Source of the DNA: Oligoflexales bacterium
GTDB taxonomy: Bacteria; Bdellovibrionota_B; Oligoflexia; Oligoflexales; JAPPIL01
Direction: 5' to 3'
DNA length: 64,000 bases
Assembly: GCA_965215515.1 (NCBI GenBank)
Contig: OZ244057.1
Location: 2,082,472-2,146,471 of the forward strand
In this document: positions 1 through 64,000 of the stretch, piece after piece
Layout: every line of letters starts with the position of its first letter
Position numbering within the stretch: the first letter of the stretch is position 1
The notes under the pieces: generated by a model
What the model was told of the DNA's origin: nothing
The model's input: the letters and a program-made list of their open reading frames with translations, nothing else
The model's database searches: none
Made by a program: the position numbers and the translations under genes

Positions 1-1
1 T

Positions 2-229
2 GCCCATCCCGACGTGCAGGAAGTGCGCGGCACTGGTCTATTGCTGGCGGTCGTTTTTCGCCACGCACGGCAAGGGGTGCAGGTTGCTCACCGTCTCGCC
101 ACACAGGGGGTTATTGCCGTTCCCGCAGGCGCACGCGGTGAGTGTTTAAGTATTACCCCCGCGCTCAACATTCCTGCCGACCTATTGTGGCAAGCGATAA
201 CGACACTGACAGAGGTGTGTGAGTATTAA
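2..229 (+). CDS. Class III aminotransferase, C-terminal end (5'-truncated by window)
   Basis: Frame open from window start; HPDVQEVRGTGLLLAV...LSITPALNI matches the VRGxGLL...lr.tPpL C-terminus of ArgD-like class III aminotransferases. Confidence 0.75.
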   Translation, partial: AHPDVQEVRGTGLLLAVVFRHARQGVQVAHRLATQGVIAVPAGARGECLSITPALNIPADLLWQAITTLTEVCEY

Positions 230-241
230 GTCAAGGAAGAG

Positions 242-266
242 GGCGGGGCTTGCCTCACACCCCGCC
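242..266. terminator. GC-rich hairpin between convergent genes
   Basis: ggcgggg-N11-ccccgcc perfect 7-bp stem between the aminotransferase stop (229) and the PBP stop (276). Confidence 0.5.
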
Positions 267-275
267 AACTTTGGT

Positions 276-2042
276 TTACAGTGGTACGGGTAATGAGAGG
301 TAGCGTTCTTGTCGAGAATCGTGCACTTGTAAGCTAACGAAAGCCATGTTCCTGTACGTGGAGGAGGGGATGTTGCCCTGAATCATATCGTGGAAAAGGT
401 GAGCGAACAGTTTGCTGGCTTGCCGTTGTCCTGCTGGCAAACGCATGCGACCGTACTCCGCTCCCAGCCAGATACCAGCACTGATGCGAGTGTTGTAGCC
501 GAGTACCCAGGCATTGTGTCGATCTGTGCTGTGTGTTGCATAGCTGCGTAGCTTACTGCCATGATGTTGTGCAAAGACACGCAGTGCTTCACCGACGATG
601 AAAGTTGCCTCGGCGGAAAATATTTGTGTTCCACGTGCCGATGTTGCGCTGAATAAGTTTTTGCCATCGCTGGCATCGATGCGCAAGACGTAGCGTGGCT
701 TGACTTGGTAACCGTGATTGGCAAACGCTGCGAAGGCTGCGGTCATCTGCTCTAGGGTAAAGTTGAGTGTAGGTATGGCAGGATCAAGTTCGATTGCGAA
801 AGGGGAGAGCATTTTATGCAACGAGCCCGCACCTACCTGCATCAGCAGTGCACCTACATCGACCTGTTGCGGTTGTAGGAAGGCACTATACAGGGTTGCG
901 AACGCAGGGTTGATGTCGTTGCTATCGTGTTGTGTTGCCGAGCCGTGGCTGAGTGCAGCAAGGATGAAGGGTAGTAGCAAGTGTTGCGCTTGTCGTCTCG
1001 TTTGCAGAGCGCGGTTGAACTGGGTATCGTGATAGGCCGAGCCACCCTGCACTGCGAGCACGTCACCATCGCGGGCGTGCAGGATGAAGAAAGCCGCTTG
1101 CAGTTCTTTGCCTTGTTTGCGGCGTAAGGCGGTAACGTGTTGACGAAAACGGCTGGCGGTGCGGCGTTGCAGTTTGCTGTCGAGGGCGGTGTGAATTTGG
1201 TAGCCGCGGTGGTTGAGTTCGTGCAGGCTGTACTTACGATGCAGTAGTTTGCGTACCGCGGCGTTGAAATATGGTGCGTGCGAGGTAAACTTTGGTGCGT
1301 GTGGGTAGACCTTTACGGTGGTTTTGCGCACGGTCTCGTAGTGCTGAGCTGAGATAATGTTGTCTGCCAGCATACGTTGCAGGACAAGTTGACTACGTTG
1401 TCGTGCCGCGGGGTAGTTGCGATGCGGGGCGAGGGCGCTCGGTGCTTTGGGTAGTGCTGCTAGTAAGGCAGCTTCGGGAAGGTTAAGTGCTCGGCTTGAT
1501 TTGCGAAAATAAATGCGACTGGCGGCTTCGACTCCATGTGCGCCGTTACCGAGATAGATGCTGTTTAAGTAGTAGGCAAGAATTTTTGTTTTGGGATATT
1601 TTTTTTCCAGCACTGCGGCAATCTGTGCCTCGCGGCTTTTGCGCAGCCAGGTTTTTTGGCGATTGAGAAACAGTATGCGTGCTAATTGCTGTGTGATGGT
1701 GCTTCCGCCCTGCTTGATCCTGCGTGTTCTGATGTTTGTCCACAGAGCACGCAGTGTCGCAAAATAATCTATGCCGCGGTGTGTAAAAAAATCTTTGTCT
1801 TCCGTGCTCAAGAATGCCTCTACCAAATAACGCGGCATTTCTTGCAGAGGCACGAAGTATCTTTTCTCTTGGGCAAATTCGCCGATCTTGATGCCGTGGC
1901 GGTCGTAAACTTCACTAGCAAGTGGTAGTTGGTTGCGCTCCAGTACAATTTGTGCAGGCACAACCGTCTCGATTTGCAGCAGTGAGTAGTATAGTGCAAA
2001 AACTGCGGGGATTGGTAATGTAATTTTTAGCAGTAGTTTCAT
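276..2042 (-). CDS. Class A penicillin-binding protein-like: intact transglycosylase, degenerate transpeptidase
   Basis: GT51 motifs EDKDFFTHRGID, GGSTITQQL, RKSRE, YLNSIYLG are present. The SxxK position reads RQAQHLLLPF, and no SxN or KTG is seen. Start taken at MKLLLKIT (2042). Confidence 0.85.
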   Translation of the reverse strand: MKLLLKITLPIPAVFALYYSLLQIETVVPAQIVLERNQLPLASEVYDRHGIKIGEFAQEKRYFVPLQEMPRYLVEAFLSTEDKDFFTHRGIDYFATLRALWTNIRTRRIKQGGSTITQQLARILFLNRQKTWLRKSREAQIAAVLEKKYPKTKILAYYLNSIYLGNGAHGVEAASRIYFRKSSRALNLPEAALLAALPKAPSALAPHRNYPAARQRSQLVLQRMLADNIISAQHYETVRKTTVKVYPHAPKFTSHAPYFNAAVRKLLHRKYSLHELNHRGYQIHTALDSKLQRRTASRFRQHVTALRRKQGKELQAAFFILHARDGDVLAVQGGSAYHDTQFNRALQTRRQAQHLLLPFILAALSHGSATQHDSNDINPAFATLYSAFLQPQQVDVGALLMQVGAGSLHKMLSPFAIELDPAIPTLNFTLEQMTAAFAAFANHGYQVKPRYVLRIDASDGKNLFSATSARGTQIFSAEATFIVGEALRVFAQHHGSKLRSYATHSTDRHNAWVLGYNTRISAGIWLGAEYGRMRLPAGQRQASKLFAHLFHDMIQGNIPSSTYRNMAFVSLQVHDSRQERYLSLPVPL

Positions 2043-2178
2043 GGGCGAACACGAGCAGTGGGAGGAAAGGCATCCTTCTAATAATAATTTTCGCACTATC
2101 TATATCGCTGTGCAATGCTACTTATTTTCCTCTCCCTTGCAACGTATTTCGTCATGTGTTAGCTTCGCTTCCCGCTAA

Positions 2179-2262
2179 GCTGCGGTGGCGGAATTGGTAG
2201 ACGCGGAGGGCTCAAAATCCTCTGGCAGCGATGCCGTGTGAGTTCGATTCTCACCCGCAGCA
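2179..2262 (+). tRNA. tRNA-Leu (anticodon CAA)
   Basis: Acceptor stem gctgcgg/ccgcagc, D-loop ggcggaattggtagacgc, anticodon arm gaggg-ctCAAaa-tcctc, long variable arm, T-loop gttcgatt. CCA is not encoded. Confidence 0.95.
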
Positions 2263-2278
2263 TGTTTTCCGCCTTACA

Positions 2279-3055
2279 TCAGGCCGAGGGTTTTTTCTTT
2301 TCGAGTGTTGTGAGCACGATGATGGACAGTTCGTACATGCCGTAGACTGGCAGGGCGAGGCCGACTTGGGAAATCGGGTCGGGTGGGGTGAGCAGTGCTG
2401 CGAGTACGACGATGCCGACGAGCACGAGTTTGCGGTGGGAACGCAGTGCCTGGCTGTCGGTAAGGCCGATAATGCCGAGTAGTACAAGAATGAGGGGGGT
2501 TTCGAAGATGAGGGCGAATGCGAAGATGAGGACGACGAGCAGCGAGATGTAATCGGCTACTGTGATGATGGGTGTACCGACTTTGAGGCCTATGGTGATG
2601 AGAAAATCGAGTGCCAGAGGCAGGATAGCGTAAAAACAGAATATAATACCGAGCAGGAACAGCGCGATCGAGCTGATCATGAAGGGAAAGACGTAGCGGC
2701 GTTCCTCGGGTAGCAGGCCTGGGGTGAGAAAACGCCAGAAGTGGAACAGCCACACGGGGCAGGCGCAGACGAGGGCGGCGAGGAATGCGACCTTGAGGTT
2801 GGCGAGGAACACTTCGAGTGGCGAGGTGAAGTGCAGGGCGTTGCTTGTTGCGGGTAGCGCTCGTGCGAGCGGGGCACGCAGAAAGGCCAGCAGTTGTTCG
2901 GAGAACAGCAGGAACAGTATAAACAGCGCAAGCACGGCGATGCACGAGGTGATGAGACGGGTGCGCAGTTCGGCAAGGTGGTCAAACAGCGGCATGATTT
3001 TTTCACTGCGATCGTCGTTGTTGGTGGAGGTAGGTAGGTTTTTGTTGTCGGTCAC
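2279..3055 (-). CDS. tatC: Twin-arginine translocase subunit TatC
   Basis: MPLFDHLAELRTRL, FTSPLEVF, FETP and LTPPDPISQ motifs; six TM segments. Confidence 0.95.
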   Translation of the reverse strand: MTDNKNLPTSTNNDDRSEKIMPLFDHLAELRTRLITSCIAVLALFILFLLFSEQLLAFLRAPLARALPATSNALHFTSPLEVFLANLKVAFLAALVCACPVWLFHFWRFLTPGLLPEERRYVFPFMISSIALFLLGIIFCFYAILPLALDFLITIGLKVGTPIITVADYISLLVVLIFAFALIFETPLILVLLGIIGLTDSQALRSHRKLVLVGIVVLAALLTPPDPISQVGLALPVYGMYELSIIVLTTLEKKKPSA

Positions 3056-3160
3056 GCTGATATTCTCCTCTGTCGTAGGGTATTATAGCAGGAATGTTTG
3101 CTAAATGTCTTTGTTTCTGGTAGCATGCCGCCTGTTTTTATTGATGGCGAGGGGTGTTGG

Positions 3161-4444
3161 GTGGAATTTGCAGAGTTGAGTGCAGGCGATCATAGGCTCA
3201 AGCTGCCGATCATGGAAGGGTCGGAGCGGGAGCGGGCGGTGGACATCAGGGAGTTGCGGGAGAAGACAGGTCTGATTACGCTTGATTCTGGTTATGGCAA
3301 CACGGGTGCTTGTCAGAGCTCCATCACTTACATCGATGGCGAGAAAGGTGTTCTCAACTATCGTGGCTACTCGATTGAGGATTTGGCTAACGGTGCGACT
3401 TTCGTTGAGGCTAGTTACTTATTGATTTATGGGCATTTGCCGACGGAAGTGGAGCTGGCTGATTTTCGTAGGTTGTTGATTCGCAACTCGTTGTTGCACG
3501 AGGACATGTTGCATTTCTATGATGGTTATCCCTCGACTGCGCATCCGATGGCAATTCTGTCGTCGATGATTTGCTCGCTTTCAAGTTATTATCCTGATTC
3601 GCTTGATCCGCAAGACCATGAGCAGGTTGAACGCCTCATCCCGCGGGTGCTATCTAAAATCAGAACTATCGCCGCGTTCGCCTACAAGAAGTCCATTGGG
3701 CAACCCGTAATTTATCCTGATAACAACCTCGACTACTGTTCTAACTTTTTGCACATGATGTTCGCGGTGCCTTCGGAAAAATACCTCATTGATCCTGACA
3801 TTGTAAGAGCTTTGAACATCTTGTTGATCCTGCATGCCGATCATGAGCAGAACTGCTCGACTTCAACCGTGCGGTTGGTGGGGTCAAGTGATGCTAATCT
3901 GTTCGCTTCGATTGCCGCGGGTATTTGCGCCTTGTGGGGGCCGAAGCACGGCGGGGCGAACCAAAAGGTAGTCGAGATGTTGCAGAGAATCGCCGACGAG
4001 GGCTTGGATGTCAAGGAAGTCGTGCGTATGGCAAAGGACAAAAGCAGTTCTTTCCGTTTGATGGGATTTGGGCATCGTGTCTACCGCAACTACGATCCGA
4101 GGGCACGAGTCATCAAGGAAGTATCGGATAAGTTGCTGGCCAAGCTCAATCGTTCCGACCCACTGCTTGACATCGCCAAAGAATTGGAGGAGCATGCCTT
4201 GAATGATGATTACTTCATCGAGCGCAAGCTCTACCCGAATGTTGATTTTTATTCGGGGATCACCTACCGTGCCATCGGTATTCCCCTCGATATGTTTACG
4301 GTGATGTTTGCCATTGGCAGAACCCCAGGCTGGATTGCTCACTGGAGAGAGATGCATCTTGAAGGTGACGGTCGTATTGGCAGACCGCGGCAGATTTACA
4401 CAGGGGAACGTAAGCGTGCCTTCACGGCGATTGCACAACGCTGA
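3161..4444 (+). CDS. gltA: Citrate synthase (type II)
   Basis: DSGYGNTGAC..SITYIDG, LHADHEQNCST, GPKHGGAN, GFGHRVY and YPNVDFYSG. The ORF is open from 3098; a GTG start at 3161 is preferred (gagggg RBS 6 nt upstream). Confidence 0.95.
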   Translation: MEFAELSAGDHRLKLPIMEGSERERAVDIRELREKTGLITLDSGYGNTGACQSSITYIDGEKGVLNYRGYSIEDLANGATFVEASYLLIYGHLPTEVELADFRRLLIRNSLLHEDMLHFYDGYPSTAHPMAILSSMICSLSSYYPDSLDPQDHEQVERLIPRVLSKIRTIAAFAYKKSIGQPVIYPDNNLDYCSNFLHMMFAVPSEKYLIDPDIVRALNILLILHADHEQNCSTSTVRLVGSSDANLFASIAAGICALWGPKHGGANQKVVEMLQRIADEGLDVKEVVRMAKDKSSSFRLMGFGHRVYRNYDPRARVIKEVSDKLLAKLNRSDPLLDIAKELEEHALNDDYFIERKLYPNVDFYSGITYRAIGIPLDMFTVMFAIGRTPGWIAHWREMHLEGDGRIGRPRQIYTGERKRAFTAIAQR

Positions 4445-4628
4445 AGGCAGGACAGTGACTGTGTGAGACTTTGTCGCTTTCTTCGACAATTCGCGCTGGC
4501 AACTCGTTGCTGTGCGAGTGTTTGTGTGTTGCTTTCTTGCTTCATGGATATGATAGAGGGGCGTATGCACAGGGGTTGTTATCGCTGTGTGTATGTGCCA
4601 TAGTGGTGGTACTGAGTTGGGGGAGATA

Positions 4629-5474
4629 ATGTCGGAGGGAGGCGATAGGGTGAGCGAGGGCGATAAGGGTGGTCGCGTGCCTACTGTGGCTGAGATAACG
4701 CAGCGTCTCGATCGTGTTGCTGCGCAGCAGGAGAAGACCGAGGCGCAGGTGGCTGAGAATTCTGTTGCACTGAAGGAGCTGATCGAGCAAAGCAAGCAGA
4801 ATGATAAAAAAACCAATGAGAAGATCGACAAGCTGGCTGAAAAAACCGACAGACAGATCGCAAAGACCAATGAGAAGATCGACAAGCTGGCTGAAAAAAC
4901 CGACAGACAGATCGCAAAGACCAATGAGAAGATCGACAAGCTGGCCGAAAAGACCAACGAAAAAATCGATAAGCTGGCCGAAAAGACCGACAGGCAAATC
5001 GCAAAGACAGAAAAGCTGGTGGGGAGATTGGCGAAGCAGATCGGGGGTGTGGACAAAATTTTCGGTGATATGGCGGAATACGTGTCTTTCACCAACTTGG
5101 AGCGGCTACTCCACGAGCAGGCTGGCATTGTCATCAAGGGTGTGACCAAGCGTTGGAGAATGACTCACGAGGGGCGTAGTTATGAGTTCGACTTGATAGC
5201 ACTTGGCACGGGTGTGGTGGTGGCGATTGAGGTCAAGACCACCCTACGTAGCGAGAACATCGACAGATTTTCCTCTTCTATGCTGGAGTTTCCTGCGATT
5301 TTTCCTGAATATAGGCGCAGCGACATCTACGGCGGCTTTGCCTACATGAAGGCTCAAGATGGTGCAGAGGACAGAGCGCACAAGCATGGCATACTGACTA
5401 TCCGTGCCATCGGCGGGTCGGCTTCGCAGTTAGTCGGCTTCGACGCGGATGCTCTGCGGAACTTCAAACACTGA
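4629..5474 (+). CDS. Coiled-coil repeat + PD-(D/E)XK nuclease-like protein (DUF3782-like)
   Basis: N-terminal coiled coil, then IGGVDKIFGDMAE and YEFDLIA...IEVKTTL (D...ExK). ATG 4629 follows ggggag. Confidence 0.75.
   Translation: MSEGGDRVSEGDKGGRVPTVAEITQRLDRVAAQQEKTEAQVAENSVALKELIEQSKQNDKKTNEKIDKLAEKTDRQIAKTNEKIDKLAEKTDRQIAKTNEKIDKLAEKTNEKIDKLAEKTDRQIAKTEKLVGRLAKQIGGVDKIFGDMAEYVSFTNLERLLHEQAGIVIKGVTKRWRMTHEGRSYEFDLIALGTGVVVAIEVKTTLRSENIDRFSSSMLEFPAIFPEYRRSDIYGGFAYMKAQDGAEDRAHKHGILTIRAIGGSASQLVGFDADALRNFKH
4812..5006 (+). repeat. Intragenic 54-bp (18-aa) tandem repeat with 33/21-bp submodules
   Basis: accaatgagaagatcgacaagctggctgaaaaaaccgacagacagatcgcaaag at 4812 and 4866; a 33-bp partial at 4920 is followed by a synonymous-variant copy. 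Confidence 0.95.
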
Positions 5475-5824
5475 ATCGCTCATCCTCTACTACATCAGCC
5501 ATAACTTTCTGGAGCAACTCCCTTATGCGTCGAAGCAGTCCTCCTCCAACATGTGCAAAAAATGAGCAGTGGGCAATATAGGGGTCTTTGACCGTCCATA
5601 AAACCCCCCCGAAATGCACACAATCCCTTTTTACCAACACCTATAGATGTTATGCACAGGTATTCATTTAACTAATGTTTTGTGAACGGCAATCTCATCT
5701 GTAGGGGGTGTAATAGCGGGAAATAGAGCTTTTGCGCGCTCTTGCATATTAATCAACGACAGCAGAAATAATGCTGCTGTTGATTAGACTACATAGCAGC
5801 AGCAAAATTACTGATGTTGTTTTT

Positions 5825-6067
5825 TTAAAGAAAAGACAGTCCCCGTATGGGGGCAGCAGTTGGAGCAGATTTTTTCATATTGCAAAGAAGTAGGTGGTAG
5901 GCTTGTGCCCCATCGTCTCTTTCGATCGGCACAGCTCCTAAAGTAAACTTGCCGTCACTGATTGCATGCAACCTCGCTGCTGGTTTCCTGGACATGACTA
6001 TGCAAGCAGTGTGTGCCATCACCATAAGCACGAGCATACCTGATAAGACTAAAGCCGGCCGTCCCAT
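5825..6067 (-). pseudogene. Short or truncated lipoprotein resembling the N-terminus of the 47.6-50.7 kb family
   Basis: Lipobox-like HTAC; AISDGKFTLG...YHLLLC aligns with AVHDGRRALG...YEFKLC. Stops after 80 aa. Confidence 0.45.
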
Positions 6068-6348
6068 AGCTACTCCTAGTTGTTTCTGCTCGATACCGAG
6101 CCGTTTACCCTGTCGATTCCATCGGCGTTTTTTTTTTCACTTTAGTTACAAAGAAAAAACATAATTCTCAGCCACCTGCGCCTCGGTCTTCTCCTGCTGC
6201 GCAGTGCTAAAACAAAGCAAAATTTTCCGCATGGCATGATCGGATGTCCGTTTTTTAGGAGGACACTTCTTACAGAGGCTTTGACAGGAGATCGTTGAAG
6301 GTGCTACAATCTAGTTGGGATGGATGTAAAAATCGAGGGGTAACAAAA

Positions 6349-7593
6349 ATGCGTTTTGTGCTAGCACTCGTCTGCCTCGTCTTGGCGTTAGGATGTGATA
6401 TGGCGGATAAGAAACAATCCGCACAAGAATACAACCCTCCGTCTTTCATGGTGGAGATGTTTGACTATGTCAATAAAAGTACTCCTGATAATACTACTGA
6501 CGAACACGGACTGACCAGCTACGCGGTTAGTGACCCTCCTTGTGAGGCCGAGATGACCGCGTATAACGACGCGACCGAAGCAACACAAGTAGAGTTTCAC
6601 GTCTGTATGACTAACATTAATGAAGAACACAAACAGTGCGAGACAGCAGAAGACGGCACAATTCACTTGCATAGCGAATTAGCGTTAATGATGACTAGAC
6701 ACAGCCATACCCAAGCACTATTTAGAAACTGCCTTATGCAAGAAGACAAGGACTATTATAATTTTTCCATTGTCACAAATGATGAGGAAAAAACAAGCTA
6801 CCGCGGTGGCAGTATAGGTGACCCACTGCTCGACAACACTCGTTTTATCGGTTGGCGCGAATACAAAAACGATAACGGTGTAATCGACAGAACAGACGGC
6901 GAAGCAGACATCGTGGACGGCGAGATGATCATGCTTCATCTACAAAAAGAAGATAAGCACAGAACACAGAATCGCATCGATCTCACTAAGCGCAATGCCC
7001 TGCGCCAAATATCTACCCTCGGATGGACACATAATCCAGGTGAGAATGGCGGATATGAGCTTCATGTAGCACATAATGCCCATATGGTTGAATTCGATGA
7101 CGGCAACAACAAAGAACAACTGCTCAGTCTGCGCTATTACGGCGGCCATATCGCGGAGACAACAATAGCCACTGACGGTACTGAGAACGAACAACCATCA
7201 AGCAAAGTATGGTTAGTACTAGCACACATGAAAGCTAGTGGAGCAACAATACTAACAGCAGTGTGCCAAATCAAAGATGAAGAAGACTACAATAAGGACT
7301 GCTCAGCAGATGTGCTCGATGGAGATTTCAGATTGCACTACGTCGATGCCGACGGCAACGAGCAAGAGAATGATAACCCAAACTTACCACCTGCTGGTTT
7401 CGATAGCTTCAAGCAAACAGTTGCTGATTTTGTCACCAATGAACAGATGAGCTGGGCACACGGTGACTATGATAAAGAGAAACTCGATCCCCGTCGTGTG
7501 CTCTTCGAAGGAAGTCAAAACGACGATCTAGACACCAAACGCGAAGCAGTCTTCACCAACGGTTTGCCAGAAGATGGCGACAGCAACACCTAA
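6349..7593 (+). CDS. Hypothetical acidic lipoprotein
   Basis: MRFVLALVCLVLALGC lipobox with gagggg RBS; 414-aa D/E-rich ORF; no family recognised. Confidence 0.75.
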   Translation: MRFVLALVCLVLALGCDMADKKQSAQEYNPPSFMVEMFDYVNKSTPDNTTDEHGLTSYAVSDPPCEAEMTAYNDATEATQVEFHVCMTNINEEHKQCETAEDGTIHLHSELALMMTRHSHTQALFRNCLMQEDKDYYNFSIVTNDEEKTSYRGGSIGDPLLDNTRFIGWREYKNDNGVIDRTDGEADIVDGEMIMLHLQKEDKHRTQNRIDLTKRNALRQISTLGWTHNPGENGGYELHVAHNAHMVEFDDGNNKEQLLSLRYYGGHIAETTIATDGTENEQPSSKVWLVLAHMKASGATILTAVCQIKDEEDYNKDCSADVLDGDFRLHYVDADGNEQENDNPNLPPAGFDSFKQTVADFVTNEQMSWAHGDYDKEKLDPRRVLFEGSQNDDLDTKREAVFTNGLPEDGDSNT

Positions 7594-7658
7594 ACAAAGC
7601 TAAAAAAGGGCGTGCCATCGTCACCCCTTACCGTCGTATCAACCACAGCTCACACCAT

Positions 7659-8372
7659 CTACAAGGTCAGCCCGACTTTTGTTGGGGGAACCGAGCTGTC
7701 ATCTTCTGCTGGAGAGACTTCTTGCTGCTCGCTCTCTTGGCCTGAAGATGAGGCTGTGTGTTCGTTATTGTTCTTGCGCAACGTAATTGGTGCTACAGAT
7801 GTGCGTTCTTCATTCGCAAATTCCTCCCCTTCCACTCCTTCTACGGGAGTAGCCACATGTTGAGCGACATCCTGAACTTTAGTCTCTTCGGTAACACCTT
7901 CCTCCTGTGGCAAAACAACATCCTGAACATCATCATAAAGCTGCGCAGCTGCCGCAGTGTTGGTTAACGAACCATCTATACCATCAGCTTCAGAACGTTG
8001 CGCTGACTGCATACCCTCAAATGCACCAAAAACTTTATTCTCTAAACGCTTGATACGTCTATTGACAGGGAACAAAGAAGTCTCAACAACATCATGAATC
8101 ATACGCTCATACCCACCGCTAGGTTTAAGAGCTGCATCGATGATACGCGTCTTCGCTTCAGCTTCACTATTGCTGTTGCTGGAACGTTCGACACCACTCA
8201 GCAAGGCACGTACCTTGACCGCGACCGCCACCGCAACTACTACAACCGCCAGTATCAACAAGGTAATAACTACAGACTTCACGAAATGCGTAGACTCAAT
8301 ACCAATAATGCCCGCAACAGTGACAACAATCCTATCTAGCCATAAAGGTATCTCCACCAATTCCCTCACCAC
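7659..8372 (-). CDS. Hypothetical membrane-anchored protein with acidic low-complexity tail
   Basis: 237-aa ORF with a hydrophobic V/I/A segment followed by an E/S/Q-rich C-terminus. Confidence 0.55.
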   Translation of the reverse strand: MVRELVEIPLWLDRIVVTVAGIIGIESTHFVKSVVITLLILAVVVVAVAVAVKVRALLSGVERSSNSNSEAEAKTRIIDAALKPSGGYERMIHDVVETSLFPVNRRIKRLENKVFGAFEGMQSAQRSEADGIDGSLTNTAAAAQLYDDVQDVVLPQEEGVTEETKVQDVAQHVATPVEGVEGEEFANEERTSVAPITLRKNNNEHTASSSGQESEQQEVSPAEDDSSVPPTKVGLTL

Positions 8373-8545
8373 ACTAGACTACCTAGCGTGACCTTTCCCA
8401 AAATTAACCACACACCCGCGTATCGCCAAACTATACACATTACCTTAGCATACACAGATAATAACAGTATCTTAAGTAAGCTATCTCACCACGAGAGTGT
8501 AGGGATAACTTGCTCCGTCCGCAGAAATTGACAAGAGGAAGGGAG

Positions 8546-9181
8546 CTAAGCCCTAGTAATGAGAAAAACCCCGTCCCGAATGTTAACAAGAACTTTGCGC
8601 ACATCCTGACGTGCTGCGATGTAGCCATTAAACTCCGCCATCGCCCGTACTCCTTCGCTTGCCGTATCGTTGTGCAATACCGCACCATCCATAAAGGTAT
8701 TATCTACCGCAATAACGCCATGCTCACTGAGCAACTTCAACGCACCCGTGAAATAAACCTTGACATTCTCCTTGTCGGCATCGATGAAAACTAAATCAAA
8801 CTCACCTGCCAACTCCCCCAACACCTCCAGCGCAGGCTTGACTACCGCCGTAATCTTCTTGCTCGCCGCACTCCTATCCCAAAAAGACCGCGCTAACCGC
8901 GTCGTCTCGGCATCGATATCAACCGTTACCAGCTCGCCATCCGCAGGTAAAACCTCCGCCATCGCTAACGCCGAATACCCCGTGAACGTGCCAATCTCCA
9001 ATACCCGCCGTGCCCGCGTTATCATGATCAAAAACTGCAAGAAACTCGCCTGCCAAGAACCGATAAGCATACGTGCCAACTCAAAATTCTGCTGCGTATG
9101 CCTAGCAACCTCCTCGCACAAAAGCGAAGGTGAAGAACTGTGCGCCTCACAATATTTCTCTAACTCGCCATGCTTGTACAT
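8546..9181 (-). CDS. SAM-dependent O-methyltransferase (caffeoyl-CoA OMT family)
   Basis: VLEIGTFTGYSAL, FDLVFIDADK, VDNTF and IRDGV motifs. Confidence 0.92.
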   Translation of the reverse strand: MYKHGELEKYCEAHSSSPSLLCEEVARHTQQNFELARMLIGSWQASFLQFLIMITRARRVLEIGTFTGYSALAMAEVLPADGELVTVDIDAETTRLARSFWDRSAASKKITAVVKPALEVLGELAGEFDLVFIDADKENVKVYFTGALKLLSEHGVIAVDNTFMDGAVLHNDTASEGVRAMAEFNGYIAARQDVRKVLVNIRDGVFLITRA

Positions 9182-9208
9182 ACGTGCACCCCAAAGATCG
9201 CCTGCCCC

Positions 9209-9526
9209 TTTCTCGCTTCGCTTCGCTCCGCCAGGCTTTTTTTTCGCTTTCTCGCTCCGCTTCTCATGTCCGATTGCAAGGAGCGAGCTAGCAAGCGAGC
9301 GTTACTAAAAGCCGCTTTGCTTGCTAGCTCCGCTTCGCTCCGCCAGGCCTGTTTGCCGCTTGCTAGCTCCGCTTCGCTCCGCCAGGCCTGTTTGCCGCTT
9401 GCTAGCTCCGCTTCGCTCCGCCAGGCCTGTTTGCCGCTTGCTAGCTCCGCTTCGCTCCGCCAGGCCTGTTTGCCGCTTGCTAGCTCCGCTTCGCTCCGCC
9501 AGGCCTGTTTGCCGCTTGCTAGCTCC
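9209..9526. repeat. Palindromic repeat element with five identical 39-bp tandem units
   Basis: gctagctccgcttcgctccgccaggcctgtttgccgctt at 9323, 9362, 9401, 9440 and 9479, plus a partial at 9518. A hairpin module lies at about 9279-9330 and a variant unit at about 9209-9262. The array begins immediately after the acrB stop. Confidence 0.97.
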
Positions 9527-12500
9527 TCAGGCAACGCTTGCCCTCCTTCTTCTAAAAATTTTCCAAAAAATACCTGCAATATCATCACTTATCCTAACCA
9601 CTGCAGGCAAGACCAATACGGTCAATAACGCGCCACCGAGAATCCCCCAACCCAATGCCAACGCAATCGGAACGACAAACGGGTCAAGACCCCCAAAACC
9701 ATACGCGGTCGGTAAAATCCCCGCCGATGTCGTGATCGTTGTCAAAAAAATCGGACGTAAACGTCGCTGTGCGGCATCTTTGACAGCAGCCACCTTCTCC
9801 AAACCACGCCGCCGTGCACTATTGATAAAATCAATGAACACAATAGCATTGTTGACCACCACACCAGCTAAGGCAATAATGCCGATCATCGCCAAAAAAC
9901 TCAGCGTCATGCCATGCACATAGAAAGCAAAAACAGTTGCGGCAATACCCAACGGAATGGTAGTTGCGATGATAAACGGCTGGTATAAATTCTTAAACAA
10001 CAATGTTAGAAGGAAGATAATGCCAAACAAGGCAAAAATAAAAGTTACCCGCAACGATGCCATGCTCTCTTTAGTATCGCTATCCTCACCGCCAAAATGA
10101 AAAGTGAGGGAAGGATGCTGTGCTGCCATCGCGGCAACCTTCTCGCGCATAAAACTATTCACTACGGCGGAAGTGGTCACCTTGTTGTCAACTTCCGCGG
10201 TAACCGTCACCTGTCGTTGATTGTCTTCATGCTCATAAACCGATACCCCACTGACAGTATCCCAACTTGCAGTCTTCCGTAACGGAATAAGCTGACCACG
10301 ACGATTAGGAATCTCAATATCAGCTAACGCCCGTGCTCCTTGCTGTGCTTCTTGCTGCAATGTGACACGTAAATCTATTTCTTCATCGAGACCACGAATA
10401 GTCGTTGCCACAATACCTTCAAACGCCGCACGCACCGCCAAGCCAATGTCCTGCAACGACAACAGCGCAGCCGCAGCTGCCTCTTGCTTGACTCGCACAC
10501 GCATCTCCTCTTTGCCAGTTACATGACTGTTCTCGACATCAGTCACACCTTCAACGGCACGCAACTGTTCCTCTAACTGCTGCACCGCAGGCAAAATATT
10601 CACATACTCATCGCCACGCACACCGATACTGACCGCCTTGCCCACAGGCGGCCCGCCCGCCACCTGCCTGAAACTTACCACCTCCAAACCTTCTGGCTGC
10701 ACAACATTACTGCGTACATCCTCAACGATAGTGGCCGTGTCACGTTCACGCGTCAAAGCATCCGTTAAATACACCATAATCTCCGCATACTCAGCCCCAC
10801 GTTTCATCCCACGCGGATTATGCATGCCTTGCCGACCAATAATACTAATAAAATCTTCCATCTCACTATCAGGCAAAGAAGCAATATACTCCTCATAAGG
10901 GCGCACCAAACGCTCGGTCTCGTCTAAGGATACCCCTGTCTCCGCTTGCAGACTTATCGAAAACATATAGACACCCCCAGGCGGAAACAACACAAAACCG
11001 ACCTTCTCCTTCGCCAAATAAACCATGCCGCTGAACAAAACAAGTGCCGCTAGAATCACTAAATAACGCAATTTCAACACACCGTTAAGCACATATAGAT
11101 AAGGTTGCTCTACCAGCGGTCGCCAAATTTTGGTATCGAAAAACGATCTGCCACTGCGCAACTTGCTAGTTCTTACCCAACTAGCAACATGATGAGGCAA
11201 AATGAAAAAACATTCCCATAAACTAACCAATAATGAGATAACTACCGCCACAGGAATAAAGTAAATAAATTTGCCAAAAATTCCCGTCATAAACATCATC
11301 GGGGCGAAAACAATAACCGTCGTCATCACCGACGCAGTCACAGGAGCCCAGATGCGTTGTGTGCCTTTAATGGCAGCCTCTGCAGGGCTGAGCCCGTCTT
11401 CGATAAAACGCTGCGCATTCTCCGTGATAACGATGGCATCATCGACCAACATGCCGACAACAATAATCAAGCCCATCATCGAGACAAGATTTAAACTTAT
11501 ACTGCCAAAATGAAAAATAGCCACCACCGCTAGGAACGCAAACGGAATACCAAACACCGTCACCAAAGCGATGGGCAAAGGTAAGATTAAGGCAAGAATA
11601 ACCAACACTAACATCAAGCCAATAACCATATTATTGGTCAGAACTTGCAAACGTCGCTTAACATAATAAGAAACATCGTTAATAAAACCTACCTCGATAG
11701 CAGGATTGATCTTATGTTTCTGCTCGTCAATCGTTTGCCGCACCTTGTCGACTAGAGTAATCGCATCACGATGCTCCTTGCGCAACACCCTGAGGTTCAA
11801 TGACCGTGAGCTGTTAGTTCTATAGCGATACTTTTCTTTGGCAAAAGTCATAGTCACGGTGCAAACATCTTTTATCCTGATACTGCGACCCAACGAATTG
11901 GCACGGATGACGGTATCTTCAACATCTTCAACACCCTGATACTCGCCGATGGTGCGAATAATTATCTCCTTGCTGCTGTCTGTTGCTGCCGAAGACACCC
12001 CACCAGGGATATTGATGTTGTTTTTTTGAATTGCATTTATCAGCTCTGGCAAAGAGAGGCGAAATTTTTTCAGCTTGTCAACATGTGCCTCTATTCTTAT
12101 CTCCAGGTCGCGCATACCGCTGAAGTTAACTTGCGCTACCTCGCTAATTTTTTCTAACTCCCGCTCCAAAAACTTTGCTGCCTTGCGCAACTCTGTCTCC
12201 GCAACATCACCGCTTAACGTCACATCGATGACGGGACGACGCTTGCTTTCCATCAACGTAACTTTGGGGTCTTCTGCTCCGTCAGGCAAAGTCGTGAGGT
12301 TGCTAACGACATCATCTATGTCTATCTTTGCCTCGTTGGCAGTCGCTTGGTCAGGGTCGAGCTGCAAAGCAATGACACTCTGCCCTTCTACCGAATACGA
12401 GGTCATTTTCTTGATACCATCAACCTCCCGCAGAGCTTGCTCCAGCGGGTTAGTGACCAGCCTTTCCAAAGATTCCGCAGCACCGCCAGGGTAAGCTGTC

Positions 12501-12646
12501 GTCACGGTGATCACATCAAACTGAATGTTGGGGAAAACCTCGCGATTGATGTTGAACAACGACCAACCGCCAGCTAGAAAAACCATCACCGTAACGATGT
12601 TGACAAACGCACCCTGCTTGACAAAATATTCGATCAGCTTGTTCAT
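9527..12646 (-). CDS. RND efflux permease (AcrB/AcrD/AcrF family)
   Basis: GMLVDDAIVITEN, VVVNNAIV and RLRPIFLTT motifs; about 1039 aa from MNKLIEYF; ATGA overlap with the OMF gene. Confidence 0.93.
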   Translation of the reverse strand: MNKLIEYFVKQGAFVNIVTVMVFLAGGWSLFNINREVFPNIQFDVITVTTAYPGGAAESLERLVTNPLEQALREVDGIKKMTSYSVEGQSVIALQLDPDQATANEAKIDIDDVVSNLTTLPDGAEDPKVTLMESKRRPVIDVTLSGDVAETELRKAAKFLERELEKISEVAQVNFSGMRDLEIRIEAHVDKLKKFRLSLPELINAIQKNNINIPGGVSSAATDSSKEIIIRTIGEYQGVEDVEDTVIRANSLGRSIRIKDVCTVTMTFAKEKYRYRTNSSRSLNLRVLRKEHRDAITLVDKVRQTIDEQKHKINPAIEVGFINDVSYYVKRRLQVLTNNMVIGLMLVLVILALILPLPIALVTVFGIPFAFLAVVAIFHFGSISLNLVSMMGLIIVVGMLVDDAIVITENAQRFIEDGLSPAEAAIKGTQRIWAPVTASVMTTVIVFAPMMFMTGIFGKFIYFIPVAVVISLLVSLWECFFILPHHVASWVRTSKLRSGRSFFDTKIWRPLVEQPYLYVLNGVLKLRYLVILAALVLFSGMVYLAKEKVGFVLFPPGGVYMFSISLQAETGVSLDETERLVRPYEEYIASLPDSEMEDFISIIGRQGMHNPRGMKRGAEYAEIMVYLTDALTRERDTATIVEDVRSNVVQPEGLEVVSFRQVAGGPPVGKAVSIGVRGDEYVNILPAVQQLEEQLRAVEGVTDVENSHVTGKEEMRVRVKQEAAAAALLSLQDIGLAVRAAFEGIVATTIRGLDEEIDLRVTLQQEAQQGARALADIEIPNRRGQLIPLRKTASWDTVSGVSVYEHEDNQRQVTVTAEVDNKVTTSAVVNSFMREKVAAMAAQHPSLTFHFGGEDSDTKESMASLRVTFIFALFGIIFLLTLLFKNLYQPFIIATTIPLGIAATVFAFYVHGMTLSFLAMIGIIALAGVVVNNAIVFIDFINSARRRGLEKVAAVKDAAQRRLRPIFLTTITTSAGILPTAYGFGGLDPFVVPIALALGWGILGGALLTVLVLPAVVRISDDIAGIFWKIFRRRRASVA

Positions 12647-14190
12647 TTTTTCATCATGCTCTGCAAATAATCCATTACCCCTCCTGCATTGCGGCGAATT
12701 TTCCACGCGCTGGTAGCCATATCTCGCACTGTCTCTTGCAGTTGTAGTTCAGTTTCAATCACACTTCCGCCCGCTTGAATGACACTTAATACATCAACCT
12801 GCCCTAAATTGAAACGCTCTTCCAGCAAAACAACCCGCCGCTTGCTACTACGCAATACTCGTTGCAAAACCTTGCGCTTTGCTGCCAAACGCTGCAAGCG
12901 CTCACATATCGTCAAAGCCGTAAGGCGCAAGCTATCTTGTGTCTGTTCAATGCTTAATTCAGTCATATGCTGTTGTTGCAAAGTGTTTTTGATGTCTACC
13001 CGTGCAGCATGATTGCCCAGCGTCATGTTAATACCCGCGGTGAGTGCCCAGGTCGGATTTACTGAGAGCAAGCTGCTGTTTACACTTTTGATGAGAGAAG
13101 CATCTGCACCGTTGTTGGCGAGACGCAGCGACACAAAAATATCGGGCAACATTTTGTCTTTGTGCATAAAAAGACGCTGGCGCAAGGCATCTTGGGAAGA
13201 ATATAAAAAATCTAACTGTGTCGAGTGCATGTTGTCGTAGTTATGTATCTGCCAGTCCCTGCACTTTGCCACCGCAAATTCAGTGTCATGTCCTAAAACA
13301 AGCGTGAGTTTTTCCATCTCAACATCGAGATATACACGTGGCAAACGCATCGGGATGACCAGCTGATACCAGATGTCTTTAAGCATTTTCTCCGTATCAC
13401 GCACCCGTTGGCGTGCGGTCGTCACCACATTCCTACTCTGTAACAAATCAGTCGTTTCTGCTGTGCCTAATTCATGCTTGGCATGCGTCACTTTGTACAA
13501 GCGACGCTGCAAGGACAACTGTCGCTGTGCAGCATTGAACTGCTCGTGCAAAAGCCACGCCCGATAATAAATATCAACAATGCCGAGCAGCATCTCTTCC
13601 ATCTTTACCGTCACCTGTTGTTCAGTCGCCTGCGCCTGTGTACGCGCTGCATCTAACTGTGCCGCAAAAGCTTTGCCAAAAAAATTACGCCCCAGACTTT
13701 GCTTGATAGTAACCGCAAGCTGCGACTGGTAATGATCGCTGTCGGGTATTTGCTCGGCACTGAACTCGCTGGCACGGTGTTCGAGCAGCCACTCGGCACT
13801 CAACGCCGTGCCCGTCTTGAACAGTTTGTGGTGAGTAAATTTGAGTTGGTAATGCTGGGTATGGTCGACGCTAAGCGGCCCAGCGGGTGTCTGTGCATTG
13901 CTGTTCAACAACGAGATGTTCGCTCCCACCTGTGCATCGAGCTGTGCCGCGATGCGCTCCCGTGCATTGTCCTTAACCAGCAGCTCGAGTTGCAATTTTT
14001 TGAACTGTGCGGTGTTGAGCACGCCCTTCAAAATCATCGGCAAGGTGAGTTGTAAACCGTCCTTGACAGAGGGAGGGGATGAAGGAACGTCGTGCGCAAA
14101 AATCGCACAACTGTGCACAAGGCAGCAAAATAACGACAGTAGGGTTGTCACGGTACCGAGCATACTATAGTATGGTAGCAGGTATCTCAC
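12643..14190 (-). CDS. TolC-like outer membrane efflux factor
   Basis: Signal peptide, long helical repeats and RFNLGQVDVLSVIQA; translationally coupled to the RND gene. Confidence 0.8.
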   Translation of the reverse strand: MRYLLPYYSMLGTVTTLLSLFCCLVHSCAIFAHDVPSSPPSVKDGLQLTLPMILKGVLNTAQFKKLQLELLVKDNARERIAAQLDAQVGANISLLNSNAQTPAGPLSVDHTQHYQLKFTHHKLFKTGTALSAEWLLEHRASEFSAEQIPDSDHYQSQLAVTIKQSLGRNFFGKAFAAQLDAARTQAQATEQQVTVKMEEMLLGIVDIYYRAWLLHEQFNAAQRQLSLQRRLYKVTHAKHELGTAETTDLLQSRNVVTTARQRVRDTEKMLKDIWYQLVIPMRLPRVYLDVEMEKLTLVLGHDTEFAVAKCRDWQIHNYDNMHSTQLDFLYSSQDALRQRLFMHKDKMLPDIFVSLRLANNGADASLIKSVNSSLLSVNPTWALTAGINMTLGNHAARVDIKNTLQQQHMTELSIEQTQDSLRLTALTICERLQRLAAKRKVLQRVLRSSKRRVVLLEERFNLGQVDVLSVIQAGGSVIETELQLQETVRDMATSAWKIRRNAGGVMDYLQSMMKK

Positions 14191-14227
14191 TCAGATTGAA
14201 CCAAAAATCGCCGTGGGTCAGCGACTA

Positions 14228-15406
14228 ATGACAGCAGCGGCCAGCACTACACCACAGACAGTTCGACCGCGAGTGATTACCAGTCGTTATCTTGATTTTT
14301 GGCTGTTGGGCGGAGCAAGTCTCGTCCTCTGGGCGTTGTTGATGCTACTCACGCCTTTTCGTGAGGACTCCGCTACTGTTAACAATTATCTCAACAGCAT
14401 CTCAGGCTTCTTCGTTACTTGCTTTTTGCTGGTCAACTACCCTCACTTCATGGCCTCGTACAAACTCGCCTACGGGATGGGGATGCGTTTCATTGGACGC
14501 AATTGGTTGCAACTGCTGCTTGTGCCGTTATTGCTGATCAGTTTGATTGTGCATGCTTTTTTCTATGCAGACATGTCTCCGTTTTGGACAGAACTGCTTA
14601 ATGAAGCGCTCCGCATCGTCGGCATTGAGGCTTCGTTTCAAGCTCCGTCCGACAACTACGGCACAGAAAGCATGGCGGTGTTATTGGCACTGATGTATGT
14701 CAGCGTCGGCTGGCACTACAGCAAACAAGCTTATGGTTGTATGATGGTATACAGCCACTACGATGGCTACCGTCTCGATGCTTGGCAACGGCGTTTTGTC
14801 AAATGGAGTCTGTTCAGCGTCTGGTTTGCCAACTACTTTGCCTATAACCGCGGCTACCAGCCTGGGGATCTCTACGGTATCAGCCAGTACCCGCTGGACT
14901 TCACTTCCTATGGCACTTACTTCGGCTATGGGTCATTCGTGGCCAGCCTAGCGGCACTGCTCGGTCTGGTAATTTTTAGGAACTATCGTACCTACAGGCA
15001 GCTACCCACCGCTAACTTTCTCATTCCTTACATCTCGTTGGTTGTCTGGTGGCTGCCACCCTTCAACCAACCCTTCTTCTACATGACAGCTGTGCCCTTT
15101 TTTCATTCATTGCAATATTTACCCTTCGTCTATCGGCTTGAAACACGCCAAACACCCGCTCATTATAGCGCCCTACGACGCAATGTCCACTACGCGGCAA
15201 TCATCGCTGCGTTGGTTGCTACAGGGTGGCTGAGCTTCAACCTCGTGCCCGAACAACTCGACCTCAGCTTTAATACCATCGGATTGATGAATGTTTGGTA
15301 TTTTACCGCTGCCTTTCATATTTTTATCAACATTCATCATTATTTTATCGATAACGTCATTTGGCGTTTTAATAACCCGAACATCAAGAGATACTTATTA
15401 ACTTAA
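14228..15406 (+). CDS. Polytopic membrane protein with conserved His motifs
   Basis: About 9 TM segments; PHFMASY, WHYSKQAYG, FHSLQYL and HHYFIDNVIW. Confidence 0.7.
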   Translation: MTAAASTTPQTVRPRVITSRYLDFWLLGGASLVLWALLMLLTPFREDSATVNNYLNSISGFFVTCFLLVNYPHFMASYKLAYGMGMRFIGRNWLQLLLVPLLLISLIVHAFFYADMSPFWTELLNEALRIVGIEASFQAPSDNYGTESMAVLLALMYVSVGWHYSKQAYGCMMVYSHYDGYRLDAWQRRFVKWSLFSVWFANYFAYNRGYQPGDLYGISQYPLDFTSYGTYFGYGSFVASLAALLGLVIFRNYRTYRQLPTANFLIPYISLVVWWLPPFNQPFFYMTAVPFFHSLQYLPFVYRLETRQTPAHYSALRRNVHYAAIIAALVATGWLSFNLVPEQLDLSFNTIGLMNVWYFTAAFHIFINIHHYFIDNVIWRFNNPNIKRYLLT

Positions 15407-15421
15407 ATCTGTGGAAATTTT

Positions 15422-17821
15422 ATGAATAAAACTCAGCTTAGGTGGTTGTTATTTTTTGTATTTATTGCTGCGGCGGCAGCTTTCTTTGTATTTGATGTGC
15501 AGCAGTTTTTAAGTTTTGCTTATTTGAAGGCACGGCATCTTGAGTTTAGAGAGTATTATGTCCAGCACACGTTGTTAACTGCGTTGTTTTATTTTTGTGT
15601 TTATGTGTTGGTCACGTCTTTGTCGGTGCCTGGGGCGTTGGTGATGACGATTGCGGGCGGGGCGATTTTTGGGGTGGTGTATGGCACGATAATTGTGTCG
15701 TTTGCTTCGACGATAGGGGCAACGCTGGCGTTTTTGGCGGCGCGCTTTATTTTGCGGGATTTTGTGCAGAATAAATTCGCGACGAAGTTGCGGACTATCA
15801 ACGCTGGGATGGAGAAAAACGGTGTATTTTATTTGTTTACTTTGCGTTTAGTGCCTATCTTTCCGTTTTTTATGATTAATATGGTGATGGGCTTGACAAG
15901 AATTAAAACATGGCATTTTTTCTTTGTCAGTCAGGTCGCGATGTTGCTCGGCACGGTGTTGTATGTTAATGCAGGAGCACAGTTGAGCAAGTTGCAGTCG
16001 CCCGCGGATATTTTATCGTGGCAGTTGTTGTTGTCGTTCGCGCTTCTGGGTATTTTTCCTCTGCTCGCGAAAAAAATAGTTGACGTTGTGAAAGCGAGGC
16101 GTGTGTATCGTGGTTTTACGCGCCCGCGTCATTATGATTACAATCTAGTCGTCATTGGGGCGGGAGCGGCAGGCTTGGTCAGTGCTTATATCGGAGCGAC
16201 GGTGAAGGCGAAGACGCTGTTGATTGAGAGGCACAAGATGGGAGGTGATTGTCTCAATACGGGGTGTGTACCGAGCAAGGCACTGCTAAAGTCGGCACAA
16301 ATTGCCGCTTTACAGCACAAGGCACGACGGTATGGGTTTGCTAAAATCGAGTTGTCGTATCTCTTCAGTGAGGTGATGGAGCGGGTGCAGAGGGTGATTG
16401 CGAAGGTTGAGCCGCACGATTCAGTAGCAAGATACAGTGCCCTAGGAGTTGAGTGTCGGCAAGGTGAAGCAAGAATTATCTCGCCGTATGAGGTGCAGGT
16501 AAAGGAGCGAGAAAGCAAAGCTGCTTTTAGTAACGCTCGCTTGCTAGCTCGCTCCTCACACTCAGATGTGGAGAGCGAAGCGGAGCGAGAAAGCGGCAAA
16601 AAAGCCTGGCGGAGCGAAGCGGAGCGAGAAAGCGGCAAAAAAGCCTGGCGGAGCGAAGCGGAGCGAGAAAGCGGCAAAAAAGCCTGGCGGAGCGAAGCGG
16701 AGCGAGAAAGCGGCAAAAAAGCCTGGCGGAGCGAAGCGGAGCGAGTGGTCACGGCGCGCAACATCATTATTGCTAGCGGTGCAACTCCGTTTGTGCCACC
16801 GTTGGCGGGGTTGGAGCAGGTTGACTACTACACTGCCGACACGATTTGGAGTTTGCGTGAGAGACCGTCGTGTATGTTGGTGCTTGGTGGCGGGCCGATC
16901 GGTTGTGAGTTAGCGCAAGCTTTTACGCGGCTCAGCGTAAAGGTGGTGCAATTGGAGCAGGGAACACGGCTGTTGCCGCGTGAAGATGTGGAAGTGTCTG
17001 ATTTTATGATGCAGGTGTTTCGTGACGAAGGTATTGAGGTGCTAACGGAGCATCGGGCGTTAAGTTTTGGCAAAGAGGAGGGCGGGAGTTTTGTTGTTTG
17101 TCGGCATAAGGAGCAGGAGAAAAAGATAAAGTTTGATGTGGTGTTGCTAGCGTTGGGACGCAGAGCGACGGTAACTGGTTTTTGTGGCGAGGCTATGCAG
17201 TTAGATTTAACCGAGCGGGGTACGTTGCAGGTTAATGATTATTTGCAGACCAATTATCCTAACATTTATGCTTGTGGTGATGTTGTTGGGCCGTATCAGT
17301 TCACGCACATGGCTGCGCATCAAGCGTGGTATTGTGCCGTCAATGCTTTGTTCTCGCCTGTGAGTTTCAAAGTCAACTACAGGGTTGTTCCTTGGTGCAC
17401 CTTTACTGATCCAGAGGTGGCACATGTGGGGCTGAGTGTTGCTGAGGCAGAGCGACGTGGTATTGCTTATGAGGTGACGATGTATGGTCTGGATGATCTT
17501 GACCGTGCCATTGCTGATAGCGACGATCGTGGTTTTGTCAAGGTATTGACTGCACCGAAGAGGGACAGGGTGCTCGGTGCAACGATTGTTGGCGCACGTG
17601 CGGGTGAGTTGATTACTGAGTTCGTCAGTGCGATGCAGCATGGCATTGGTCTGAACAAAATCCTCGCCACGATTCATATCTATCCGACCTTTGCCGAAGC
17701 CAACAAGTACGCGGCAGGCAACTGGAAGAAGACGCATGCTTCTGCCCGTGTGCTTGCTTATCTTGAGAAGTTGCATAGCTTGCGGCGGGGGGCAAACGAA
17801 AGGCGAGCACATGGAAGATAA
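15422..17821 (+). CDS. TVP38/VTT-domain + pyridine nucleotide-disulfide oxidoreductase (LpdA/MerA-like) fusion
   Basis: N-terminal LRLVPIFPFFMIN (VTT), GAGAAG, redox CLNTGC, GGGPIG, YACGD and HIYPTFAE. No C-terminal Cys pair, so not MerA. Carries a 78-aa repeat insertion. Confidence 0.9.
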   Translation: MNKTQLRWLLFFVFIAAAAAFFVFDVQQFLSFAYLKARHLEFREYYVQHTLLTALFYFCVYVLVTSLSVPGALVMTIAGGAIFGVVYGTIIVSFASTIGATLAFLAARFILRDFVQNKFATKLRTINAGMEKNGVFYLFTLRLVPIFPFFMINMVMGLTRIKTWHFFFVSQVAMLLGTVLYVNAGAQLSKLQSPADILSWQLLLSFALLGIFPLLAKKIVDVVKARRVYRGFTRPRHYDYNLVVIGAGAAGLVSAYIGATVKAKTLLIERHKMGGDCLNTGCVPSKALLKSAQIAALQHKARRYGFAKIELSYLFSEVMERVQRVIAKVEPHDSVARYSALGVECRQGEARIISPYEVQVKERESKAAFSNARLLARSSHSDVESEAERESGKKAWRSEAERESGKKAWRSEAERESGKKAWRSEAERESGKKAWRSEAERVVTARNIIIASGATPFVPPLAGLEQVDYYTADTIWSLRERPSCMLVLGGGPIGCELAQAFTRLSVKVVQLEQGTRLLPREDVEVSDFMMQVFRDEGIEVLTEHRALSFGKEEGGSFVVCRHKEQEKKIKFDVVLLALGRRATVTGFCGEAMQLDLTERGTLQVNDYLQTNYPNIYACGDVVGPYQFTHMAAHQAWYCAVNALFSPVSFKVNYRVVPWCTFTDPEVAHVGLSVAEAERRGIAYEVTMYGLDDLDRAIADSDDRGFVKVLTAPKRDRVLGATIVGARAGELITEFVSAMQHGIGLNKILATIHIYPTFAEANKYAAGNWKKTHASARVLAYLEKLHSLRRGANERRAHGR
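16504..16745 (+). repeat. In-frame 234-bp palindromic/39-bp-unit insertion bounded by ggagcgag
   Basis: ggagcgag at 16504, 16582, 16621, 16660, 16699 and 16738; four identical units ggagcgagaaagcggcaaaaaagcctggcggagcgaagc (13 aa per unit, SEAERESGKKAWR). Confidence 0.97.
17724..17794 (+). repeat. 71-bp direct repeat, left copy (3' end of oxidoreductase gene)
   Basis: ggaagaagacgcatgcttctgcccgtg...cttgcggcggggggca is repeated at 18772-18844. Confidence 0.95.
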
Positions 17822-18743
17822 TTGGCGCACGTCACCTAATGCCCACAATGATTTTATGGCCGCTTTGCTGGAGACAGCCGACGATTGTCGCGGCCTGCTA
17901 GCCTTAGCCGTCGCCAAAAACAAAGTGGACGACGTACGAGAGAAGAGGGTGACGCGTTTGCCAGCTGATCATCCTGATTTTAGGCAGGTAGTACGCCATC
18001 TCGATGCGGTGCTTGGGATGAACGCAGGCGAGGCCACTGGTGGCGAGGAAGCTTATGAACATATCTACCTGCTCGAATTCAAGAGTAGTCTGAGCAAACA
18101 CTCGCTGTTGCGGCAGTTGCTGGGTTATATCTTGATTTTACTGCGTTTTTGTACATTAGTGACCCCTATCGTCATCTACACAGGTAAACGTCCGCTGCCC
18201 GCAGTTCGTAAACGGATACGTCCCCATGCCTGGTTACAAACACTCATCGCCAATCGGTGTGGTGTTAGCCTCACCTGTGTCGTAGTGAACATAGCTGAGG
18301 TCAAACGCACCACCCTGCTGCGCTATGCTCCCACAATTGCAGCGGGACTGTACCTCGCCAAACATATCTACCACTTGACTGAAGCACACATTGCCCAGTT
18401 CTTTCAGCTGGCCAACACTATGCCCAAGGTTTGGCGAGAGAAGATGGTTGAAAAGGGTTGCGTATATATCATAAAATGCGTGGAGGGCTACGATTGGCGG
18501 CGTTTGGAACGCATCGAACGCGAGGTAGTACCAGAGAGGAGGCGTGTAGTGGCACGGGTAGCTTATAGCCGCGAGGCGGCCGTAGCCGAGGGTAAAGCCG
18601 AGGGTAAAGCCGAGGGTAGAGCCGAGGGACTGGCAGAAGTTGCTCAGCGCATGCTTGTGGAAGGCATGGATATCGAGATCATCTGCCGCACAACTGGTCT
18701 CACGCGCAGAGAGCTGACACGACTCAAGAAAAAACGCGCCTAG
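17811..18743 (+). CDS. Rpn family PD-(D/E)XK nuclease (recombination-promoting nuclease/putative transposase)
   Basis: AHNDF N-terminus, HLDAV...LLEFKSS, RQLLGY, IVIYTG, AEGKAEGKAEGRAEG repeat and a MLVEGMDIEIICRTTGL tail. Confidence 0.85.
   Translation: MEDNWRTSPNAHNDFMAALLETADDCRGLLALAVAKNKVDDVREKRVTRLPADHPDFRQVVRHLDAVLGMNAGEATGGEEAYEHIYLLEFKSSLSKHSLLRQLLGYILILLRFCTLVTPIVIYTGKRPLPAVRKRIRPHAWLQTLIANRCGVSLTCVVVNIAEVKRTTLLRYAPTIAAGLYLAKHIYHLTEAHIAQFFQLANTMPKVWREKMVEKGCVYIIKCVEGYDWRRLERIEREVVPERRRVVARVAYSREAAVAEGKAEGKAEGRAEGLAEVAQRMLVEGMDIEIICRTTGLTRRELTRLKKKRA
18549..18743 (+). CDS. Putative intragenic small protein (RpnS-like antitoxin)
   Basis: aggagg at 18537-18542, 6 nt before an in-frame GTG at 18549; 64 aa covering the EG repeat and C-terminal helices. 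Confidence 0.55.
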   Translation: MARVAYSREAAVAEGKAEGKAEGRAEGLAEVAQRMLVEGMDIEIICRTTGLTRRELTRLKKKRA

Positions 18744-18771
18744 CAACCATTCTCACGTGTGCGGGGGCATG

Positions 18772-18844
18772 GGAAGAAGACGCATGCTTCTGCCCGTGTG
18801 CTTGCTTTTATCTTGAGAAGTTGCATAGCTTGCGGCGAGGGGCA
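18772..18844 (+). repeat. Direct repeat, right copy, retaining the ancestral stop (...GAD*)
   Basis: Copy of 17724-17794 with 2 extra T and 1 substitution. It is followed by gattag, whose stop overlaps the convergent DUF4340 stop. Confidence 0.93.
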
Positions 18845-18846
18845 GA

Positions 18847-20385
18847 TTAGCCCCCCTGTGGATCGGGGCTGGTGTCGCTGAGGGCAGAATCTTTACTCTT
18901 CTCATTGTCCACAGTGTAAGCTTCAAGTAGACTGCGCGCGGCGACGTATACTTGCTCGCTGTTATTGTGTGTTACGTAGTATTGTTCTTCGCTCTCAGCA
19001 TGGGCGTGGAAAGAGATTTCTAGTTTGTTAATTTTTTGTTGATGTCTATCTTCCGTTGCTTCGTCGCTGCCGTCTGCCGTTTCCTTGTCATCAAAGTTTT
19101 CTTTGTCTTCCAGCCATAAAGTTATACGGCGGGCAGGCGGTTTAGCGAGGGTTTCTGTCACTTCCTTACGACCGACAAACTCGATTGCTTCTGCGGTTTC
19201 TAGACTGTCGAGCAGCAGATCGACCGAGTCGTTAGGCATAGGCTTGTTTTCTTCGGGTAGTTTGCCTTCTTTATCAAGTGCGGCACTACGATACCAATCA
19301 TTATCAACGCGTTGATAAGTTTCGCCATCGATATCAAGCTCGATAACCTCTGCGGTAGTGAAGGTGAAGATGCTGTGGTCGCGAAAATTTTCGCTCAGAT
19401 CGCGCACCTTTTCTTCAAAACTAGCGGGTAAACCGAACACTAGCTTGTCAGGTGCAAACGCGGCCAGCAGCTCACCCCGATCACGTACGAAGGTCAATTC
19501 CTTGCTTTCACCAGAGCTGAACTCAAATACGGCACTCATGACAATCTTGTTTGCGGTATTGAATTTTTTGGTTAGTTCCGCTGCGGGTGTGTCGATAAAT
19601 TTCTCCGCTCGTACTTGATCGAATGCCTCGATATACTCGCGGACTTTCTGTTGTGCTGTTTTAAAAGGTTCAGGCTTGAGCAGCTGAAATTTTCCTCCCT
19701 GCCGTGCCACCTCGTATACTTGTGATTCACGATGCCAGAAGGTCACCCGTGACAACTTTTCCGCATCGAGGACGAGCAGCTGTTTGTCGCGAAAATTAAA
19801 CAGGCCTTTTTCGGTTGAGTTCAGTACATATTGGCTGCCGAGATACACTTGCTGTTGCTTTTGTTGTTTTGTTGATCCCTTTACTTGAAAATAAGTGCTA
19901 TAGCCCACGGGGGCATTGTTGCCCAAGCGCAGTTCGTAACTGCTACCATCCTCTGCCTGCAGGGTAATTACCCGCCGTGGCTCTTGCAAGCCAAACTCCT
20001 GTAACTCGATGTTCTCTGTCTCAGTCTTAACAACTTCTTCTTCGTATTTGTAATCGAGTACTGTCTTAATAAAATCGCTCACCTCACGCTCATCGGCAGC
20101 TGTCTCCAGCGGGGCGACGATGCGCCATACACCGTCGATCATCTCCAGTATTACTTGTTTTGGTATGTTTGCCACTTCCGTTTCAGCGACATCGTCTGTC
20201 TGGTCATCAGTATCCTTCTGGGCATGATCGAGCAGGGTAATTTTACGTATTTGCTTTTCGTCAAGTGTGGTGAGCTTGCTTGCCTCTTCCTTCTCTTTTT
20301 GTTCTGTTTTTGTTTGCCATTCGTCCCACGTAGCCAGACCACCGAGTGCGAGCAGCACTGCGGCAAGAATTAGTGGTGTGCGCAT
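18847..20385 (-). CDS. DUF4340-domain periplasmic protein
   Basis: N-terminal TM, W.IVAP...AD, FGLQEP, LRLGNNAPVG..TY and repeated FRDK/FRDH motifs; last gene of the ABC cluster. Confidence 0.75.
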   Translation of the reverse strand: MRTPLILAAVLLALGGLATWDEWQTKTEQKEKEEASKLTTLDEKQIRKITLLDHAQKDTDDQTDDVAETEVANIPKQVILEMIDGVWRIVAPLETAADEREVSDFIKTVLDYKYEEEVVKTETENIELQEFGLQEPRRVITLQAEDGSSYELRLGNNAPVGYSTYFQVKGSTKQQKQQQVYLGSQYVLNSTEKGLFNFRDKQLLVLDAEKLSRVTFWHRESQVYEVARQGGKFQLLKPEPFKTAQQKVREYIEAFDQVRAEKFIDTPAAELTKKFNTANKIVMSAVFEFSSGESKELTFVRDRGELLAAFAPDKLVFGLPASFEEKVRDLSENFRDHSIFTFTTAEVIELDIDGETYQRVDNDWYRSAALDKEGKLPEENKPMPNDSVDLLLDSLETAEAIEFVGRKEVTETLAKPPARRITLWLEDKENFDDKETADGSDEATEDRHQQKINKLEISFHAHAESEEQYYVTHNNSEQVYVAARSLLEAYTVDNEKSKDSALSDTSPDPQGG

Positions 20386-20390
20386 AAACT

Positions 20391-22034
20391 TCACAACGAC
20401 CTCCGTCTCAGCCAACTAACCACACCGCTGCCCATAAAAACGATGGGATAGAAGAAGCAGATCAGCTTTAGTATCAATTGGCTCATGCTTGAAGTTAGGG
20501 CAATCGAGCTTTTCTGCACGTCTTTGGGACGCAGTGAGATAAAATCTTCGTCTTTCAGGAGGAAGTTGGTCATGTTGACAAACATGTCGCGATGTTCGAC
20601 TGCTGCTTGTACTCCCTGGTTACGAGCAAAGTGGGATGAGCCAGTGACAATTAGGCGCACTTGCCTTTCCTCCGCGGTCGGTAGCGCTTTGTTGTCCACG
20701 TCTTTTGCCTCTTCTTTTTTGCTTTGTTCTGTACCTGCATCAGCCAGTTGTGGTGTCTTGGTTTTGCCTGTTGCCACGGCAATCACGGCGAATTGGCCTG
20801 CGGTCACTCGATCTTGTGTAATCTCACCGAGATCGGATTTGTCGGTAACGTTATCGACCTTGACGATTGTTGTGGAGGTCTTGGCCACTAATTCGACGTT
20901 CATCTTATGTTTGTTATCTTCTACCTTTGCTAGTGAGCGCACGTTAGGCATTAGCAGGGTCGCGGCACTTTGTCGTGCAAAGTCTTTGGTCACGCTATGA
21001 AAATCATCGAAGTCGGTCACCAGAGCGTTGTTTTGCCCTAGCAGCAGGGCGCGTGGATCATCGGGAGGCAGCAGTAGCAGGTCGTTGTTGATTTTAACGC
21101 CAAATTCTTCGGTGAATGCTGCAAGGTTATTCATTTTCGTTACCGCATCGAACATCACCAACAGCGCTCCACCGCGTTGCAAATAATTACGCAAAAAATT
21201 AATTTCTTCTTTGCGCAGATCGTAACGAGGCCCTGCCACCACCACTAAATCTGCATCAGCTGGCACTTTACCTGTCTCTAGCAACATCAGTGCTTCGGTG
21301 CTGTATTTGTTGTTTTCCATCTCCTGCACGACAAAGTCGTAGCCTAGGGGACTTTTTGCTCCCAGTTCACCCTCACCGTGCCCACGGGTGAAATAAACTT
21401 TCTTTGATTTGTCCTTCAGCACCTTGACCAGGGCGTTGGTAAGTTTTTCCTCTGTGAAGGTGGCGATACGTGTTTCCAGCTTGCCGCGTCGAAAAATTAC
21501 CGTGTTACCAGAGGTCAACTTGTCCGCCATCGCTTGTGTCGGTTTCTGGCGCGGGTCAAGCCAACTGACATTAAACTCTGCACCTTCTATCTCATATAGG
21601 GAGAGCAAATTCTTGAAATTATCTTTTGTTCCTTGGTCTTGAAACCAAGCTGTAATCCTGAGCGGTTCTGTGCTCTCCTTGACCTTGGCGATAACTTTCA
21701 ACGACTGGTCAGACAGGGTGTTGGTTTGCGAACGGGTCACGTCAAAGCTCTTGTTGAATCGTGCTCGGGATGACAACAGTGCCACTGCTACGATAATGGC
21801 GATGCCCAGCACTACTGTCAAACTTGAGCTTGCGCCAAACTTCGAGCCTTTACGCCGCAAGAATTTCTTGAAATTTTCGATATCCCACGAAATCCAGAAA
21901 ACTACTAGCGCCACCGCTAGCACTAGACTAGAACTACCCACCCAGACCAGCCCAGGGTAGGAAGACTTGACCGCGGCACCGATTGCCGCTACCAGCACGG
22001 CTAAAAAAGGCAAAATAAAAAGTCCTGACCTCAT
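20391..22034 (-). CDS. GldG-like ABC auxiliary component
   Basis: FDVTRSQTNTLS, VYFTRGHGE, VVAGPRYD, IVTGSSHF and N-terminal TMs. Confidence 0.85.
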   Translation of the reverse strand: MRSGLFILPFLAVLVAAIGAAVKSSYPGLVWVGSSSLVLAVALVVFWISWDIENFKKFLRRKGSKFGASSSLTVVLGIAIIVAVALLSSRARFNKSFDVTRSQTNTLSDQSLKVIAKVKESTEPLRITAWFQDQGTKDNFKNLLSLYEIEGAEFNVSWLDPRQKPTQAMADKLTSGNTVIFRRGKLETRIATFTEEKLTNALVKVLKDKSKKVYFTRGHGEGELGAKSPLGYDFVVQEMENNKYSTEALMLLETGKVPADADLVVVAGPRYDLRKEEINFLRNYLQRGGALLVMFDAVTKMNNLAAFTEEFGVKINNDLLLLPPDDPRALLLGQNNALVTDFDDFHSVTKDFARQSAATLLMPNVRSLAKVEDNKHKMNVELVAKTSTTIVKVDNVTDKSDLGEITQDRVTAGQFAVIAVATGKTKTPQLADAGTEQSKKEEAKDVDNKALPTAEERQVRLIVTGSSHFARNQGVQAAVEHRDMFVNMTNFLLKDEDFISLRPKDVQKSSIALTSSMSQLILKLICFFYPIVFMGSGVVSWLRRRSL

Positions 22035-22040
22035 AGTTTG

Positions 22041-22817
22041 TTATCTCCAGCGTTGCGAGTCCAAAACCACATTTGTAAAAAATAAAAACAAAGACGTGAA
22101 ACACATAAAATAGAAAATGTCTTTGATGGTAATCATGCCTTTCATCATGTTCTCGAGGTGTTGCATTGAGGCGAGGTATTTGAGTGTTTCTTCTGCCCAG
22201 CCGCCACCTGAGAGGTTAGGGGCGAGCCAGTTCAGTATCAGCAGCATGAACAGTCCGAACATGGTGAATAGGAAGGCGAGGAACTGGTTTTTGGTCATGG
22301 AGGAGATCCAAATGCCCAGTGCTAACTGCGAGCTGATGAGCAGAAACAGGCCGAGGTAGGCACTCAGGATAACGCCGACATCGGGGTTCCCGTATTTGAC
22401 AGTGAACAGCGGGAAGATAGTCGAAGCCAGCAACACCAGCGTCATCATCAGCAGTGCGGCGAGGTATTTACCCAAGACGATGTGTAGTGGTCTGATGGGT
22501 GCGGTGTGTAGCAAGCGAATCGAATGATTTTTGATTTCTTCCGAGAAAGAGGCCATTGTTACTGCGGGTACGATCAGAATCAAAATGAAGTGCAGGTTAT
22601 GGAACAGTGCGGTCAGCAGTTGTTCGAGGGTGGGTGCTTGCCCGCCCATTGCGGGGGCGCGTTGCTGCATTTCGAAGAAGGTTTGCATGAAGCTGTTAAA
22701 GAACACTCCCATAAAGGCGAGAAAGAAGAAGAAGATTGCCATGCCCTTCGGTGAAGCGAAGAAGGCTGCCAGATCACGGCGGGCAATTGTCCAGGTAACG
22801 CCAAAGCTGGGTCGCAT
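22041..22817 (-). CDS. ABC-2 type permease (GldF-like)
   Basis: IARRDL..FF.SP, SEEIKNHSIRLLHTAP and IVLGKY; multiple TMs. Confidence 0.88.
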   Translation of the reverse strand: MRPSFGVTWTIARRDLAAFFASPKGMAIFFFFLAFMGVFFNSFMQTFFEMQQRAPAMGGQAPTLEQLLTALFHNLHFILILIVPAVTMASFSEEIKNHSIRLLHTAPIRPLHIVLGKYLAALLMMTLVLLASTIFPLFTVKYGNPDVGVILSAYLGLFLLISSQLALGIWISSMTKNQFLAFLFTMFGLFMLLILNWLAPNLSGGGWAEETLKYLASMQHLENMMKGMITIKDIFYFMCFTSLFLFFTNVVLDSQRWR

Positions 22818-22832
22818 TTTTCCTCCCTAAAA

Positions 22833-23756
22833 TCAGTGTGTGACCTGGAAAAACACGTCTTCCAGGCTTTTGGTTTTGACATTCAGCTCGCGCAGACCGT
22901 AACCACCCTTGACTGCTTGCATAGCCACCTTATCTATGGTGTCATCGGGTGCGTCTTTGCGCAGGGCAAATTCGATCACGTCGGTGGAAGCGGCGCGTGG
23001 CTGGGTCAGGGCAGGGAGTGTCGTCAGTTCGTTAGCGAGCTGTTCCGCTTTTTCTCCCACTCGTAGGGTATAGACGCGGTCAGCGTCGAGCCGTTCAAGC
23101 AGTTCCTCGTATGTGCCTTCTTCGACAATCTTGCCCTTGTCGATGATGATGATTTTTTCGCACATCTGCTCTACTTCCGAGAGGATATGTGAGCTTAAGA
23201 TGATCGTGTGTTGTCCTGCCAATGATTTGATTAGCTCACGAATGTGCACGATTTGGTTGGGGTCAAGTCCTTCGGTTGGCTCGTCGAGCACCAGCACTTT
23301 TGGGTCATGTATTAGTGCTTGTGCTAGTGCCACTCGCTGTCGATAGCCTTTGGACAAGTTGCCTATGATTCGTCCGCCGACCTCGTGCAGTTCGAGTTTG
23401 GTAAACACCTCGTTCATCCGTCCTTGGATACGTTCTTTTGGCACACCTCGCAAGCATGCGGCGAAAACAACGTAGTCAGCCACTCGCATCTCGGCGTGTA
23501 GCGGCGGCACGTCAGGCAGGTAACCTAGCATGCTTTTTGCTTCCAGCGGAGCATCGGTGATATCGCAACCAAAAATGCGTGCATTGCCACTGTCTGCTCC
23601 GATACAGCCACAGAGAATGTCCATCGTTGTCGTCTTGCCAGCACCGTTAGCACCGAGAAAACCGACTATCTGCCCCTCTTCTACCTTGAAGCTGATGTCG
23701 GCCAATACCTGTACGCTACCGTAGGATTTCGACAACCCGTTGATTTCAATCATCAT
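22833..23756 (-). CDS. ABC transporter ATP-binding protein (GldA-like)
   Basis: GANGAGKTT, LSKGYRQRV, LVLDEPT and SSH. Confidence 0.93.
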   Translation of the reverse strand: MMIEINGLSKSYGSVQVLADISFKVEEGQIVGFLGANGAGKTTTMDILCGCIGADSGNARIFGCDITDAPLEAKSMLGYLPDVPPLHAEMRVADYVVFAACLRGVPKERIQGRMNEVFTKLELHEVGGRIIGNLSKGYRQRVALAQALIHDPKVLVLDEPTEGLDPNQIVHIRELIKSLAGQHTIILSSHILSEVEQMCEKIIIIDKGKIVEEGTYEELLERLDADRVYTLRVGEKAEQLANELTTLPALTQPRAASTDVIEFALRKDAPDDTIDKVAMQAVKGGYGLRELNVKTKSLEDVFFQVTH

Positions 23757-23904
23757 CACTCCCACCTGTCCCTGAAACGTCACTGAATAAGCAACAAGCG
23801 ACATTTTGACAAAACTTAACGTGCTTGTCTACCCCTTTATGCACATCCACCCTCCTGCCTTCGCGGTGAGCGTGTGCGGTTGGTGTATGTCACTGATGAT
23901 CTAC

Positions 23905-24462
23905 TTAGGGATGGAAGTCGCGCAGCTTGAACCCTTGCGGGAAGGAGACGAGTTCTTTGCTGGTTTCGGTTGGATGGATGAGCAGTAGTCCTTGTTGTTG
24001 TGCGTAGGCTTGCACTGCAGCGCTGGCACTGAGAAAACCGATTGCGCCGTAAATTTTCTTGCCCTTAAAGGTCGGTGCAAGCTCAGTGAATATTTTGAGT
24101 TTTCCCGCGACGAAGTTTTTGACATCCGTCTCCTTCAGAGTAGACTTGGCTTCGATGACGACCACCACGCCATCACCGTCCGCGATGCCATCGATTTCCC
24201 ACTCCTTGCCGTTATAATCTTTGCGAAGGTTGGTGTACAGAGTGTGCACCTCGATGCCATCGGCAGAGTTGAGGACGGCAATGGACTCGCCGACCGTCAT
24301 GGCCTCACCGAGATCACCCCACTTGTTGCTCAATCCACCGATATTCTTCGCCAGCTTGTCAACTCTCGCATCCGTCTGCTTGAACCTAATCGCGACCTCA
24401 CGGAATAGTGCCCAAACATCCTCAAGAGTCGGCCTTTTCTTCTTCTTACTCTTGCCTGCCAT
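23905..24462 (-). CDS. DUF3782-like PD-(D/E)XK protein, tandem copy 1
   Basis: MAGKSKKKK start, IGGLSNKWGDLGE and EIDGIA...IEAK. Confidence 0.75.
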   Translation of the reverse strand: MAGKSKKKKRPTLEDVWALFREVAIRFKQTDARVDKLAKNIGGLSNKWGDLGEAMTVGESIAVLNSADGIEVHTLYTNLRKDYNGKEWEIDGIADGDGVVVVIEAKSTLKETDVKNFVAGKLKIFTELAPTFKGKKIYGAIGFLSASAAVQAYAQQQGLLLIHPTETSKELVSFPQGFKLRDFHP

Positions 24463-24563
24463 GCGCTGTCTATCCTCACCAAAATGCCCGCATCGCCAGT
24501 CTAACACAACGCAGCACTGTGTGCTGCACAAAAAGCATCCATCGCTACCTCCATCACAAACTT
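24463..24563. repeat. Conserved ~101-bp inter-cassette spacer with palindrome gcagcac-N3-gtgctgc
   Basis: Near-identical to 25152-25252. Confidence 0.9.
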
Positions 24564-25151
24564 TCAGGGATGGAAGTCGCGCAGCTTGAAACCTTGCGGG
24601 AAGGAGACGAGTTCTTTGCTGGTTTCGGTTGGATGGATGAGCAGTAGTCCTTGTTGTTGTGCGTAGGCTTGTACTGCAGCGCTGGCACTGAGAAAACCGA
24701 TTGCGCCGTAAATTTTCTTGTTCTCAAAGGATGGCTCAAGCTCAGTGAATATTTTGAGTTTTCCCGCGACGAAGTTTTTGACATCCGTCTCCTTCAGTGT
24801 AGCCTTGGCTTCGATGACGATCACCAGTTCTTTGCCAATGGCAATTCCGTCTATTTCCCACTCCTTGCCCTTGTAGTTAGTGATGATGTTTGAATGCAGG
24901 CTGTAGACCTCGACACCGTCGATGGTGTTGAAGACAGCAATGGACTCGCCGACCGTCATGGCCTCACCGAGATCACCCCACTTGTTGCTCAATCCACCGA
25001 TATTCTTTGACAGCTTGTCAATTCTCACGTCACTTGCCTTAGCATTGACGGTCAGTGCCTCGATATCGGCTCTAGCTGCCCTCAGGCCAGCCACAACTTC
25101 ACGTAACGATTCCAGCAATTCTCCGAAAGCTAGGATCTCTTTGCCTGCCAT
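24564..25151 (-). CDS. DUF3782-like PD-(D/E)XK protein, tandem copy 2
   Basis: Same motifs as copy 1; the C-terminal part is almost identical. Confidence 0.75.
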   Translation of the reverse strand: MAGKEILAFGELLESLREVVAGLRAARADIEALTVNAKASDVRIDKLSKNIGGLSNKWGDLGEAMTVGESIAVFNTIDGVEVYSLHSNIITNYKGKEWEIDGIAIGKELVIVIEAKATLKETDVKNFVAGKLKIFTELEPSFENKKIYGAIGFLSASAAVQAYAQQQGLLLIHPTETSKELVSFPQGFKLRDFHP

Positions 25152-25252
25152 GCGCTATCCATCTCCACCAAAATGCCCGCATCGCTAGTCTAACACAACG
25201 CAGCACTGTGTGCTGCACAAAAAACATCCATCGCTACCTCCATCACAAACTC
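25152..25252. repeat. Second copy of the inter-cassette spacer
   Basis: caccaaaatgcccgcatcgc.agtctaacacaacgcagcactgtgtgctgcacaaaaa.catccatcgctacctccatcacaaact is shared with 24463-24563. Confidence 0.9.
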
Positions 25253-25347
25253 TCAGGGATGGAAGTCGCGCAGCTTGAACCCTTGCGGGAAGGAGACGAG
25301 TTCTTTTCAATCTCAAGAGTCGGCCTTTTCTTCTTCTTGCCTGCCAT
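25253..25347 (-). pseudogene. Internally deleted third DUF3782-like copy
   Basis: The family 5' end (MAGKKKKRPTLE) is joined out of frame to the 3' end (KELVSFPQGFKLRDFHP*); about 0.5 kb is missing. Confidence 0.9.
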
Positions 25348-25495
25348 GCGTCACCTGCCTCACCGAAGCAAGGTACATACCCAGCCTACCACAGGAGAAC
25401 GCACCGCAACCAAGCCCGTCCTCACAAACCCCTGCAGCGGCAAGCATCGGTGTGGTAGCGAATCGGTTTTTACGTGCTGGTATGTATCGGTTAGA

Positions 25496-26170
25496 TTAGC
25501 CTGTGCAGCCCGTGACAATATCATAATAGTTATCCATTCTTCTGTTATTGTCAATGCACCATCCATCACCGCCACCACTGCCTACTTGGTTCCCACCATC
25601 AACACCGCCATGAAGCTGCGTAGCAGGTGCCAGGCAGGGCTCGGAGACAGCTGCGCCACCCGTACTATCTACAGCAGAACCTGCATTGACAGTAATAGCA
25701 GTCCTGGCATTGTTTGTGCCATCACAACCGGGAAAAATCCGCTTTTCAGAAGTATCCGAAGCAGCAAAGGCAATTGTCAAGAACTCAGTCTCGTTAGCAC
25801 CAGCCATCCAATAGCCGTAACGCGCTTTGTCACAGTTGGCCAAGCGAAAACCGAGCTTGTTAGCCTCGCAAACTGTTGTACCACCATCGCGATACCCGTC
25901 TCGTGAAGCGCGGGCATTCATGGGAGTCCCGCCCCAATGAGCATTATCGCCGTTGTAATATTCTTGATTATCGATAGCGAACGCTTCCTGTAGGGTGAAG
26001 ATAACGCCAAGGTTGCTTTTTGCCTCTGACTGACGGGCACGGGCGCGGAAGATGTTGAACCGCGGCACGGCCACCGTTGCCAAGACACCGAGTATTGCCA
26101 CCACAACCATCAACTCCAACAAAGAAAAGCCAGCAAGTTTTTTCCTTGCCCAAAAAACCACCCTGTTCAC
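25496..26170 (-). CDS. Type IV pilin (class III signal peptide)
   Basis: KKLAG|FSLLELMVVVAILGVLATVAVP, RARQSEAKSNL and six Cys in the globular domain. Confidence 0.92.
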   Translation of the reverse strand: MNRVVFWARKKLAGFSLLELMVVVAILGVLATVAVPRFNIFRARARQSEAKSNLGVIFTLQEAFAIDNQEYYNGDNAHWGGTPMNARASRDGYRDGGTTVCEANKLGFRLANCDKARYGYWMAGANETEFLTIAFAASDTSEKRIFPGCDGTNNARTAITVNAGSAVDSTGGAAVSEPCLAPATQLHGGVDGGNQVGSGGGDGWCIDNNRRMDNYYDIVTGCTG

Positions 26171-26517
26171 GTTCCCCTCCTACCTTGTAAAAGAAACCGC
26201 GTCTGCCTGCTGTTTCGCCAAATTAGCCGATAAGTTTAGTTTCTTACATAATTGATTGATATTACAGCAAAAATTAGAAGTCAATTGCCATCAGGCGGTG
26301 TGCCGACGACAGCAGCCTACCCGCACGGCAAACACAACCTCTACTGACCATTCTACCACACTCACCTGACCAAAACACATCATGTCGCCCAGTTTTTTCA
26401 GCTGACTAACACCCTGCCCGCAGTTTGGCAGAGAAGGCAAGGCTGAGGGGATGATGCTGGTAGATCAGAGCCTGAAGAGACCGCGCATGCCACACGAACC
26501 TACGCTGTCCGCAAATT

Positions 26518-26957
26518 TCAATCTGCCCCTCGCCGCAAGCTATGCAACTTCTCAAGATAAGCAAGCACACGGGCAGGAGCATGCGTCTTCTTCCAGTTGC
26601 CTGCCGCGTACTTGTTGGCTTCGGCAAAGGTCGGATAGATATGAATCGTGGCGAGGATTTTGTTCAGACCAATGCCATGCTGCATCGCACTGACGAACTC
26701 AGTAATCAACTCACCAGCACGTGCGCCAACAATCGTTGCACCGAACACCCTGTCCCTCTTCGGTGCAGTCAATACTTTGACAAAACCACGATCGTCGCTA
26801 TCAGCAATGGCACGGTCAAGATCATCCAGACCATAAAGCAATACCACGTCGCTCTGCCTCAGCAACACTCAGCCCCACATGTGCCACCTCTGGGTCAGTA
26901 AACGTACACCAAGGGACAACCCTGTAGTTGACTTTGAAACTCACAGGCGAAAACAAA
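26518..26957 (-). pseudogene. Inverted duplicate of the oxidoreductase 3' end (about 17347-17794)
   Basis: Near-identical, with several SNPs and a 14-bp frameshifting deletion; ends LRRGAD*. Confidence 0.92.
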
Positions 26958-27170
26958 AAAGTCTACCGCAAATTCACAGATGTTGAGTCCTGCGTGCCCG
27001 TAGTTCTGGCTATCGGTTATGCTGTTGCTATAGTTCTTTCGTTGCTGTGGTGTTTTTTGTAGGTAAATGATTACATACCCACTCTCTATTTTGTGATTTT
27101 CATTTTGTTACCTTGATTGTTAAGCTTCTCTCTAACATCACTCTTGTCCCTACCCATTTACCATTCGTCG

Positions 27171-28490
27171 CTATGTTTCTTTGCCACGTAGCTTCTCGAT
27201 CAAACACACCGTCTCCACGGCAACAGTGATGGTGCTGAGTAGCAAGCGTAAGATATAGGGTGCGTCGTCGCTATAGTTGTTGGGGTCGTCGAGCAGGTCG
27301 GTTTTGGGGTCAATTTTGCGATAGTAGCGTTCTACTATCCACTTCACTGGTGCATAGCCGCTGACTTGATATTGCCAAGTTTCAGCGGGAATGCCTGTGA
27401 CAGTGATGTCATCATTGTATTTGATACTTTGTTGATCTTTAGCTATCTTCATTTTAGTTACCAATAGGCTTGCAGGTGGTATGCGCTCTAAACGTGTCTC
27501 CTGGCCACGATACAAAATCTTCACCCCCGCGAGCTGTGGTTGCTGCTCATAACCGATATGCAACTCGTTGAACATAGTGCAGTAGTAGAGATGTTTTTTA
27601 ATAAAGGGACGATAGCTGGACAGTTTTATTTTATCAGAAGTAAAAGTTGCTTCTTTGCCTTTAATCAGCGATTGTTTGAGGCTACGACTCCATTTGATCT
27701 TTTTTTCGTTAAGCTCAATATGTTGATCGATATTTTTTACATTCAGCTGCTCACCTGCTAGTCGGTCGCGCTCACAGTTGTAAACACCGATCATCTCTGC
27801 CATGTTTGCCGCTACCATGCTGTGATCATAATTGTAAGCCCAGCCATCCCTATTTGTCTTCACACCACAGCTATACAGTGCAAAAATTCCCCCACCCCGC
27901 TTCTTATCGCCGAGCACGGGCAACTGCTCATAGTCACTATCGCGTTGATCGAGCCAATCACCATGCTTGTCAGGTGTAATTGTTTGCCAGTTGATGTTTG
28001 TGATTGAACTGTAAGCGGATATTTTTTGTAGTTTCTGTTCGCGACTGAGATAGTCACCGATATCATGGTAGTAAATTTCTGCCTCTTTAGTTAGTCTTCT
28101 GGGGCCTTTGACTAAAAAGCTGATCGCTACTGGTGTTCTGCTGTTTTGTCCGAATATTTTTCCACCCTCCTTGCGCGCTAACTCTCCTTTAGTACGTTGG
28201 TTACCGCGCAGATGAAAAGAATAGATGGCATCGAATTCTTCAACTAAGCATCGCCTTAGCCCTTGTGTGCTACGTTCATCAAGCATAGAGGCATTATGGA
28301 CAAAGCCTATAATACCGCCGCTGTCTCCAATTCTATCGCTCGCCCAGCGAATGGCTTTAATGTAGGAGTCGAGCAAAGCGCGCTTAAGTGTGGCATTTAA
28401 CTTAGCCATGTAGCTCTCTTGCACTCGCTTTCGTAAATGTGGATACACCGTGTTTTTGTTAGCATCGTTTTCTGATTTTTGCCCCACTGA
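27171..28490 (-). pseudogene. Type ISP restriction-modification enzyme remnant (C-terminal MTase/TRD part)
   Basis: SVGQKSENDAN, SYIKAIRWASDRI, LRGNQRT.GE..RKEGGKIFG..SRTP, YRPF, LHIGYE and WIVERY. Truncated just after the expected NPPY motif by acrB-derived DNA. Confidence 0.8.
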
Positions 28491-29591
28491 GGAAGATTTT
28501 ATTAGTATTATTGGTCGGCAAGGCATGCATAATCCGCGTGGGATGAAACGTGGGGCTGAGTATGCGGAGATTATGGTGTATTTAACGGATGCTTTGACGC
28601 GTGAACGTGACACGGCCACTATCGTTGAGGATGTACGCAGTAATGTTGTGCAGCCAGAAGGTTTGGAGGTGGTAAGTTTCAGGCAGGTGGCGGGCGGGCC
28701 GCCTGTGGGCAAGGCGGTCAGTATCGGTGTGCGTGGCGATGAGTATGTGAATATTTTGCCTGCGGTGCAGCAGTTAGAGGAACAGTTGCGTGCCGTTGAA
28801 GGTGTGACTGATGTCGAGAACAGTCATGTAACTGGCAAAGAGGAGATGCGTGTGCGAGTCAAGCAAGAGGCAGCTGCGGCTGCGCTGTTGTCGTTGCAGG
28901 ACATTGGCTTGGCGGTGCGTGCGGCGTTTGAAGGTATTGTGGCAACGACTATTCGTGGTCTCGATGAAGAAATAGATTTACGTGTCACATTGCAGCAAGA
29001 AGCACAGCAAGGAGCACAGGCGTTAGCTGATATTGAGATTCCTAATCGTCGTGGTCAGCTTATTCCGTTACGGAAGACTGCAAGTTGGGATACTGTCAGT
29101 GGGGTATCGGTTTATGAGCATGAAGACAATCAACGACAGGTGACGGTTACCGCGGAAGTTGACAACAAGGTGACCACTTCCGCCGTAGTGAATAGTTTTA
29201 TGCGCGAGAAGGTTGCCGCGATGGCAGCACAGCATCCTTCCCTCACTTTTCATTTTGGCGGTGAGGATAGCGATACTAAAGAGAGCATGGCATCGTTGCG
29301 GGTAACTTTTATTTTTGCCTTGTTTGGCATTATCTTCCTTCTAACATTGTTGTTTAAGAATTTATACCAGCCGTTTATCATCGCAACTACCATTCCGTTG
29401 GGTATTGCCGCAACTGTTTTTGCTTTCTATGTGCATGGCATGACGCTGAGTTTTTTGGCGATGATCGGCATTATTGCCTTAGCTGGTGTGGTGGTCAACA
29501 ATGCTATTGTGTTCATTGATTTTATCAATAGTGCACGGCGGCGTGGTTTGGAGAAGGTGGCTGCTGTCAAAGATGCCGCACAGCGACGTTT
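28491..29591 (+). pseudogene. 1,101-bp inverted duplicate of an internal acrB segment (9759-10859)
   Basis: The translation is identical to acrB from EDFISII to AAQRR except GARALAD to GAQALAD; no own start. Confidence 0.95.
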
Positions 29592-29737
29592 CCTCGTCTA
29601 ATCCACCTATTAACATTAGGTTCTTTATACAACTAGCTGAAACTACAGTAAAAAAAAACGAGAAAATTATCCCAACCAGGTATTATATCTGTTCATCATC
29701 GTATCATATTTATCTTACAGATTAAGAGCTTGCCTAA

Positions 29738-29761
29738 GGTTATGGTAAGTTTGACTGTGGT
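29738..29761 (+). repeat. 24-bp direct repeat left of the Rpn array
   Basis: ggttatggtaagtttgactgtggt; 23/24 match to 33616-33639. Confidence 0.8.
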
Positions 29762-29844
29762 TATGTTGGGAAATTTGGCCGCATTTGTTAGCCAAGTACA
29801 CCAGCCTCGTGTTAAAATATCGAGCACAGCATGACAGGGTGAAC

Positions 29845-30927
29845 ATGATTGGGCGACGAAGACGCATAGGGCAGAAAAGACAGCGCCACAAGGCTGCCAA
29901 AGCCCGTCACTCCCACCCTCATGACAGCGTCTTCAAGACAATCTTCAAGCGTCCCGAACACTGCCGTGCCTTGCTGCAGGTCTTGCTTTCCCCTAGCTTC
30001 TACGCCATCTTCAATTGGCCCGCGCTGCAGATCACCGAAAGCACCGCAGCGGGAAGGAAGGGACAGGAACGCAGAGCTGACATCGTACTGGAAGTGCCGT
30101 TGTGGCCTTCCAAAGCCCGTGTCATCATCACTATCATCTTGGAGCACAAGAGTTATCGTGACAACGACACCATCCTGCAGATGCTGGGCTATTACAACGA
30201 GATCGCCCAACAGACGGGCGGCATCATCCTCCCCATCATCGTCACCTGTGGCAAGGACAAGAGAGCAGTTATCCCCTCCGATTACCTTAGTTGGGCACTG
30301 CAAAGGCAGGGTGCACCCGAAGAGTTGAGGCGGCAACTGAAGAAAATTGCCAATTTTGCTTGTCCTTTAGTGAACTTACACGATTTATCCTACCGTCGCA
30401 TGCGCCGCGGAGGCGAGGTGGTGAGCTTGGCGTTGTTCGGCATACGTAACTACTGGGATATGGACGAAGAGGTAGTGGTCAAGATTCTCAAGAAGGCACG
30501 CCTGTTGCCACAACAGGAGCGAGAGTTTATGCTCAATGTGTTAATGGACTATTACGAATGTGCCGATAAGGGGTACGACGTGAGGGGGTTTGCGGAGATT
30601 GAACGTAAGCGTTTTCCACACCTGAAGGAGGAAGAGAGACTGATGCCAGAGATGGAATTTGGCCTTGATAGAGCGAGACAAGAGGGCATACGGCAGGGTA
30701 TGCGCAAGGGCAAGCGGCAAGGTATCGAGCAGGGTATCGAGCAGGGTATCGAGCAGGGTATCGAGCAGGGTATCGAGCAGGGTATGCGCAAGGGCGTAGA
30801 GCAAAAGCAGCGGGATGTTGTCGCGCGGATGTTGGCGAGAGGTCTGCCTGACAAGCAGATCTGTGACGTTACACAGGTTAGCACAAAAGAGCTAGCTGAC
30901 ATTAAGCGCGAGCTGCAAAAAAGCTGA
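29845..30927 (+). CDS. Rpn family nuclease, tandem copy 1 (5 GIEQ units)
   Basis: HPHDSVFK, RRADIV...ILEHKS, QMLGYY, EG/GIEQ repeats and a MLARGLPDKQICDVTQVS tail. Confidence 0.9.
   Translation: MIGRRRRIGQKRQRHKAAKARHSHPHDSVFKTIFKRPEHCRALLQVLLSPSFYAIFNWPALQITESTAAGRKGQERRADIVLEVPLWPSKARVIITIILEHKSYRDNDTILQMLGYYNEIAQQTGGIILPIIVTCGKDKRAVIPSDYLSWALQRQGAPEELRRQLKKIANFACPLVNLHDLSYRRMRRGGEVVSLALFGIRNYWDMDEEVVVKILKKARLLPQQEREFMLNVLMDYYECADKGYDVRGFAEIERKRFPHLKEEERLMPEMEFGLDRARQEGIRQGMRKGKRQGIEQGIEQGIEQGIEQGIEQGMRKGVEQKQRDVVARMLARGLPDKQICDVTQVSTKELADIKRELQKS
30643..30927 (+). CDS. Putative intragenic RpnS-like protein, copy 1
   Basis: aaggagg at 30625-30631 upstream of the in-frame ATG 30643 (MPEMEFGLDRARQEG...). 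Equivalent starts lie at 31901 and 33135. Confidence 0.55.
   Translation: MPEMEFGLDRARQEGIRQGMRKGKRQGIEQGIEQGIEQGIEQGIEQGMRKGVEQKQRDVVARMLARGLPDKQICDVTQVSTKELADIKRELQKS
30721..30780 (+). repeat. 12-bp VNTR (ggtatcgagcag, GIEQ) x5; x3 at 31979-32014; x6 at 33213-33284
   Basis: Direct count in the sequence. Confidence 0.97.
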
Positions 30928-31102
30928 TCGTCAAGTAGCTCACAAATTTGCCCATCAAGTATGATACACAGTGATTCCTGAGTTCCGTGAGCAAAGCGAA
31001 TACTTATCGCGGCTGCCTGAGTGAGGTAGTCCGCGAGTGCATTTGTTAGCCAAGTACACCAGCCTCGTGTTAAAATATCGAACACAGCATGACAAGGTGA
31101 AC

Positions 31103-32161
31103 ATGACTGGGCGACGAAGACGCATAGGGCGGAAGAGACAGCGCCGCAAGGCTGCCAAAGCCCGTCACTCCCACCCTCATGACAGCGTCTTCAAGACAAT
31201 CTTCAAGCGTCCCGAACACTGCCGTGCCTTGCTACAGGTCTTGCTTTCCCCTAGCTTCTACGCCATCTTCAATTGGCCCGCGCTGCAGATCACCGAAAGC
31301 ACCGCAGCGGGAAGGAAGGGACAGGAACGCAGAGCTGACATCGTACTGGAAGTGCCGTTGTGGCCTTCCAAAGCCCGTGTCATCATCACTATCATCTTGG
31401 AGCACAAGAGTTACCGTGACAACGACACCATCCTGCAGATGCTGGGCTATTACAACGAGATCGCCCAACAGACAGGCGGCATCATCCTCCCCATCATCGT
31501 CACCTGTGGCAAGGACAAGAGAGCAGTTATCCCCTCCGATTACCTTAGTTGGGCACTGCAAAGGCAGGGTGCACCCGAAGAGTTGAGGCGGCAACTGAAG
31601 AAAATTGCCAATTTTGCTTGTCCTTTAGTGAACTTACACGATTTATCCTACCGTCGCATGCGCCGCGGAGGCGAGGTGGTGAGCTTGGCGTTGTTCGGCA
31701 TACGTAACTACTGGGATATGGACGAGGAGGTAGTGGTCAAGATTCTCAAGAAGGCACGCCTGTTGCCACAACAGGAGCGAGAGTTTATGCTCAATGTGTT
31801 AATGGACTACTACGAATGTGCCGATAAGGGGTACGACGTGAGGGGGTTTGCGGAGATTGAACGTAAGCGTTTTCCACACCTGAAGGAGGAAGAAAGACTG
31901 ATGCCAGAGATGGAATTTGGCCTTGATAGAGCGAGACAAGAGGGCATACGGCAGGGTATGCGCAAAGGCAAGCGGCAAGGTATCGAGCAAGGTATCGAGC
32001 AAGGTATCGAGCAGGGTATGCGCAAGGGCGTAGAGCAAAAGCAGCGGGATGTTGTCGCGCGGATGTTGGCGAGAGGTCTGCCTGACAAGCAGATCTGTGA
32101 CGTTACACAGGTTAGCACAAAAGAGCTAGCTGACATTAAGCGCGAGCTGCAAAAAAGCTGA
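31103..32161 (+). CDS. Rpn family nuclease, tandem copy 2 (3 GIEQ units)
   Basis: Near-identical to copy 1; the stops are 1,234 bp apart. Confidence 0.9.
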   Translation: MTGRRRRIGRKRQRRKAAKARHSHPHDSVFKTIFKRPEHCRALLQVLLSPSFYAIFNWPALQITESTAAGRKGQERRADIVLEVPLWPSKARVIITIILEHKSYRDNDTILQMLGYYNEIAQQTGGIILPIIVTCGKDKRAVIPSDYLSWALQRQGAPEELRRQLKKIANFACPLVNLHDLSYRRMRRGGEVVSLALFGIRNYWDMDEEVVVKILKKARLLPQQEREFMLNVLMDYYECADKGYDVRGFAEIERKRFPHLKEEERLMPEMEFGLDRARQEGIRQGMRKGKRQGIEQGIEQGIEQGMRKGVEQKQRDVVARMLARGLPDKQICDVTQVSTKELADIKRELQKS

Positions 32162-32336
32162 TCGTCAAGTAGCTCACAAATTTGCCCATCAAGTATGATA
32201 CACAGTGATTCCTGAGTTCCGTGAGCAAAGCGAATACTTATCGCGGCTGCCTGAGTGAGGTAGTCCGCGAGTGCATTTGTTAGCCAAGTACACCAGCCTC
32301 GTGTTAAAATATCGAACACAGCATGACAAGGTGAAC

Positions 32337-33431
32337 ATGACTGGGCGACGAAGACGCATAGGGCGGAAGAGACAGCGCCGCAAGGCTGCCAAAGCCCGTC
32401 ACTCCCACCCTCATGACAGCGTCTTCAAGACAATCTTCAAGCGTCCCGAACACTGCCGTGCCTTGCTACAGGTCTTGCTTTCCCCTAGCTTCTACACCAT
32501 CTTCAATTGGCCCGCGCTGCAGATCACCGAAAGCACCGCAGCGGGAAGGAAGGGACAGGAACGCAGAGCTGACATCGTACTGGAAGTGCCGTTGTGGCCT
32601 TCCAAAGCCCGTGTCATCATCACTATCATCTTGGAGCACAAGAGTTACCGTGACAACGACACCATCCTGCAGATGCTGGGCTATTACAACGAGATCGCCC
32701 AACAGACAGGCGGTATAATCCTTCCCATCATCGTCACCTGTGGCAAGGACAAGAGAGCAGTTATCCCCTCCGATTACCTTAGTTGGGCACTGCAAAGGCA
32801 GGGTGCACCCGAAGAGTTGAGGCGGCAACTGAAGAAAATTGCCAATTTTGCTTGTCCTTTAGTGAACTTACACGATTTATCCTACCGTCGCATGCGCCGC
32901 GGAGGCGAGGTGGTGAGCTTGGCGTTGTTCGGCATACGTAACTACTGGGATATGGACGAAGAGGTAGTGGTCAAGATTCTCAAGAAGGCACGCCTGTTGC
33001 CACAACAGGAGCGAGAGTTTATGCTCAATGTGTTAATGGACTACTACGAATGTGCCGATAAGGGGTACGACGTGAGGGGGTTTGCGGAGATTGAACGTAA
33101 GCGTTTTCCACACCTGAAGGAGGAAGAGAGACTGATGCCAGAGATGGAATTTGGCCTTGATAGAGCGAGACAAGAGGGCATACGGCAGGGTATGCGCAAA
33201 GGCAAGCGGCAAGGTATCGAGCAGGGTATCGAGCAGGGTATCGAGCAGGGTATCGAGCAGGGTATCGAGCAAGGTATCGAGCAGGGTATGCGCAAGGGCG
33301 TAGAGCAAAAGCAGCGGGATGTCGTCGCGCGGATGTTGGCGAGAGGTATGCCTGACAAGCAGATCTGTGACGTTACACAGGTTAGCACAAAAGAGCTAGC
33401 TGACATTAAGCATGAGCTGCAAAAAAGCTGA
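32337..33431 (+). CDS. Rpn family nuclease, tandem copy 3 (6 GIEQ units)
   Basis: Near-identical; differs at FYTIF, GMPD and KHELQ. Confidence 0.9.
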   Translation: MTGRRRRIGRKRQRRKAAKARHSHPHDSVFKTIFKRPEHCRALLQVLLSPSFYTIFNWPALQITESTAAGRKGQERRADIVLEVPLWPSKARVIITIILEHKSYRDNDTILQMLGYYNEIAQQTGGIILPIIVTCGKDKRAVIPSDYLSWALQRQGAPEELRRQLKKIANFACPLVNLHDLSYRRMRRGGEVVSLALFGIRNYWDMDEEVVVKILKKARLLPQQEREFMLNVLMDYYECADKGYDVRGFAEIERKRFPHLKEEERLMPEMEFGLDRARQEGIRQGMRKGKRQGIEQGIEQGIEQGIEQGIEQGIEQGMRKGVEQKQRDVVARMLARGMPDKQICDVTQVSTKELADIKHELQKS

Positions 33432-33615
33432 TCGTCAGGTAGCTCACAAATTTGCCCATCAAGTATGATACACAGTGATTCCTGAGTTCCGTGGGCAGGG
33501 CGCTTAATTTAATTTTTTGAGCGACAGAAAGCCTGATTTTGCGGTGTTTTGTCTGTCTTCCCGAAAGCCTCCCCGCGTGCCAAAAACCTCTACCATCGAA
33601 TTGATACTGACTTAT

Positions 33616-33639
33616 GGTTATGGTAAGTTTGACAGTGGT
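33616..33639 (+). repeat. 24-bp direct repeat right of the Rpn array
   Basis: ggttatggtaagtttgacagtggt. Confidence 0.8.
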
Positions 33640-33655
33640 ACAGAAGGCAACGCAC

Positions 33656-34444
33656 CTAGTGACCGCCCGTACAGAAATCGAGCACACGTGCACACAGCTC
33701 GGCTGTCTTCTCCAACAACAGCAGGTGCCCCGCCTGAGGCAGCAAACATAACTCAGCATTAGGAATTGCCTGGACAAATACTTCCGCCGCCCGCGGGTCG
33801 ATCACCCGATCCTCCGCACCATGTACAATCAATACAGGACAACTAAACTGGGCAAGACGAGCACGAGTGCTGAAACCTAGCATGGCCTTATCCTGACCTG
33901 CTCCCCCTGAACCTACACCCTGCTGCTCCCACATCTGCTTCGCCATCGCCATTAACAAAGGACGATTACGACGAAAAAAATCCGCCGCAACATAATGCCG
34001 CAACATTTCCTGCCCCGCGGCAAGACTACCCCACCCCCGCTTACCACGCAACAAAGCAAAACTACTGTCACAAAAACTAGAAACAAGCACGAGCCTAACA
34101 ACACGCTCAGGAAAATTCAACGCCAACAACTGTGCAATAGCACCACCCATCGAAATACCAAGCAGCGCGGAGGACTCAATACCCAGATAATCCCAAAGGG
34201 CAACAACATCAGATACCATATCCTGCAAAGTGAAAGGATTGCTAACCCGCGAACGACCAGCCGCACGATTATCAAGTACAACCACCCTGCAAGATGCCTG
34301 CACCAGTGCCTTGCCAAGATGACGAAAGTCCGTGCACGGCCGCGCATAACCGTTAACCAGCGTCAGTGTGCGCCGTATCACAGGATACGACCAACACTCA
34401 TAGTAGATGCGCTCACCTTTGTTAACAAGGTACGGCATCGACAC
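33656..34444 (-). CDS. Alpha/beta hydrolase
   Basis: Nucleophile elbow GISMGG, HGAEDRVI and AGHLL. Confidence 0.9.
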   Translation of the reverse strand: MSMPYLVNKGERIYYECWSYPVIRRTLTLVNGYARPCTDFRHLGKALVQASCRVVVLDNRAAGRSRVSNPFTLQDMVSDVVALWDYLGIESSALLGISMGGAIAQLLALNFPERVVRLVLVSSFCDSSFALLRGKRGWGSLAAGQEMLRHYVAADFFRRNRPLLMAMAKQMWEQQGVGSGGAGQDKAMLGFSTRARLAQFSCPVLIVHGAEDRVIDPRAAEVFVQAIPNAELCLLPQAGHLLLLEKTAELCARVLDFCTGGH

Positions 34445-34455
34445 ACATCAGAAAA

Positions 34456-37400
34456 TTAAGAGCCGTTGTTGACAGTTTTTTCCTGCGACAACTTAACCCG
34501 CGTGAAAGGATCAAAACGACGTTTTGAATACCGTGCACGACGCTTAACACCAGCAGGAATATACATTAACGAACGCACACTACTGCCTAACTCAAATTCA
34601 CTGCGGTAAGTTTCACCCGTACGAGCAATGTCCGTCGTATCATAACGCTCAATATCACCCTTGCGGGCCGAACGTAAAATCAAACCACGCGGCAAATCAA
34701 CCTTCACCGCCACAAGCTTTCTGTTGCGTACATAAGGCCACTCCTTCTTGGCTAAAATATCGAGATCAAGTCGGTCGAGATAACCACGGTAGTTTTTCTT
34801 AGCAATGATGCCCTTAGCAAAATCCGTCCACAACGGCAACGCCCCCACCCCACCATACACCCTAATACGCCCCCGCCGCATCGTCTCATTGAGATCATAG
34901 CCAAGATAAGCCGAAATAACATAACTATTGGCTGGGTCGAGCGGCTTGTGCTGTCGCGTAGGATAAGGAAAAAATCCCGCGAAATAACTGGTGGTGAAAT
35001 CATTCGTCGTGCCCGTTTTGCCAAATGCTGGTACTCGCACGTAAAGTTTGCGCTTTTTAGAGCTCGCTTCAGCACCCCCCTCTTCCTCACGATCAAGAAG
35101 CAAATATAACTCACCACGCGCCCGCCGTCCCGTACCATGCGTAACAACTTTGCTCAAAATTTCCCGCATTTGATCAGAGTTCGAACGCGAAGAAATCATC
35201 GTCACCGTCGGCTCTGCCTCATACAACACCGTCCCCGTACGATCTTCAATACGCTGAATGAAATTCAACTGATTATCAGGGCCGTTTTCGTAAAAACGAT
35301 ATGTCCTGCCTTCAATAAAAGTTTGGTAAATCTTGGAGACCTCCGCCGTTGTCACATCGTTAGTACCTAGCGGATACGACAACACTGGTTCAAGCGGCGA
35401 AACCACCCCCATACTCTTGCTCAATGCCAACAAATAGTTTAACCCCACAGCAATACGAAAATCACGGTGTTGGTAGTAGCGATACAAGTCGTAACGACTC
35501 TCCTGCGCCATCACCTTTTGGTAATTGTTTTCCACCGCGGCGTTGAGCTTTTCCAGCCAATGCCGCGCGAGATAACCATCGAGACGCACATCACGCAACG
35601 TAATGCCCGCGGGACTACGTGTCGGATCGCCACCCCCCCAAATTGCCAACACATCCTGCCGCTGCAAACGTCGCCCATCAACCCGCCGATAGTACTCCAA
35701 CTCTTCCGCAGTAGTTTCATCATGAGCGTAGTTTTCAATGTGCAATGGCAAGTAATAGCCTAGATTAGGCCTTGCTCCCCGTGAGGACAACACCCGAAAA
35801 CGTGCCAAACGCTCTCGAAAAGCAGCTGCATCACGCACTGCACCGCCACCAGCAGCGGCAACAGCACTAGTTATCTCCTGCCAATCTTCTCGTAAAGCTT
35901 CAGCTGCTTCGTTGAAACGCGTCAAGTTATTGGCCAGCAAATCGATACGGCGCTTGCGTTCACGCACACTCATTGCTTCGTTCTCTTCCGAAAAAAGCTC
36001 TGCCCAACCGCGCTGATAGTCTTCCCCCCACCAGATCTTTTGCAAGCGTCGCCGCACTCCCTCCTGTTCCGCAAAAACAAGGTCAGGAGCGAGATCACGG
36101 ATCGCGTTATCCAGCTGAAACATTTTGATACCGTTCGGTTCTAACCGCACGCCCAGAGCTTTCATCACCCGTCGATGGTACGTTTTCATCGGCTCGCCAG
36201 GCTCTGGCATGAGGTCCAGGAAAGTCATCAACTGCTTGAACTGCTTGAAGTTTAGCTTCGACACGAGGTTATAGACAAGAGATACCGAAGCGAGATTCTC
36301 CGACATAATACCCGCCCACAACATCGATACATCTTGGTAGGGACTAGGATGATCAGGACGCGGAGCATAGAATCCACCCTGATAAGGAAATATCTGCCGT
36401 TCGTTGTCCAGCTGATCGAGCACCCGCCATCCCAGCTGCAAGGCGGCATAGTAGACCACCGCCTTGAACACCGAACCAGGCTGGCGCTTGGCCGCCAAGG
36501 CACGATTGAAACCGATGGTGTTGAAACCCGACACCACGGCACGTACATTACCCCTATCGATGGCAATCAAACCGCCGTTGATACGCGGATACTTGTGCAG
36601 CTCAACCACCGCCTCATGGGTGTCATCATCATAAGACTTCACCTCGACAAACAACACATCGCCTTGCTGCACCGTCCGCAACAACTGTCGCAGATAAAAA
36701 TGGTAGCCTTCCTTATGCCCCTCTGGCAAATCAAGCAACCGTGCATAACGCACCAGAGATGCACGTGGAATTGTGCCTTTCGCCAAACCAAAATCAAGCC
36801 GAACCTCTTCCTCGTCTTTTTTGTTAACAACCTCAACCACCCTACCATAACAAAACTGCTCCACTTCCAGACGACGCAGCGGCTTGAAACGTGATTTATC
36901 CTCCGCCCGAAACCCCTGCAGAATTGTTTCCACACGCGATAAATTGCGGCGCATCGCAAGCTGTGCCGTCTCCTGCAGAGTACTATCGATAGTCGTAACG
37001 ATACGTAAACCCGCATGGCTCAACTGCGAGGCATTGTCAAGACCAAGCGCATCGAGCAACTCACGATGTCGAAACTGCTTGCGAATAGTCGATACCAACG
37101 ACACCTCACCGCTGCGAAACTTACCGCGACGATAGGGTATCGGCTTGCGCAACGCTTCCTCAAACTCCTGTTGTGCAATCCAGCCTTGCTCATACATACG
37201 CCGTAACACGTAGTTTTTGCGCTCAAAAGCATGCGTACGTGCCTGCTGCCGTGCCTCCTTCGTATACTTGATGAAAGGGTTATACTTGCTGGGGCCTTTG
37301 ACTGAACCAGCAATGAATGCTGCCTCGATTAAATTCAGCTCTTGCACCTCCTTGTTGAAGTAGTAACGTGCTGCAATACCTATGCCATTACCATTAGCCG

Positions 37401-37953
37401 CGACGTGAAATTGGTTGAGATAAAACTCCATAATCTGTCGTTTGTCATACATACGTTCAAGCTGCAGGGCGGCGATAATCTCACGAAACTTGCGGGCAAA
37501 AGAACGCTCCCAACGACCGAGAATGTTTTTCACCGTCTGCTGAGTAATGGTCGAACCACCCCGCCGAAACCGCCCCTGCTCTACTCCTTCAACAAAAGCC
37601 TTAACAATAGCAATAGGATCAACACCGCGGTGATGGTAAAAATTTTTGTCCTCGGAGGCAATGATCGAGTTGATAACGTAAGCAGGCACATCACTGATCG
37701 ACACATAACGACGATGCAGACCTGCAAAAAAACTACCGATAGGACGCTTGCCATCAGCAAAGTAAATAGTGGTCTCTTCGTTCATGCGTGCCAGAATAGT
37801 GGACTTCTGCAACTCACCAGTATCGCCGACCCGCACCTGCACCCAGATGACCACACCCATACCAACGACGGCGAAAAAACCCGCTACCCCGAGAAGAAAA
37901 ATCGCCACACAGAGTTTAGTTAAAACACGCCCCAGAGCAGCAACCACAACCAC
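34456..37953 (-). CDS. Large bifunctional class A PBP (PBP1A-like)
   Basis: SEDKNFYHHRGVD, GGSTITQQT, RQPGSVFK (SxxK), SEN (SxN) and GKTGTT. Confidence 0.92.
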   Translation of the reverse strand: MVVVAALGRVLTKLCVAIFLLGVAGFFAVVGMGVVIWVQVRVGDTGELQKSTILARMNEETTIYFADGKRPIGSFFAGLHRRYVSISDVPAYVINSIIASEDKNFYHHRGVDPIAIVKAFVEGVEQGRFRRGGSTITQQTVKNILGRWERSFARKFREIIAALQLERMYDKRQIMEFYLNQFHVAANGNGIGIAARYYFNKEVQELNLIEAAFIAGSVKGPSKYNPFIKYTKEARQQARTHAFERKNYVLRRMYEQGWIAQQEFEEALRKPIPYRRGKFRSGEVSLVSTIRKQFRHRELLDALGLDNASQLSHAGLRIVTTIDSTLQETAQLAMRRNLSRVETILQGFRAEDKSRFKPLRRLEVEQFCYGRVVEVVNKKDEEEVRLDFGLAKGTIPRASLVRYARLLDLPEGHKEGYHFYLRQLLRTVQQGDVLFVEVKSYDDDTHEAVVELHKYPRINGGLIAIDRGNVRAVVSGFNTIGFNRALAAKRQPGSVFKAVVYYAALQLGWRVLDQLDNERQIFPYQGGFYAPRPDHPSPYQDVSMLWAGIMSENLASVSLVYNLVSKLNFKQFKQLMTFLDLMPEPGEPMKTYHRRVMKALGVRLEPNGIKMFQLDNAIRDLAPDLVFAEQEGVRRRLQKIWWGEDYQRGWAELFSEENEAMSVRERKRRIDLLANNLTRFNEAAEALREDWQEITSAVAAAGGGAVRDAAAFRERLARFRVLSSRGARPNLGYYLPLHIENYAHDETTAEELEYYRRVDGRRLQRQDVLAIWGGGDPTRSPAGITLRDVRLDGYLARHWLEKLNAAVENNYQKVMAQESRYDLYRYYQHRDFRIAVGLNYLLALSKSMGVVSPLEPVLSYPLGTNDVTTAEVSKIYQTFIEGRTYRFYENGPDNQLNFIQRIEDRTGTVLYEAEPTVTMISSRSNSDQMREILSKVVTHGTGRRARGELYLLLDREEEGGAEASSKKRKLYVRVPAFGKTGTTNDFTTSYFAGFFPYPTRQHKPLDPANSYVISAYLGYDLNETMRRGRIRVYGGVGALPLWTDFAKGIIAKKNYRGYLDRLDLDILAKKEWPYVRNRKLVAVKVDLPRGLILRSARKGDIERYDTTDIARTGETYRSEFELGSSVRSLMYIPAGVKRRARYSKRRFDPFTRVKLSQEKTVNNGS

Positions 37954-37959
37954 AAACCA

Positions 37960-38379
37960 CTAGGAAGAAGGTTGGCGGTGATCCCCCTCACGAGGTGGGG
38001 GATTATCCTGCTCGTGGTGGTCGCGAGACGGCGGCGGGGTGGCTCGTTTCTTGCGTAAACCCGCCCGCTTCAAATCATCAGGAAAACTGGATTGGAACGA
38101 GTACTCCCGCACCGTTTTGTCTTTGTTCCAAAAAAACTTAAGCTCTTTGACATAACTACGCCCTACGATACGGTAGTGGTAAAGACCATAACTCCAAGCC
38201 TGCACACCGCTGGAACTGCCTACCATAAAAGGCGTGCCTAGCACCATGAGTACATCCTGCTGGCTAGTCTCCCCCTTCTTAACCCAGCTGAGATCGGCAG
38301 GAAAGTTGCGTCCCTTGGTGACACAGGCCACAGCAACGACCAGCAACGATATCAACAGTGAGACACTAGGCTTGCCCAT
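37960..38379 (-). CDS. BamE/SmpA-like lipoprotein
   Basis: Lipobox AVAC; VKKGETSQQDVLMVLGTP...WSY fold signature. Confidence 0.65.
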   Translation of the reverse strand: MGKPSVSLLISLLVVAVACVTKGRNFPADLSWVKKGETSQQDVLMVLGTPFMVGSSSGVQAWSYGLYHYRIVGRSYVKELKFFWNKDKTVREYSFQSSFPDDLKRAGLRKKRATPPPSRDHHEQDNPPPREGDHRQPSS

Positions 38380-38428
38380 CACTATCCCCAAGCGTCAAGT
38401 ACACCACACGAGACTAGCCACCTACCGA

Positions 38429-39319
38429 CTACAGGTGTAGCTGCCGAATAGTCGGTCCCGCCTCAGGTGCTGCTTCCTGCACCTCCCCCCGCGGCCGCGT
38501 GCGCAGAGTATCCTGCAATTGGAAACCGATCAAGGCCTTAGGTACCCAAAACAGTGCGGCCAGCTCGGTAATCATGTTGCGCCGCGCATCCAGCTCGCTC
38601 AACTCTCGCCGCAGCATGTGACGTGGGGCGAGCATTTCCAATGCAAACAAACACTGCTCAAACTTGGCCAAATCATCATCGATGCTGCCCAGCTCAGGAA
38701 AACGTCCCCGCTCACTCTGCAACAACACCCTCGCCAAATCCGCCACCACACTCATGCGTGTCTGTGCTTTAAGATCTCCTTTCTTAAACTGGATGCAGTA
38801 TTGGCCTGGCTTGGTACGCAAAATACGGCTCAAGCGATCGACGACACCCGCTGACTGTGCACTGACAAAAGAAAAAAAACGCAGTACCTCTGGCAAATAT
38901 AGCGGCGGCACAACAAAGCCACACTGCTTATGCAAAGCCGCCACGAAAGCACTGCAACGCTGGCGCACCTCCTGAACACGCGGCTCAGCGATAGCCGCCA
39001 CCTCTTGGAAACAATCACGATAGCTACGCGCCTGATTGTATTCATAAATCGCCTCATCAAGGCCGACACTGCCACTCACAATGTCATATACCAAGGCAAC
39101 CTCAATCTTCAGCGTCGCGGCCAACTTCTCCAATGCGAACACCGAACGCACGTTTTTCTTGCCACGCTTCCAGTGACTACAATCAGAAGGATTAAAGCCA
39201 AGAATCGCTCCTACCTCTTGATCATGCACCTTGTACTGCTTTCTTTGTCCGAGCACCTTCTGACAGAACTTGAACAGCTGTGCAGAGTGTGTAAACTTGG
39301 CAACTTTGGCAATCTTCAT
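38429..39319 (-). CDS. XRE-type HTH + ImmA/IrrE-like domain protein lacking HExxH
   Basis: N-terminal DQEVGAILGFNPSDCSHWKRGKK HTH; the C-terminal part has RMSVVADLARVLL, LFALEMLAP and LAALFWVP. Confidence 0.55.
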   Translation of the reverse strand: MKIAKVAKFTHSAQLFKFCQKVLGQRKQYKVHDQEVGAILGFNPSDCSHWKRGKKNVRSVFALEKLAATLKIEVALVYDIVSGSVGLDEAIYEYNQARSYRDCFQEVAAIAEPRVQEVRQRCSAFVAALHKQCGFVVPPLYLPEVLRFFSFVSAQSAGVVDRLSRILRTKPGQYCIQFKKGDLKAQTRMSVVADLARVLLQSERGRFPELGSIDDDLAKFEQCLFALEMLAPRHMLRRELSELDARRNMITELAALFWVPKALIGFQLQDTLRTRPRGEVQEAAPEAGPTIRQLHL

Positions 39320-39404
39320 CTCCCTCCCCCATACCAAGGCGGATCAGGCACAGAAAAACAAAAAGCCCCCGCCCTCACCAGATAAACACATGCCATTTAC
39401 TTCA

Positions 39405-39451
39405 ATTTTAACTTCACCAAAAACTAGCGTCAAGTTATCACGCTAGTTTTT
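39405..39451 (-). promoter_or_regulatory. Sigma70-like promoter with -35 inside a perfect 12-bp inverted repeat
   Basis: Minus strand TTGACG (39428-39433), 17 nt, TAAAAT (39405-39410); palindrome aaaaactagcgt-N9-acgctagttttt (39419-39451). Confidence 0.7.
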
Positions 39452-39535
39452 TTAAACATAACTACCGTTTTAGAAATTTTTGAAAAAATGATATTAGTTT
39501 CGGAAGGCTACGCTGCTTTTTTAAAAAAATAAAAA

Positions 39536-40012
39536 TTATCTTCGCTTTGCTCCCAGCATCGCTTCACCGAGTGTGAAGCCAGTGAGTAGTTTGAAGAGAA
39601 TAAAGTAAGCACTCATCAGTACGGCACTGACGAGGGCGACCTCATGGGCTGCGAAGCGTTCGCTGAGGGCAAACAAGACATCAGCAGGCACTGGCAGAGT
39701 GCTGGTTGTTGCATAGTGTGCGGCAGTAGTGGCCATCAGCAGTGAGGCGATGATAATCAGCAGGTCGCAGCACCATGCGAGTACGCTGCGCACGAAGCCA
39801 AAACGCACCTTGGGCACAGTGGGTTTGGGCATTGTCTTGGTGGTGAGGGTGGGTTGTGGCGCAGGGGAAGGACGAGAAGTGCGCCCTTGTTTTTTGTTGT
39901 TAACAAGGCGACCGAGACCGATACCCGCGGACAGAGCTTCGATGGCACTTGCATCAAGCCTGTGGCTTTGTACTTCAGCTTGGGTGATGTTGTTATTTGT
40001 TTCTGTCTCCAC
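39536..40012 (-). CDS. RDD-like membrane protein (short)
   Basis: RSVLAWCCDLLII ... YFILF...GFTLGE; Pro/Thr-rich N-terminus. Confidence 0.6.
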   Translation of the reverse strand: METETNNNITQAEVQSHRLDASAIEALSAGIGLGRLVNNKKQGRTSRPSPAPQPTLTTKTMPKPTVPKVRFGFVRSVLAWCCDLLIIIASLLMATTAAHYATTSTLPVPADVLFALSERFAAHEVALVSAVLMSAYFILFKLLTGFTLGEAMLGAKRR

Positions 40013-40076
40013 GTTTGCTATTATAGTGGCATGCGACCAATGGAAGCAAGTATGCTTTTCTTGTTAAAAAGCAAAT

Positions 40077-41018
40077 TCAGATTTTGTTCTGCCAGGTATG
40101 TTTGAGTTTTAGCAGCGCTTTGTTACGCAGGTCATGCGGTTTGATACGGGTTATTTCCTGTCGCAATGTGGCGGGGAAGTTGCCGAGAAATTCCATTTCA
40201 TACTGCAACCAGACTGCAAATTTTTGGTACACCGCCTCCCGCATTTTGAGGCTGAGTGCGATTATATCTGTGCTCGTCCCGCCGACATTGAAGATAAAGT
40301 TAGCGTGCTGCGGACTGATAAACACGTGCTTTTGGTTTAGTTGTTGTACTTTTGCTGCATCGAGCAACAATCCGCTGGGCACACCTGCTTCGTAGTTATT
40401 TTTAAACACACAGCCACACGAGGGGTGTAGGAATTGCCCCTTGCGCATGCGGTCACTTTCTATTGCAATCATTTGTGCCGCGATTTTGTCTCTATCGCCT
40501 TTGTGTAGCTGCAATGTCACTGTGGCCACAACTTCTTTGTTGTACATAAAAAGTGTGTCTTTGTAGCCGCGAAAAATTTCTTGTGGTTTTGTATAGATGT
40601 GCATTCTTCCAGTGTGTGTAACGGTGGTCACACTGTGTACCAGTTGGCTGATTTCACCTCCGTAGCAGCGGGCGTTCATGCGCACTGTCGCACCGATTTG
40701 GCCAGGCAGGGCGGTCATCCACTCTGCTCCTGTCAGGCTATGTGCATGGCAGTAGGCAACAAAGACACGGTTTTCGACTCCCGCATGGCAGGTGACCAGT
40801 GTATTTTGGTGTTTTATGTTATTCATGGCATGCATGGCAAGCACCGTTCCTGGCCAGTGTTCGTCGCTGAGCAGTGAGTTTGTGCCGCTTCCCAAGACGA
40901 AGTAGGGTGCGTGTTTTACTGCGCACAGTGCGTCTTGCAGTGCGGGAAGCGAGGCGGGTGTAAGCAGGGCATCGCAGGTGCCGCCTGTTTTGAAGTAGGT
41001 GAGCGTGTTGAGTTGCAA
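40077..41018 (-). CDS. murB: UDP-N-acetylenolpyruvoylglucosamine reductase
   Basis: FKTGG, VLGSGTNSL, PGQIGATVRMNA, PSCGCVFKN, HANFIFN and LQYE. Confidence 0.93.
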   Translation of the reverse strand: MQLNTLTYFKTGGTCDALLTPASLPALQDALCAVKHAPYFVLGSGTNSLLSDEHWPGTVLAMHAMNNIKHQNTLVTCHAGVENRVFVAYCHAHSLTGAEWMTALPGQIGATVRMNARCYGGEISQLVHSVTTVTHTGRMHIYTKPQEIFRGYKDTLFMYNKEVVATVTLQLHKGDRDKIAAQMIAIESDRMRKGQFLHPSCGCVFKNNYEAGVPSGLLLDAAKVQQLNQKHVFISPQHANFIFNVGGTSTDIIALSLKMREAVYQKFAVWLQYEMEFLGNFPATLRQEITRIKPHDLRNKALLKLKHTWQNKI

Positions 41019-41052
41019 GGTCGTGTGACTCTCCCTCTGCCCTCTCTCCCCT

Positions 41053-41937
41053 CTAGTCCCTTACTGTCGTAGCAATTGTTGCTCCGATAGCGGCGGGCGA
41101 AGCTGCAACTTTCACCCCCGCGGCTTGCAGTGCGTCTATTTTTTCCGCAGCACTGCCTTTACCTCCCGCGACGATCGCTCCCGCGTGCCCCATCACCTTA
41201 CCTCTAGGGGCGGTACGTCCTGCGATGAAGGCTGCAACGGGCTTGGTGATGTTTTCCTTGATGAAGTCTGCCGCGGCGATTTCAGCATCGCCGCCGATCT
41301 CGCCGATCAAGACGATGCCGTCAGTATCGGTATCTCGTTCGAACATCGTTAACAAATCGATAAATCCCGTGCCGATAATCGGGTCACCCCCGATGCCGAT
41401 GCAGGTCGATTGGCCGAGACCACAGTTACTCGTTTGCCACACCGCTTCGTAAGTAAGCGTGCCTGATTTGGAAATAATACCGATCTTGCCTTCCTTGTGT
41501 ACATGGCCAGGCATGATGCCCACCTTACACTTGCCTGGGGTAATGACTCCAGGGCAGTTGGGGCCGATCAGACGCGAGTTGCTCGCTTTAAGTGCGGCAC
41601 TGACCTTGAGCATATCGTGCACGGGGATGCCTTCCGTGATGCAGACAATCAGGCTGATTTCACTCGCGATCGCTTCCAAAATAGCGTCGGCAGCCAATGG
41701 CGGAGGGACGAAGACCAGCGAAACGTCAGCCGCGGTCGCCTCCTTCGCAGCGGCTACCGTGCCGAAAACAGGCAGTTCAGTGTCACCCACCTGCACTTTC
41801 TCACCGTGTTTAAAAGGGTTAACTCCCCCCACAAAACGCGGCGCATACTCGTGTGACAGGCGGGTGTGGAACAAACCCGATTTCCCCGTGATCCCCTGGG
41901 TAATAACCCTGCTGTGCTCATCGATCAGTATTGCCAT
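41053..41937 (-). CDS. sucD: Succinyl-CoA synthetase alpha subunit
   Basis: [33 protein letters not shown] and MGHAGA. Confidence 0.96.
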
Positions 41938-42024
41938 GCGTACTCCTTGCTTCTTGGTTGGGGGACACCGTCCGTCTCAGCTCCTGACTATAATCACACA
42001 AAAAGCCGCGTTTAGCCACATTTC

Positions 42025-42933
42025 TTACGCGTGCAGGCGCACCAAGTCTTGGCAGATAACTCTGGGAATGCCGAGACTCCACAGCGAATCCAGTGCGACA
42101 TTGGCGATCGAAGCTCGCAGATCGAATTCCACGCGCCCACCCTTATGCTTTTTGTAGACAGGCTGGTGCGCATCGATAAGGGCTGTCTTGCCCGCACCGA
42201 TTTCTTTTTTCATAAAGTCAACGCTAGGTTGCACATTTTCAACATAGAAGAGGTAACGAGAACGCAGTGCTTCGCCTTCGTCGTCCTCGCGGCTACGTTG
42301 TTTCGCCCGTGACAACATCTCTTGTTTGCTGATGCTGAGATGCAGGAGTTTGATGATGGGGATGTTAGCTTTGGCGAAGTAGGACAGGAGGTGACGGGCG
42401 GCAGCCACTGTACGCGGATAGCCGTCCAGGATAAAGGTGCTGCTACGTATTTTTTCTGAAATTTCCAAGCGCGCTTCGATAAAGCACTGTGTCCAACGAT
42501 CTGGCACGAGCAAGCCGTTGAGGGTGCAGAACTCCAGCCAGTCGAGTTGTGAGATGCCGCGTGCTGCTCGTTTTTTGCCAAAATGCTCGATGAGGCCTGG
42601 CATGAAACGTTTCACCTTGTTGTTCAGAGAGCGGGAGGAATCGACACAGGCGAAGATGTCGGAATCGCCAGAAATCTGGTGGCGTTCCGCCAGTAGCTGT
42701 TCGTAATCACGATCTTGACGAGCATGATGGAAGGAGTAGCGCAGAATTTCCCCCATCGACAGGTGGTGTGAGATGGACAGCGCTTTGCTGAGGAAATCAG
42801 ACACCTCGCCTTTACCGCAGCTGGAGGGGCCTGTGAGGATCAGTGCACCTCTGTCCCTAAGCTTTATCTGCTCGACAACCACCGAAGATTTTTCCAACAG
42901 GAAACCATCCATCGTAAGGTTAAGGTAATGCAA
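42025..42933 (-). CDS. Nucleoside monophosphate kinase (adenylate kinase family), atypical
   Basis: P-loop GPSSCGKG, HLSMGEILR, GLLVPD, ILDGYPRT and a short LID REDD. Confidence 0.8.
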   Translation of the reverse strand: MHYLNLTMDGFLLEKSSVVVEQIKLRDRGALILTGPSSCGKGEVSDFLSKALSISHHLSMGEILRYSFHHARQDRDYEQLLAERHQISGDSDIFACVDSSRSLNNKVKRFMPGLIEHFGKKRAARGISQLDWLEFCTLNGLLVPDRWTQCFIEARLEISEKIRSSTFILDGYPRTVAAARHLLSYFAKANIPIIKLLHLSISKQEMLSRAKQRSREDDEGEALRSRYLFYVENVQPSVDFMKKEIGAGKTALIDAHQPVYKKHKGGRVEFDLRASIANVALDSLWSLGIPRVICQDLVRLHA

Positions 42934-42969
42934 ATGTAGCGCTCATTCAACCTCAGACTCGTGCAAGGG

Positions 42970-44019
42970 TTAGTTGTCCGCGGTGATAGCGGGTAATCCT
43001 TTATTGTCTAGTGTCATTTTCGCCCATCGGCTGACGCGGTGATCTGCATCTAGCGATGCGGCGCGCAGGTAGAGATCGCTCGTCTCGTCATTCCCCGCGA
43101 CCAGTGCCTCGATGATATGCAAACGTGCTCGTGGTGCTACGGTATGCAGTGCGTAGCGCATGACAAAACGTTCTGAGGGTTTGCTCCTGACGGTGAAACG
43201 CTTGAAGTAGTTGGCTACCAGAGAAGGAGACGCATCGCCCAGTGCTCTTATCACCGCGTCAACATCGACCTTCGTACCGAACATGACCAGCCCTGTCACC
43301 GCTTTCATGCGTGTCCACAGACGAGGATTGTTCAGTGCTTCCCACAAAATCGCATCGCTACCTGCTAGCCGCATAGAGGTGATGTCTTGCACCGTCTTGT
43401 ATTGTTGCCAAGCGAACTGATGGGTGATCCCGCTACGCCATACTTCCTCCTCTTGCTGCGACCAAGCACGTCCGAACTGCACTTCGCTTTCTGGCCGAGG
43501 GTTGGGTAAATACAGATAGGGGTTATCCGAAGCGATACTCGGCAGTTTCACCTTTTGTTCCACCTCTCCTTCGGGGGGAAAATCGCTGATAGCTGGCATT
43601 TCCGATTCTGGTGAATCTGCTGCTACTGGGTCGGTGGCAGAAACAGGAGGAGGAACAGGGACAGGAGGAGCAGGCGCGGTCGCGACGGGTGGTGCAACGA
43701 CAATCTCTTGTCCTCCCGCGGGGGGAGGAGGGGTGCTCTCATCTTCGCCCAAAGCGAGTGCTATTAGCTCTTGACCTTTGTCCTGCAGGAAGGCTAGTAT
43801 CTGGGCGGGGCTTTTGTTGTTGACGAACATCTCGTAGGCGAAATAACCACCGCCAGTCAGGGCTACAATGACAACCAGCGGTACGATGGCTTTACGGGCG
43901 CTAGAGCCGCCAGCCTCGTGCTGCATGGTGTTATAGGAGGAATCTGGAATAGCCGTTCCTGATGTCCCTGTTCCTGATGTCCCGTTGTCGAGTGTTCGTT
44001 CTTGGCGCGTGGTCTCCAT
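42970..44019 (-). CDS. Hypothetical membrane-anchored protein, Pro-rich linker, helical-repeat C-terminus
   Basis: One TM, PPPPAGG/PVPVPPP linker and HEAT-like helices. Confidence 0.6.
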   Translation of the reverse strand: METTRQERTLDNGTSGTGTSGTAIPDSSYNTMQHEAGGSSARKAIVPLVVIVALTGGGYFAYEMFVNNKSPAQILAFLQDKGQELIALALGEDESTPPPPAGGQEIVVAPPVATAPAPPVPVPPPVSATDPVAADSPESEMPAISDFPPEGEVEQKVKLPSIASDNPYLYLPNPRPESEVQFGRAWSQQEEEVWRSGITHQFAWQQYKTVQDITSMRLAGSDAILWEALNNPRLWTRMKAVTGLVMFGTKVDVDAVIRALGDASPSLVANYFKRFTVRSKPSERFVMRYALHTVAPRARLHIIEALVAGNDETSDLYLRAASLDADHRVSRWAKMTLDNKGLPAITADN

Positions 44020-44169
44020 AATCGACTCCGAAGCTCCCCAAGTGTGTTTTCGTGTTTTTTTTAAAATTGTTTAGTGAAAACACCCCTAGTGGGTTCGTAC
44101 TGGGCATTCGGGGGATACTAGAGGGTGTTAAAACGTCAGTTTCATCACTAGGTTAGGAAGGGTTAGACT

Positions 44170-46275
44170 ATGGCGGCGGACAGTTTGGCGCGGGTCAGGA
44201 ACATCGGTATTTCTGCTCATATCGACTCTGGGAAGACGACCTTGACGGAGCGGGTGCTCTACTACACTGGCATCATTCACAAGATTCAGGAGGTGCGAGG
44301 GGAGGGTAGTGGAGCGACGATGGATCATATGGAGTTGGAGAAGGAGCGAGGGATTACGATTACCTCCGCAGCCACGACGGTCGGTTGGAAGGATTGTGTC
44401 ATCAACATTATCGACACGCCAGGGCATGTCGATTTTACCATCGAGGTGGAGCGTTCTTTGCGGGTGTTAGACGGTGCGGTGTTGGTTTTGTGCGGGGTTT
44501 CGGGGGTGCAGAGCCAGTCTTTCACCGTCGATCGGCAGATGCGGCGTTATGGTGTGCCTTGTCTGGCCTTCATCAACAAACTCGATCGCTCGGGGGCTGA
44601 CCCGCGGCGAGTGATGGCGCAGTTACGGGAAAAACTCGGTCACAATGCTGTAGCGATGCAGATTCCTATCGGGCTTGAGGCTGACCACAAGGGTGAGGTT
44701 GACCTGATCGCCATGCGTGCCTACTACTTTGATGGCGAGCGGGGCGAGACGGTACGGGAGGAGGATATTCCCGCGGCATTGCATGACGAGGCACAGGCAG
44801 CTCGTGCTGCGCTGCTCGATGTGGTGTCGATGTTCAGCGACGAAATGACCGAGCTATTGCTGGAAGAGAAGGCAGTGCCTACCGAGCTTATCCACCGCAC
44901 GATTCGTGCTGCGGTGTTGGAACGCAAGCTTACCCCTGTGTTCGTGGGATCGGCCTACAAAAACAAAGGCGTGCAGTTGTTGCTCGACGCAGTCGATCGC
45001 TATTTGCCGAGTCCACATGATCGCCGCTACATCGCTACCGACAACGAGAAACGGGAGAAAGTCGAGATTTTCCCCGATGCGACCAAGCCGTTAGTAGCGA
45101 TGGCTTTCAAAATTACCGATGATTCCTACGGGCAACTCACCTATACACGGGTGTATCAGGGCACGCTCAAGCGTGGGGATACACATTTCAACCCGCGCCT
45201 AAACAAGAAGCAGCGCATCGGACGCTTGGTACGCATGCATTCCAACGAACGGCGGGAAATCGAGAAGGCCGAGGCAGGCGATATCGTGGCGATGGTCGGG
45301 GTGGATTGTGCTTCAGGTGATACTTACTGTGATCCCAACATCAATATTTCGATGGAAAAGATATATATCGCTGATCCTGTCATTGAATTAGCCATCAAAC
45401 CAGAGAAACAGGACGATCTGGTCAAGGTATCGAAGGCACTAAATCGCTTCATGAAAGAAGACCCTACCTTTCGGGTGACGATCGACAACGAATCGAACGA
45501 GACGATTATCAGGGGTATGGGCGAGTTGCATTTGGAGATTTACGTGCAGCGCATTCAACGCGAGTACAAGGCCGAGGTAATCGTAGGACAACCGAAGGTT
45601 AATTACCGCGAAGCTCCGACTGCAAGTGCCACGTTTGACTACAAACACAAAAAGCAAACGGGCGGGGCGGGACAATATGCTCATGTCGTCGGCAAGCTAC
45701 AAGTTCAGACTGCTGAACAGAAGGCAGAACACGGCGATAATCTCCTCTTCAACAACAACATCGTCGGCGGTCGTATTCCCAAAGAGTACATCCCTGGGGT
45801 GGAGAAGGGTTTCCGTGAATCGCTGGAGAAGGGGCCTCTGGCTGGGTTTCAGGTCATCGACGTGCAAGTCGATCTCGACGACGGTTCGTTCCACAACGTT
45901 GACTCTTCCGAGCTGGCTTTCAAAATTGCCGCACGTGCTGCCTTCAAGGAGGCGTTTATGCAGGCACGACCAGTGTTGCTTGAACCGATTATGAAGGTAG
46001 AAGTAGAGACCCCGACCGATTTTCAGGGGCCTGTACAGGGTGACCTCTCGTCGCGGCGTGGTATTTTGATGGGCAGCAACATGCGCGATGACTTCACCGT
46101 TATCGAAGCAGAAGTGCCGCTGGCAGAGATGTTCGGCTACTCGACGGACTTGCGCTCCAAAACACAGGGGAAAGCATCGTTCAGTATGGAGTTCAGCTGC
46201 TACAAGGCCGTTCCCCACGCAATTCAAGAACAATTAGCTAGCAAGTATCGGGAAGAACAGGCGAAAGGCAAGTAA
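44170..46275 (+). CDS. fusA: Elongation factor G (stand-alone)
   Basis: [30 protein letters not shown] and [10 protein letters not shown]; not next to rpsL/rpsG/tuf. Confidence 0.97.
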
Positions 46276-46435
46276 GTCGGGATGATGTTGCACGCTAAAA
46301 ACAATCGAGGTTAGAAACATTGCGATTGTACCACGAAATAAAAACTTATCAAGAAGCTTCCTTGATCCGTTCTGGTGGTTGGTAAGTGCAAAAAACAATG
46401 GAGAAGAAAAAGTAGATCACGCTCCTGTATCTCCT

Positions 46436-46472
46436 AGAAGAACTTACTGGTCGGCACGGAGCTGGTATAATG
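46436..46472 (+). promoter_or_regulatory. 37-bp dispersed repeat with promoter signature, copy 1
   Basis: agaagaacttactggtcggcacggagctggtataatg; 35/37 identical to 58233-58269; contains TG-n-TATAAT. Confidence 0.6.
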
Positions 46473-46675
46473 TCAAACCACCCCAATCCTCCGAACCCAC
46501 GGCAATAGGCACGCGTTTTTTGTTTGTATCCGAGAAGCGTTCCTCCTCTTGCTTTTCTCATCACACCGTGCTACCATGCCCGTTTAACAGTGATTGGCGG
46601 GGCATGTATAGGTAGGTTATTCAGGCTGGGGACAGCCTGGGGGTGGTCTTTGTTCTGATTCTGGGGGAGACGGTT

Positions 46676-47488
46676 ATGCTGGCGAGACTGGTGTTGACGA
46701 CGGTGGTGTTGGGAGCGGTGTCTCTTCCCGTTGCAGAGTTGGTAGCGGCGGACAACAAGCGCAGAAACATTCGCCCACGGGGTTTGCGCAGTCTCTTCAC
46801 CAAATTTGCCCGCAAAAAACTGGAACTGCAAGGTCGGCTGCGCGCTGAGAGTATGCGTCCTCTCGTCGGTGTCTCTGTCTATGCCGATGCCTCCCGCTGT
46901 TCACTAGCGCTGCCTCTCGGTGCTAACCGCCTGCGGGAAGCCTGTGACGATCTGCGGGTTGTAACCTCCTCCGATCAGCACGGTCGTTATCGTGTACCGC
47001 TGCGAGTCAGCGGTAACCACAGATACCTGCATGTGCGTTTCAGTATTAGAGAACGCGACGCACAAGCGGCTGTCGTTATCCCGCTGTCGAGTGTCGATCA
47101 CATCCTGGGGAAGATTCCCGCGTGGTCTTACTACCGTCTCGATCGTGATGCGCAGCTTGCCTTGTTGCGCACCCCTCGTGATCTCGTCTATGCTCGTCGC
47201 CGCGTTGCCGTACACTCCTCGCAGGCGCAGCTGCATAAGAGCAGACATCTGATCGCCCGTGCCCTGCTACGTTCGTTGCCTCACGGCGATAGACACGGGG
47301 AACGTGAGGTCATCACCGTCTCTTCTTGCGGGCGCGATCGCCTTTACCGACAGGACGACGAGCAACTGCCGCGACAGGTGCTCGATTTTCGTTTCTTGCT
47401 TCCCGCGGCTGGTCTCGATACCCCATATTTTACGGAAGGTAACGATTGCGTGCCTGACCGCGAGCCGTCAGATCGTGCTACCATCTGA
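46676..47488 (+). CDS. Hypothetical exported, Arg-rich protein
   Basis: gggggag RBS, signal peptide MLARLVLTTVVLGAVSLPVA; no family recognised. Confidence 0.6.
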   Translation: MLARLVLTTVVLGAVSLPVAELVAADNKRRNIRPRGLRSLFTKFARKKLELQGRLRAESMRPLVGVSVYADASRCSLALPLGANRLREACDDLRVVTSSDQHGRYRVPLRVSGNHRYLHVRFSIRERDAQAAVVIPLSSVDHILGKIPAWSYYRLDRDAQLALLRTPRDLVYARRRVAVHSSQAQLHKSRHLIARALLRSLPHGDRHGEREVITVSSCGRDRLYRQDDEQLPRQVLDFRFLLPAAGLDTPYFTEGNDCVPDREPSDRATI

Positions 47489-47589
47489 CACCGTTCGTTA
47501 ACCAGAGCTTATTCATCAACGGGGTGTAGATAGATGCCCCCGTAAAAAGCGAACACCCTATCGGCTTCTAACAAATCACGTAGAGGAGT

Positions 47590-48831
47590 TCAGTTATGGT
47601 TAGTGATCGCTTCCCATGCTACCTTGGCATCGGTCGCCTGTGCGATGCCGTCGAGGATGGTCAGCACGTCGTCGATACGCTTTGCTTCAGTATATCCAGC
47701 CGTGATCGCCGTCCAGTTTTTTTCGGCTGTGAGCAGTGCGTGCCCAGGCAGGTAGCGAGACCAAGCCGTGAGTGGTAAGGATAAGAGAGCACCGATACCC
47801 ACCGCCTGTGCTACGAGTTTCTCCGCACCAGCTTGCACTTCGATATTCTCCACCCTTTTATCGCTAGCAAGCTTTGTAACAACATCGTCCTCGTCTGTAA
47901 TGGTAATTTTGTTGAGCTTGTCGCTATATTTGAGCGTCTTCTCATCGAACCAAGGGAAATCACGCATAAATTTTGCACGTCTCTTGATGGCATCACTGCT
48001 CTTGCCCAAGAAGTCCGCCAAGTAGCCACCATCTTCGATCTCTCTCCTTAGCGTGTTTTCCTCAGGATCGAACTTAATAGCGCTGTCTATTTTTTCCCCT
48101 AAATCACTGATTTCCCCGTCTCTATGCATGCGATTGTAGGACTTAACGCGCCCTTCCAGCTCCGCCTTGGCTTTGCTCTTGTCGCCGTCTACTTTTTTTA
48201 TTGCGTCTTCGACGCGTAACAGTTTCTCTGCCAGTTCGTTACTAGCATCCTTGGATTTGAGAAAATAATCTTTCATCTCACTGTTGTCATTAAGCAAGCT
48301 GAGCTCTCCCATCAACTCAGATTCTTCTCCATATCCAAGCTCTTTTGCTTTTTGCTGTGCCTCTCTTACTTTTGTCTCGTGTCTCTTCAGCCTCGTCTTA
48401 CCGATAAGACGATCCTTGGCTTTACCCTTGACGTAGAAACGACCTATCTTGTAGAGGAAGGTCCCTGCAATTGCCCCTGCCAGCCCCGCGGTAACCCAGT
48501 TGCGAAGTCTAGCCAGTGCTGTGCCAGGCTTGGCAGGTACATCGTTGAAAATTTTCGCACTGCCATCTTCATTGACTAGTGGATTGATGCACGCCTCAGC
48601 GAGTATTTGTGTAGTATAGGTCTCGTGTAGACGACAGAGACGAAACTGATATGTGCCGTCACTCATCAGAGCCAAGCCGAGCACACGAACACGATCACGC
48701 ACCGCCTTGCTCTGTGCAGTTTCCGTACGGTGAGCAACACCACATGCCAATGTGGCTGACAACAATGCTGTCAACAACAGCCGACCCGTAATCAGCTGCA
48801 GAAACACTTTAATAATAGAAGAACCTAGCAT
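47590..48831 (-). CDS. Hypothetical lipoprotein, paralog A
   Basis: Lipobox TLAC; N- and C-terminal blocks shared with the adjacent paralog; two hydrophobic helices. Confidence 0.75.
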   Translation of the reverse strand: MLGSSIIKVFLQLITGRLLLTALLSATLACGVAHRTETAQSKAVRDRVRVLGLALMSDGTYQFRLCRLHETYTTQILAEACINPLVNEDGSAKIFNDVPAKPGTALARLRNWVTAGLAGAIAGTFLYKIGRFYVKGKAKDRLIGKTRLKRHETKVREAQQKAKELGYGEESELMGELSLLNDNSEMKDYFLKSKDASNELAEKLLRVEDAIKKVDGDKSKAKAELEGRVKSYNRMHRDGEISDLGEKIDSAIKFDPEENTLRREIEDGGYLADFLGKSSDAIKRRAKFMRDFPWFDEKTLKYSDKLNKITITDEDDVVTKLASDKRVENIEVQAGAEKLVAQAVGIGALLSLPLTAWSRYLPGHALLTAEKNWTAITAGYTEAKRIDDVLTILDGIAQATDAKVAWEAITNHN

Positions 48832-48869
48832 GGCGATACCCCCTGTCTAACTAAAAGCATCCGTGTACA

Positions 48870-50708
48870 TCAACGTTCGCTCCGCAAACCGCTGCGTAAC
48901 ATGAAATAGAAGACCTCGTCAGAAACCTCCCCTCCCGTCACTGCGGCGATGCCTTTGATAATGGTGTGCATGTCTGCAACGCGTCCTTCCGTAGTCAGCT
49001 CATAAAAATCACCTGTTAATGCATCCCAGCGCTCGGTAGCGCTGAGCTTAGCGTGTCCTGGAAGTTTCTTCCGTAATGCTGTCGTGGAAATGATAACGAC
49101 AGCAGCACCCGCAGCCTGGCCGATAAATTTTTCAATCCCTCTCTCCACCTGTACTTCACCGACTTCCTTATTATTGGCAATGTAGCTAACCACTTTTTTC
49201 CTGTTTACAACTCTCACCGCGGGATCACCAGTCGTCTCCATATAACTAGGTAACTTGCTCTTGTCTTCGTCCCAGTAGGTGAACCACTTGCTAGGCTTAA
49301 AACCACCTGAGAAACCACCCCTCTTGGCTGTGGGCGCGTTCTTTACGGTCTCGGTAATTATTTTTTTCAGATCTTTGTGAGACTCCCCTACCACCTCAGT
49401 CAGTCCTTCTTGCAAATCTTCAAGGTTGCCTGCTTTCCTAACTTGCTCCTCTAAGCGAGCGATTAAATCATAGTTCTGTCCATCAAGCTGTCCAGCTATT
49501 TTTGCTACTATTTTCTCGCCCGTCTCCGCAACTATAGGACTAACACGCTCCTTACTATAGATAGCTTTCCTAGCAATCTCCTCATAACCTTGAGCACGAG
49601 TTTTGTAGAGTGGAGTTTTGCTGCCGAGAGCCTCTTTATCTATCAACTCTTCGAGTTTCCGTAGCGTCTTCTCCTCGGAAGACTTTGTATCTACCTCACC
49701 CTTTCGCAAGGCATCCTTGATAGTGTCGCTAAGGACAAGACTGCGTCTTTTGCCACTCACAATACCATCCATTTCGTCATTGCCCTTTATGAGCTTAGCT
49801 ATCTTTTTGGAGTTCTCTGCCAAACCACGTTCAAGCCTGTTTATGCGAGCCTCTCGACTCACCAGCTCGTCAAGTGCCTGCAGCGCCTCGTGAGATTGTT
49901 CGTCTAGTGGACGATTCTTGCGTAAGGACTCCACAACACCATCATCGAGAACTAATTTTACCAGTCTGCCATTTTCGTCCGTTTCTGTCTTTATCAGACT
50001 ATTTTCGCTCAGGGCCTTCGCTATGCCACCATCGGGCTGCCCGTTTATTTTTGTAATCGCCTGTGTGAGACTGTCTGCGTATGCTGTTCCGCTCTTGAGG
50101 GAGTTTTCCAAGTTGAGCAACAACACGCCGAGCTCCAGTTTTTCTTTCTTGCTCAATTTCTTTTGCAGTTTTTTATTTTCCAGCAGTGCACGCAGATTGT
50201 ACTCCTTACCACCGAGTTTTACCTTCTCTACGAGAGCACCGTTGCTGGATACGAGCGTGTTGCCATCGATGGACTTTGAACGCTTCAGTGACTCCACCAG
50301 CTGATCATAGTAAGCCTCCCTGCCCAGCTGTGCCCCCGCCTTCATCTTGACGATGTGACGACCGAGAGCGAAGACCACCAATCCCGCCACTGCAGCCGCA
50401 CCTACCGTGACACCCATCTGCCAGAACTTTGTGGCCAACGTACCTGGTGGCACAGGCACCTCGCTGAGGACAAGCGGTAAACCATCCGCGGTGAGCAACG
50501 GATTGATACACCTCTCCTCTAACACCTCTGGGGTGTAGGCCTCTGTTACCTCACATAGCTTGAATTCATATGTCCCCCCAGGCATCTGCACCAGCCCCAG
50601 GGCACGCCTGCCGTCATGCACTGCACTGGGACGCGCATAATCACCACTCCCACCGCACGCACTACATAGCAACAACACCGAGCCCAGCCTCATTGCCTTT
50701 TTCAGCAT
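48870..50708 (-). CDS. Hypothetical lipoprotein, paralog B
   Basis: ggaggag RBS, MLKKAMRLGSVLLLCSAC lipobox; longer K/E-rich core. Confidence 0.75.
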   Translation of the reverse strand: MLKKAMRLGSVLLLCSACGGSGDYARPSAVHDGRRALGLVQMPGGTYEFKLCEVTEAYTPEVLEERCINPLLTADGLPLVLSEVPVPPGTLATKFWQMGVTVGAAAVAGLVVFALGRHIVKMKAGAQLGREAYYDQLVESLKRSKSIDGNTLVSSNGALVEKVKLGGKEYNLRALLENKKLQKKLSKKEKLELGVLLLNLENSLKSGTAYADSLTQAITKINGQPDGGIAKALSENSLIKTETDENGRLVKLVLDDGVVESLRKNRPLDEQSHEALQALDELVSREARINRLERGLAENSKKIAKLIKGNDEMDGIVSGKRRSLVLSDTIKDALRKGEVDTKSSEEKTLRKLEELIDKEALGSKTPLYKTRAQGYEEIARKAIYSKERVSPIVAETGEKIVAKIAGQLDGQNYDLIARLEEQVRKAGNLEDLQEGLTEVVGESHKDLKKIITETVKNAPTAKRGGFSGGFKPSKWFTYWDEDKSKLPSYMETTGDPAVRVVNRKKVVSYIANNKEVGEVQVERGIEKFIGQAAGAAVVIISTTALRKKLPGHAKLSATERWDALTGDFYELTTEGRVADMHTIIKGIAAVTGGEVSDEVFYFMLRSGLRSER

Positions 50709-51030
50709 AACCACCTCTCCTCCACCATGAAAAATTAAGCCCGTGCGACCACGGGGATGAGTTACTAGCACACCTTTCATAGAAAGTAAATATAAAAATT
50801 AAAATTTCTTAAAATAAACAAAATTCTATCCCCGACCTTCCTAGCAGTCACTCAGCCAGCACATGTGCCGCGGGCGTAACTTGAGCGCATCGACTGCCTG
50901 AGCTATCCAAGGTAGCTATGCTTCTTCACTATGGTTGTCGACCGCTTTCTCGTTCTTTACTCAGACGAACAACACATGGTTGTTTAACAGAGGCAAAGAG
51001 TGTGCTAAAACTTGTAGCAGGTGGTGGGTG

Positions 51031-52188
51031 ATGGCGTATCAGTTTTACGAAACAGAGGAGATGCGGCTGCTGCGCCAAACGGTGCGGGAGTTCGCCGCAC
51101 GGGAAATCGCCCCGCAGGCCTTCGTACTTGATCGTGACGAGCGATTTTCCGTGTCTTTAACCCGTAAGATGGGCGAGCTAGGCTTGTTCGGTATGGTCGT
51201 GCCGCGAGAGGCACACGGGCAAGGGTTGGATTATTTCTCCTTCATTATCGCAGTTGAGGAGTTGGCACGGGTAGATGGCTCGCAGGCCGCGACGGTTGCG
51301 GCACACAACAGTCTCGGGGTTGCACCACTTTACTACTACGGCAGCCCCGCACAGCGAGGGAAGTGGCTGCCTCTCCTGTGCTGTGGCGACTACTTGTGGG
51401 CATTTGGCTTGACAGAAGCGAGTGCGGGTAGCGATGCCCAATCGAGTCGCACAACAGCACGTTACGACAGTAAGAACAAGCGCTGGACAATTAACGGCTC
51501 GAAGCTGTGGATCACTAACAGTGCGGCAGAGAACACCCTCGGCATTACCGTGCAGGCGGTGACGGGGGAAGAGGATGGCAAGCCACAGCTGACCTGCTTT
51601 CTTGTCCCCGCCGATAGTAAGGGTTTGCGGCGGATAGCGATGAAGGACAAAATGATGTGGCGTGCCTCTAACACAGGTGAGCTGTACTTCGATGCCGTGC
51701 GAGTAGCCGACCATGCACGACTCGGCGAGATCGGACAAGGGTTCAAGATTATGATGGAAACCCTCGACAACGGACGTTTGTCGATCGCCGCAATGGGTTT
51801 AGGGCTGGCAAAAGGTGCGTTATCGATGGCACTTGCTTACGCCAAACAACGCCAGGCCTTCGGCATGCCCATCATCGAACATCAGGCGATCGCTTTCAAG
51901 CTGGCAGACATGGCCACCCGTATCGAAGCTGCCGAAAATCTGCTTTACAAAGCCTGCTGGCTGCGGCAGGAAAACAAACCCTTCCAAAAGCTAGCCGCTA
52001 TGGCGAAACTGTACTGCTCGGAGGTGGCGGAGTTCGCTGCACGTGAAGGACAACAGATCTTCGGCGGCTACGGCTTGATGAAGGAATACCCGATCGAACG
52101 CTTCTACCGTGACGCGGCTCTGCTCCGTATCGGGGAAGGTACGAGTGAAGTGCAACGTATCGTCATCTCCCGCCATCTGAAGGGCTGA
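51031..52188 (+). CDS. Acyl-CoA dehydrogenase
   Basis: FGLTEASAGSDA, NGSKLWITN, IIEHQAIAFKLADM, FGGYG, YRDA and IGEGTSEVQR. Confidence 0.95.
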   Translation: MAYQFYETEEMRLLRQTVREFAAREIAPQAFVLDRDERFSVSLTRKMGELGLFGMVVPREAHGQGLDYFSFIIAVEELARVDGSQAATVAAHNSLGVAPLYYYGSPAQRGKWLPLLCCGDYLWAFGLTEASAGSDAQSSRTTARYDSKNKRWTINGSKLWITNSAAENTLGITVQAVTGEEDGKPQLTCFLVPADSKGLRRIAMKDKMMWRASNTGELYFDAVRVADHARLGEIGQGFKIMMETLDNGRLSIAAMGLGLAKGALSMALAYAKQRQAFGMPIIEHQAIAFKLADMATRIEAAENLLYKACWLRQENKPFQKLAAMAKLYCSEVAEFAAREGQQIFGGYGLMKEYPIERFYRDAALLRIGEGTSEVQRIVISRHLKG

Positions 52189-52252
52189 GTTTGCACCCGC
52201 AGACAACATGTAGTAGAATCATCAGCAGGTGATAACAATCAACAGGTGAGAC

Positions 52253-52753
52253 GTGATGCGTATGTTTCTTCTCGGTGCAGTTTTTTTCACCCTCGGCAAT
52301 ACACCTGCCTCACCCACGCCGAGATACCCCGAGATAATGCGCTTGCTAGTCAGCGGTGTCGGAGACAAGGGCGCTGACTTCGTCGTGTTTGCCCAGACAC
52401 CCGCCGCGGCGGTGGAACTACTGCGACGACAGAGCGCTCATCTCTACTGTCTACGTCTTACCAAAGACAAGCAGAGCTGGCGTTTTTTCCTGCCCTGCGG
52501 CAGAGTAACCCCCATGTTCGGCAACACATTGCAAGTCTCAGCCTTCCCCGCTATCGGCAAGATCGAAGAGGTGCTCTCTGGTCGCCCGTTGCGTTTCCGT
52601 AAAGCAGTCACCCTCGTCGTCAGCAACATCGACCCCAGCACCATGCCGCAGGCAAACCCCAGCTCCGTCAGGGATTACGTCGAAAACCGCCTTAACGAGA
52701 ACAATGAAGACATCTTCATCGGTGTCGAAGTTCTGCGCCACGGTCACCTCTGA
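52253..52753 (+). CDS. Hypothetical exported protein
   Basis: 166-aa ORF with an N-terminal signal-like segment. Confidence 0.5.
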   Translation: MMRMFLLGAVFFTLGNTPASPTPRYPEIMRLLVSGVGDKGADFVVFAQTPAAAVELLRRQSAHLYCLRLTKDKQSWRFFLPCGRVTPMFGNTLQVSAFPAIGKIEEVLSGRPLRFRKAVTLVVSNIDPSTMPQANPSSVRDYVENRLNENNEDIFIGVEVLRHGHL

Positions 52754-52767
52754 ACAGCTGCACCGTG

Positions 52768-53589
52768 TCAACCCGCCCCCAGTGCTTGCAACTTTTCCGT
52801 CGCCTTGTGCGCTTCCTCCGAACCTGCGTAAGCGTCGACCACATCTTGATAAAACAAACGTGCCGTCTTCTTGTCGCCTAAAAAACGAAAACAATCCCCG
52901 AGTCTGAGTTTCGCCAGCCGCAAATATTTTTCGTCGTCACCTCCTGCCTCGACAAGATCGTTGAAATACAGCGCGGCATCACGTATCTTGCCAAGCTTAA
53001 AAGTGCTCTCCGCCAACAGATACATGGCCTCAAAACGGGTGGACTTACCGCGCAAGCGCTTGATAACCGTCGGGGCATCCTCAAACACATAACGATAACG
53101 CTGGCGCTCGAAGGCAGTCTTCAGCCCTGCAAGATTGGTAATTTTTTTGCGTTTCTTGCTGCGTTTGACGTGTTTTTTTTTGTCGTAAAGTGCCAACAGT
53201 GCTTTGAATTCTTTCAACAACGTCGCTTGCGTAGCACTGAGCTCGGCGGTGCGAGTTTGTAGTTTACTGAGCGTGCTTGCCACCGACTCGTGCTCGGAGC
53301 TGAGCCCTGGGTAACGCCCCGTAATTACCCCTACCTTCAAGGCATCGAGTTGTCCCGTGATTTTTTGTAATTTGTTTTCGAAAGCATCAAGACGGCCTTG
53401 CACACCCGCAATTTTCCTGTTGCCAGCTGTGCTCTTGCTATCCTGCTCTTGGCGTGTTGCTGTAATACCGTGCTCGATATCAAGCATGCGCTTTTTCAAC
53501 ACAAAGATATCTCCCTCCAGCACGGCATGTTTGGCACGGGTGGCACAAGCGCTGGTCAGGATTAAAAAAAACAACCACGAGTACAGCAT
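52768..53589 (-). CDS. CpoB/YbgF-like coiled-coil + TPR lipoprotein
   Basis: Lipobox TSAC, coiled coil, and TPRs AMYLLAES, AKLRLGDCF and YAGSEEA. Confidence 0.75.
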   Translation of the reverse strand: MLYSWLFFLILTSACATRAKHAVLEGDIFVLKKRMLDIEHGITATRQEQDSKSTAGNRKIAGVQGRLDAFENKLQKITGQLDALKVGVITGRYPGLSSEHESVASTLSKLQTRTAELSATQATLLKEFKALLALYDKKKHVKRSKKRKKITNLAGLKTAFERQRYRYVFEDAPTVIKRLRGKSTRFEAMYLLAESTFKLGKIRDAALYFNDLVEAGGDDEKYLRLAKLRLGDCFRFLGDKKTARLFYQDVVDAYAGSEEAHKATEKLQALGAG

Positions 53590-53619
53590 GCGTTCCTCCT
53601 GTCAGAAAAAATTACTTTT

Positions 53620-54168
53620 TCAAAAAAAATCGTGCACCTGCTGTAAAAATTCCGCCGAAATCGCCCCGATATTACGTCGTTGCACTATTCCTTGAGCATC
53701 GATAATGAAGGTTTCTGGCACACCTGTTACCCCATAATCGATCGCGGTGCTCCCGTTGCGGTCGAGTCCCAGCGGGTAGGTTTTGTTGAATTGGTGGGCG
53801 AAACGGCGTGCCTCGTGCACTTTATCGTGCACAGCCACACCGAGTACCAGCACTCGTGCACGTTCCCTGTCCCACAGGTTTTGCAACAGATGTGCCTCTT
53901 GGCGGCAGCTCAAACACCAGCTCGCCCAAAAATTCAGCACCAACACCTTGTCTTGTGCCGCAGCGGAAAAACTACCCTCCCGTAACCCGCTTAACAGGCT
54001 TTCGCCCTGTAACCAGTCTAACACAAAAGGCGGGGCGGATTTGCCTGCCAGTACAGGACGTGGCTTGCTCTGATCGATGGTCAGGCCACGTGCCAACACG
54101 TAGACCAGCAGTGCTGCCAGCATTAGCAAGGTGATGCTGAGCAAGACGTGGGCACGGCGCACTCGCAT
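53620..54168 (-). CDS. ccmG: CcmG/DsbE-type thiol:disulfide oxidoreductase
   Basis: LNFWASWCLSC and YGVTGVPETFIID; in the ccm operon. Confidence 0.85.
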   Translation of the reverse strand: MRVRRAHVLLSITLLMLAALLVYVLARGLTIDQSKPRPVLAGKSAPPFVLDWLQGESLLSGLREGSFSAAAQDKVLVLNFWASWCLSCRQEAHLLQNLWDRERARVLVLGVAVHDKVHEARRFAHQFNKTYPLGLDRNGSTAIDYGVTGVPETFIIDAQGIVQRRNIGAISAEFLQQVHDFF

Positions 54169-54170
54169 TG

Positions 54171-54614
54171 TTAATCGCCAAGAATTGATTTGATCAACAA
54201 GTCTTTGTTCTGCAATTCAGCATCGTGCGGTACGCGGTATTCCTCCGAGTGCTTAACCATCAACGTATGTGATTGCAGCGTCTTTTTCTGCACATCGAAG
54301 TATCCTTCCGCCACAACCCCTTGCCCTTCCTTGAAAAGATCGGGCGGCGTGCCGCGGTGTTGCACGACGATGTCATGACCTTTGAAGTCCGTCATCATGA
54401 AGGTGAGTCGCATGTTTGCCATGTCTTTCTGCACACTACCCACTTTGACCATGCCGCCGATTTTTATATTTTTGCCGCGCACGTCGAGAGCGGCGGCGAA
54501 AACCTCTTGCGGTGTGTAGAAGTAGACGATGCTGTCGCCGAGCTTAAGTAGTGACAGTGTTATGACGACAGCGACGATTATCAGCGAACCGACAATCCAT
54601 TTAGTTTTTTTCAT
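54171..54614 (-). CDS. ccmE: Heme chaperone CcmE
   Basis: YFYTPQE, PDLFKEGQGVVAEG and KHSEEY (HxxxY). Confidence 0.93.
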   Translation of the reverse strand: MKKTKWIVGSLIIVAVVITLSLLKLGDSIVYFYTPQEVFAAALDVRGKNIKIGGMVKVGSVQKDMANMRLTFMMTDFKGHDIVVQHRGTPPDLFKEGQGVVAEGYFDVQKKTLQSHTLMVKHSEEYRVPHDAELQNKDLLIKSILGD

Positions 54615-54756
54615 GCTGTTCTGCCGTCAGTGTTCGTTCCAAAGCACGCAATTTGCGTCGCTCTCCGTAAAGGTACAGCAGCGCCAGTAGCAGTACCAGC
54701 ACTACGACCGCGTAAGCACCAGCCAAAGCCCAGCCTTGTGCAGTTGTCAGCGTCAT
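54601..54756 (-). CDS. ccmD: CcmD-like small membrane protein
   Basis: Single TM with AY plus a charged tail, between ccmC and ccmE. Confidence 0.6.
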   Translation of the reverse strand: MTLTTAQGWALAGAYAVVVLVLLLALLYLYGERRKLRALERTLTAEQHEKN

Positions 54757-54769
54757 ATTACCCTCCGTT

Positions 54770-55486
54770 TCAATCGAAATCACTCACCAATTCAGCAATT
54801 TTTTGCTGTAAACGCAAATTTTTCACCCGTGCAAACAACATCCAAGTCGCCAACAACAGCGAGAACAGAGTCGCGGTAGCGAGCAGAGCGAGAATTTCGC
54901 TACTCATCGTGCCCATCCCGATACTCGGTGGTTGATGTAGCGTGCGCCACCAGGTAACACTCTTGTAGACGATCGGCACATCGATGAAAATTAAAATCCC
55001 CAATGCTGCACTTGCTTTGACTTTGTTCGTGCCACGCGGCAAAGCGCTTTGTAGCAACAGGTAGGCCGCGAACAACACACCGAGAATAAGCGTCGTCAAT
55101 AACCGTGCGTCCCACGTCCACCACACCCCCCAGGTCACTCGTCCCCACATCGACCCTGTTAACAAGCCTAGTACGGTGAACAACAGACCCAGTTCAGCAC
55201 ATGCCTGTCCCCAGAGTATGCAGGCTTCGGTTTTTTTGCCCAGGGCGTAGATACTGCATAGGAACAGGTAGAAGGCACAGACGAAAGCCGTCAGACAAGT
55301 GGGCACGTGTACGTAGAGGATGCGATAAACATCACCTTGATGCACGTCAGTGCCTACCCCGTAGAGTCCCCAGCCCCAGCAGAGCAGTTGCACAACGAAC
55401 AGCACGATACCCCAGCGAAAGGTGGCGAATTCAGTTTTCAATCTGTTCTCCAAACAGCAGCAAACCCAGAGTGAGGTAGACGACAT
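54770..55486 (-). CDS. ccmC: Heme exporter CcmC
   Basis: YVHVP, WGRVTWGVWWTWDARL (WWD) and LHQP. Confidence 0.93.
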   Translation of the reverse strand: MSSTSLWVCCCLENRLKTEFATFRWGIVLFVVQLLCWGWGLYGVGTDVHQGDVYRILYVHVPTCLTAFVCAFYLFLCSIYALGKKTEACILWGQACAELGLLFTVLGLLTGSMWGRVTWGVWWTWDARLLTTLILGVLFAAYLLLQSALPRGTNKVKASAALGILIFIDVPIVYKSVTWWRTLHQPPSIGMGTMSSEILALLATATLFSLLLATWMLFARVKNLRLQQKIAELVSDFD

Positions 55487-56126
55487 CCATGCCGATTAAC
55501 AGTGTAATCCACTTGACCTGTGATTCATCCATCCCGCCTTTCTCAAGGTAGGCGTATGATGTTTCCGCGGCACCGATCAGCAGGGGTATCGTGAGCGGAA
55601 AATAGATCAGGGGGTAAAGGATGTTGCGTCCCTTCGCACGCAAGACGATGGTGGTTAGCAACACCCCTAAGGCTGCCTGTCCTACCAATGCCAGTGCGGC
55701 AACACCTCCCACGAAGAAGAATGCCTGGCGATTGTGCTGCGCATTGAAAACAAAAGCGAGCAGCAGCAGCGGCAATAGAAACAGCATACTGCTGATGATG
55801 AAGACCAGCAGTTTACTCATGTACCAAATTTCCCCGCTGAGCGGGTAAGTGCGCAGTAAGTCGTAGACACCATCGTGTTGTTCGAATTCAAAAATGCGCA
55901 GTGCGGAGATTTGCACCGCGAAGAAGAAGGCGAGGTAAATCTCTGCGATCAGCACTCGTGTCGTGCCCATCCCAGGCGTGGCGAAGCACACTGCGGTGAT
56001 GATTAGCACGGTGATGGCGAATAGGAACGACGAGCACAGGCGTTCTTTGTTGCTGAGTTCCAATCGCAAACCGCAGGTGATGAAGATCTGCAACTGTTGC
56101 CAGAGTGAGGCATGTGCTTTAGTCAT
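55431..56126 (-). CDS. ccmB: Heme exporter permease CcmB
   Basis: FEFEQHDG, KL and LIYFPLTIPLLI; six TMs. Confidence 0.85.
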   Translation of the reverse strand: MTKAHASLWQQLQIFITCGLRLELSNKERLCSSFLFAITVLIITAVCFATPGMGTTRVLIAEIYLAFFFAVQISALRIFEFEQHDGVYDLLRTYPLSGEIWYMSKLLVFIISSMLFLLPLLLLAFVFNAQHNRQAFFFVGGVAALALVGQAALGVLLTTIVLRAKGRNILYPLIYFPLTIPLLIGAAETSYAYLEKGGMDESQVKWITLLIGMDVVYLTLGLLLFGEQIEN

Positions 56127-56721
56127 TTGTTAGCTCCAGCCGCTGGGTACGTAGTGCTGCAAAGGCGGTATCGTCATGGCTGACGATAATGGCAGCTCCT
56201 CCGTCGTGCACATGTTGCGCCAGCAGCTCGCGGAATGTTTGCGTCCCCTCGCTATCGAGAACGGCGAGCGGCTCGTCGAGTATCCACAGCGGCGAGGGTG
56301 ACAGCAGCAATCGGGCCATGCTCAGGCGGCGTTTCATGCCTGAGGAGAAGAGGCCGACGGCAAGATTGCGGGGGAAACAGATGCCGCAGCGTTGTAAGGC
56401 GGGGAGAATTTTGTTTTCGTCGAGGGTGCGGTTTTTTAGTTTTGCCCACCAGCGAAGATTGTCCCAAGCTGACAACTGGGCAAAAAAACCGTCGCTAGCG
56501 GCGGGCAGATGTTCGCACAATCTGCGTCCCGACCCACCTTTGAAGATGATCTCACCGCGGGTGTAGGGCAGCAGCCCTACGATAATTTTCAGCAGGGTGG
56601 TCTTCCCTGCCCCGTTGCGTCCTTCCAGGTGCAGCACCTCGCCTGCATCGAGCTTGAAGCTGATGTCCCTGAAGATGACGCGGGGGGGAAAACTTTTGGA
56701 GAGACCGTTGATCTGTAACAT
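56119..56721 (-). CDS. ccmA: Heme exporter ATPase CcmA
   Basis: MLQING start, GRNGAGKTT, FSSGMKRR, WILDEP and SH. Confidence 0.9.
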   Translation of the reverse strand: MLQINGLSKSFPPRVIFRDISFKLDAGEVLHLEGRNGAGKTTLLKIIVGLLPYTRGEIIFKGGSGRRLCEHLPAASDGFFAQLSAWDNLRWWAKLKNRTLDENKILPALQRCGICFPRNLAVGLFSSGMKRRLSMARLLLSPSPLWILDEPLAVLDSEGTQTFRELLAQHVHDGGAAIIVSHDDTAFAALRTQRLELTND

Positions 56722-56749
56722 GTTTGCCCCATTGCTGTCGCTACCATCG

Positions 56750-57733
56750 TCAACGCTGCCTGCTCTCCTGCGTGCGTTTCGCGACATGCGCAGGCGGGGG
56801 AGGCTGTAGGTGCAGGGCGAATATATCCATCGTTTTTTCTCTGGTAAAGAGAATTTGCTGCCCTTTTCTTGTCCACACGGGCCAACGTTCACGGGCGGCA
56901 CGGGTGCTGGTGAGGACACGTTCTTGGCCGCGGTAGTCGCGCAGACGCAGATCGTAATCGACCAGCTTACGACCGACGAAGATTGCCTTGGCATAGACGA
57001 AGTGTTGCCCCTGCGGATGCCAGCTTGGGTCGCGGCCACGGGCGATAAAGCCCGCCTCTTCGCCTTCCTGCTGTAGGTACACTCTGCCACCTTGTGTGCT
57101 CCACAGGACTGCCTCGCCGCGCGGTGAGATGGCGAAGGAAGCGAGGCCTGTGTCGTCATCAGCCAGTTTGGTGTAGGAACGACCATCGCTAGCGACCAGC
57201 AGCATGCCTTTCTGAGTTGCCAACCACTTGCCGCCTTGTGTGCGTTGCCCGACTTGCCACTTTGCCAAACGGTTAGAGGGGTAGTATATTTTGCTGACCT
57301 TGATTCCTTTGTCGTGCATTATCTGGAAGGTCAAATCCCGCGGATCGAAAGTCGGCGGACCGCTGCTCGAAGGCAAGCTCGATAGCTGGTGTGACTTGCC
57401 CTGTGCTACATCAAACACTTTGATATAGCTGGTGATTTTGGGTTTTTTGTCTTTACGCAAGTGCAATTCGCGGTAGAACAGACGATGCCCCCCTGGTGCC
57501 CAGAAAAACGCTCCACCTACATAGTTGTTTGTTACCGTAAAAATAAATTTGTTTTGTAAATTTAAGACTTTGAGTTTGTTTTTGCCTGTTTCTTGGTAAG
57601 CCAGATAACGACCGTGTGGGTCGATTTGCAAATATTCCACCGCTGTTTGCAATCGTAGCCACAGTTGTGCTCGGGGTAGCACTGCGGCTAGCTGTGGCAG
57701 AACGACGAGAGCGATGACGAGCATGCGTGGCAT
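56750..57733 (-). CDS. TolB-like beta-propeller (PD40 repeat) exported protein
   Basis: Signal peptide; DPHGRYLAY, FWAPGG, ISPRG, PSWHPQG and PVWTRKG repeats. Confidence 0.7.
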   Translation of the reverse strand: MPRMLVIALVVLPQLAAVLPRAQLWLRLQTAVEYLQIDPHGRYLAYQETGKNKLKVLNLQNKFIFTVTNNYVGGAFFWAPGGHRLFYRELHLRKDKKPKITSYIKVFDVAQGKSHQLSSLPSSSGPPTFDPRDLTFQIMHDKGIKVSKIYYPSNRLAKWQVGQRTQGGKWLATQKGMLLVASDGRSYTKLADDDTGLASFAISPRGEAVLWSTQGGRVYLQQEGEEAGFIARGRDPSWHPQGQHFVYAKAIFVGRKLVDYDLRLRDYRGQERVLTSTRAARERWPVWTRKGQQILFTREKTMDIFALHLQPPPPAHVAKRTQESRQR

Positions 57734-57867
57734 AAATACTGCTATAATTGTAGTTAGAGACGACGTATCAGCTGGTCGGTACGTGCCGTAGGCAAAAATC
57801 TGCTCAAGGAAAACGCACCGTCCGCCGATGCTTATAGTATAACCCCCTAACTGCCAGGAAAGGAACT

Positions 57868-58167
57868 ATGAGTGTCTTTATCAAGCTAGCCATCACGGTG
57901 TCGCTCCTGTTCATTTTGCCGACCGAGCTGGTGGCGAAGAAGAAACGCCGTGTCGCCCCTGGCAGGGACAATCTCGTCATGGAAGCGGAGATCCGCAAGG
58001 ACAGGAAGAGCTATGACTTCGATTCGATGACCATCGATGGCCAACGCCGTGTGCCGCTCGGTAATCTAATCAACCAGAAACAGGCCAACAAGGAGTACGA
58101 GTTCGTCAAAATTCGACTGCGCTGGCGCAAGGAAATGATCCAGTCGGCCTCCAATCTCAACCTCTAG
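57868..58167 (+). CDS. Small exported CglF/GltF-like protein
   Basis: Signal peptide; YDFDSMTIDG..P.G.....VKIR..W..EM..SA.NL resembles the CglF pattern (recognised from memory, not searched). Confidence 0.5.
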   Translation: MSVFIKLAITVSLLFILPTELVAKKKRRVAPGRDNLVMEAEIRKDRKSYDFDSMTIDGQRRVPLGNLINQKQANKEYEFVKIRLRWRKEMIQSASNLNL

Positions 58168-58232
58168 GAGGGATCTACAACTCCCTCCCCCTCCCGAACC
58201 CACAACTTTCTGGAGTGACTCCCACGCAGGCC

Positions 58233-58269
58233 AGAAGAACTTGCTGGTCGGCGCGGAGCTGGTATAATG
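58233..58269 (+). promoter_or_regulatory. 37-bp dispersed repeat / promoter, copy 2
   Basis: TTGCTG, 16 nt, TATAAT with extended TG, about 40 nt upstream of ATG 58308. Confidence 0.65.
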
Positions 58270-58307
58270 ACTGGAGTGATGTTTATTATTAGCAAGGATA
58301 CCCGCTG

Positions 58308-59078
58308 ATGAGCACGGACAAAGAGCCCTCGTACATCGACAAAAAGTTGGCACAGTTCACCGCGCGTTTCGAGGCTGCCTTGGAGAAGGAACGCAAGGAG
58401 CGTATCGCGGCGCGCAAGGAATACGATGCCAAGCTGGAGAAGGAACGCAAGGAGCGTATCGCGGCGCGCAAGGAATACGATGCCAAGCTGGAGAAGGAAC
58501 GCAAGGAATACGATGCCCAGCGTGTCAAAGATCGGGAGGAGCACCGCCGCGTGGTAGCGGTAGAAACGGGCAAGTTGTACGACATGTGGGGCAAGCTAGC
58601 CGAGTTTGTCATCGAGTCGGGCATCGTTACCACCCTCAACCGCCATCACGATCTCCACGTCGACGATGCCTTACCTAGTGTCGGCGTGCGTTGTCAGGAT
58701 GAGGACGGCAAACCTGAAGACGGACAGATCGACATCATCGTTTCAGGGGAGCGGGACATAGTCATCGTCGAGACCAAGACAACGTTGACGGTGGGTGACG
58801 TTAAGTATTTTCTGGGCAAATATCTGCGCAGTTATACGCGTTGGCAGGCTTCGTCACCGCATATCAATCTGCCGAGCTGTGCGGGCATGCGTCTGTTCGG
58901 TTGTCTGGCTTACATGAAGGCAGAGCCGCGTGCCGAAGAAGTAGCCGTGCGGGAGGGTTTGCTTACCGTGCATGCTTTCGGCGACAGCAGCGATCTCGCT
59001 CACCCCGATACCGCCTTGATCGACTATCATCCCGACCGCTATCATCGCCGCGCACAACAGCACCCGAACAGCCGCTGA
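58308..59078 (+). CDS. Coiled-coil repeat + PD-(D/E)XK protein (DUF3782-like)
   Basis: TGKLYDMWGKLAE and GQIDII...VETKTTL; N-terminal 18-aa repeats. Confidence 0.75.
   Translation: MSTDKEPSYIDKKLAQFTARFEAALEKERKERIAARKEYDAKLEKERKERIAARKEYDAKLEKERKEYDAQRVKDREEHRRVVAVETGKLYDMWGKLAEFVIESGIVTTLNRHHDLHVDDALPSVGVRCQDEDGKPEDGQIDIIVSGERDIVIVETKTTLTVGDVKYFLGKYLRSYTRWQASSPHINLPSCAGMRLFGCLAYMKAEPRAEEVAVREGLLTVHAFGDSSDLAHPDTALIDYHPDRYHRRAQQHPNSR
58381..58517 (+). repeat. Intragenic 54-bp tandem repeat (18 aa)
   Basis: tggagaaggaacgcaaggagcgtatcgcggcgcgcaaggaatacgatgccaagc at 58381 and 58435; a shortened third copy at 58489. Confidence 0.95.
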
Positions 59079-59243
59079 AGTATCTCGCTTCTTTGTCATT
59101 TACATATCTCAGTAAAAGCAGAATTACTCAGTAAAATCAGGTATCTATAAAAAAATTTAAGCAAAAAAAAAACACCCGATGTCAGCACTGAAGGTTGTCG
59201 TTGATGTTTTGTAAATTCATGGCGAGGGGGGCAGCAGATATCG

Positions 59244-62200
59244 CTAGATCGGGATGCTTCTCGGCTGGAAGGATTCGTATACCTTGATGGAGAGCTTGTT
59301 GAGTTCGTTGAGCATGCTTGCTAGGTCTCCGCCTTTACCTAGCAAATTGTCTCTCAGATGCTCGTTGCCTGCGGAAAAAATCTTACGCCACTTACGGTTG
59401 TCAGCAACTTGCTCGACGGCATCTTTTCTTAGGCGAAATATGCGGAGCAAACGGCTGGGGGAGCGGGGGACGAAAGCACCTTCCACCGCTATTTCCTCTC
59501 CCGTGTCAGACGTAACCTTAACAGCTTTCTTTTTGAACTCAGCTATTTTCCCCAGCATCCGAGTGAAGTGCACTCGCAAGACACTCAGGCGTTCGCTGTT
59601 TTTATATTCGGCGATGAAGTCACTGGCATCGCTTAGATTTATCGTCCCCTTTGCATGTTCTGTTCTTTGTTCTTCTAGCCATTTTTTTACGGCTTTTCTG
59701 TCTATTTTTTTGCCAGGCGGTGGGTTCATTATTTCTGCTAGTTTTTCTTTTCGAGTCTTTTTATCTTTGCCCAGAAGCTGGGCTAGCAAATCTTTATCCT
59801 TCCATTGCAGGCCGAGTTTTTTACCCAACAACCTACGTTGCGATTTTGCGTTACGAGTAAAGAAGAAAAATCTTTTACGATATTTTCTGCCGTACACTAA
59901 GGTGGAAAAAAGATCGGCAACTTGGCCATTATTCATTTTTTCTACCATTTTTTTGTCAAGTAGCTGAGACATCGCTACTCTCTTAACTTCAGGTATACCT
60001 CGCGATCTAGGTAAAACAAATGGTATGCGGATGTCTGATATTGGTATTCTGATGTCGGTGAGCGGGAGAAAGCGGGTACGTATAACATCGTCGATGAACT
60101 CCATTTTGATCACTTTATCGAATGCACCCTTGACATTGTTATTCATCCAAAGGTTTTTCAGTGCCTTTTTGAATGTTTTTATATCGCCCGTATGCTTTGC
60201 TAAGTATTCCAAGACTTCTGTCAGGTCGTCAACGTTAGCTCCTTTAGCGGTCAGGATGGGCACTGAGTGGACAAATTTACGACAGTAGGGGGAGGAGCAG
60301 TATTTTAGCCTCTTGTAGACTTTGTGGTATTTCGTTACCACTTTCTCATTACCTAGAATTTTCGTTATAGCCTTTATCTGCCGTGCTGATTTGCCCCAAC
60401 GATAGGCAAATTTCACAAAGGCACCCGCATCGAATGCCGTCAGTGCCAGCTCAGCGTAAAGAGCTCGCCGTGCGGCATGGTATTCTCGGCGGGCACGATA
60501 ATACTCCTCGAAGTTCGCTCCGAAATTGTCGGCAAACAGCGAGCTCTCAGCTCGTTGTTGCACCACTCTACTATGCTGAAAATGGGCGGCACTAGCTAGC
60601 AAACCTGCCGCGGTAGCTACCCCATACAAGAGGCCAGGCAGAAAGGCAGGTAAAGCAGCACCTAGAGTGGGGATAGAAAGAACCACCGCGGCTATCGTTA
60701 GCGCGATAACTATGCCAGGCAGCCCCTGGGTGCGTAAAAAATGATCAGCACGAAAGCGGGTGTGTTTTTTGAAAACCGCGTTCATACGAAAAGCATAGTC
60801 AGGTCTTATCAGCAAGGCTTTAGCGAGAGGGACAATTTGATAGTATGCTGCAAACTCGGCAGTTAGTTTTACCTGCTGTTCAGCTTCAGGTGTGTGGCGA
60901 TGAATTTTCTGCGCCAGCTTGTGTAGTTCTTCCGCTTGCCGATAGATACCCTTCCACATCTCACGAATAGCGGGGTCGATAGTGTGATACTGTGCATAGG
61001 AATGCATTTTCCAATCGTATTGCAGTTGACCGTTGATCTTGGAGATATGTACGTCTTCGGGTTTTCTTTTCTCGCCCATCTGCTGCATGAAGGCTTTTGT
61101 CGCCATCAGCAAGCCATGTGGCTCGGCAAAGACGAGGTTGTAGCGGCGCGCATAACTTTGATAAGCGGCTTGGTATGCGGAACTGCTGTTTTCATAATCA
61201 ATCGTGTTGCCTAATATAGCAACGTATTTTTTCTTAAAATCTGCGTCAGCACCCTCCTGGGCATCAGGATAGACTTTATTGAGTGCATTGACATAGGTCA
61301 TCCATGCCTTGTACACCGCGTCGCGTGTAAAGGGCCGCAAATCCGCATGCTCTCTTTGTGCCTTAGCGGTCATCTCCAGTACCTGTGAGCCATCTATGCT
61401 GGAGCAATGATCGACACACGCAACCCTAATATCATCCGTACTGTCTATCCAGCTGTACAGCTTACGACTGCTTACCCACTGACGGGCGGTGGAGGCGATG
61501 GCTATGTGATAGAGAAGATGGTTGAAATGTTTTTGCGAGGTAGTGCTGAAAAAAATGTCTTTCTCCACCTGGTCATCCACCGTCCCCGCAGGGTTGTGGT
61601 GCAGCGCAGCGATATAATCAGCAGCACTGCGATAGTTGGTCAGGTTTTTTGTCATCGGCAACATGTCTCTTACATCTGCCATTTCCAACGAGGTAAGAAT
61701 AGCGGCGCGTAACTGTTCTGCTTTGTGCTTAGGCTGTTTTCCCATGTGCTCAAGAATCGTACGAATTGCCAACCATTTGCGTTGTGCTAATAGCAACACT
61801 TGCCAATCAGCATCGTGGTGGTCACGATTGCGGTTGTCATATAGATAGCGTTGCACTTTATCGGTGCTCTCAACGATAGTGCTAAGATCGACAGTACTGT
61901 TTTGTTGCAACAGTTCTTGCAACTCTAGCACCTTAGGAACAACGTCGTAGTTGAGATTGACGACGGTGGCCGCGGCTGAGAAAGCATCGCGATAGTCTGC
62001 GGAGGAAACAAAACTAGCGAGTGCTGAGATCGTTTCATGATACTGAGAGTCGAGGTCGGCAAACAGACTATCGGCACTGAGGGGGTCGTCGTAAAGTTCA
62101 TCGATGTAGTTGGCATTGGGTGCGGACAAACTTACCCGTGTGTAGTAAAAATAACGCCCCGCATAGGGGCCGTGGATCTCTCTAGCTTTACAAAAAGTTA

Positions 62201-62783
62201 CAGTGCGTGCTGCCCGTGCAGTCCAATTGGGTGTGCCGAGCGAGGGAGTACCGTTGTCATCAGCTTTAATCTCGACACTCTCCTGCCCCGCGGGGCAGGA
62301 GAAATGGGGAGGGAAAAAGCCGCGATGGAGATACACTTCCGTGGGTAGCGGGGCGATGTCGTCGCCTACAACCATGATTTTAAGGTAATAACCGTCGAAG
62401 TGGTAGGGATCTTGGGGCGAACGGGCTCTGGCTTTTTCTAGCGCAGCACTGCTTTTAAAGCCCTCGAAGGGGTGTTTGCCCGTAATGACATCCGCCGCGA
62501 AGCCTTTGAACTCACCTTCTGCAAGTTGCGCGACATCTTCGTCATAGAGCTCGAAAGGAAAAAAATCCCCCCCGACGACGGAAGGGTAGCGGTTCATAAA
62601 AATACCGACAACGACCGTCGCATTCCCGTCAGCGTCGTGTCGCAGGGAAGTCAGATGGCGCGCTCGCACGTCAGCCGCGGGCGGGGCAAGCAATCGTCCC
62701 GTCTCTCGCTCGTTTCTTTCGAAGGTACAGCTAGGAGGAGTTGCCAATGATATTGTGAGGATAAGCGCGATAAGTCTTGTCAT
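59244..62783 (-). CDS. Large hypothetical exported protein with hydrophobic hairpin and basic C-terminus
   Basis: About 1179 aa from MTRLIALILTISLA; a G/A-rich hydrophobic stretch; K/R-rich tail. Confidence 0.7.
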   Translation of the reverse strand: MTRLIALILTISLATPPSCTFERNERETGRLLAPPAADVRARHLTSLRHDADGNATVVVGIFMNRYPSVVGGDFFPFELYDEDVAQLAEGEFKGFAADVITGKHPFEGFKSSAALEKARARSPQDPYHFDGYYLKIMVVGDDIAPLPTEVYLHRGFFPPHFSCPAGQESVEIKADDNGTPSLGTPNWTARAARTVTFCKAREIHGPYAGRYFYYTRVSLSAPNANYIDELYDDPLSADSLFADLDSQYHETISALASFVSSADYRDAFSAAATVVNLNYDVVPKVLELQELLQQNSTVDLSTIVESTDKVQRYLYDNRNRDHHDADWQVLLLAQRKWLAIRTILEHMGKQPKHKAEQLRAAILTSLEMADVRDMLPMTKNLTNYRSAADYIAALHHNPAGTVDDQVEKDIFFSTTSQKHFNHLLYHIAIASTARQWVSSRKLYSWIDSTDDIRVACVDHCSSIDGSQVLEMTAKAQREHADLRPFTRDAVYKAWMTYVNALNKVYPDAQEGADADFKKKYVAILGNTIDYENSSSAYQAAYQSYARRYNLVFAEPHGLLMATKAFMQQMGEKRKPEDVHISKINGQLQYDWKMHSYAQYHTIDPAIREMWKGIYRQAEELHKLAQKIHRHTPEAEQQVKLTAEFAAYYQIVPLAKALLIRPDYAFRMNAVFKKHTRFRADHFLRTQGLPGIVIALTIAAVVLSIPTLGAALPAFLPGLLYGVATAAGLLASAAHFQHSRVVQQRAESSLFADNFGANFEEYYRARREYHAARRALYAELALTAFDAGAFVKFAYRWGKSARQIKAITKILGNEKVVTKYHKVYKRLKYCSSPYCRKFVHSVPILTAKGANVDDLTEVLEYLAKHTGDIKTFKKALKNLWMNNNVKGAFDKVIKMEFIDDVIRTRFLPLTDIRIPISDIRIPFVLPRSRGIPEVKRVAMSQLLDKKMVEKMNNGQVADLFSTLVYGRKYRKRFFFFTRNAKSQRRLLGKKLGLQWKDKDLLAQLLGKDKKTRKEKLAEIMNPPPGKKIDRKAVKKWLEEQRTEHAKGTINLSDASDFIAEYKNSERLSVLRVHFTRMLGKIAEFKKKAVKVTSDTGEEIAVEGAFVPRSPSRLLRIFRLRKDAVEQVADNRKWRKIFSAGNEHLRDNLLGKGGDLASMLNELNKLSIKVYESFQPRSIPI

Positions 62784-62882
62784 GCTGCAACCCCGTTCTC
62801 CTTGCTGGATAACACAACCGTCTGTGTATATTATATAATATTTAAAAACATTGTCAATATACAAATTTTAATAAAATGTCGC

Positions 62883-63560
62883 TCAGCGTCGCACTCGCCA
62901 GGTCTCAAGATCACGCAGGGTGAGGGTGTTGAGGTCAAGCATGTGGGCGAAGACTTGTGCCGTCACTTCTGCGTCGCCGATGGAACGGTGACGGGAGGAG
63001 AACGACAGTTTGTAGTGTGCTGCTAACGCGTCAAGTGTGCGTCGTTCCAAGTCAGGCAGTAGTTCTCGGGCCATTTTCAAAGTACAGTAGATGGGGCATT
63101 GGAAATCCCAATCATGTTTGGCACAGGCGGCTCGCAGGAAGGAAGCATCGAAGTCAGCATTGTGTGCAATCAACACCGCACCGCGGATGAACTGCAAGAA
63201 GCTGTCGATCACTGTGCCGAGCCGCGGCTGGCCTTGCAAATCCTCCGCCGTCAAGCCTGTGACACGGGTGGCGGCCCACGTCACACCGTTGTCAGGATTG
63301 ATGAGTTGGTTATATTGTGCACCCCGCTGATTGCCGCTATACCTGATCGCCCCGATCTCGACAATCTCATGCTTGGCTGCCTTCAATCCCGTGGTCTCAA
63401 AATCGAACACCACCCACGGCACTTCCGCCAAACGTCGGTTGAGATCGGGCCTGTAGTGCAAAGTCTGACGCAAACGTAAGTTTCCTGTCGGCGGTGTTTG
63501 TTTCACCTCAGGAGGAAAAAGCACCTCGTAAAACATGGAATGCTTGAGCTGGTCATTCAT
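62883..63560 (-). CDS. DEDDh 3'-5' exonuclease (DNA pol III epsilon-like)
   Basis: VVFDFETTG, AHNADFD and HRSIGDA. Confidence 0.92.
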   Translation of the reverse strand: MNDQLKHSMFYEVLFPPEVKQTPPTGNLRLRQTLHYRPDLNRRLAEVPWVVFDFETTGLKAAKHEIVEIGAIRYSGNQRGAQYNQLINPDNGVTWAATRVTGLTAEDLQGQPRLGTVIDSFLQFIRGAVLIAHNADFDASFLRAACAKHDWDFQCPIYCTLKMARELLPDLERRTLDALAAHYKLSFSSRHRSIGDAEVTAQVFAHMLDLNTLTLRDLETWRVRR

Positions 63561-63626
63561 ACCTGCCCTCCCTGCACATCAGGCGCGGACCAGGGTAGCA
63601 AATTATGGCAATGCTGTCGCTTGCTT

Positions 63627-64000
63627 TTAGCGTTTTTGTTCGGTACGACGTGCCACCACACGCTTACGCTTGCTTTCCTGAGTGAAGCCCATCACCACCC
63701 GCAGGCGTGGATTGCCGTCAGCATCCTTGAAGGTTTTTCTCTGAAAATTCTGCAGAATATAAAGGTCGCGGTAAGCTTTCAAGGTGCCCGCAGCGACTAG
63801 ACTGCCGATCTTCTCCTCCACCTTGCGATCTTTGCCCAATCGTTGAAAAATCGTCAACCGTGTTTTATACTGCCGTGCCTGTCGTGACCAAAACACGGGT
63901 TGGGTAACGAAATGCCAGTCACCGACATAGAAATGACTGGGGCGGTCGAGTGCGGCACGCAAGGTGAGTTTGCGTTCTTTGGTGCGGCGGTAGGTCGGCT
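63627..64000 (-). CDS. Hypothetical protein, 5'-truncated by window
   Basis: The frame stays open from the window end (PTYRRTKERKLTLRAALDRP...). Confidence 0.5.
   Translation of the reverse strand, partial: PTYRRTKERKLTLRAALDRPSHFYVGDWHFVTQPVFWSRQARQYKTRLTIFQRLGKDRKVEEKIGSLVAAGTLKAYRDLYILQNFQRKTFKDADGNPRLRVVMGFTQESKRKRVVARRTEQKR

What the first reader, a model, noticed from the sequence alone, without database searches (positions are those of the whole stretch)
29781..33493. Triple tandem of near-identical rpn genes that differ mainly in antitoxin repeat number (5/3/6 GIEQ)
Seen: periods of 1,234 and 1,270 bp. The nuclease domains are almost identical (one A/T change), while the RpnS region has 5, 3 and 6 GIEQ units plus L/M and R/H changes. 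Each unit has its own tgttaaaat extended -10-like motif about 30 nt before the ATG. Inference: accordion-type amplification of a toxin-antitoxin defence gene, with VNTR slippage diversifying the antitoxin/oligomerisation helix. Copy-specific SNPs argue against a pure assembly artefact.
Basis: partly seen in the sequence, partly recalled or inferred. Interest (0 to 1): 0.65.

Follow-up and report, generated by a model that had tools for sequence, protein, structure and literature searches.

The report
Tandem Rpn toxin genes, different repeat lengths
Three almost identical copies of a known kind of DNA-cutting toxin gene with a built-in antitoxin sit head to tail and differ mainly in the number of a four-amino-acid repeat; this repeat was already shown in E. 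coli to decide which antitoxin fits which toxin, so this is a clean new example of a known system, not a new kind.

Summary
Window 29781-33493 contains three head-to-tail rpn units (CDS 29845-30927, 31103-32161, 32337-33431), 97-99% identical, with 5, 3 and 6 GGTATCGAGCAR (GIEQ) units. Each has its own TGTTAAAAT extended -10.

The proteins are Rpn/YhgA-like PD-(D/E)XK nucleases (PF04754) and keep HD, D79 and E100-x-K102. An in-frame AAGGAGG-N11-ATG opens the long C-terminal helix. That Met aligns with M244 of E. coli RpnA, the proven RpnS start.

The triplet belongs to a seven-member paralog group in this 2.18 Mb Oligoflexales-like genome. All seven GIEQ counts differ: 1, 3, 5, 6, 8, 10, 12. 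The copies are a mosaic, which indicates gene conversion. The nuclease core is under purifying selection (pN/pS 0.09).

Across three genomes of the genus, only 2 of 109 near-identical paralog pairs share a tract length, against about 8-9 expected (P about 0.001-0.004).

This is not a transient "accordion" amplification. The array copies are no closer to each other than to the dispersed copies.

Rpn arrays, four-residue repeat variation and repeat-matched neutralisation were published by Zhong et al. 2023. The idea that repeats insulate paralogs was already proposed in the accompanying commentary.

The parts
29781..33493 (+). Whole array of three tandem rpn units
   Evidence: Direct-repeat families D2-D4. 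Unit alignment and boundaries.
29845..30927 (+). rpn copy 1 (RpnL, 360 aa, 5 GIEQ)
   Evidence: ORF. PF04754 E=2.2e-12. HD, D79 and E100-x-K102 intact.
31103..32161 (+). rpn copy 2 (RpnL, 352 aa, 3 GIEQ)
   Evidence: ORF. PF04754 E=2.1e-12. AF2 model pLDDT 91.
32337..33431 (+). rpn copy 3 (RpnL, 364 aa, 6 GIEQ)
   Evidence: ORF. PF04754 E=4e-12. Catalytic residues intact.
29789..29818 (+). Promoter-like site of copy 1 (TAGCCA-18-TAAAAT with TG). The same site occurs at 31047-31076 and 32281-32310.
   Evidence: Promoter scan. CTCGTGTTAAAAT is the most upstream sequence shared by all seven paralogs. Transcription not shown.
30625..30927 (+). Predicted RpnS of copy 1: SD AAGGAGG 30625-30631, internal ATG 30643, 94 aa
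   Evidence: The Met column aligns with RpnA M244. SD plus start is conserved in 62 of 66 rpn genes against 9.5% of control codons.
31883..32161 (+). Predicted RpnS of copy 2: SD 31883-31889, ATG 31901, 86 aa
   Evidence: AF2 helix 266-323 begins at this Met.
33117..33431 (+). Predicted RpnS of copy 3: SD 33117-33123, ATG 33135, 98 aa
30721..30780 (+). 12-nt VNTR of copy 1, 5 x GGTATCGAGCAG
   Evidence: TRF and codon-level listing.
31979..32014 (+). 12-nt VNTR of copy 2, 3 units (CAA, CAA, CAG)
33213..33284 (+). 12-nt VNTR of copy 3, 6 units (fifth ends in CAA)
30505..30533 (+). Internal promoter-like site (TTGCCA-17-TATGCT) about 110 nt before the internal ATG. Also at 31763-31791 and 32997-33025.
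   Evidence: Consensus scan only. It fits the internal TSS reported for E. coli rpn genes (PMC10400941). Not tested.
30928..31040 (+). Inter-copy spacer 1, identical to spacer 2 at 32162-32274. It contains the hairpin CGCGGCTGCCT..AGGTAGTCCGCG at 31007-31036.
   Evidence: 118 nt are 100% identical between the two junctions. The last 45 nt also precede copy B1 of the second array. Fold (z = -1.5, weak).
29738..29761 (+). Left copy of a 24-nt direct repeat bracketing the array (18 nt exact); right copy at 33616-33639
33480..33565 (+). Copy of a dispersed repeat of about 85-110 nt that overlaps the 3' end of unit 3. The array spacers keep only its first ~27 nt.
   Evidence: At least 15 copies in the genome.

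Best explanation
The region holds three separately promoted, probably functional Rpn-type 'gene-within-gene' toxin-antitoxin genes.

How each gene is built:
- It encodes a full-length PD-(D/E)XK DNA endonuclease (RpnL).
- From an internal Shine-Dalgarno plus ATG, it also encodes a small protein (RpnS) identical to the C-terminal long helix plus HTH-like end.
- The only large difference between copies is the number of GIEQ units (5, 3, 6) in that shared helix.

How the array arose (inferred):
- One illegitimate tandem duplication occurred, with its downstream breakpoint inside a dispersed short repeat.
- Unequal crossing-over then added the third copy; the two spacers are identical.
- Slippage of the perfect 12-nt units changed helix length.
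- Gene conversion with four further paralogs elsewhere in the genome keeps the nuclease parts nearly identical.

Why the lengths differ (inferred):
- In E. coli RpnC, an RpnS blocks only an RpnL with the same repeat number.
- By that rule, the seven different lengths (1, 3, 5, 6, 8, 10, 12 GIEQ) would make each copy a self-contained toxin/antitoxin pair that does not cross-neutralise the others.

Shown here: gene structure, family membership, conservation of the internal start, the length differences, mosaicism, and purifying selection on the core.

Inferred: translation of RpnS, toxicity, length-matched neutralisation, and any defence role.
For: Family: PF04754 at 47 bits against a cut-off of 21. 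D79 and E100 are invariant, and H26, D27 and S103 nearly invariant, in a 49-sequence alignment. All are intact in the three copies.

Structure: the AF2 model has pLDDT 91. Helix 266-323 starts at Met267 and contains the repeat, followed by two short helices.

Internal start:
- Met267 aligns with the 'KELIM' Met of Salmonella RpnA-like proteins. That matches K240/E241/M244, the RBS and start residues that Zhong et al. mutated in E. coli RpnA (PMC10400941).
- 62 of 66 rpn ORFs in three genomes have an SD of at least 5 nt before an in-frame ATG or GTG about 14 residues before the G-x-x-x tract. Only 9.5% of control in-frame start codons do.

C-terminal domain: the family profile hits PDB 7TH0 (RpnA-S) at E=0.0089 in the right place.

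Paralogs: seven copies have 1, 3, 5, 6, 8, 10 and 12 GIEQ.

Selection: core pN/pS is 0.09.

Gene conversion: 77 of 136 site pairs are four-gamete incompatible.

Length distinctness: in 10 clusters with nuclease domains at least 90% identical, only 2 of 109 pairs have equal tract length. Permutation expects 8.4-9.2 (P=0.0035 and 0.001).

Other arrays behave the same way. A 4-copy array in the related genome OY282434.1 has counts 5, 9, 4, 7. A 4-copy array in a Spirochaetaceae MAG has 10, 10, 12, 13.

Published rule: only RpnC-S with the same repeat number blocks RpnC-L, and rpn arrays arise by tandem duplication (PMC10400941).
Against: - There is no expression, translation or activity data for this organism.
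- The SD-to-ATG spacing is long at 11 nt.
- The NCBIfam TIGR01784 score (38.8) is below its cut-off of 52.1.
- Foldseek gave no significant PDB match for the whole protein or for RpnS alone. The RpnS-only model has pLDDT of only 69.
- For the seven-member group alone, all-distinct counts are not significant (P=0.14).
- Equal counts do occur: 7,7 in this genome and 10,10 in L025.
- Perfect 12-nt repeats mutate fast, so much of the variation could be neutral.
- The assembly could not be checked with reads.
Confidence: 0.7

Rival explanations
1. Neutral slippage noise. The copies are redundant duplicates, and the different GIEQ numbers only reflect the high mutation rate of a perfect 12-nt repeat, with no consequence for toxin-antitoxin pairing.
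For: The units are perfect or near-perfect 12-mers. The one equal-count pair in this genome (7,7) has an impure tract and 5% DNA divergence, so purity appears to drive instability. L025 has two adjacent copies with equal counts. The seven-copy group alone is not significantly over-dispersed (P=0.14).
Against: Neutral stepwise change from a common ancestor, and gene conversion, should both produce more ties than random. The data show fewer: 2 of 109 against about 8-9 expected, P about 0.001-0.004. In E. coli, adding one repeat abolishes neutralisation (PMC10400941).
Confidence: 0.3
2. Primarily a selfish, self-spreading nuclease gene and not a host defence system. On this view the family expands because the nuclease promotes its own duplication and insertion, the built-in antitoxin makes each copy addictive, and the array is one product of that proliferation.
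For: There are about 20 rpn genes or fragments in 2.18 Mb here, 92 matches in a 2.84-Mb congener, and none in 17 other genomes of the order. Target-like direct repeats bracket the array (24 nt) and copy D (about 255 nt). Gene fragments (acrB, Type ISP) lie next to the array. The extent of shared flanks varies between copies.
Against: There are no defined ends, no inverted repeats and no fixed-length duplication, and copies B and C have no flanking repeat. Strong purifying selection on the core fits either reading. A plasmid Rpn protects E. coli from phages (PMC10400941). This rival does not exclude the toxin-antitoxin mechanism.
Confidence: 0.3
3. Assembly artefact. Strain variants of a single rpn gene with different repeat numbers were strung together by the assembler.
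For: The genome looks like a metagenome-assembled single contig, since its relatives are MAGs. No reads could be examined. No second assembly of the species was found.
Against: The two internal spacers are identical and differ from both outer flanks. Copy-specific SNPs are shared with dispersed paralogs that sit in unique contexts. A second array has a different junction. Similar arrays occur in two independent assemblies.
Confidence: 0.05

Closest known systems
E. coli RpnA-E and plasmid RpnP2: RpnL toxin with intragenic RpnS antitoxin (Zhong et al. 2023, PNAS, PMC10400941; RpnA-S structure PDB 7TH0)
   Same: - PF04754 PD-(D/E)XK core with HD...D...ExK.
- An internal RBS and start at the homologous alignment column (RpnA M244).
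- Four-residue G/hydrophobic/charged repeats early in the first long helix of RpnS.
- A three-helix, HTH-like C-terminus.
- Repeat number that varies between close relatives.
- Arrays formed by tandem duplication without defined ends.
   Different: - Only 20-26% identical to enterobacterial Rpn proteins.
- The host is an Oligoflexales-like bacterium with a small genome.
- It has an extra arginine-rich N-terminal tail of about 25 residues.
- The variation is seen between seven co-resident paralogs, not between strains.
- Nothing has been tested experimentally here.
Hypothesis of Koonin and Makarova (commentary, PMC10400984) that repeat variation prevents trans-inhibition among multiple rpn copies
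   Same: The pattern found here is what that hypothesis predicts: near-identical co-resident copies, each with a different repeat number.
   Different: The commentary offers the idea without data. Here there is a count-based test (2 of 109 equal pairs against about 8-9 expected), but still no functional test.
rpn arrays in relatives: OY282434.1 (Oligoflexales MAG; L093) and CBDDOY010000001.1 (Spirochaetaceae MAG; L025)
   Same: Four-copy tandem arrays with nuclease parts 99-100% identical and different G-x-x-x counts: 5, 9, 4, 7 and 10, 10, 12, 13.
   Different: They belong to different rpn subfamilies (about 34% and 23% identical to the copies here). L025 contains one pair with equal counts.
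EcoR124I / EcoR124II type I specificity subunits (TAEL repeat number sets the recognition-site spacer)
   Same: The number of four-residue helical repeats, changed by 12-nt slippage, acts as a molecular ruler that changes specificity (cited in PMC10400941).
   Different: There the ruler sets DNA-site spacing. Here it is proposed to set protein-protein pairing.

Membership tests
Rpn / YhgA-like nuclease (PF04754, COG5464, TIGR01784) | Profile match above the curated threshold | tested here: met
   PF04754 scores 46.6-47.5 bits against a cut-off of 21 for all three copies. TIGR01784 scores 38.8-38.9 bits, below its cut-off of 52.1, so this is a divergent member.
Rpn / YhgA-like nuclease (PF04754, COG5464, TIGR01784) | PD-(D/E)XK catalytic residues (N-terminal HD, D, ExK) | tested here: met
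   H26-D27, D79 and E100-H-K102 are present in all three copies. D79 and E100 are invariant in the 49-sequence alignment.
Rpn / YhgA-like nuclease (PF04754, COG5464, TIGR01784) | Restriction-endonuclease-like fold | tested here: inconclusive
   The AF2 model is confident (pLDDT 91). Foldseek against PDB gives only weak hits (E at least 5e-3), among them MspJI, Cap4, BstEII, Kpn2I and EndoMS.
Rpn / YhgA-like nuclease (PF04754, COG5464, TIGR01784) | DNA endonuclease activity and toxicity on overexpression | not testable with these tools
   Needs expression and assay.
RpnL/RpnS gene-within-gene toxin-antitoxin | Internal translation start with RBS at the start of the C-terminal domain | tested here: met
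   AAGGAGG-N11-ATG at 30625/30643, 31883/31901 and 33117/33135. The Met aligns with RpnA M244. SD plus start is present in 94% of 66 genes against 9.5% of controls. Translation itself is not shown.
RpnL/RpnS gene-within-gene toxin-antitoxin | Four-residue repeats beginning 8-20 residues after the RpnS Met, within its first long helix | tested here: met
   The G-x-x-x periodic tract starts 14 residues after Met267. The perfect GIEQ units start 26 residues after it. The tract lies inside predicted helix 266-323.
RpnL/RpnS gene-within-gene toxin-antitoxin | RpnS fold like PDB 7TH0 (long helix plus two short helices, HTH-like) | tested here: inconclusive
   The profile hits 7TH0 at E=0.0089 over chain residues 11-48. 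The model has the same three-helix order. Foldseek finds only non-significant HTH matches such as TrpR-like and resolvase HTH, and not 7TH0.
RpnL/RpnS gene-within-gene toxin-antitoxin | Repeat number varies among close relatives | tested here: met
   Seven paralogs 98-99% identical outside the repeat have 1, 3, 5, 6, 8, 10 and 12 GIEQ. Between-strain variation could not be tested because no other strain was found.
RpnL/RpnS gene-within-gene toxin-antitoxin | RpnS binds and blocks only the RpnL with matching repeat number; anti-phage effect | not testable with these tools
   Known only from E. coli experiments (PMC10400941). PADLOC gives only a match of the C-terminal part (residues 259-326) to model C3a178, 'putative invertase' (E=8.3e-08).
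Genomic 'accordion' (recent, unstable tandem amplification) | Copies essentially identical and closest to each other; copy number heterogeneous in the population | tested here: not met
   Array copies differ by 10-17 substitutions per 1023 nt and are no closer to each other than to dispersed paralogs. They are mosaic. Population heterogeneity could not be tested.
Insertion sequence / transposon | Defined ends with terminal inverted repeats and a fixed-length target-site duplication | tested here: not met
   The seven copies share flanks of different extent on both sides. Bracketing direct repeats are 24 nt (array), about 255 nt (copy D) and absent (B, C).

The most novel reading that the evidence does not exclude
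Co-resident, near-identical Rpn paralogs are under selection to carry different helix lengths. On this reading, repeat number acts as a length code that keeps each toxin paired only with its own internal antitoxin. Tandem arrays, 12-nt slippage and gene conversion would then work together as a generator of new, mutually insulated toxin-antitoxin (defence) modules from a single gene.
Probability: 0.4. Interest if true: 0.6.

Novelty: new member of a known kind. Interest (0 to 1): 0.4.

Why it matters
The Rpn toxin/intragenic-antitoxin system and its hypervariable four-residue repeat are published. So is the rule that one extra repeat breaks toxin-antitoxin pairing. What drives the variation is still open.

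This locus is a natural experiment. Seven copies are 98-99% identical outside the repeat, and in the nuclease domain proper (residues 21-283) they differ at only two amino-acid positions. All seven sit in one genome and differ chiefly in helix length.

The shortage of equal lengths among close paralogs in this genus is the first count-based hint, to my knowledge from the papers searched, that distinct lengths are favoured within a genome. The three array copies would make a ready-made panel for testing length-matched neutralisation.

Tried and rejected
- Other strains: none were found. The exact proteins are not in the protein collection. A 35-nt subfamily-specific pattern gave no metagenome hit. 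The nearest homologue outside this genome is 70% identical by BLASTP.
- PDB by sequence with a single protein: no hit.
- Foldseek with the whole model and with the RpnS model: nothing significant.
- Rfam on 29500-33800: nothing.
- Spacer hairpin and the dispersed repeat: folding energy is not better than shuffles, so no RNA or terminator claim is made.
- Terminator scan: no plus-strand terminator between the copies.
- Minus-strand ORFs across the repeats (for example 30552-31085, 'PCSIPCS...'): treated as by-products of the repeat, not genes.
- 'IS-like element' reading: rejected on the variable ends.
- Supplementary files of Zhong et al. are not held. I could not check whether their array figure already shows differing repeat numbers within arrays.


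Full report
**What is there**

Window 29781-33493 holds three head-to-tail copies of a unit of about 1.23-1.27 kb. Exact anchors place the unit starts at 29783, 31041 and 32275 and the stop codons at 30925-30927, 32159-32161 and 33429-33431.

The spacing is 1258 and 1234 bp start to start, and 1234 and 1270 bp stop to stop.

An alignment of the units shows 24 substitutions: 12 specific to copy 1 (mostly at the 5' end), 3 to copy 2 and 9 to copy 3. It also shows length differences of whole 12-nt units. The tracts are:
- 5 x GGTATCGAGCAG at 30721-30780
- 3 units at 31979-32014
- 6 units at 33213-33284

Each unit carries TGTTAAAAT, an extended -10, ending 27 nt before the most plausible start codon (ATG at 29845, 31103, 32337). 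A scan also finds TAGCCA-18-TAAAAT with TG at each.

Copy 1 also differs at three positions of the arginine-rich N-terminal tail. Copy 3 has L->M and R->H changes in the C-terminal part.

**What the genes are**

All three proteins match Pfam PF04754 (Transposase_31, YhgA-like) at about 47 bits against a cut-off of 21. The NCBIfam Rpn subfamily model scores below its cut-off, so these are divergent members.

In a 49-sequence alignment that includes Salmonella, Leptospira and environmental Rpn proteins, D79 and E100 are invariant. H26, D27 and S103 are nearly invariant. All three copies keep HD, RADIV and ILEHKS.

An AlphaFold2 model of copy 2 is confident (pLDDT 91, pTM 0.75). It shows an alpha/beta core, then a 58-residue helix (266-323) and two short helices.

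Foldseek against PDB gave only weak matches, several of them PD-(D/E)XK restriction enzymes. I treat the fold test as inconclusive.

**The internal antitoxin**

Zhong et al. 2023 (PMC10400941) established several points for E. coli rpn genes:
- They make a full-length toxic endonuclease (RpnL).
- They also make a small RpnS antitoxin from an internal start. In RpnA the RBS and start were killed by K240R, E241D and M244L.
- RpnS is a three-helix protein (PDB 7TH0).
- Four-residue repeats lie in its long first helix and vary in number between strains.
- Only an RpnC-S with the same repeat number blocks RpnC-L.

Here each copy has AAGGAGG followed 11 nt later by an in-frame ATG, at 30643, 31901 and 33135. 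That Met (residue 267) sits at the first residue of the predicted long helix. It falls in the same alignment column as the Met of the 'KELIM' motif of Salmonella RpnA-like proteins, which matches K240/E241/M244 of E. coli RpnA.

I tested the start comparatively on 66 full-length rpn ORFs from this genome and two congeners. Of these, 62 (94%) have an in-frame ATG or GTG preceded by an SD-like match of at least 5 nt, almost always 14 residues before the G-x-x-x tract. The encoded residues at that point differ between subfamilies. Only 9.5% of other in-frame start codons in the same genes have such an SD.

The family profile hits 7TH0 at E=0.0089 over the HTH-like end. An RpnS-only model (pLDDT 69) has the same three-helix order but gives no significant structural match.

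So the internal start is well supported by sequence and comparison. Translation, binding and neutralisation are inferred.

**The array is part of a seven-member family**

The genome is one 2.18-Mb contig with 52.6% GC. Its nearest relatives are Oligoflexales MAGs.

It holds four more copies of the same subfamily:
- a second tandem pair 47 kb upstream of the array (10 and 8 GIEQ)
- two dispersed copies (12 and 1 GIEQ)

There are also two remnants and about a dozen more distant rpn genes.

The seven copies differ by only 10-22 substitutions per 1023 nt outside the repeat. All seven repeat numbers differ: 1, 3, 5, 6, 8, 10, 12.

The three array copies are no closer to each other than to the other four. 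Copy 1 differs from copy 2 by 11, from copy 3 by 17, and from dispersed copy C by 10. In addition, 77 of 136 pairs of informative sites fail the four-gamete test. Copy 1 shares its 5' flank (TATGTTGGGAAATTT...) and its 5' SNPs with dispersed copy D. Copies 2 and 3 share theirs with the first copy of the other array.

This is reticulate evolution by gene conversion among established paralogs.

**Selection**

- Nuclease core (residues 21-283): pN/pS is 0.09, so the copies are maintained as working genes.
- First 20 residues: pN/pS is about 1.
- RpnS part: six times more segregating sites per nucleotide than the core.

**How the array formed**

The two spacers are 100% identical over 118 nt. This fits one founding duplication followed by unequal crossing-over.

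The last 45 nt of the spacer are the natural upstream sequence of the first copy of the other array. The preceding ~27 nt are the beginning of a dispersed repeat of about 85-110 nt. That repeat is complete downstream of copy 3 and has at least 15 copies in the genome. The founding junction therefore joined the inside of that repeat to a point 45 nt upstream of the unit.

The second array has a different, shorter junction (TTTGCCCAT|GCATTTG), so it arose independently. This agrees with the statement by Zhong et al. that rpn arrays arise by tandem duplications of different kinds.

All seven copies share upstream sequence only from CTCGTGTTAAAAT onward. This indirectly supports that motif as the promoter.

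The whole array is bracketed by a 24-nt direct repeat (29738 and 33616). Copy D is bracketed by a repeat of about 255 nt. Copies B and C have none. The ends are not defined, so this is not an IS.

**Is the length difference more than noise?**

I collected 66 rpn ORFs from this genome and two congeners and grouped those with nuclease domains at least 90% identical. This gave ten clusters, each within one genome, and 109 within-cluster pairs. Only 2 pairs have the same G-x-x-x tract length.

Shuffling lengths over all 66 genes expects 8.4 equal pairs (P=0.0035). Shuffling only among the 46 clustered genes expects 9.2 (P=0.001).

Neutral stepwise slippage from a shared ancestor, and gene conversion, would both give more ties than random, not fewer. 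The result therefore points to selection for distinct lengths.

Caveats:
- For the seven-copy group alone the pattern is not significant (P=0.14).
- The loci in the congener were chosen by me from near-full-length hits.
- Ties do exist. The 7,7 pair in this genome has an impure tract and 5% DNA divergence, and a Spirochaetaceae array has 10, 10, 12, 13.

A four-copy array in the congener has 5, 9, 4, 7 with nuclease parts 99-100% identical.

The idea that repeat variation prevents trans-inhibition among multiple copies was already stated by Koonin and Makarova (PMC10400984). Here it gains supporting counts but is not new.

**Comparison and verdict**

This is a divergent but clear member of the Rpn L/S gene-within-gene toxin-antitoxin family, in a phylum where it has not been studied. 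Tandem arrays, four-residue repeat hypervariability and length-matched neutralisation are all published.

New here:
- the demonstration that the differences lie between co-resident, gene-converting paralogs
- conservation of the internal SD and start across 66 genes of this genus
- a modest statistical signal for length distinctness

An assembly artefact cannot be formally excluded. It is unlikely given the identical internal spacers, the unique flanks, the SNPs shared with dispersed copies, and similar arrays in two independent assemblies.

Noticed in passing
window 33480-33565, and at least 14 other places in the genome (e.g. G000 C1:244478, 102316, 1747256): A dispersed repeat of about 85-110 nt, TCCTGAGTTCCGTGGGTAGGGCGCTTAATTTAATTTTTTGAGCGAC...GTCTGTCTTCC(TTTTTTGTAGTGCCTGA), has at least 15 copies. 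It has no Rfam match and no better-than-shuffle fold. The breakpoint of the rpn array duplication lies inside it.
   Followed up: partly
window 29848-29890, 31106-31148, 32340-32382 (residues 2-15 of each copy): The arginine-rich N-terminal tail (M-x-GRRRR-x-x-x-KRQR-x-KAAKA) is a hot spot of amino-acid replacements among the seven paralogs. Six of its 7 segregating sites are nonsynonymous, with pN/pS about 1 against 0.09 in the core. The model has low confidence there (pLDDT 54-57).
   Followed up: partly
G000 C1:229698-230708 (copy D, outside the window): The dispersed copy with a single GIEQ is bracketed by a direct repeat of about 255 nt of its insertion site (segments of 91, 99 and 63 nt exact). 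The array here is bracketed by only 24 nt.
   Followed up: partly
L025 (CBDDOY010000001.1, Spirochaetaceae MAG) 2-5053: A four-copy rpn tandem array has nuclease parts 100% identical and G-x-x-x counts of 10, 10, 12, 13. The same array-plus-VNTR pattern therefore occurs in another phylum, here with one equal pair.
   Followed up: partly
G001 (= OY282434.1), whole genome: There are 92 rpn matches in a 2.84-Mb congener, including several tandem arrays (e.g. L093 with four copies, counts 5, 9, 4, 7). None of 17 other genomes of the order has a match at E<=1e-10.
   Followed up: partly
window 27171-29601: Gene fragments lie immediately upstream of the array: an AcrB piece covering only profile positions 593-963 of 1021, and on the other strand an ORF with a Type ISP C-terminal specificity domain. 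The neighbourhood looks rearranged or eroded.
   Followed up: no
G000 C1:1754276-1754407 and C1:239755-240069: Short remnants of the same rpn subfamily (82-86% and 66-67% identical pieces), so copies also decay.
   Followed up: no
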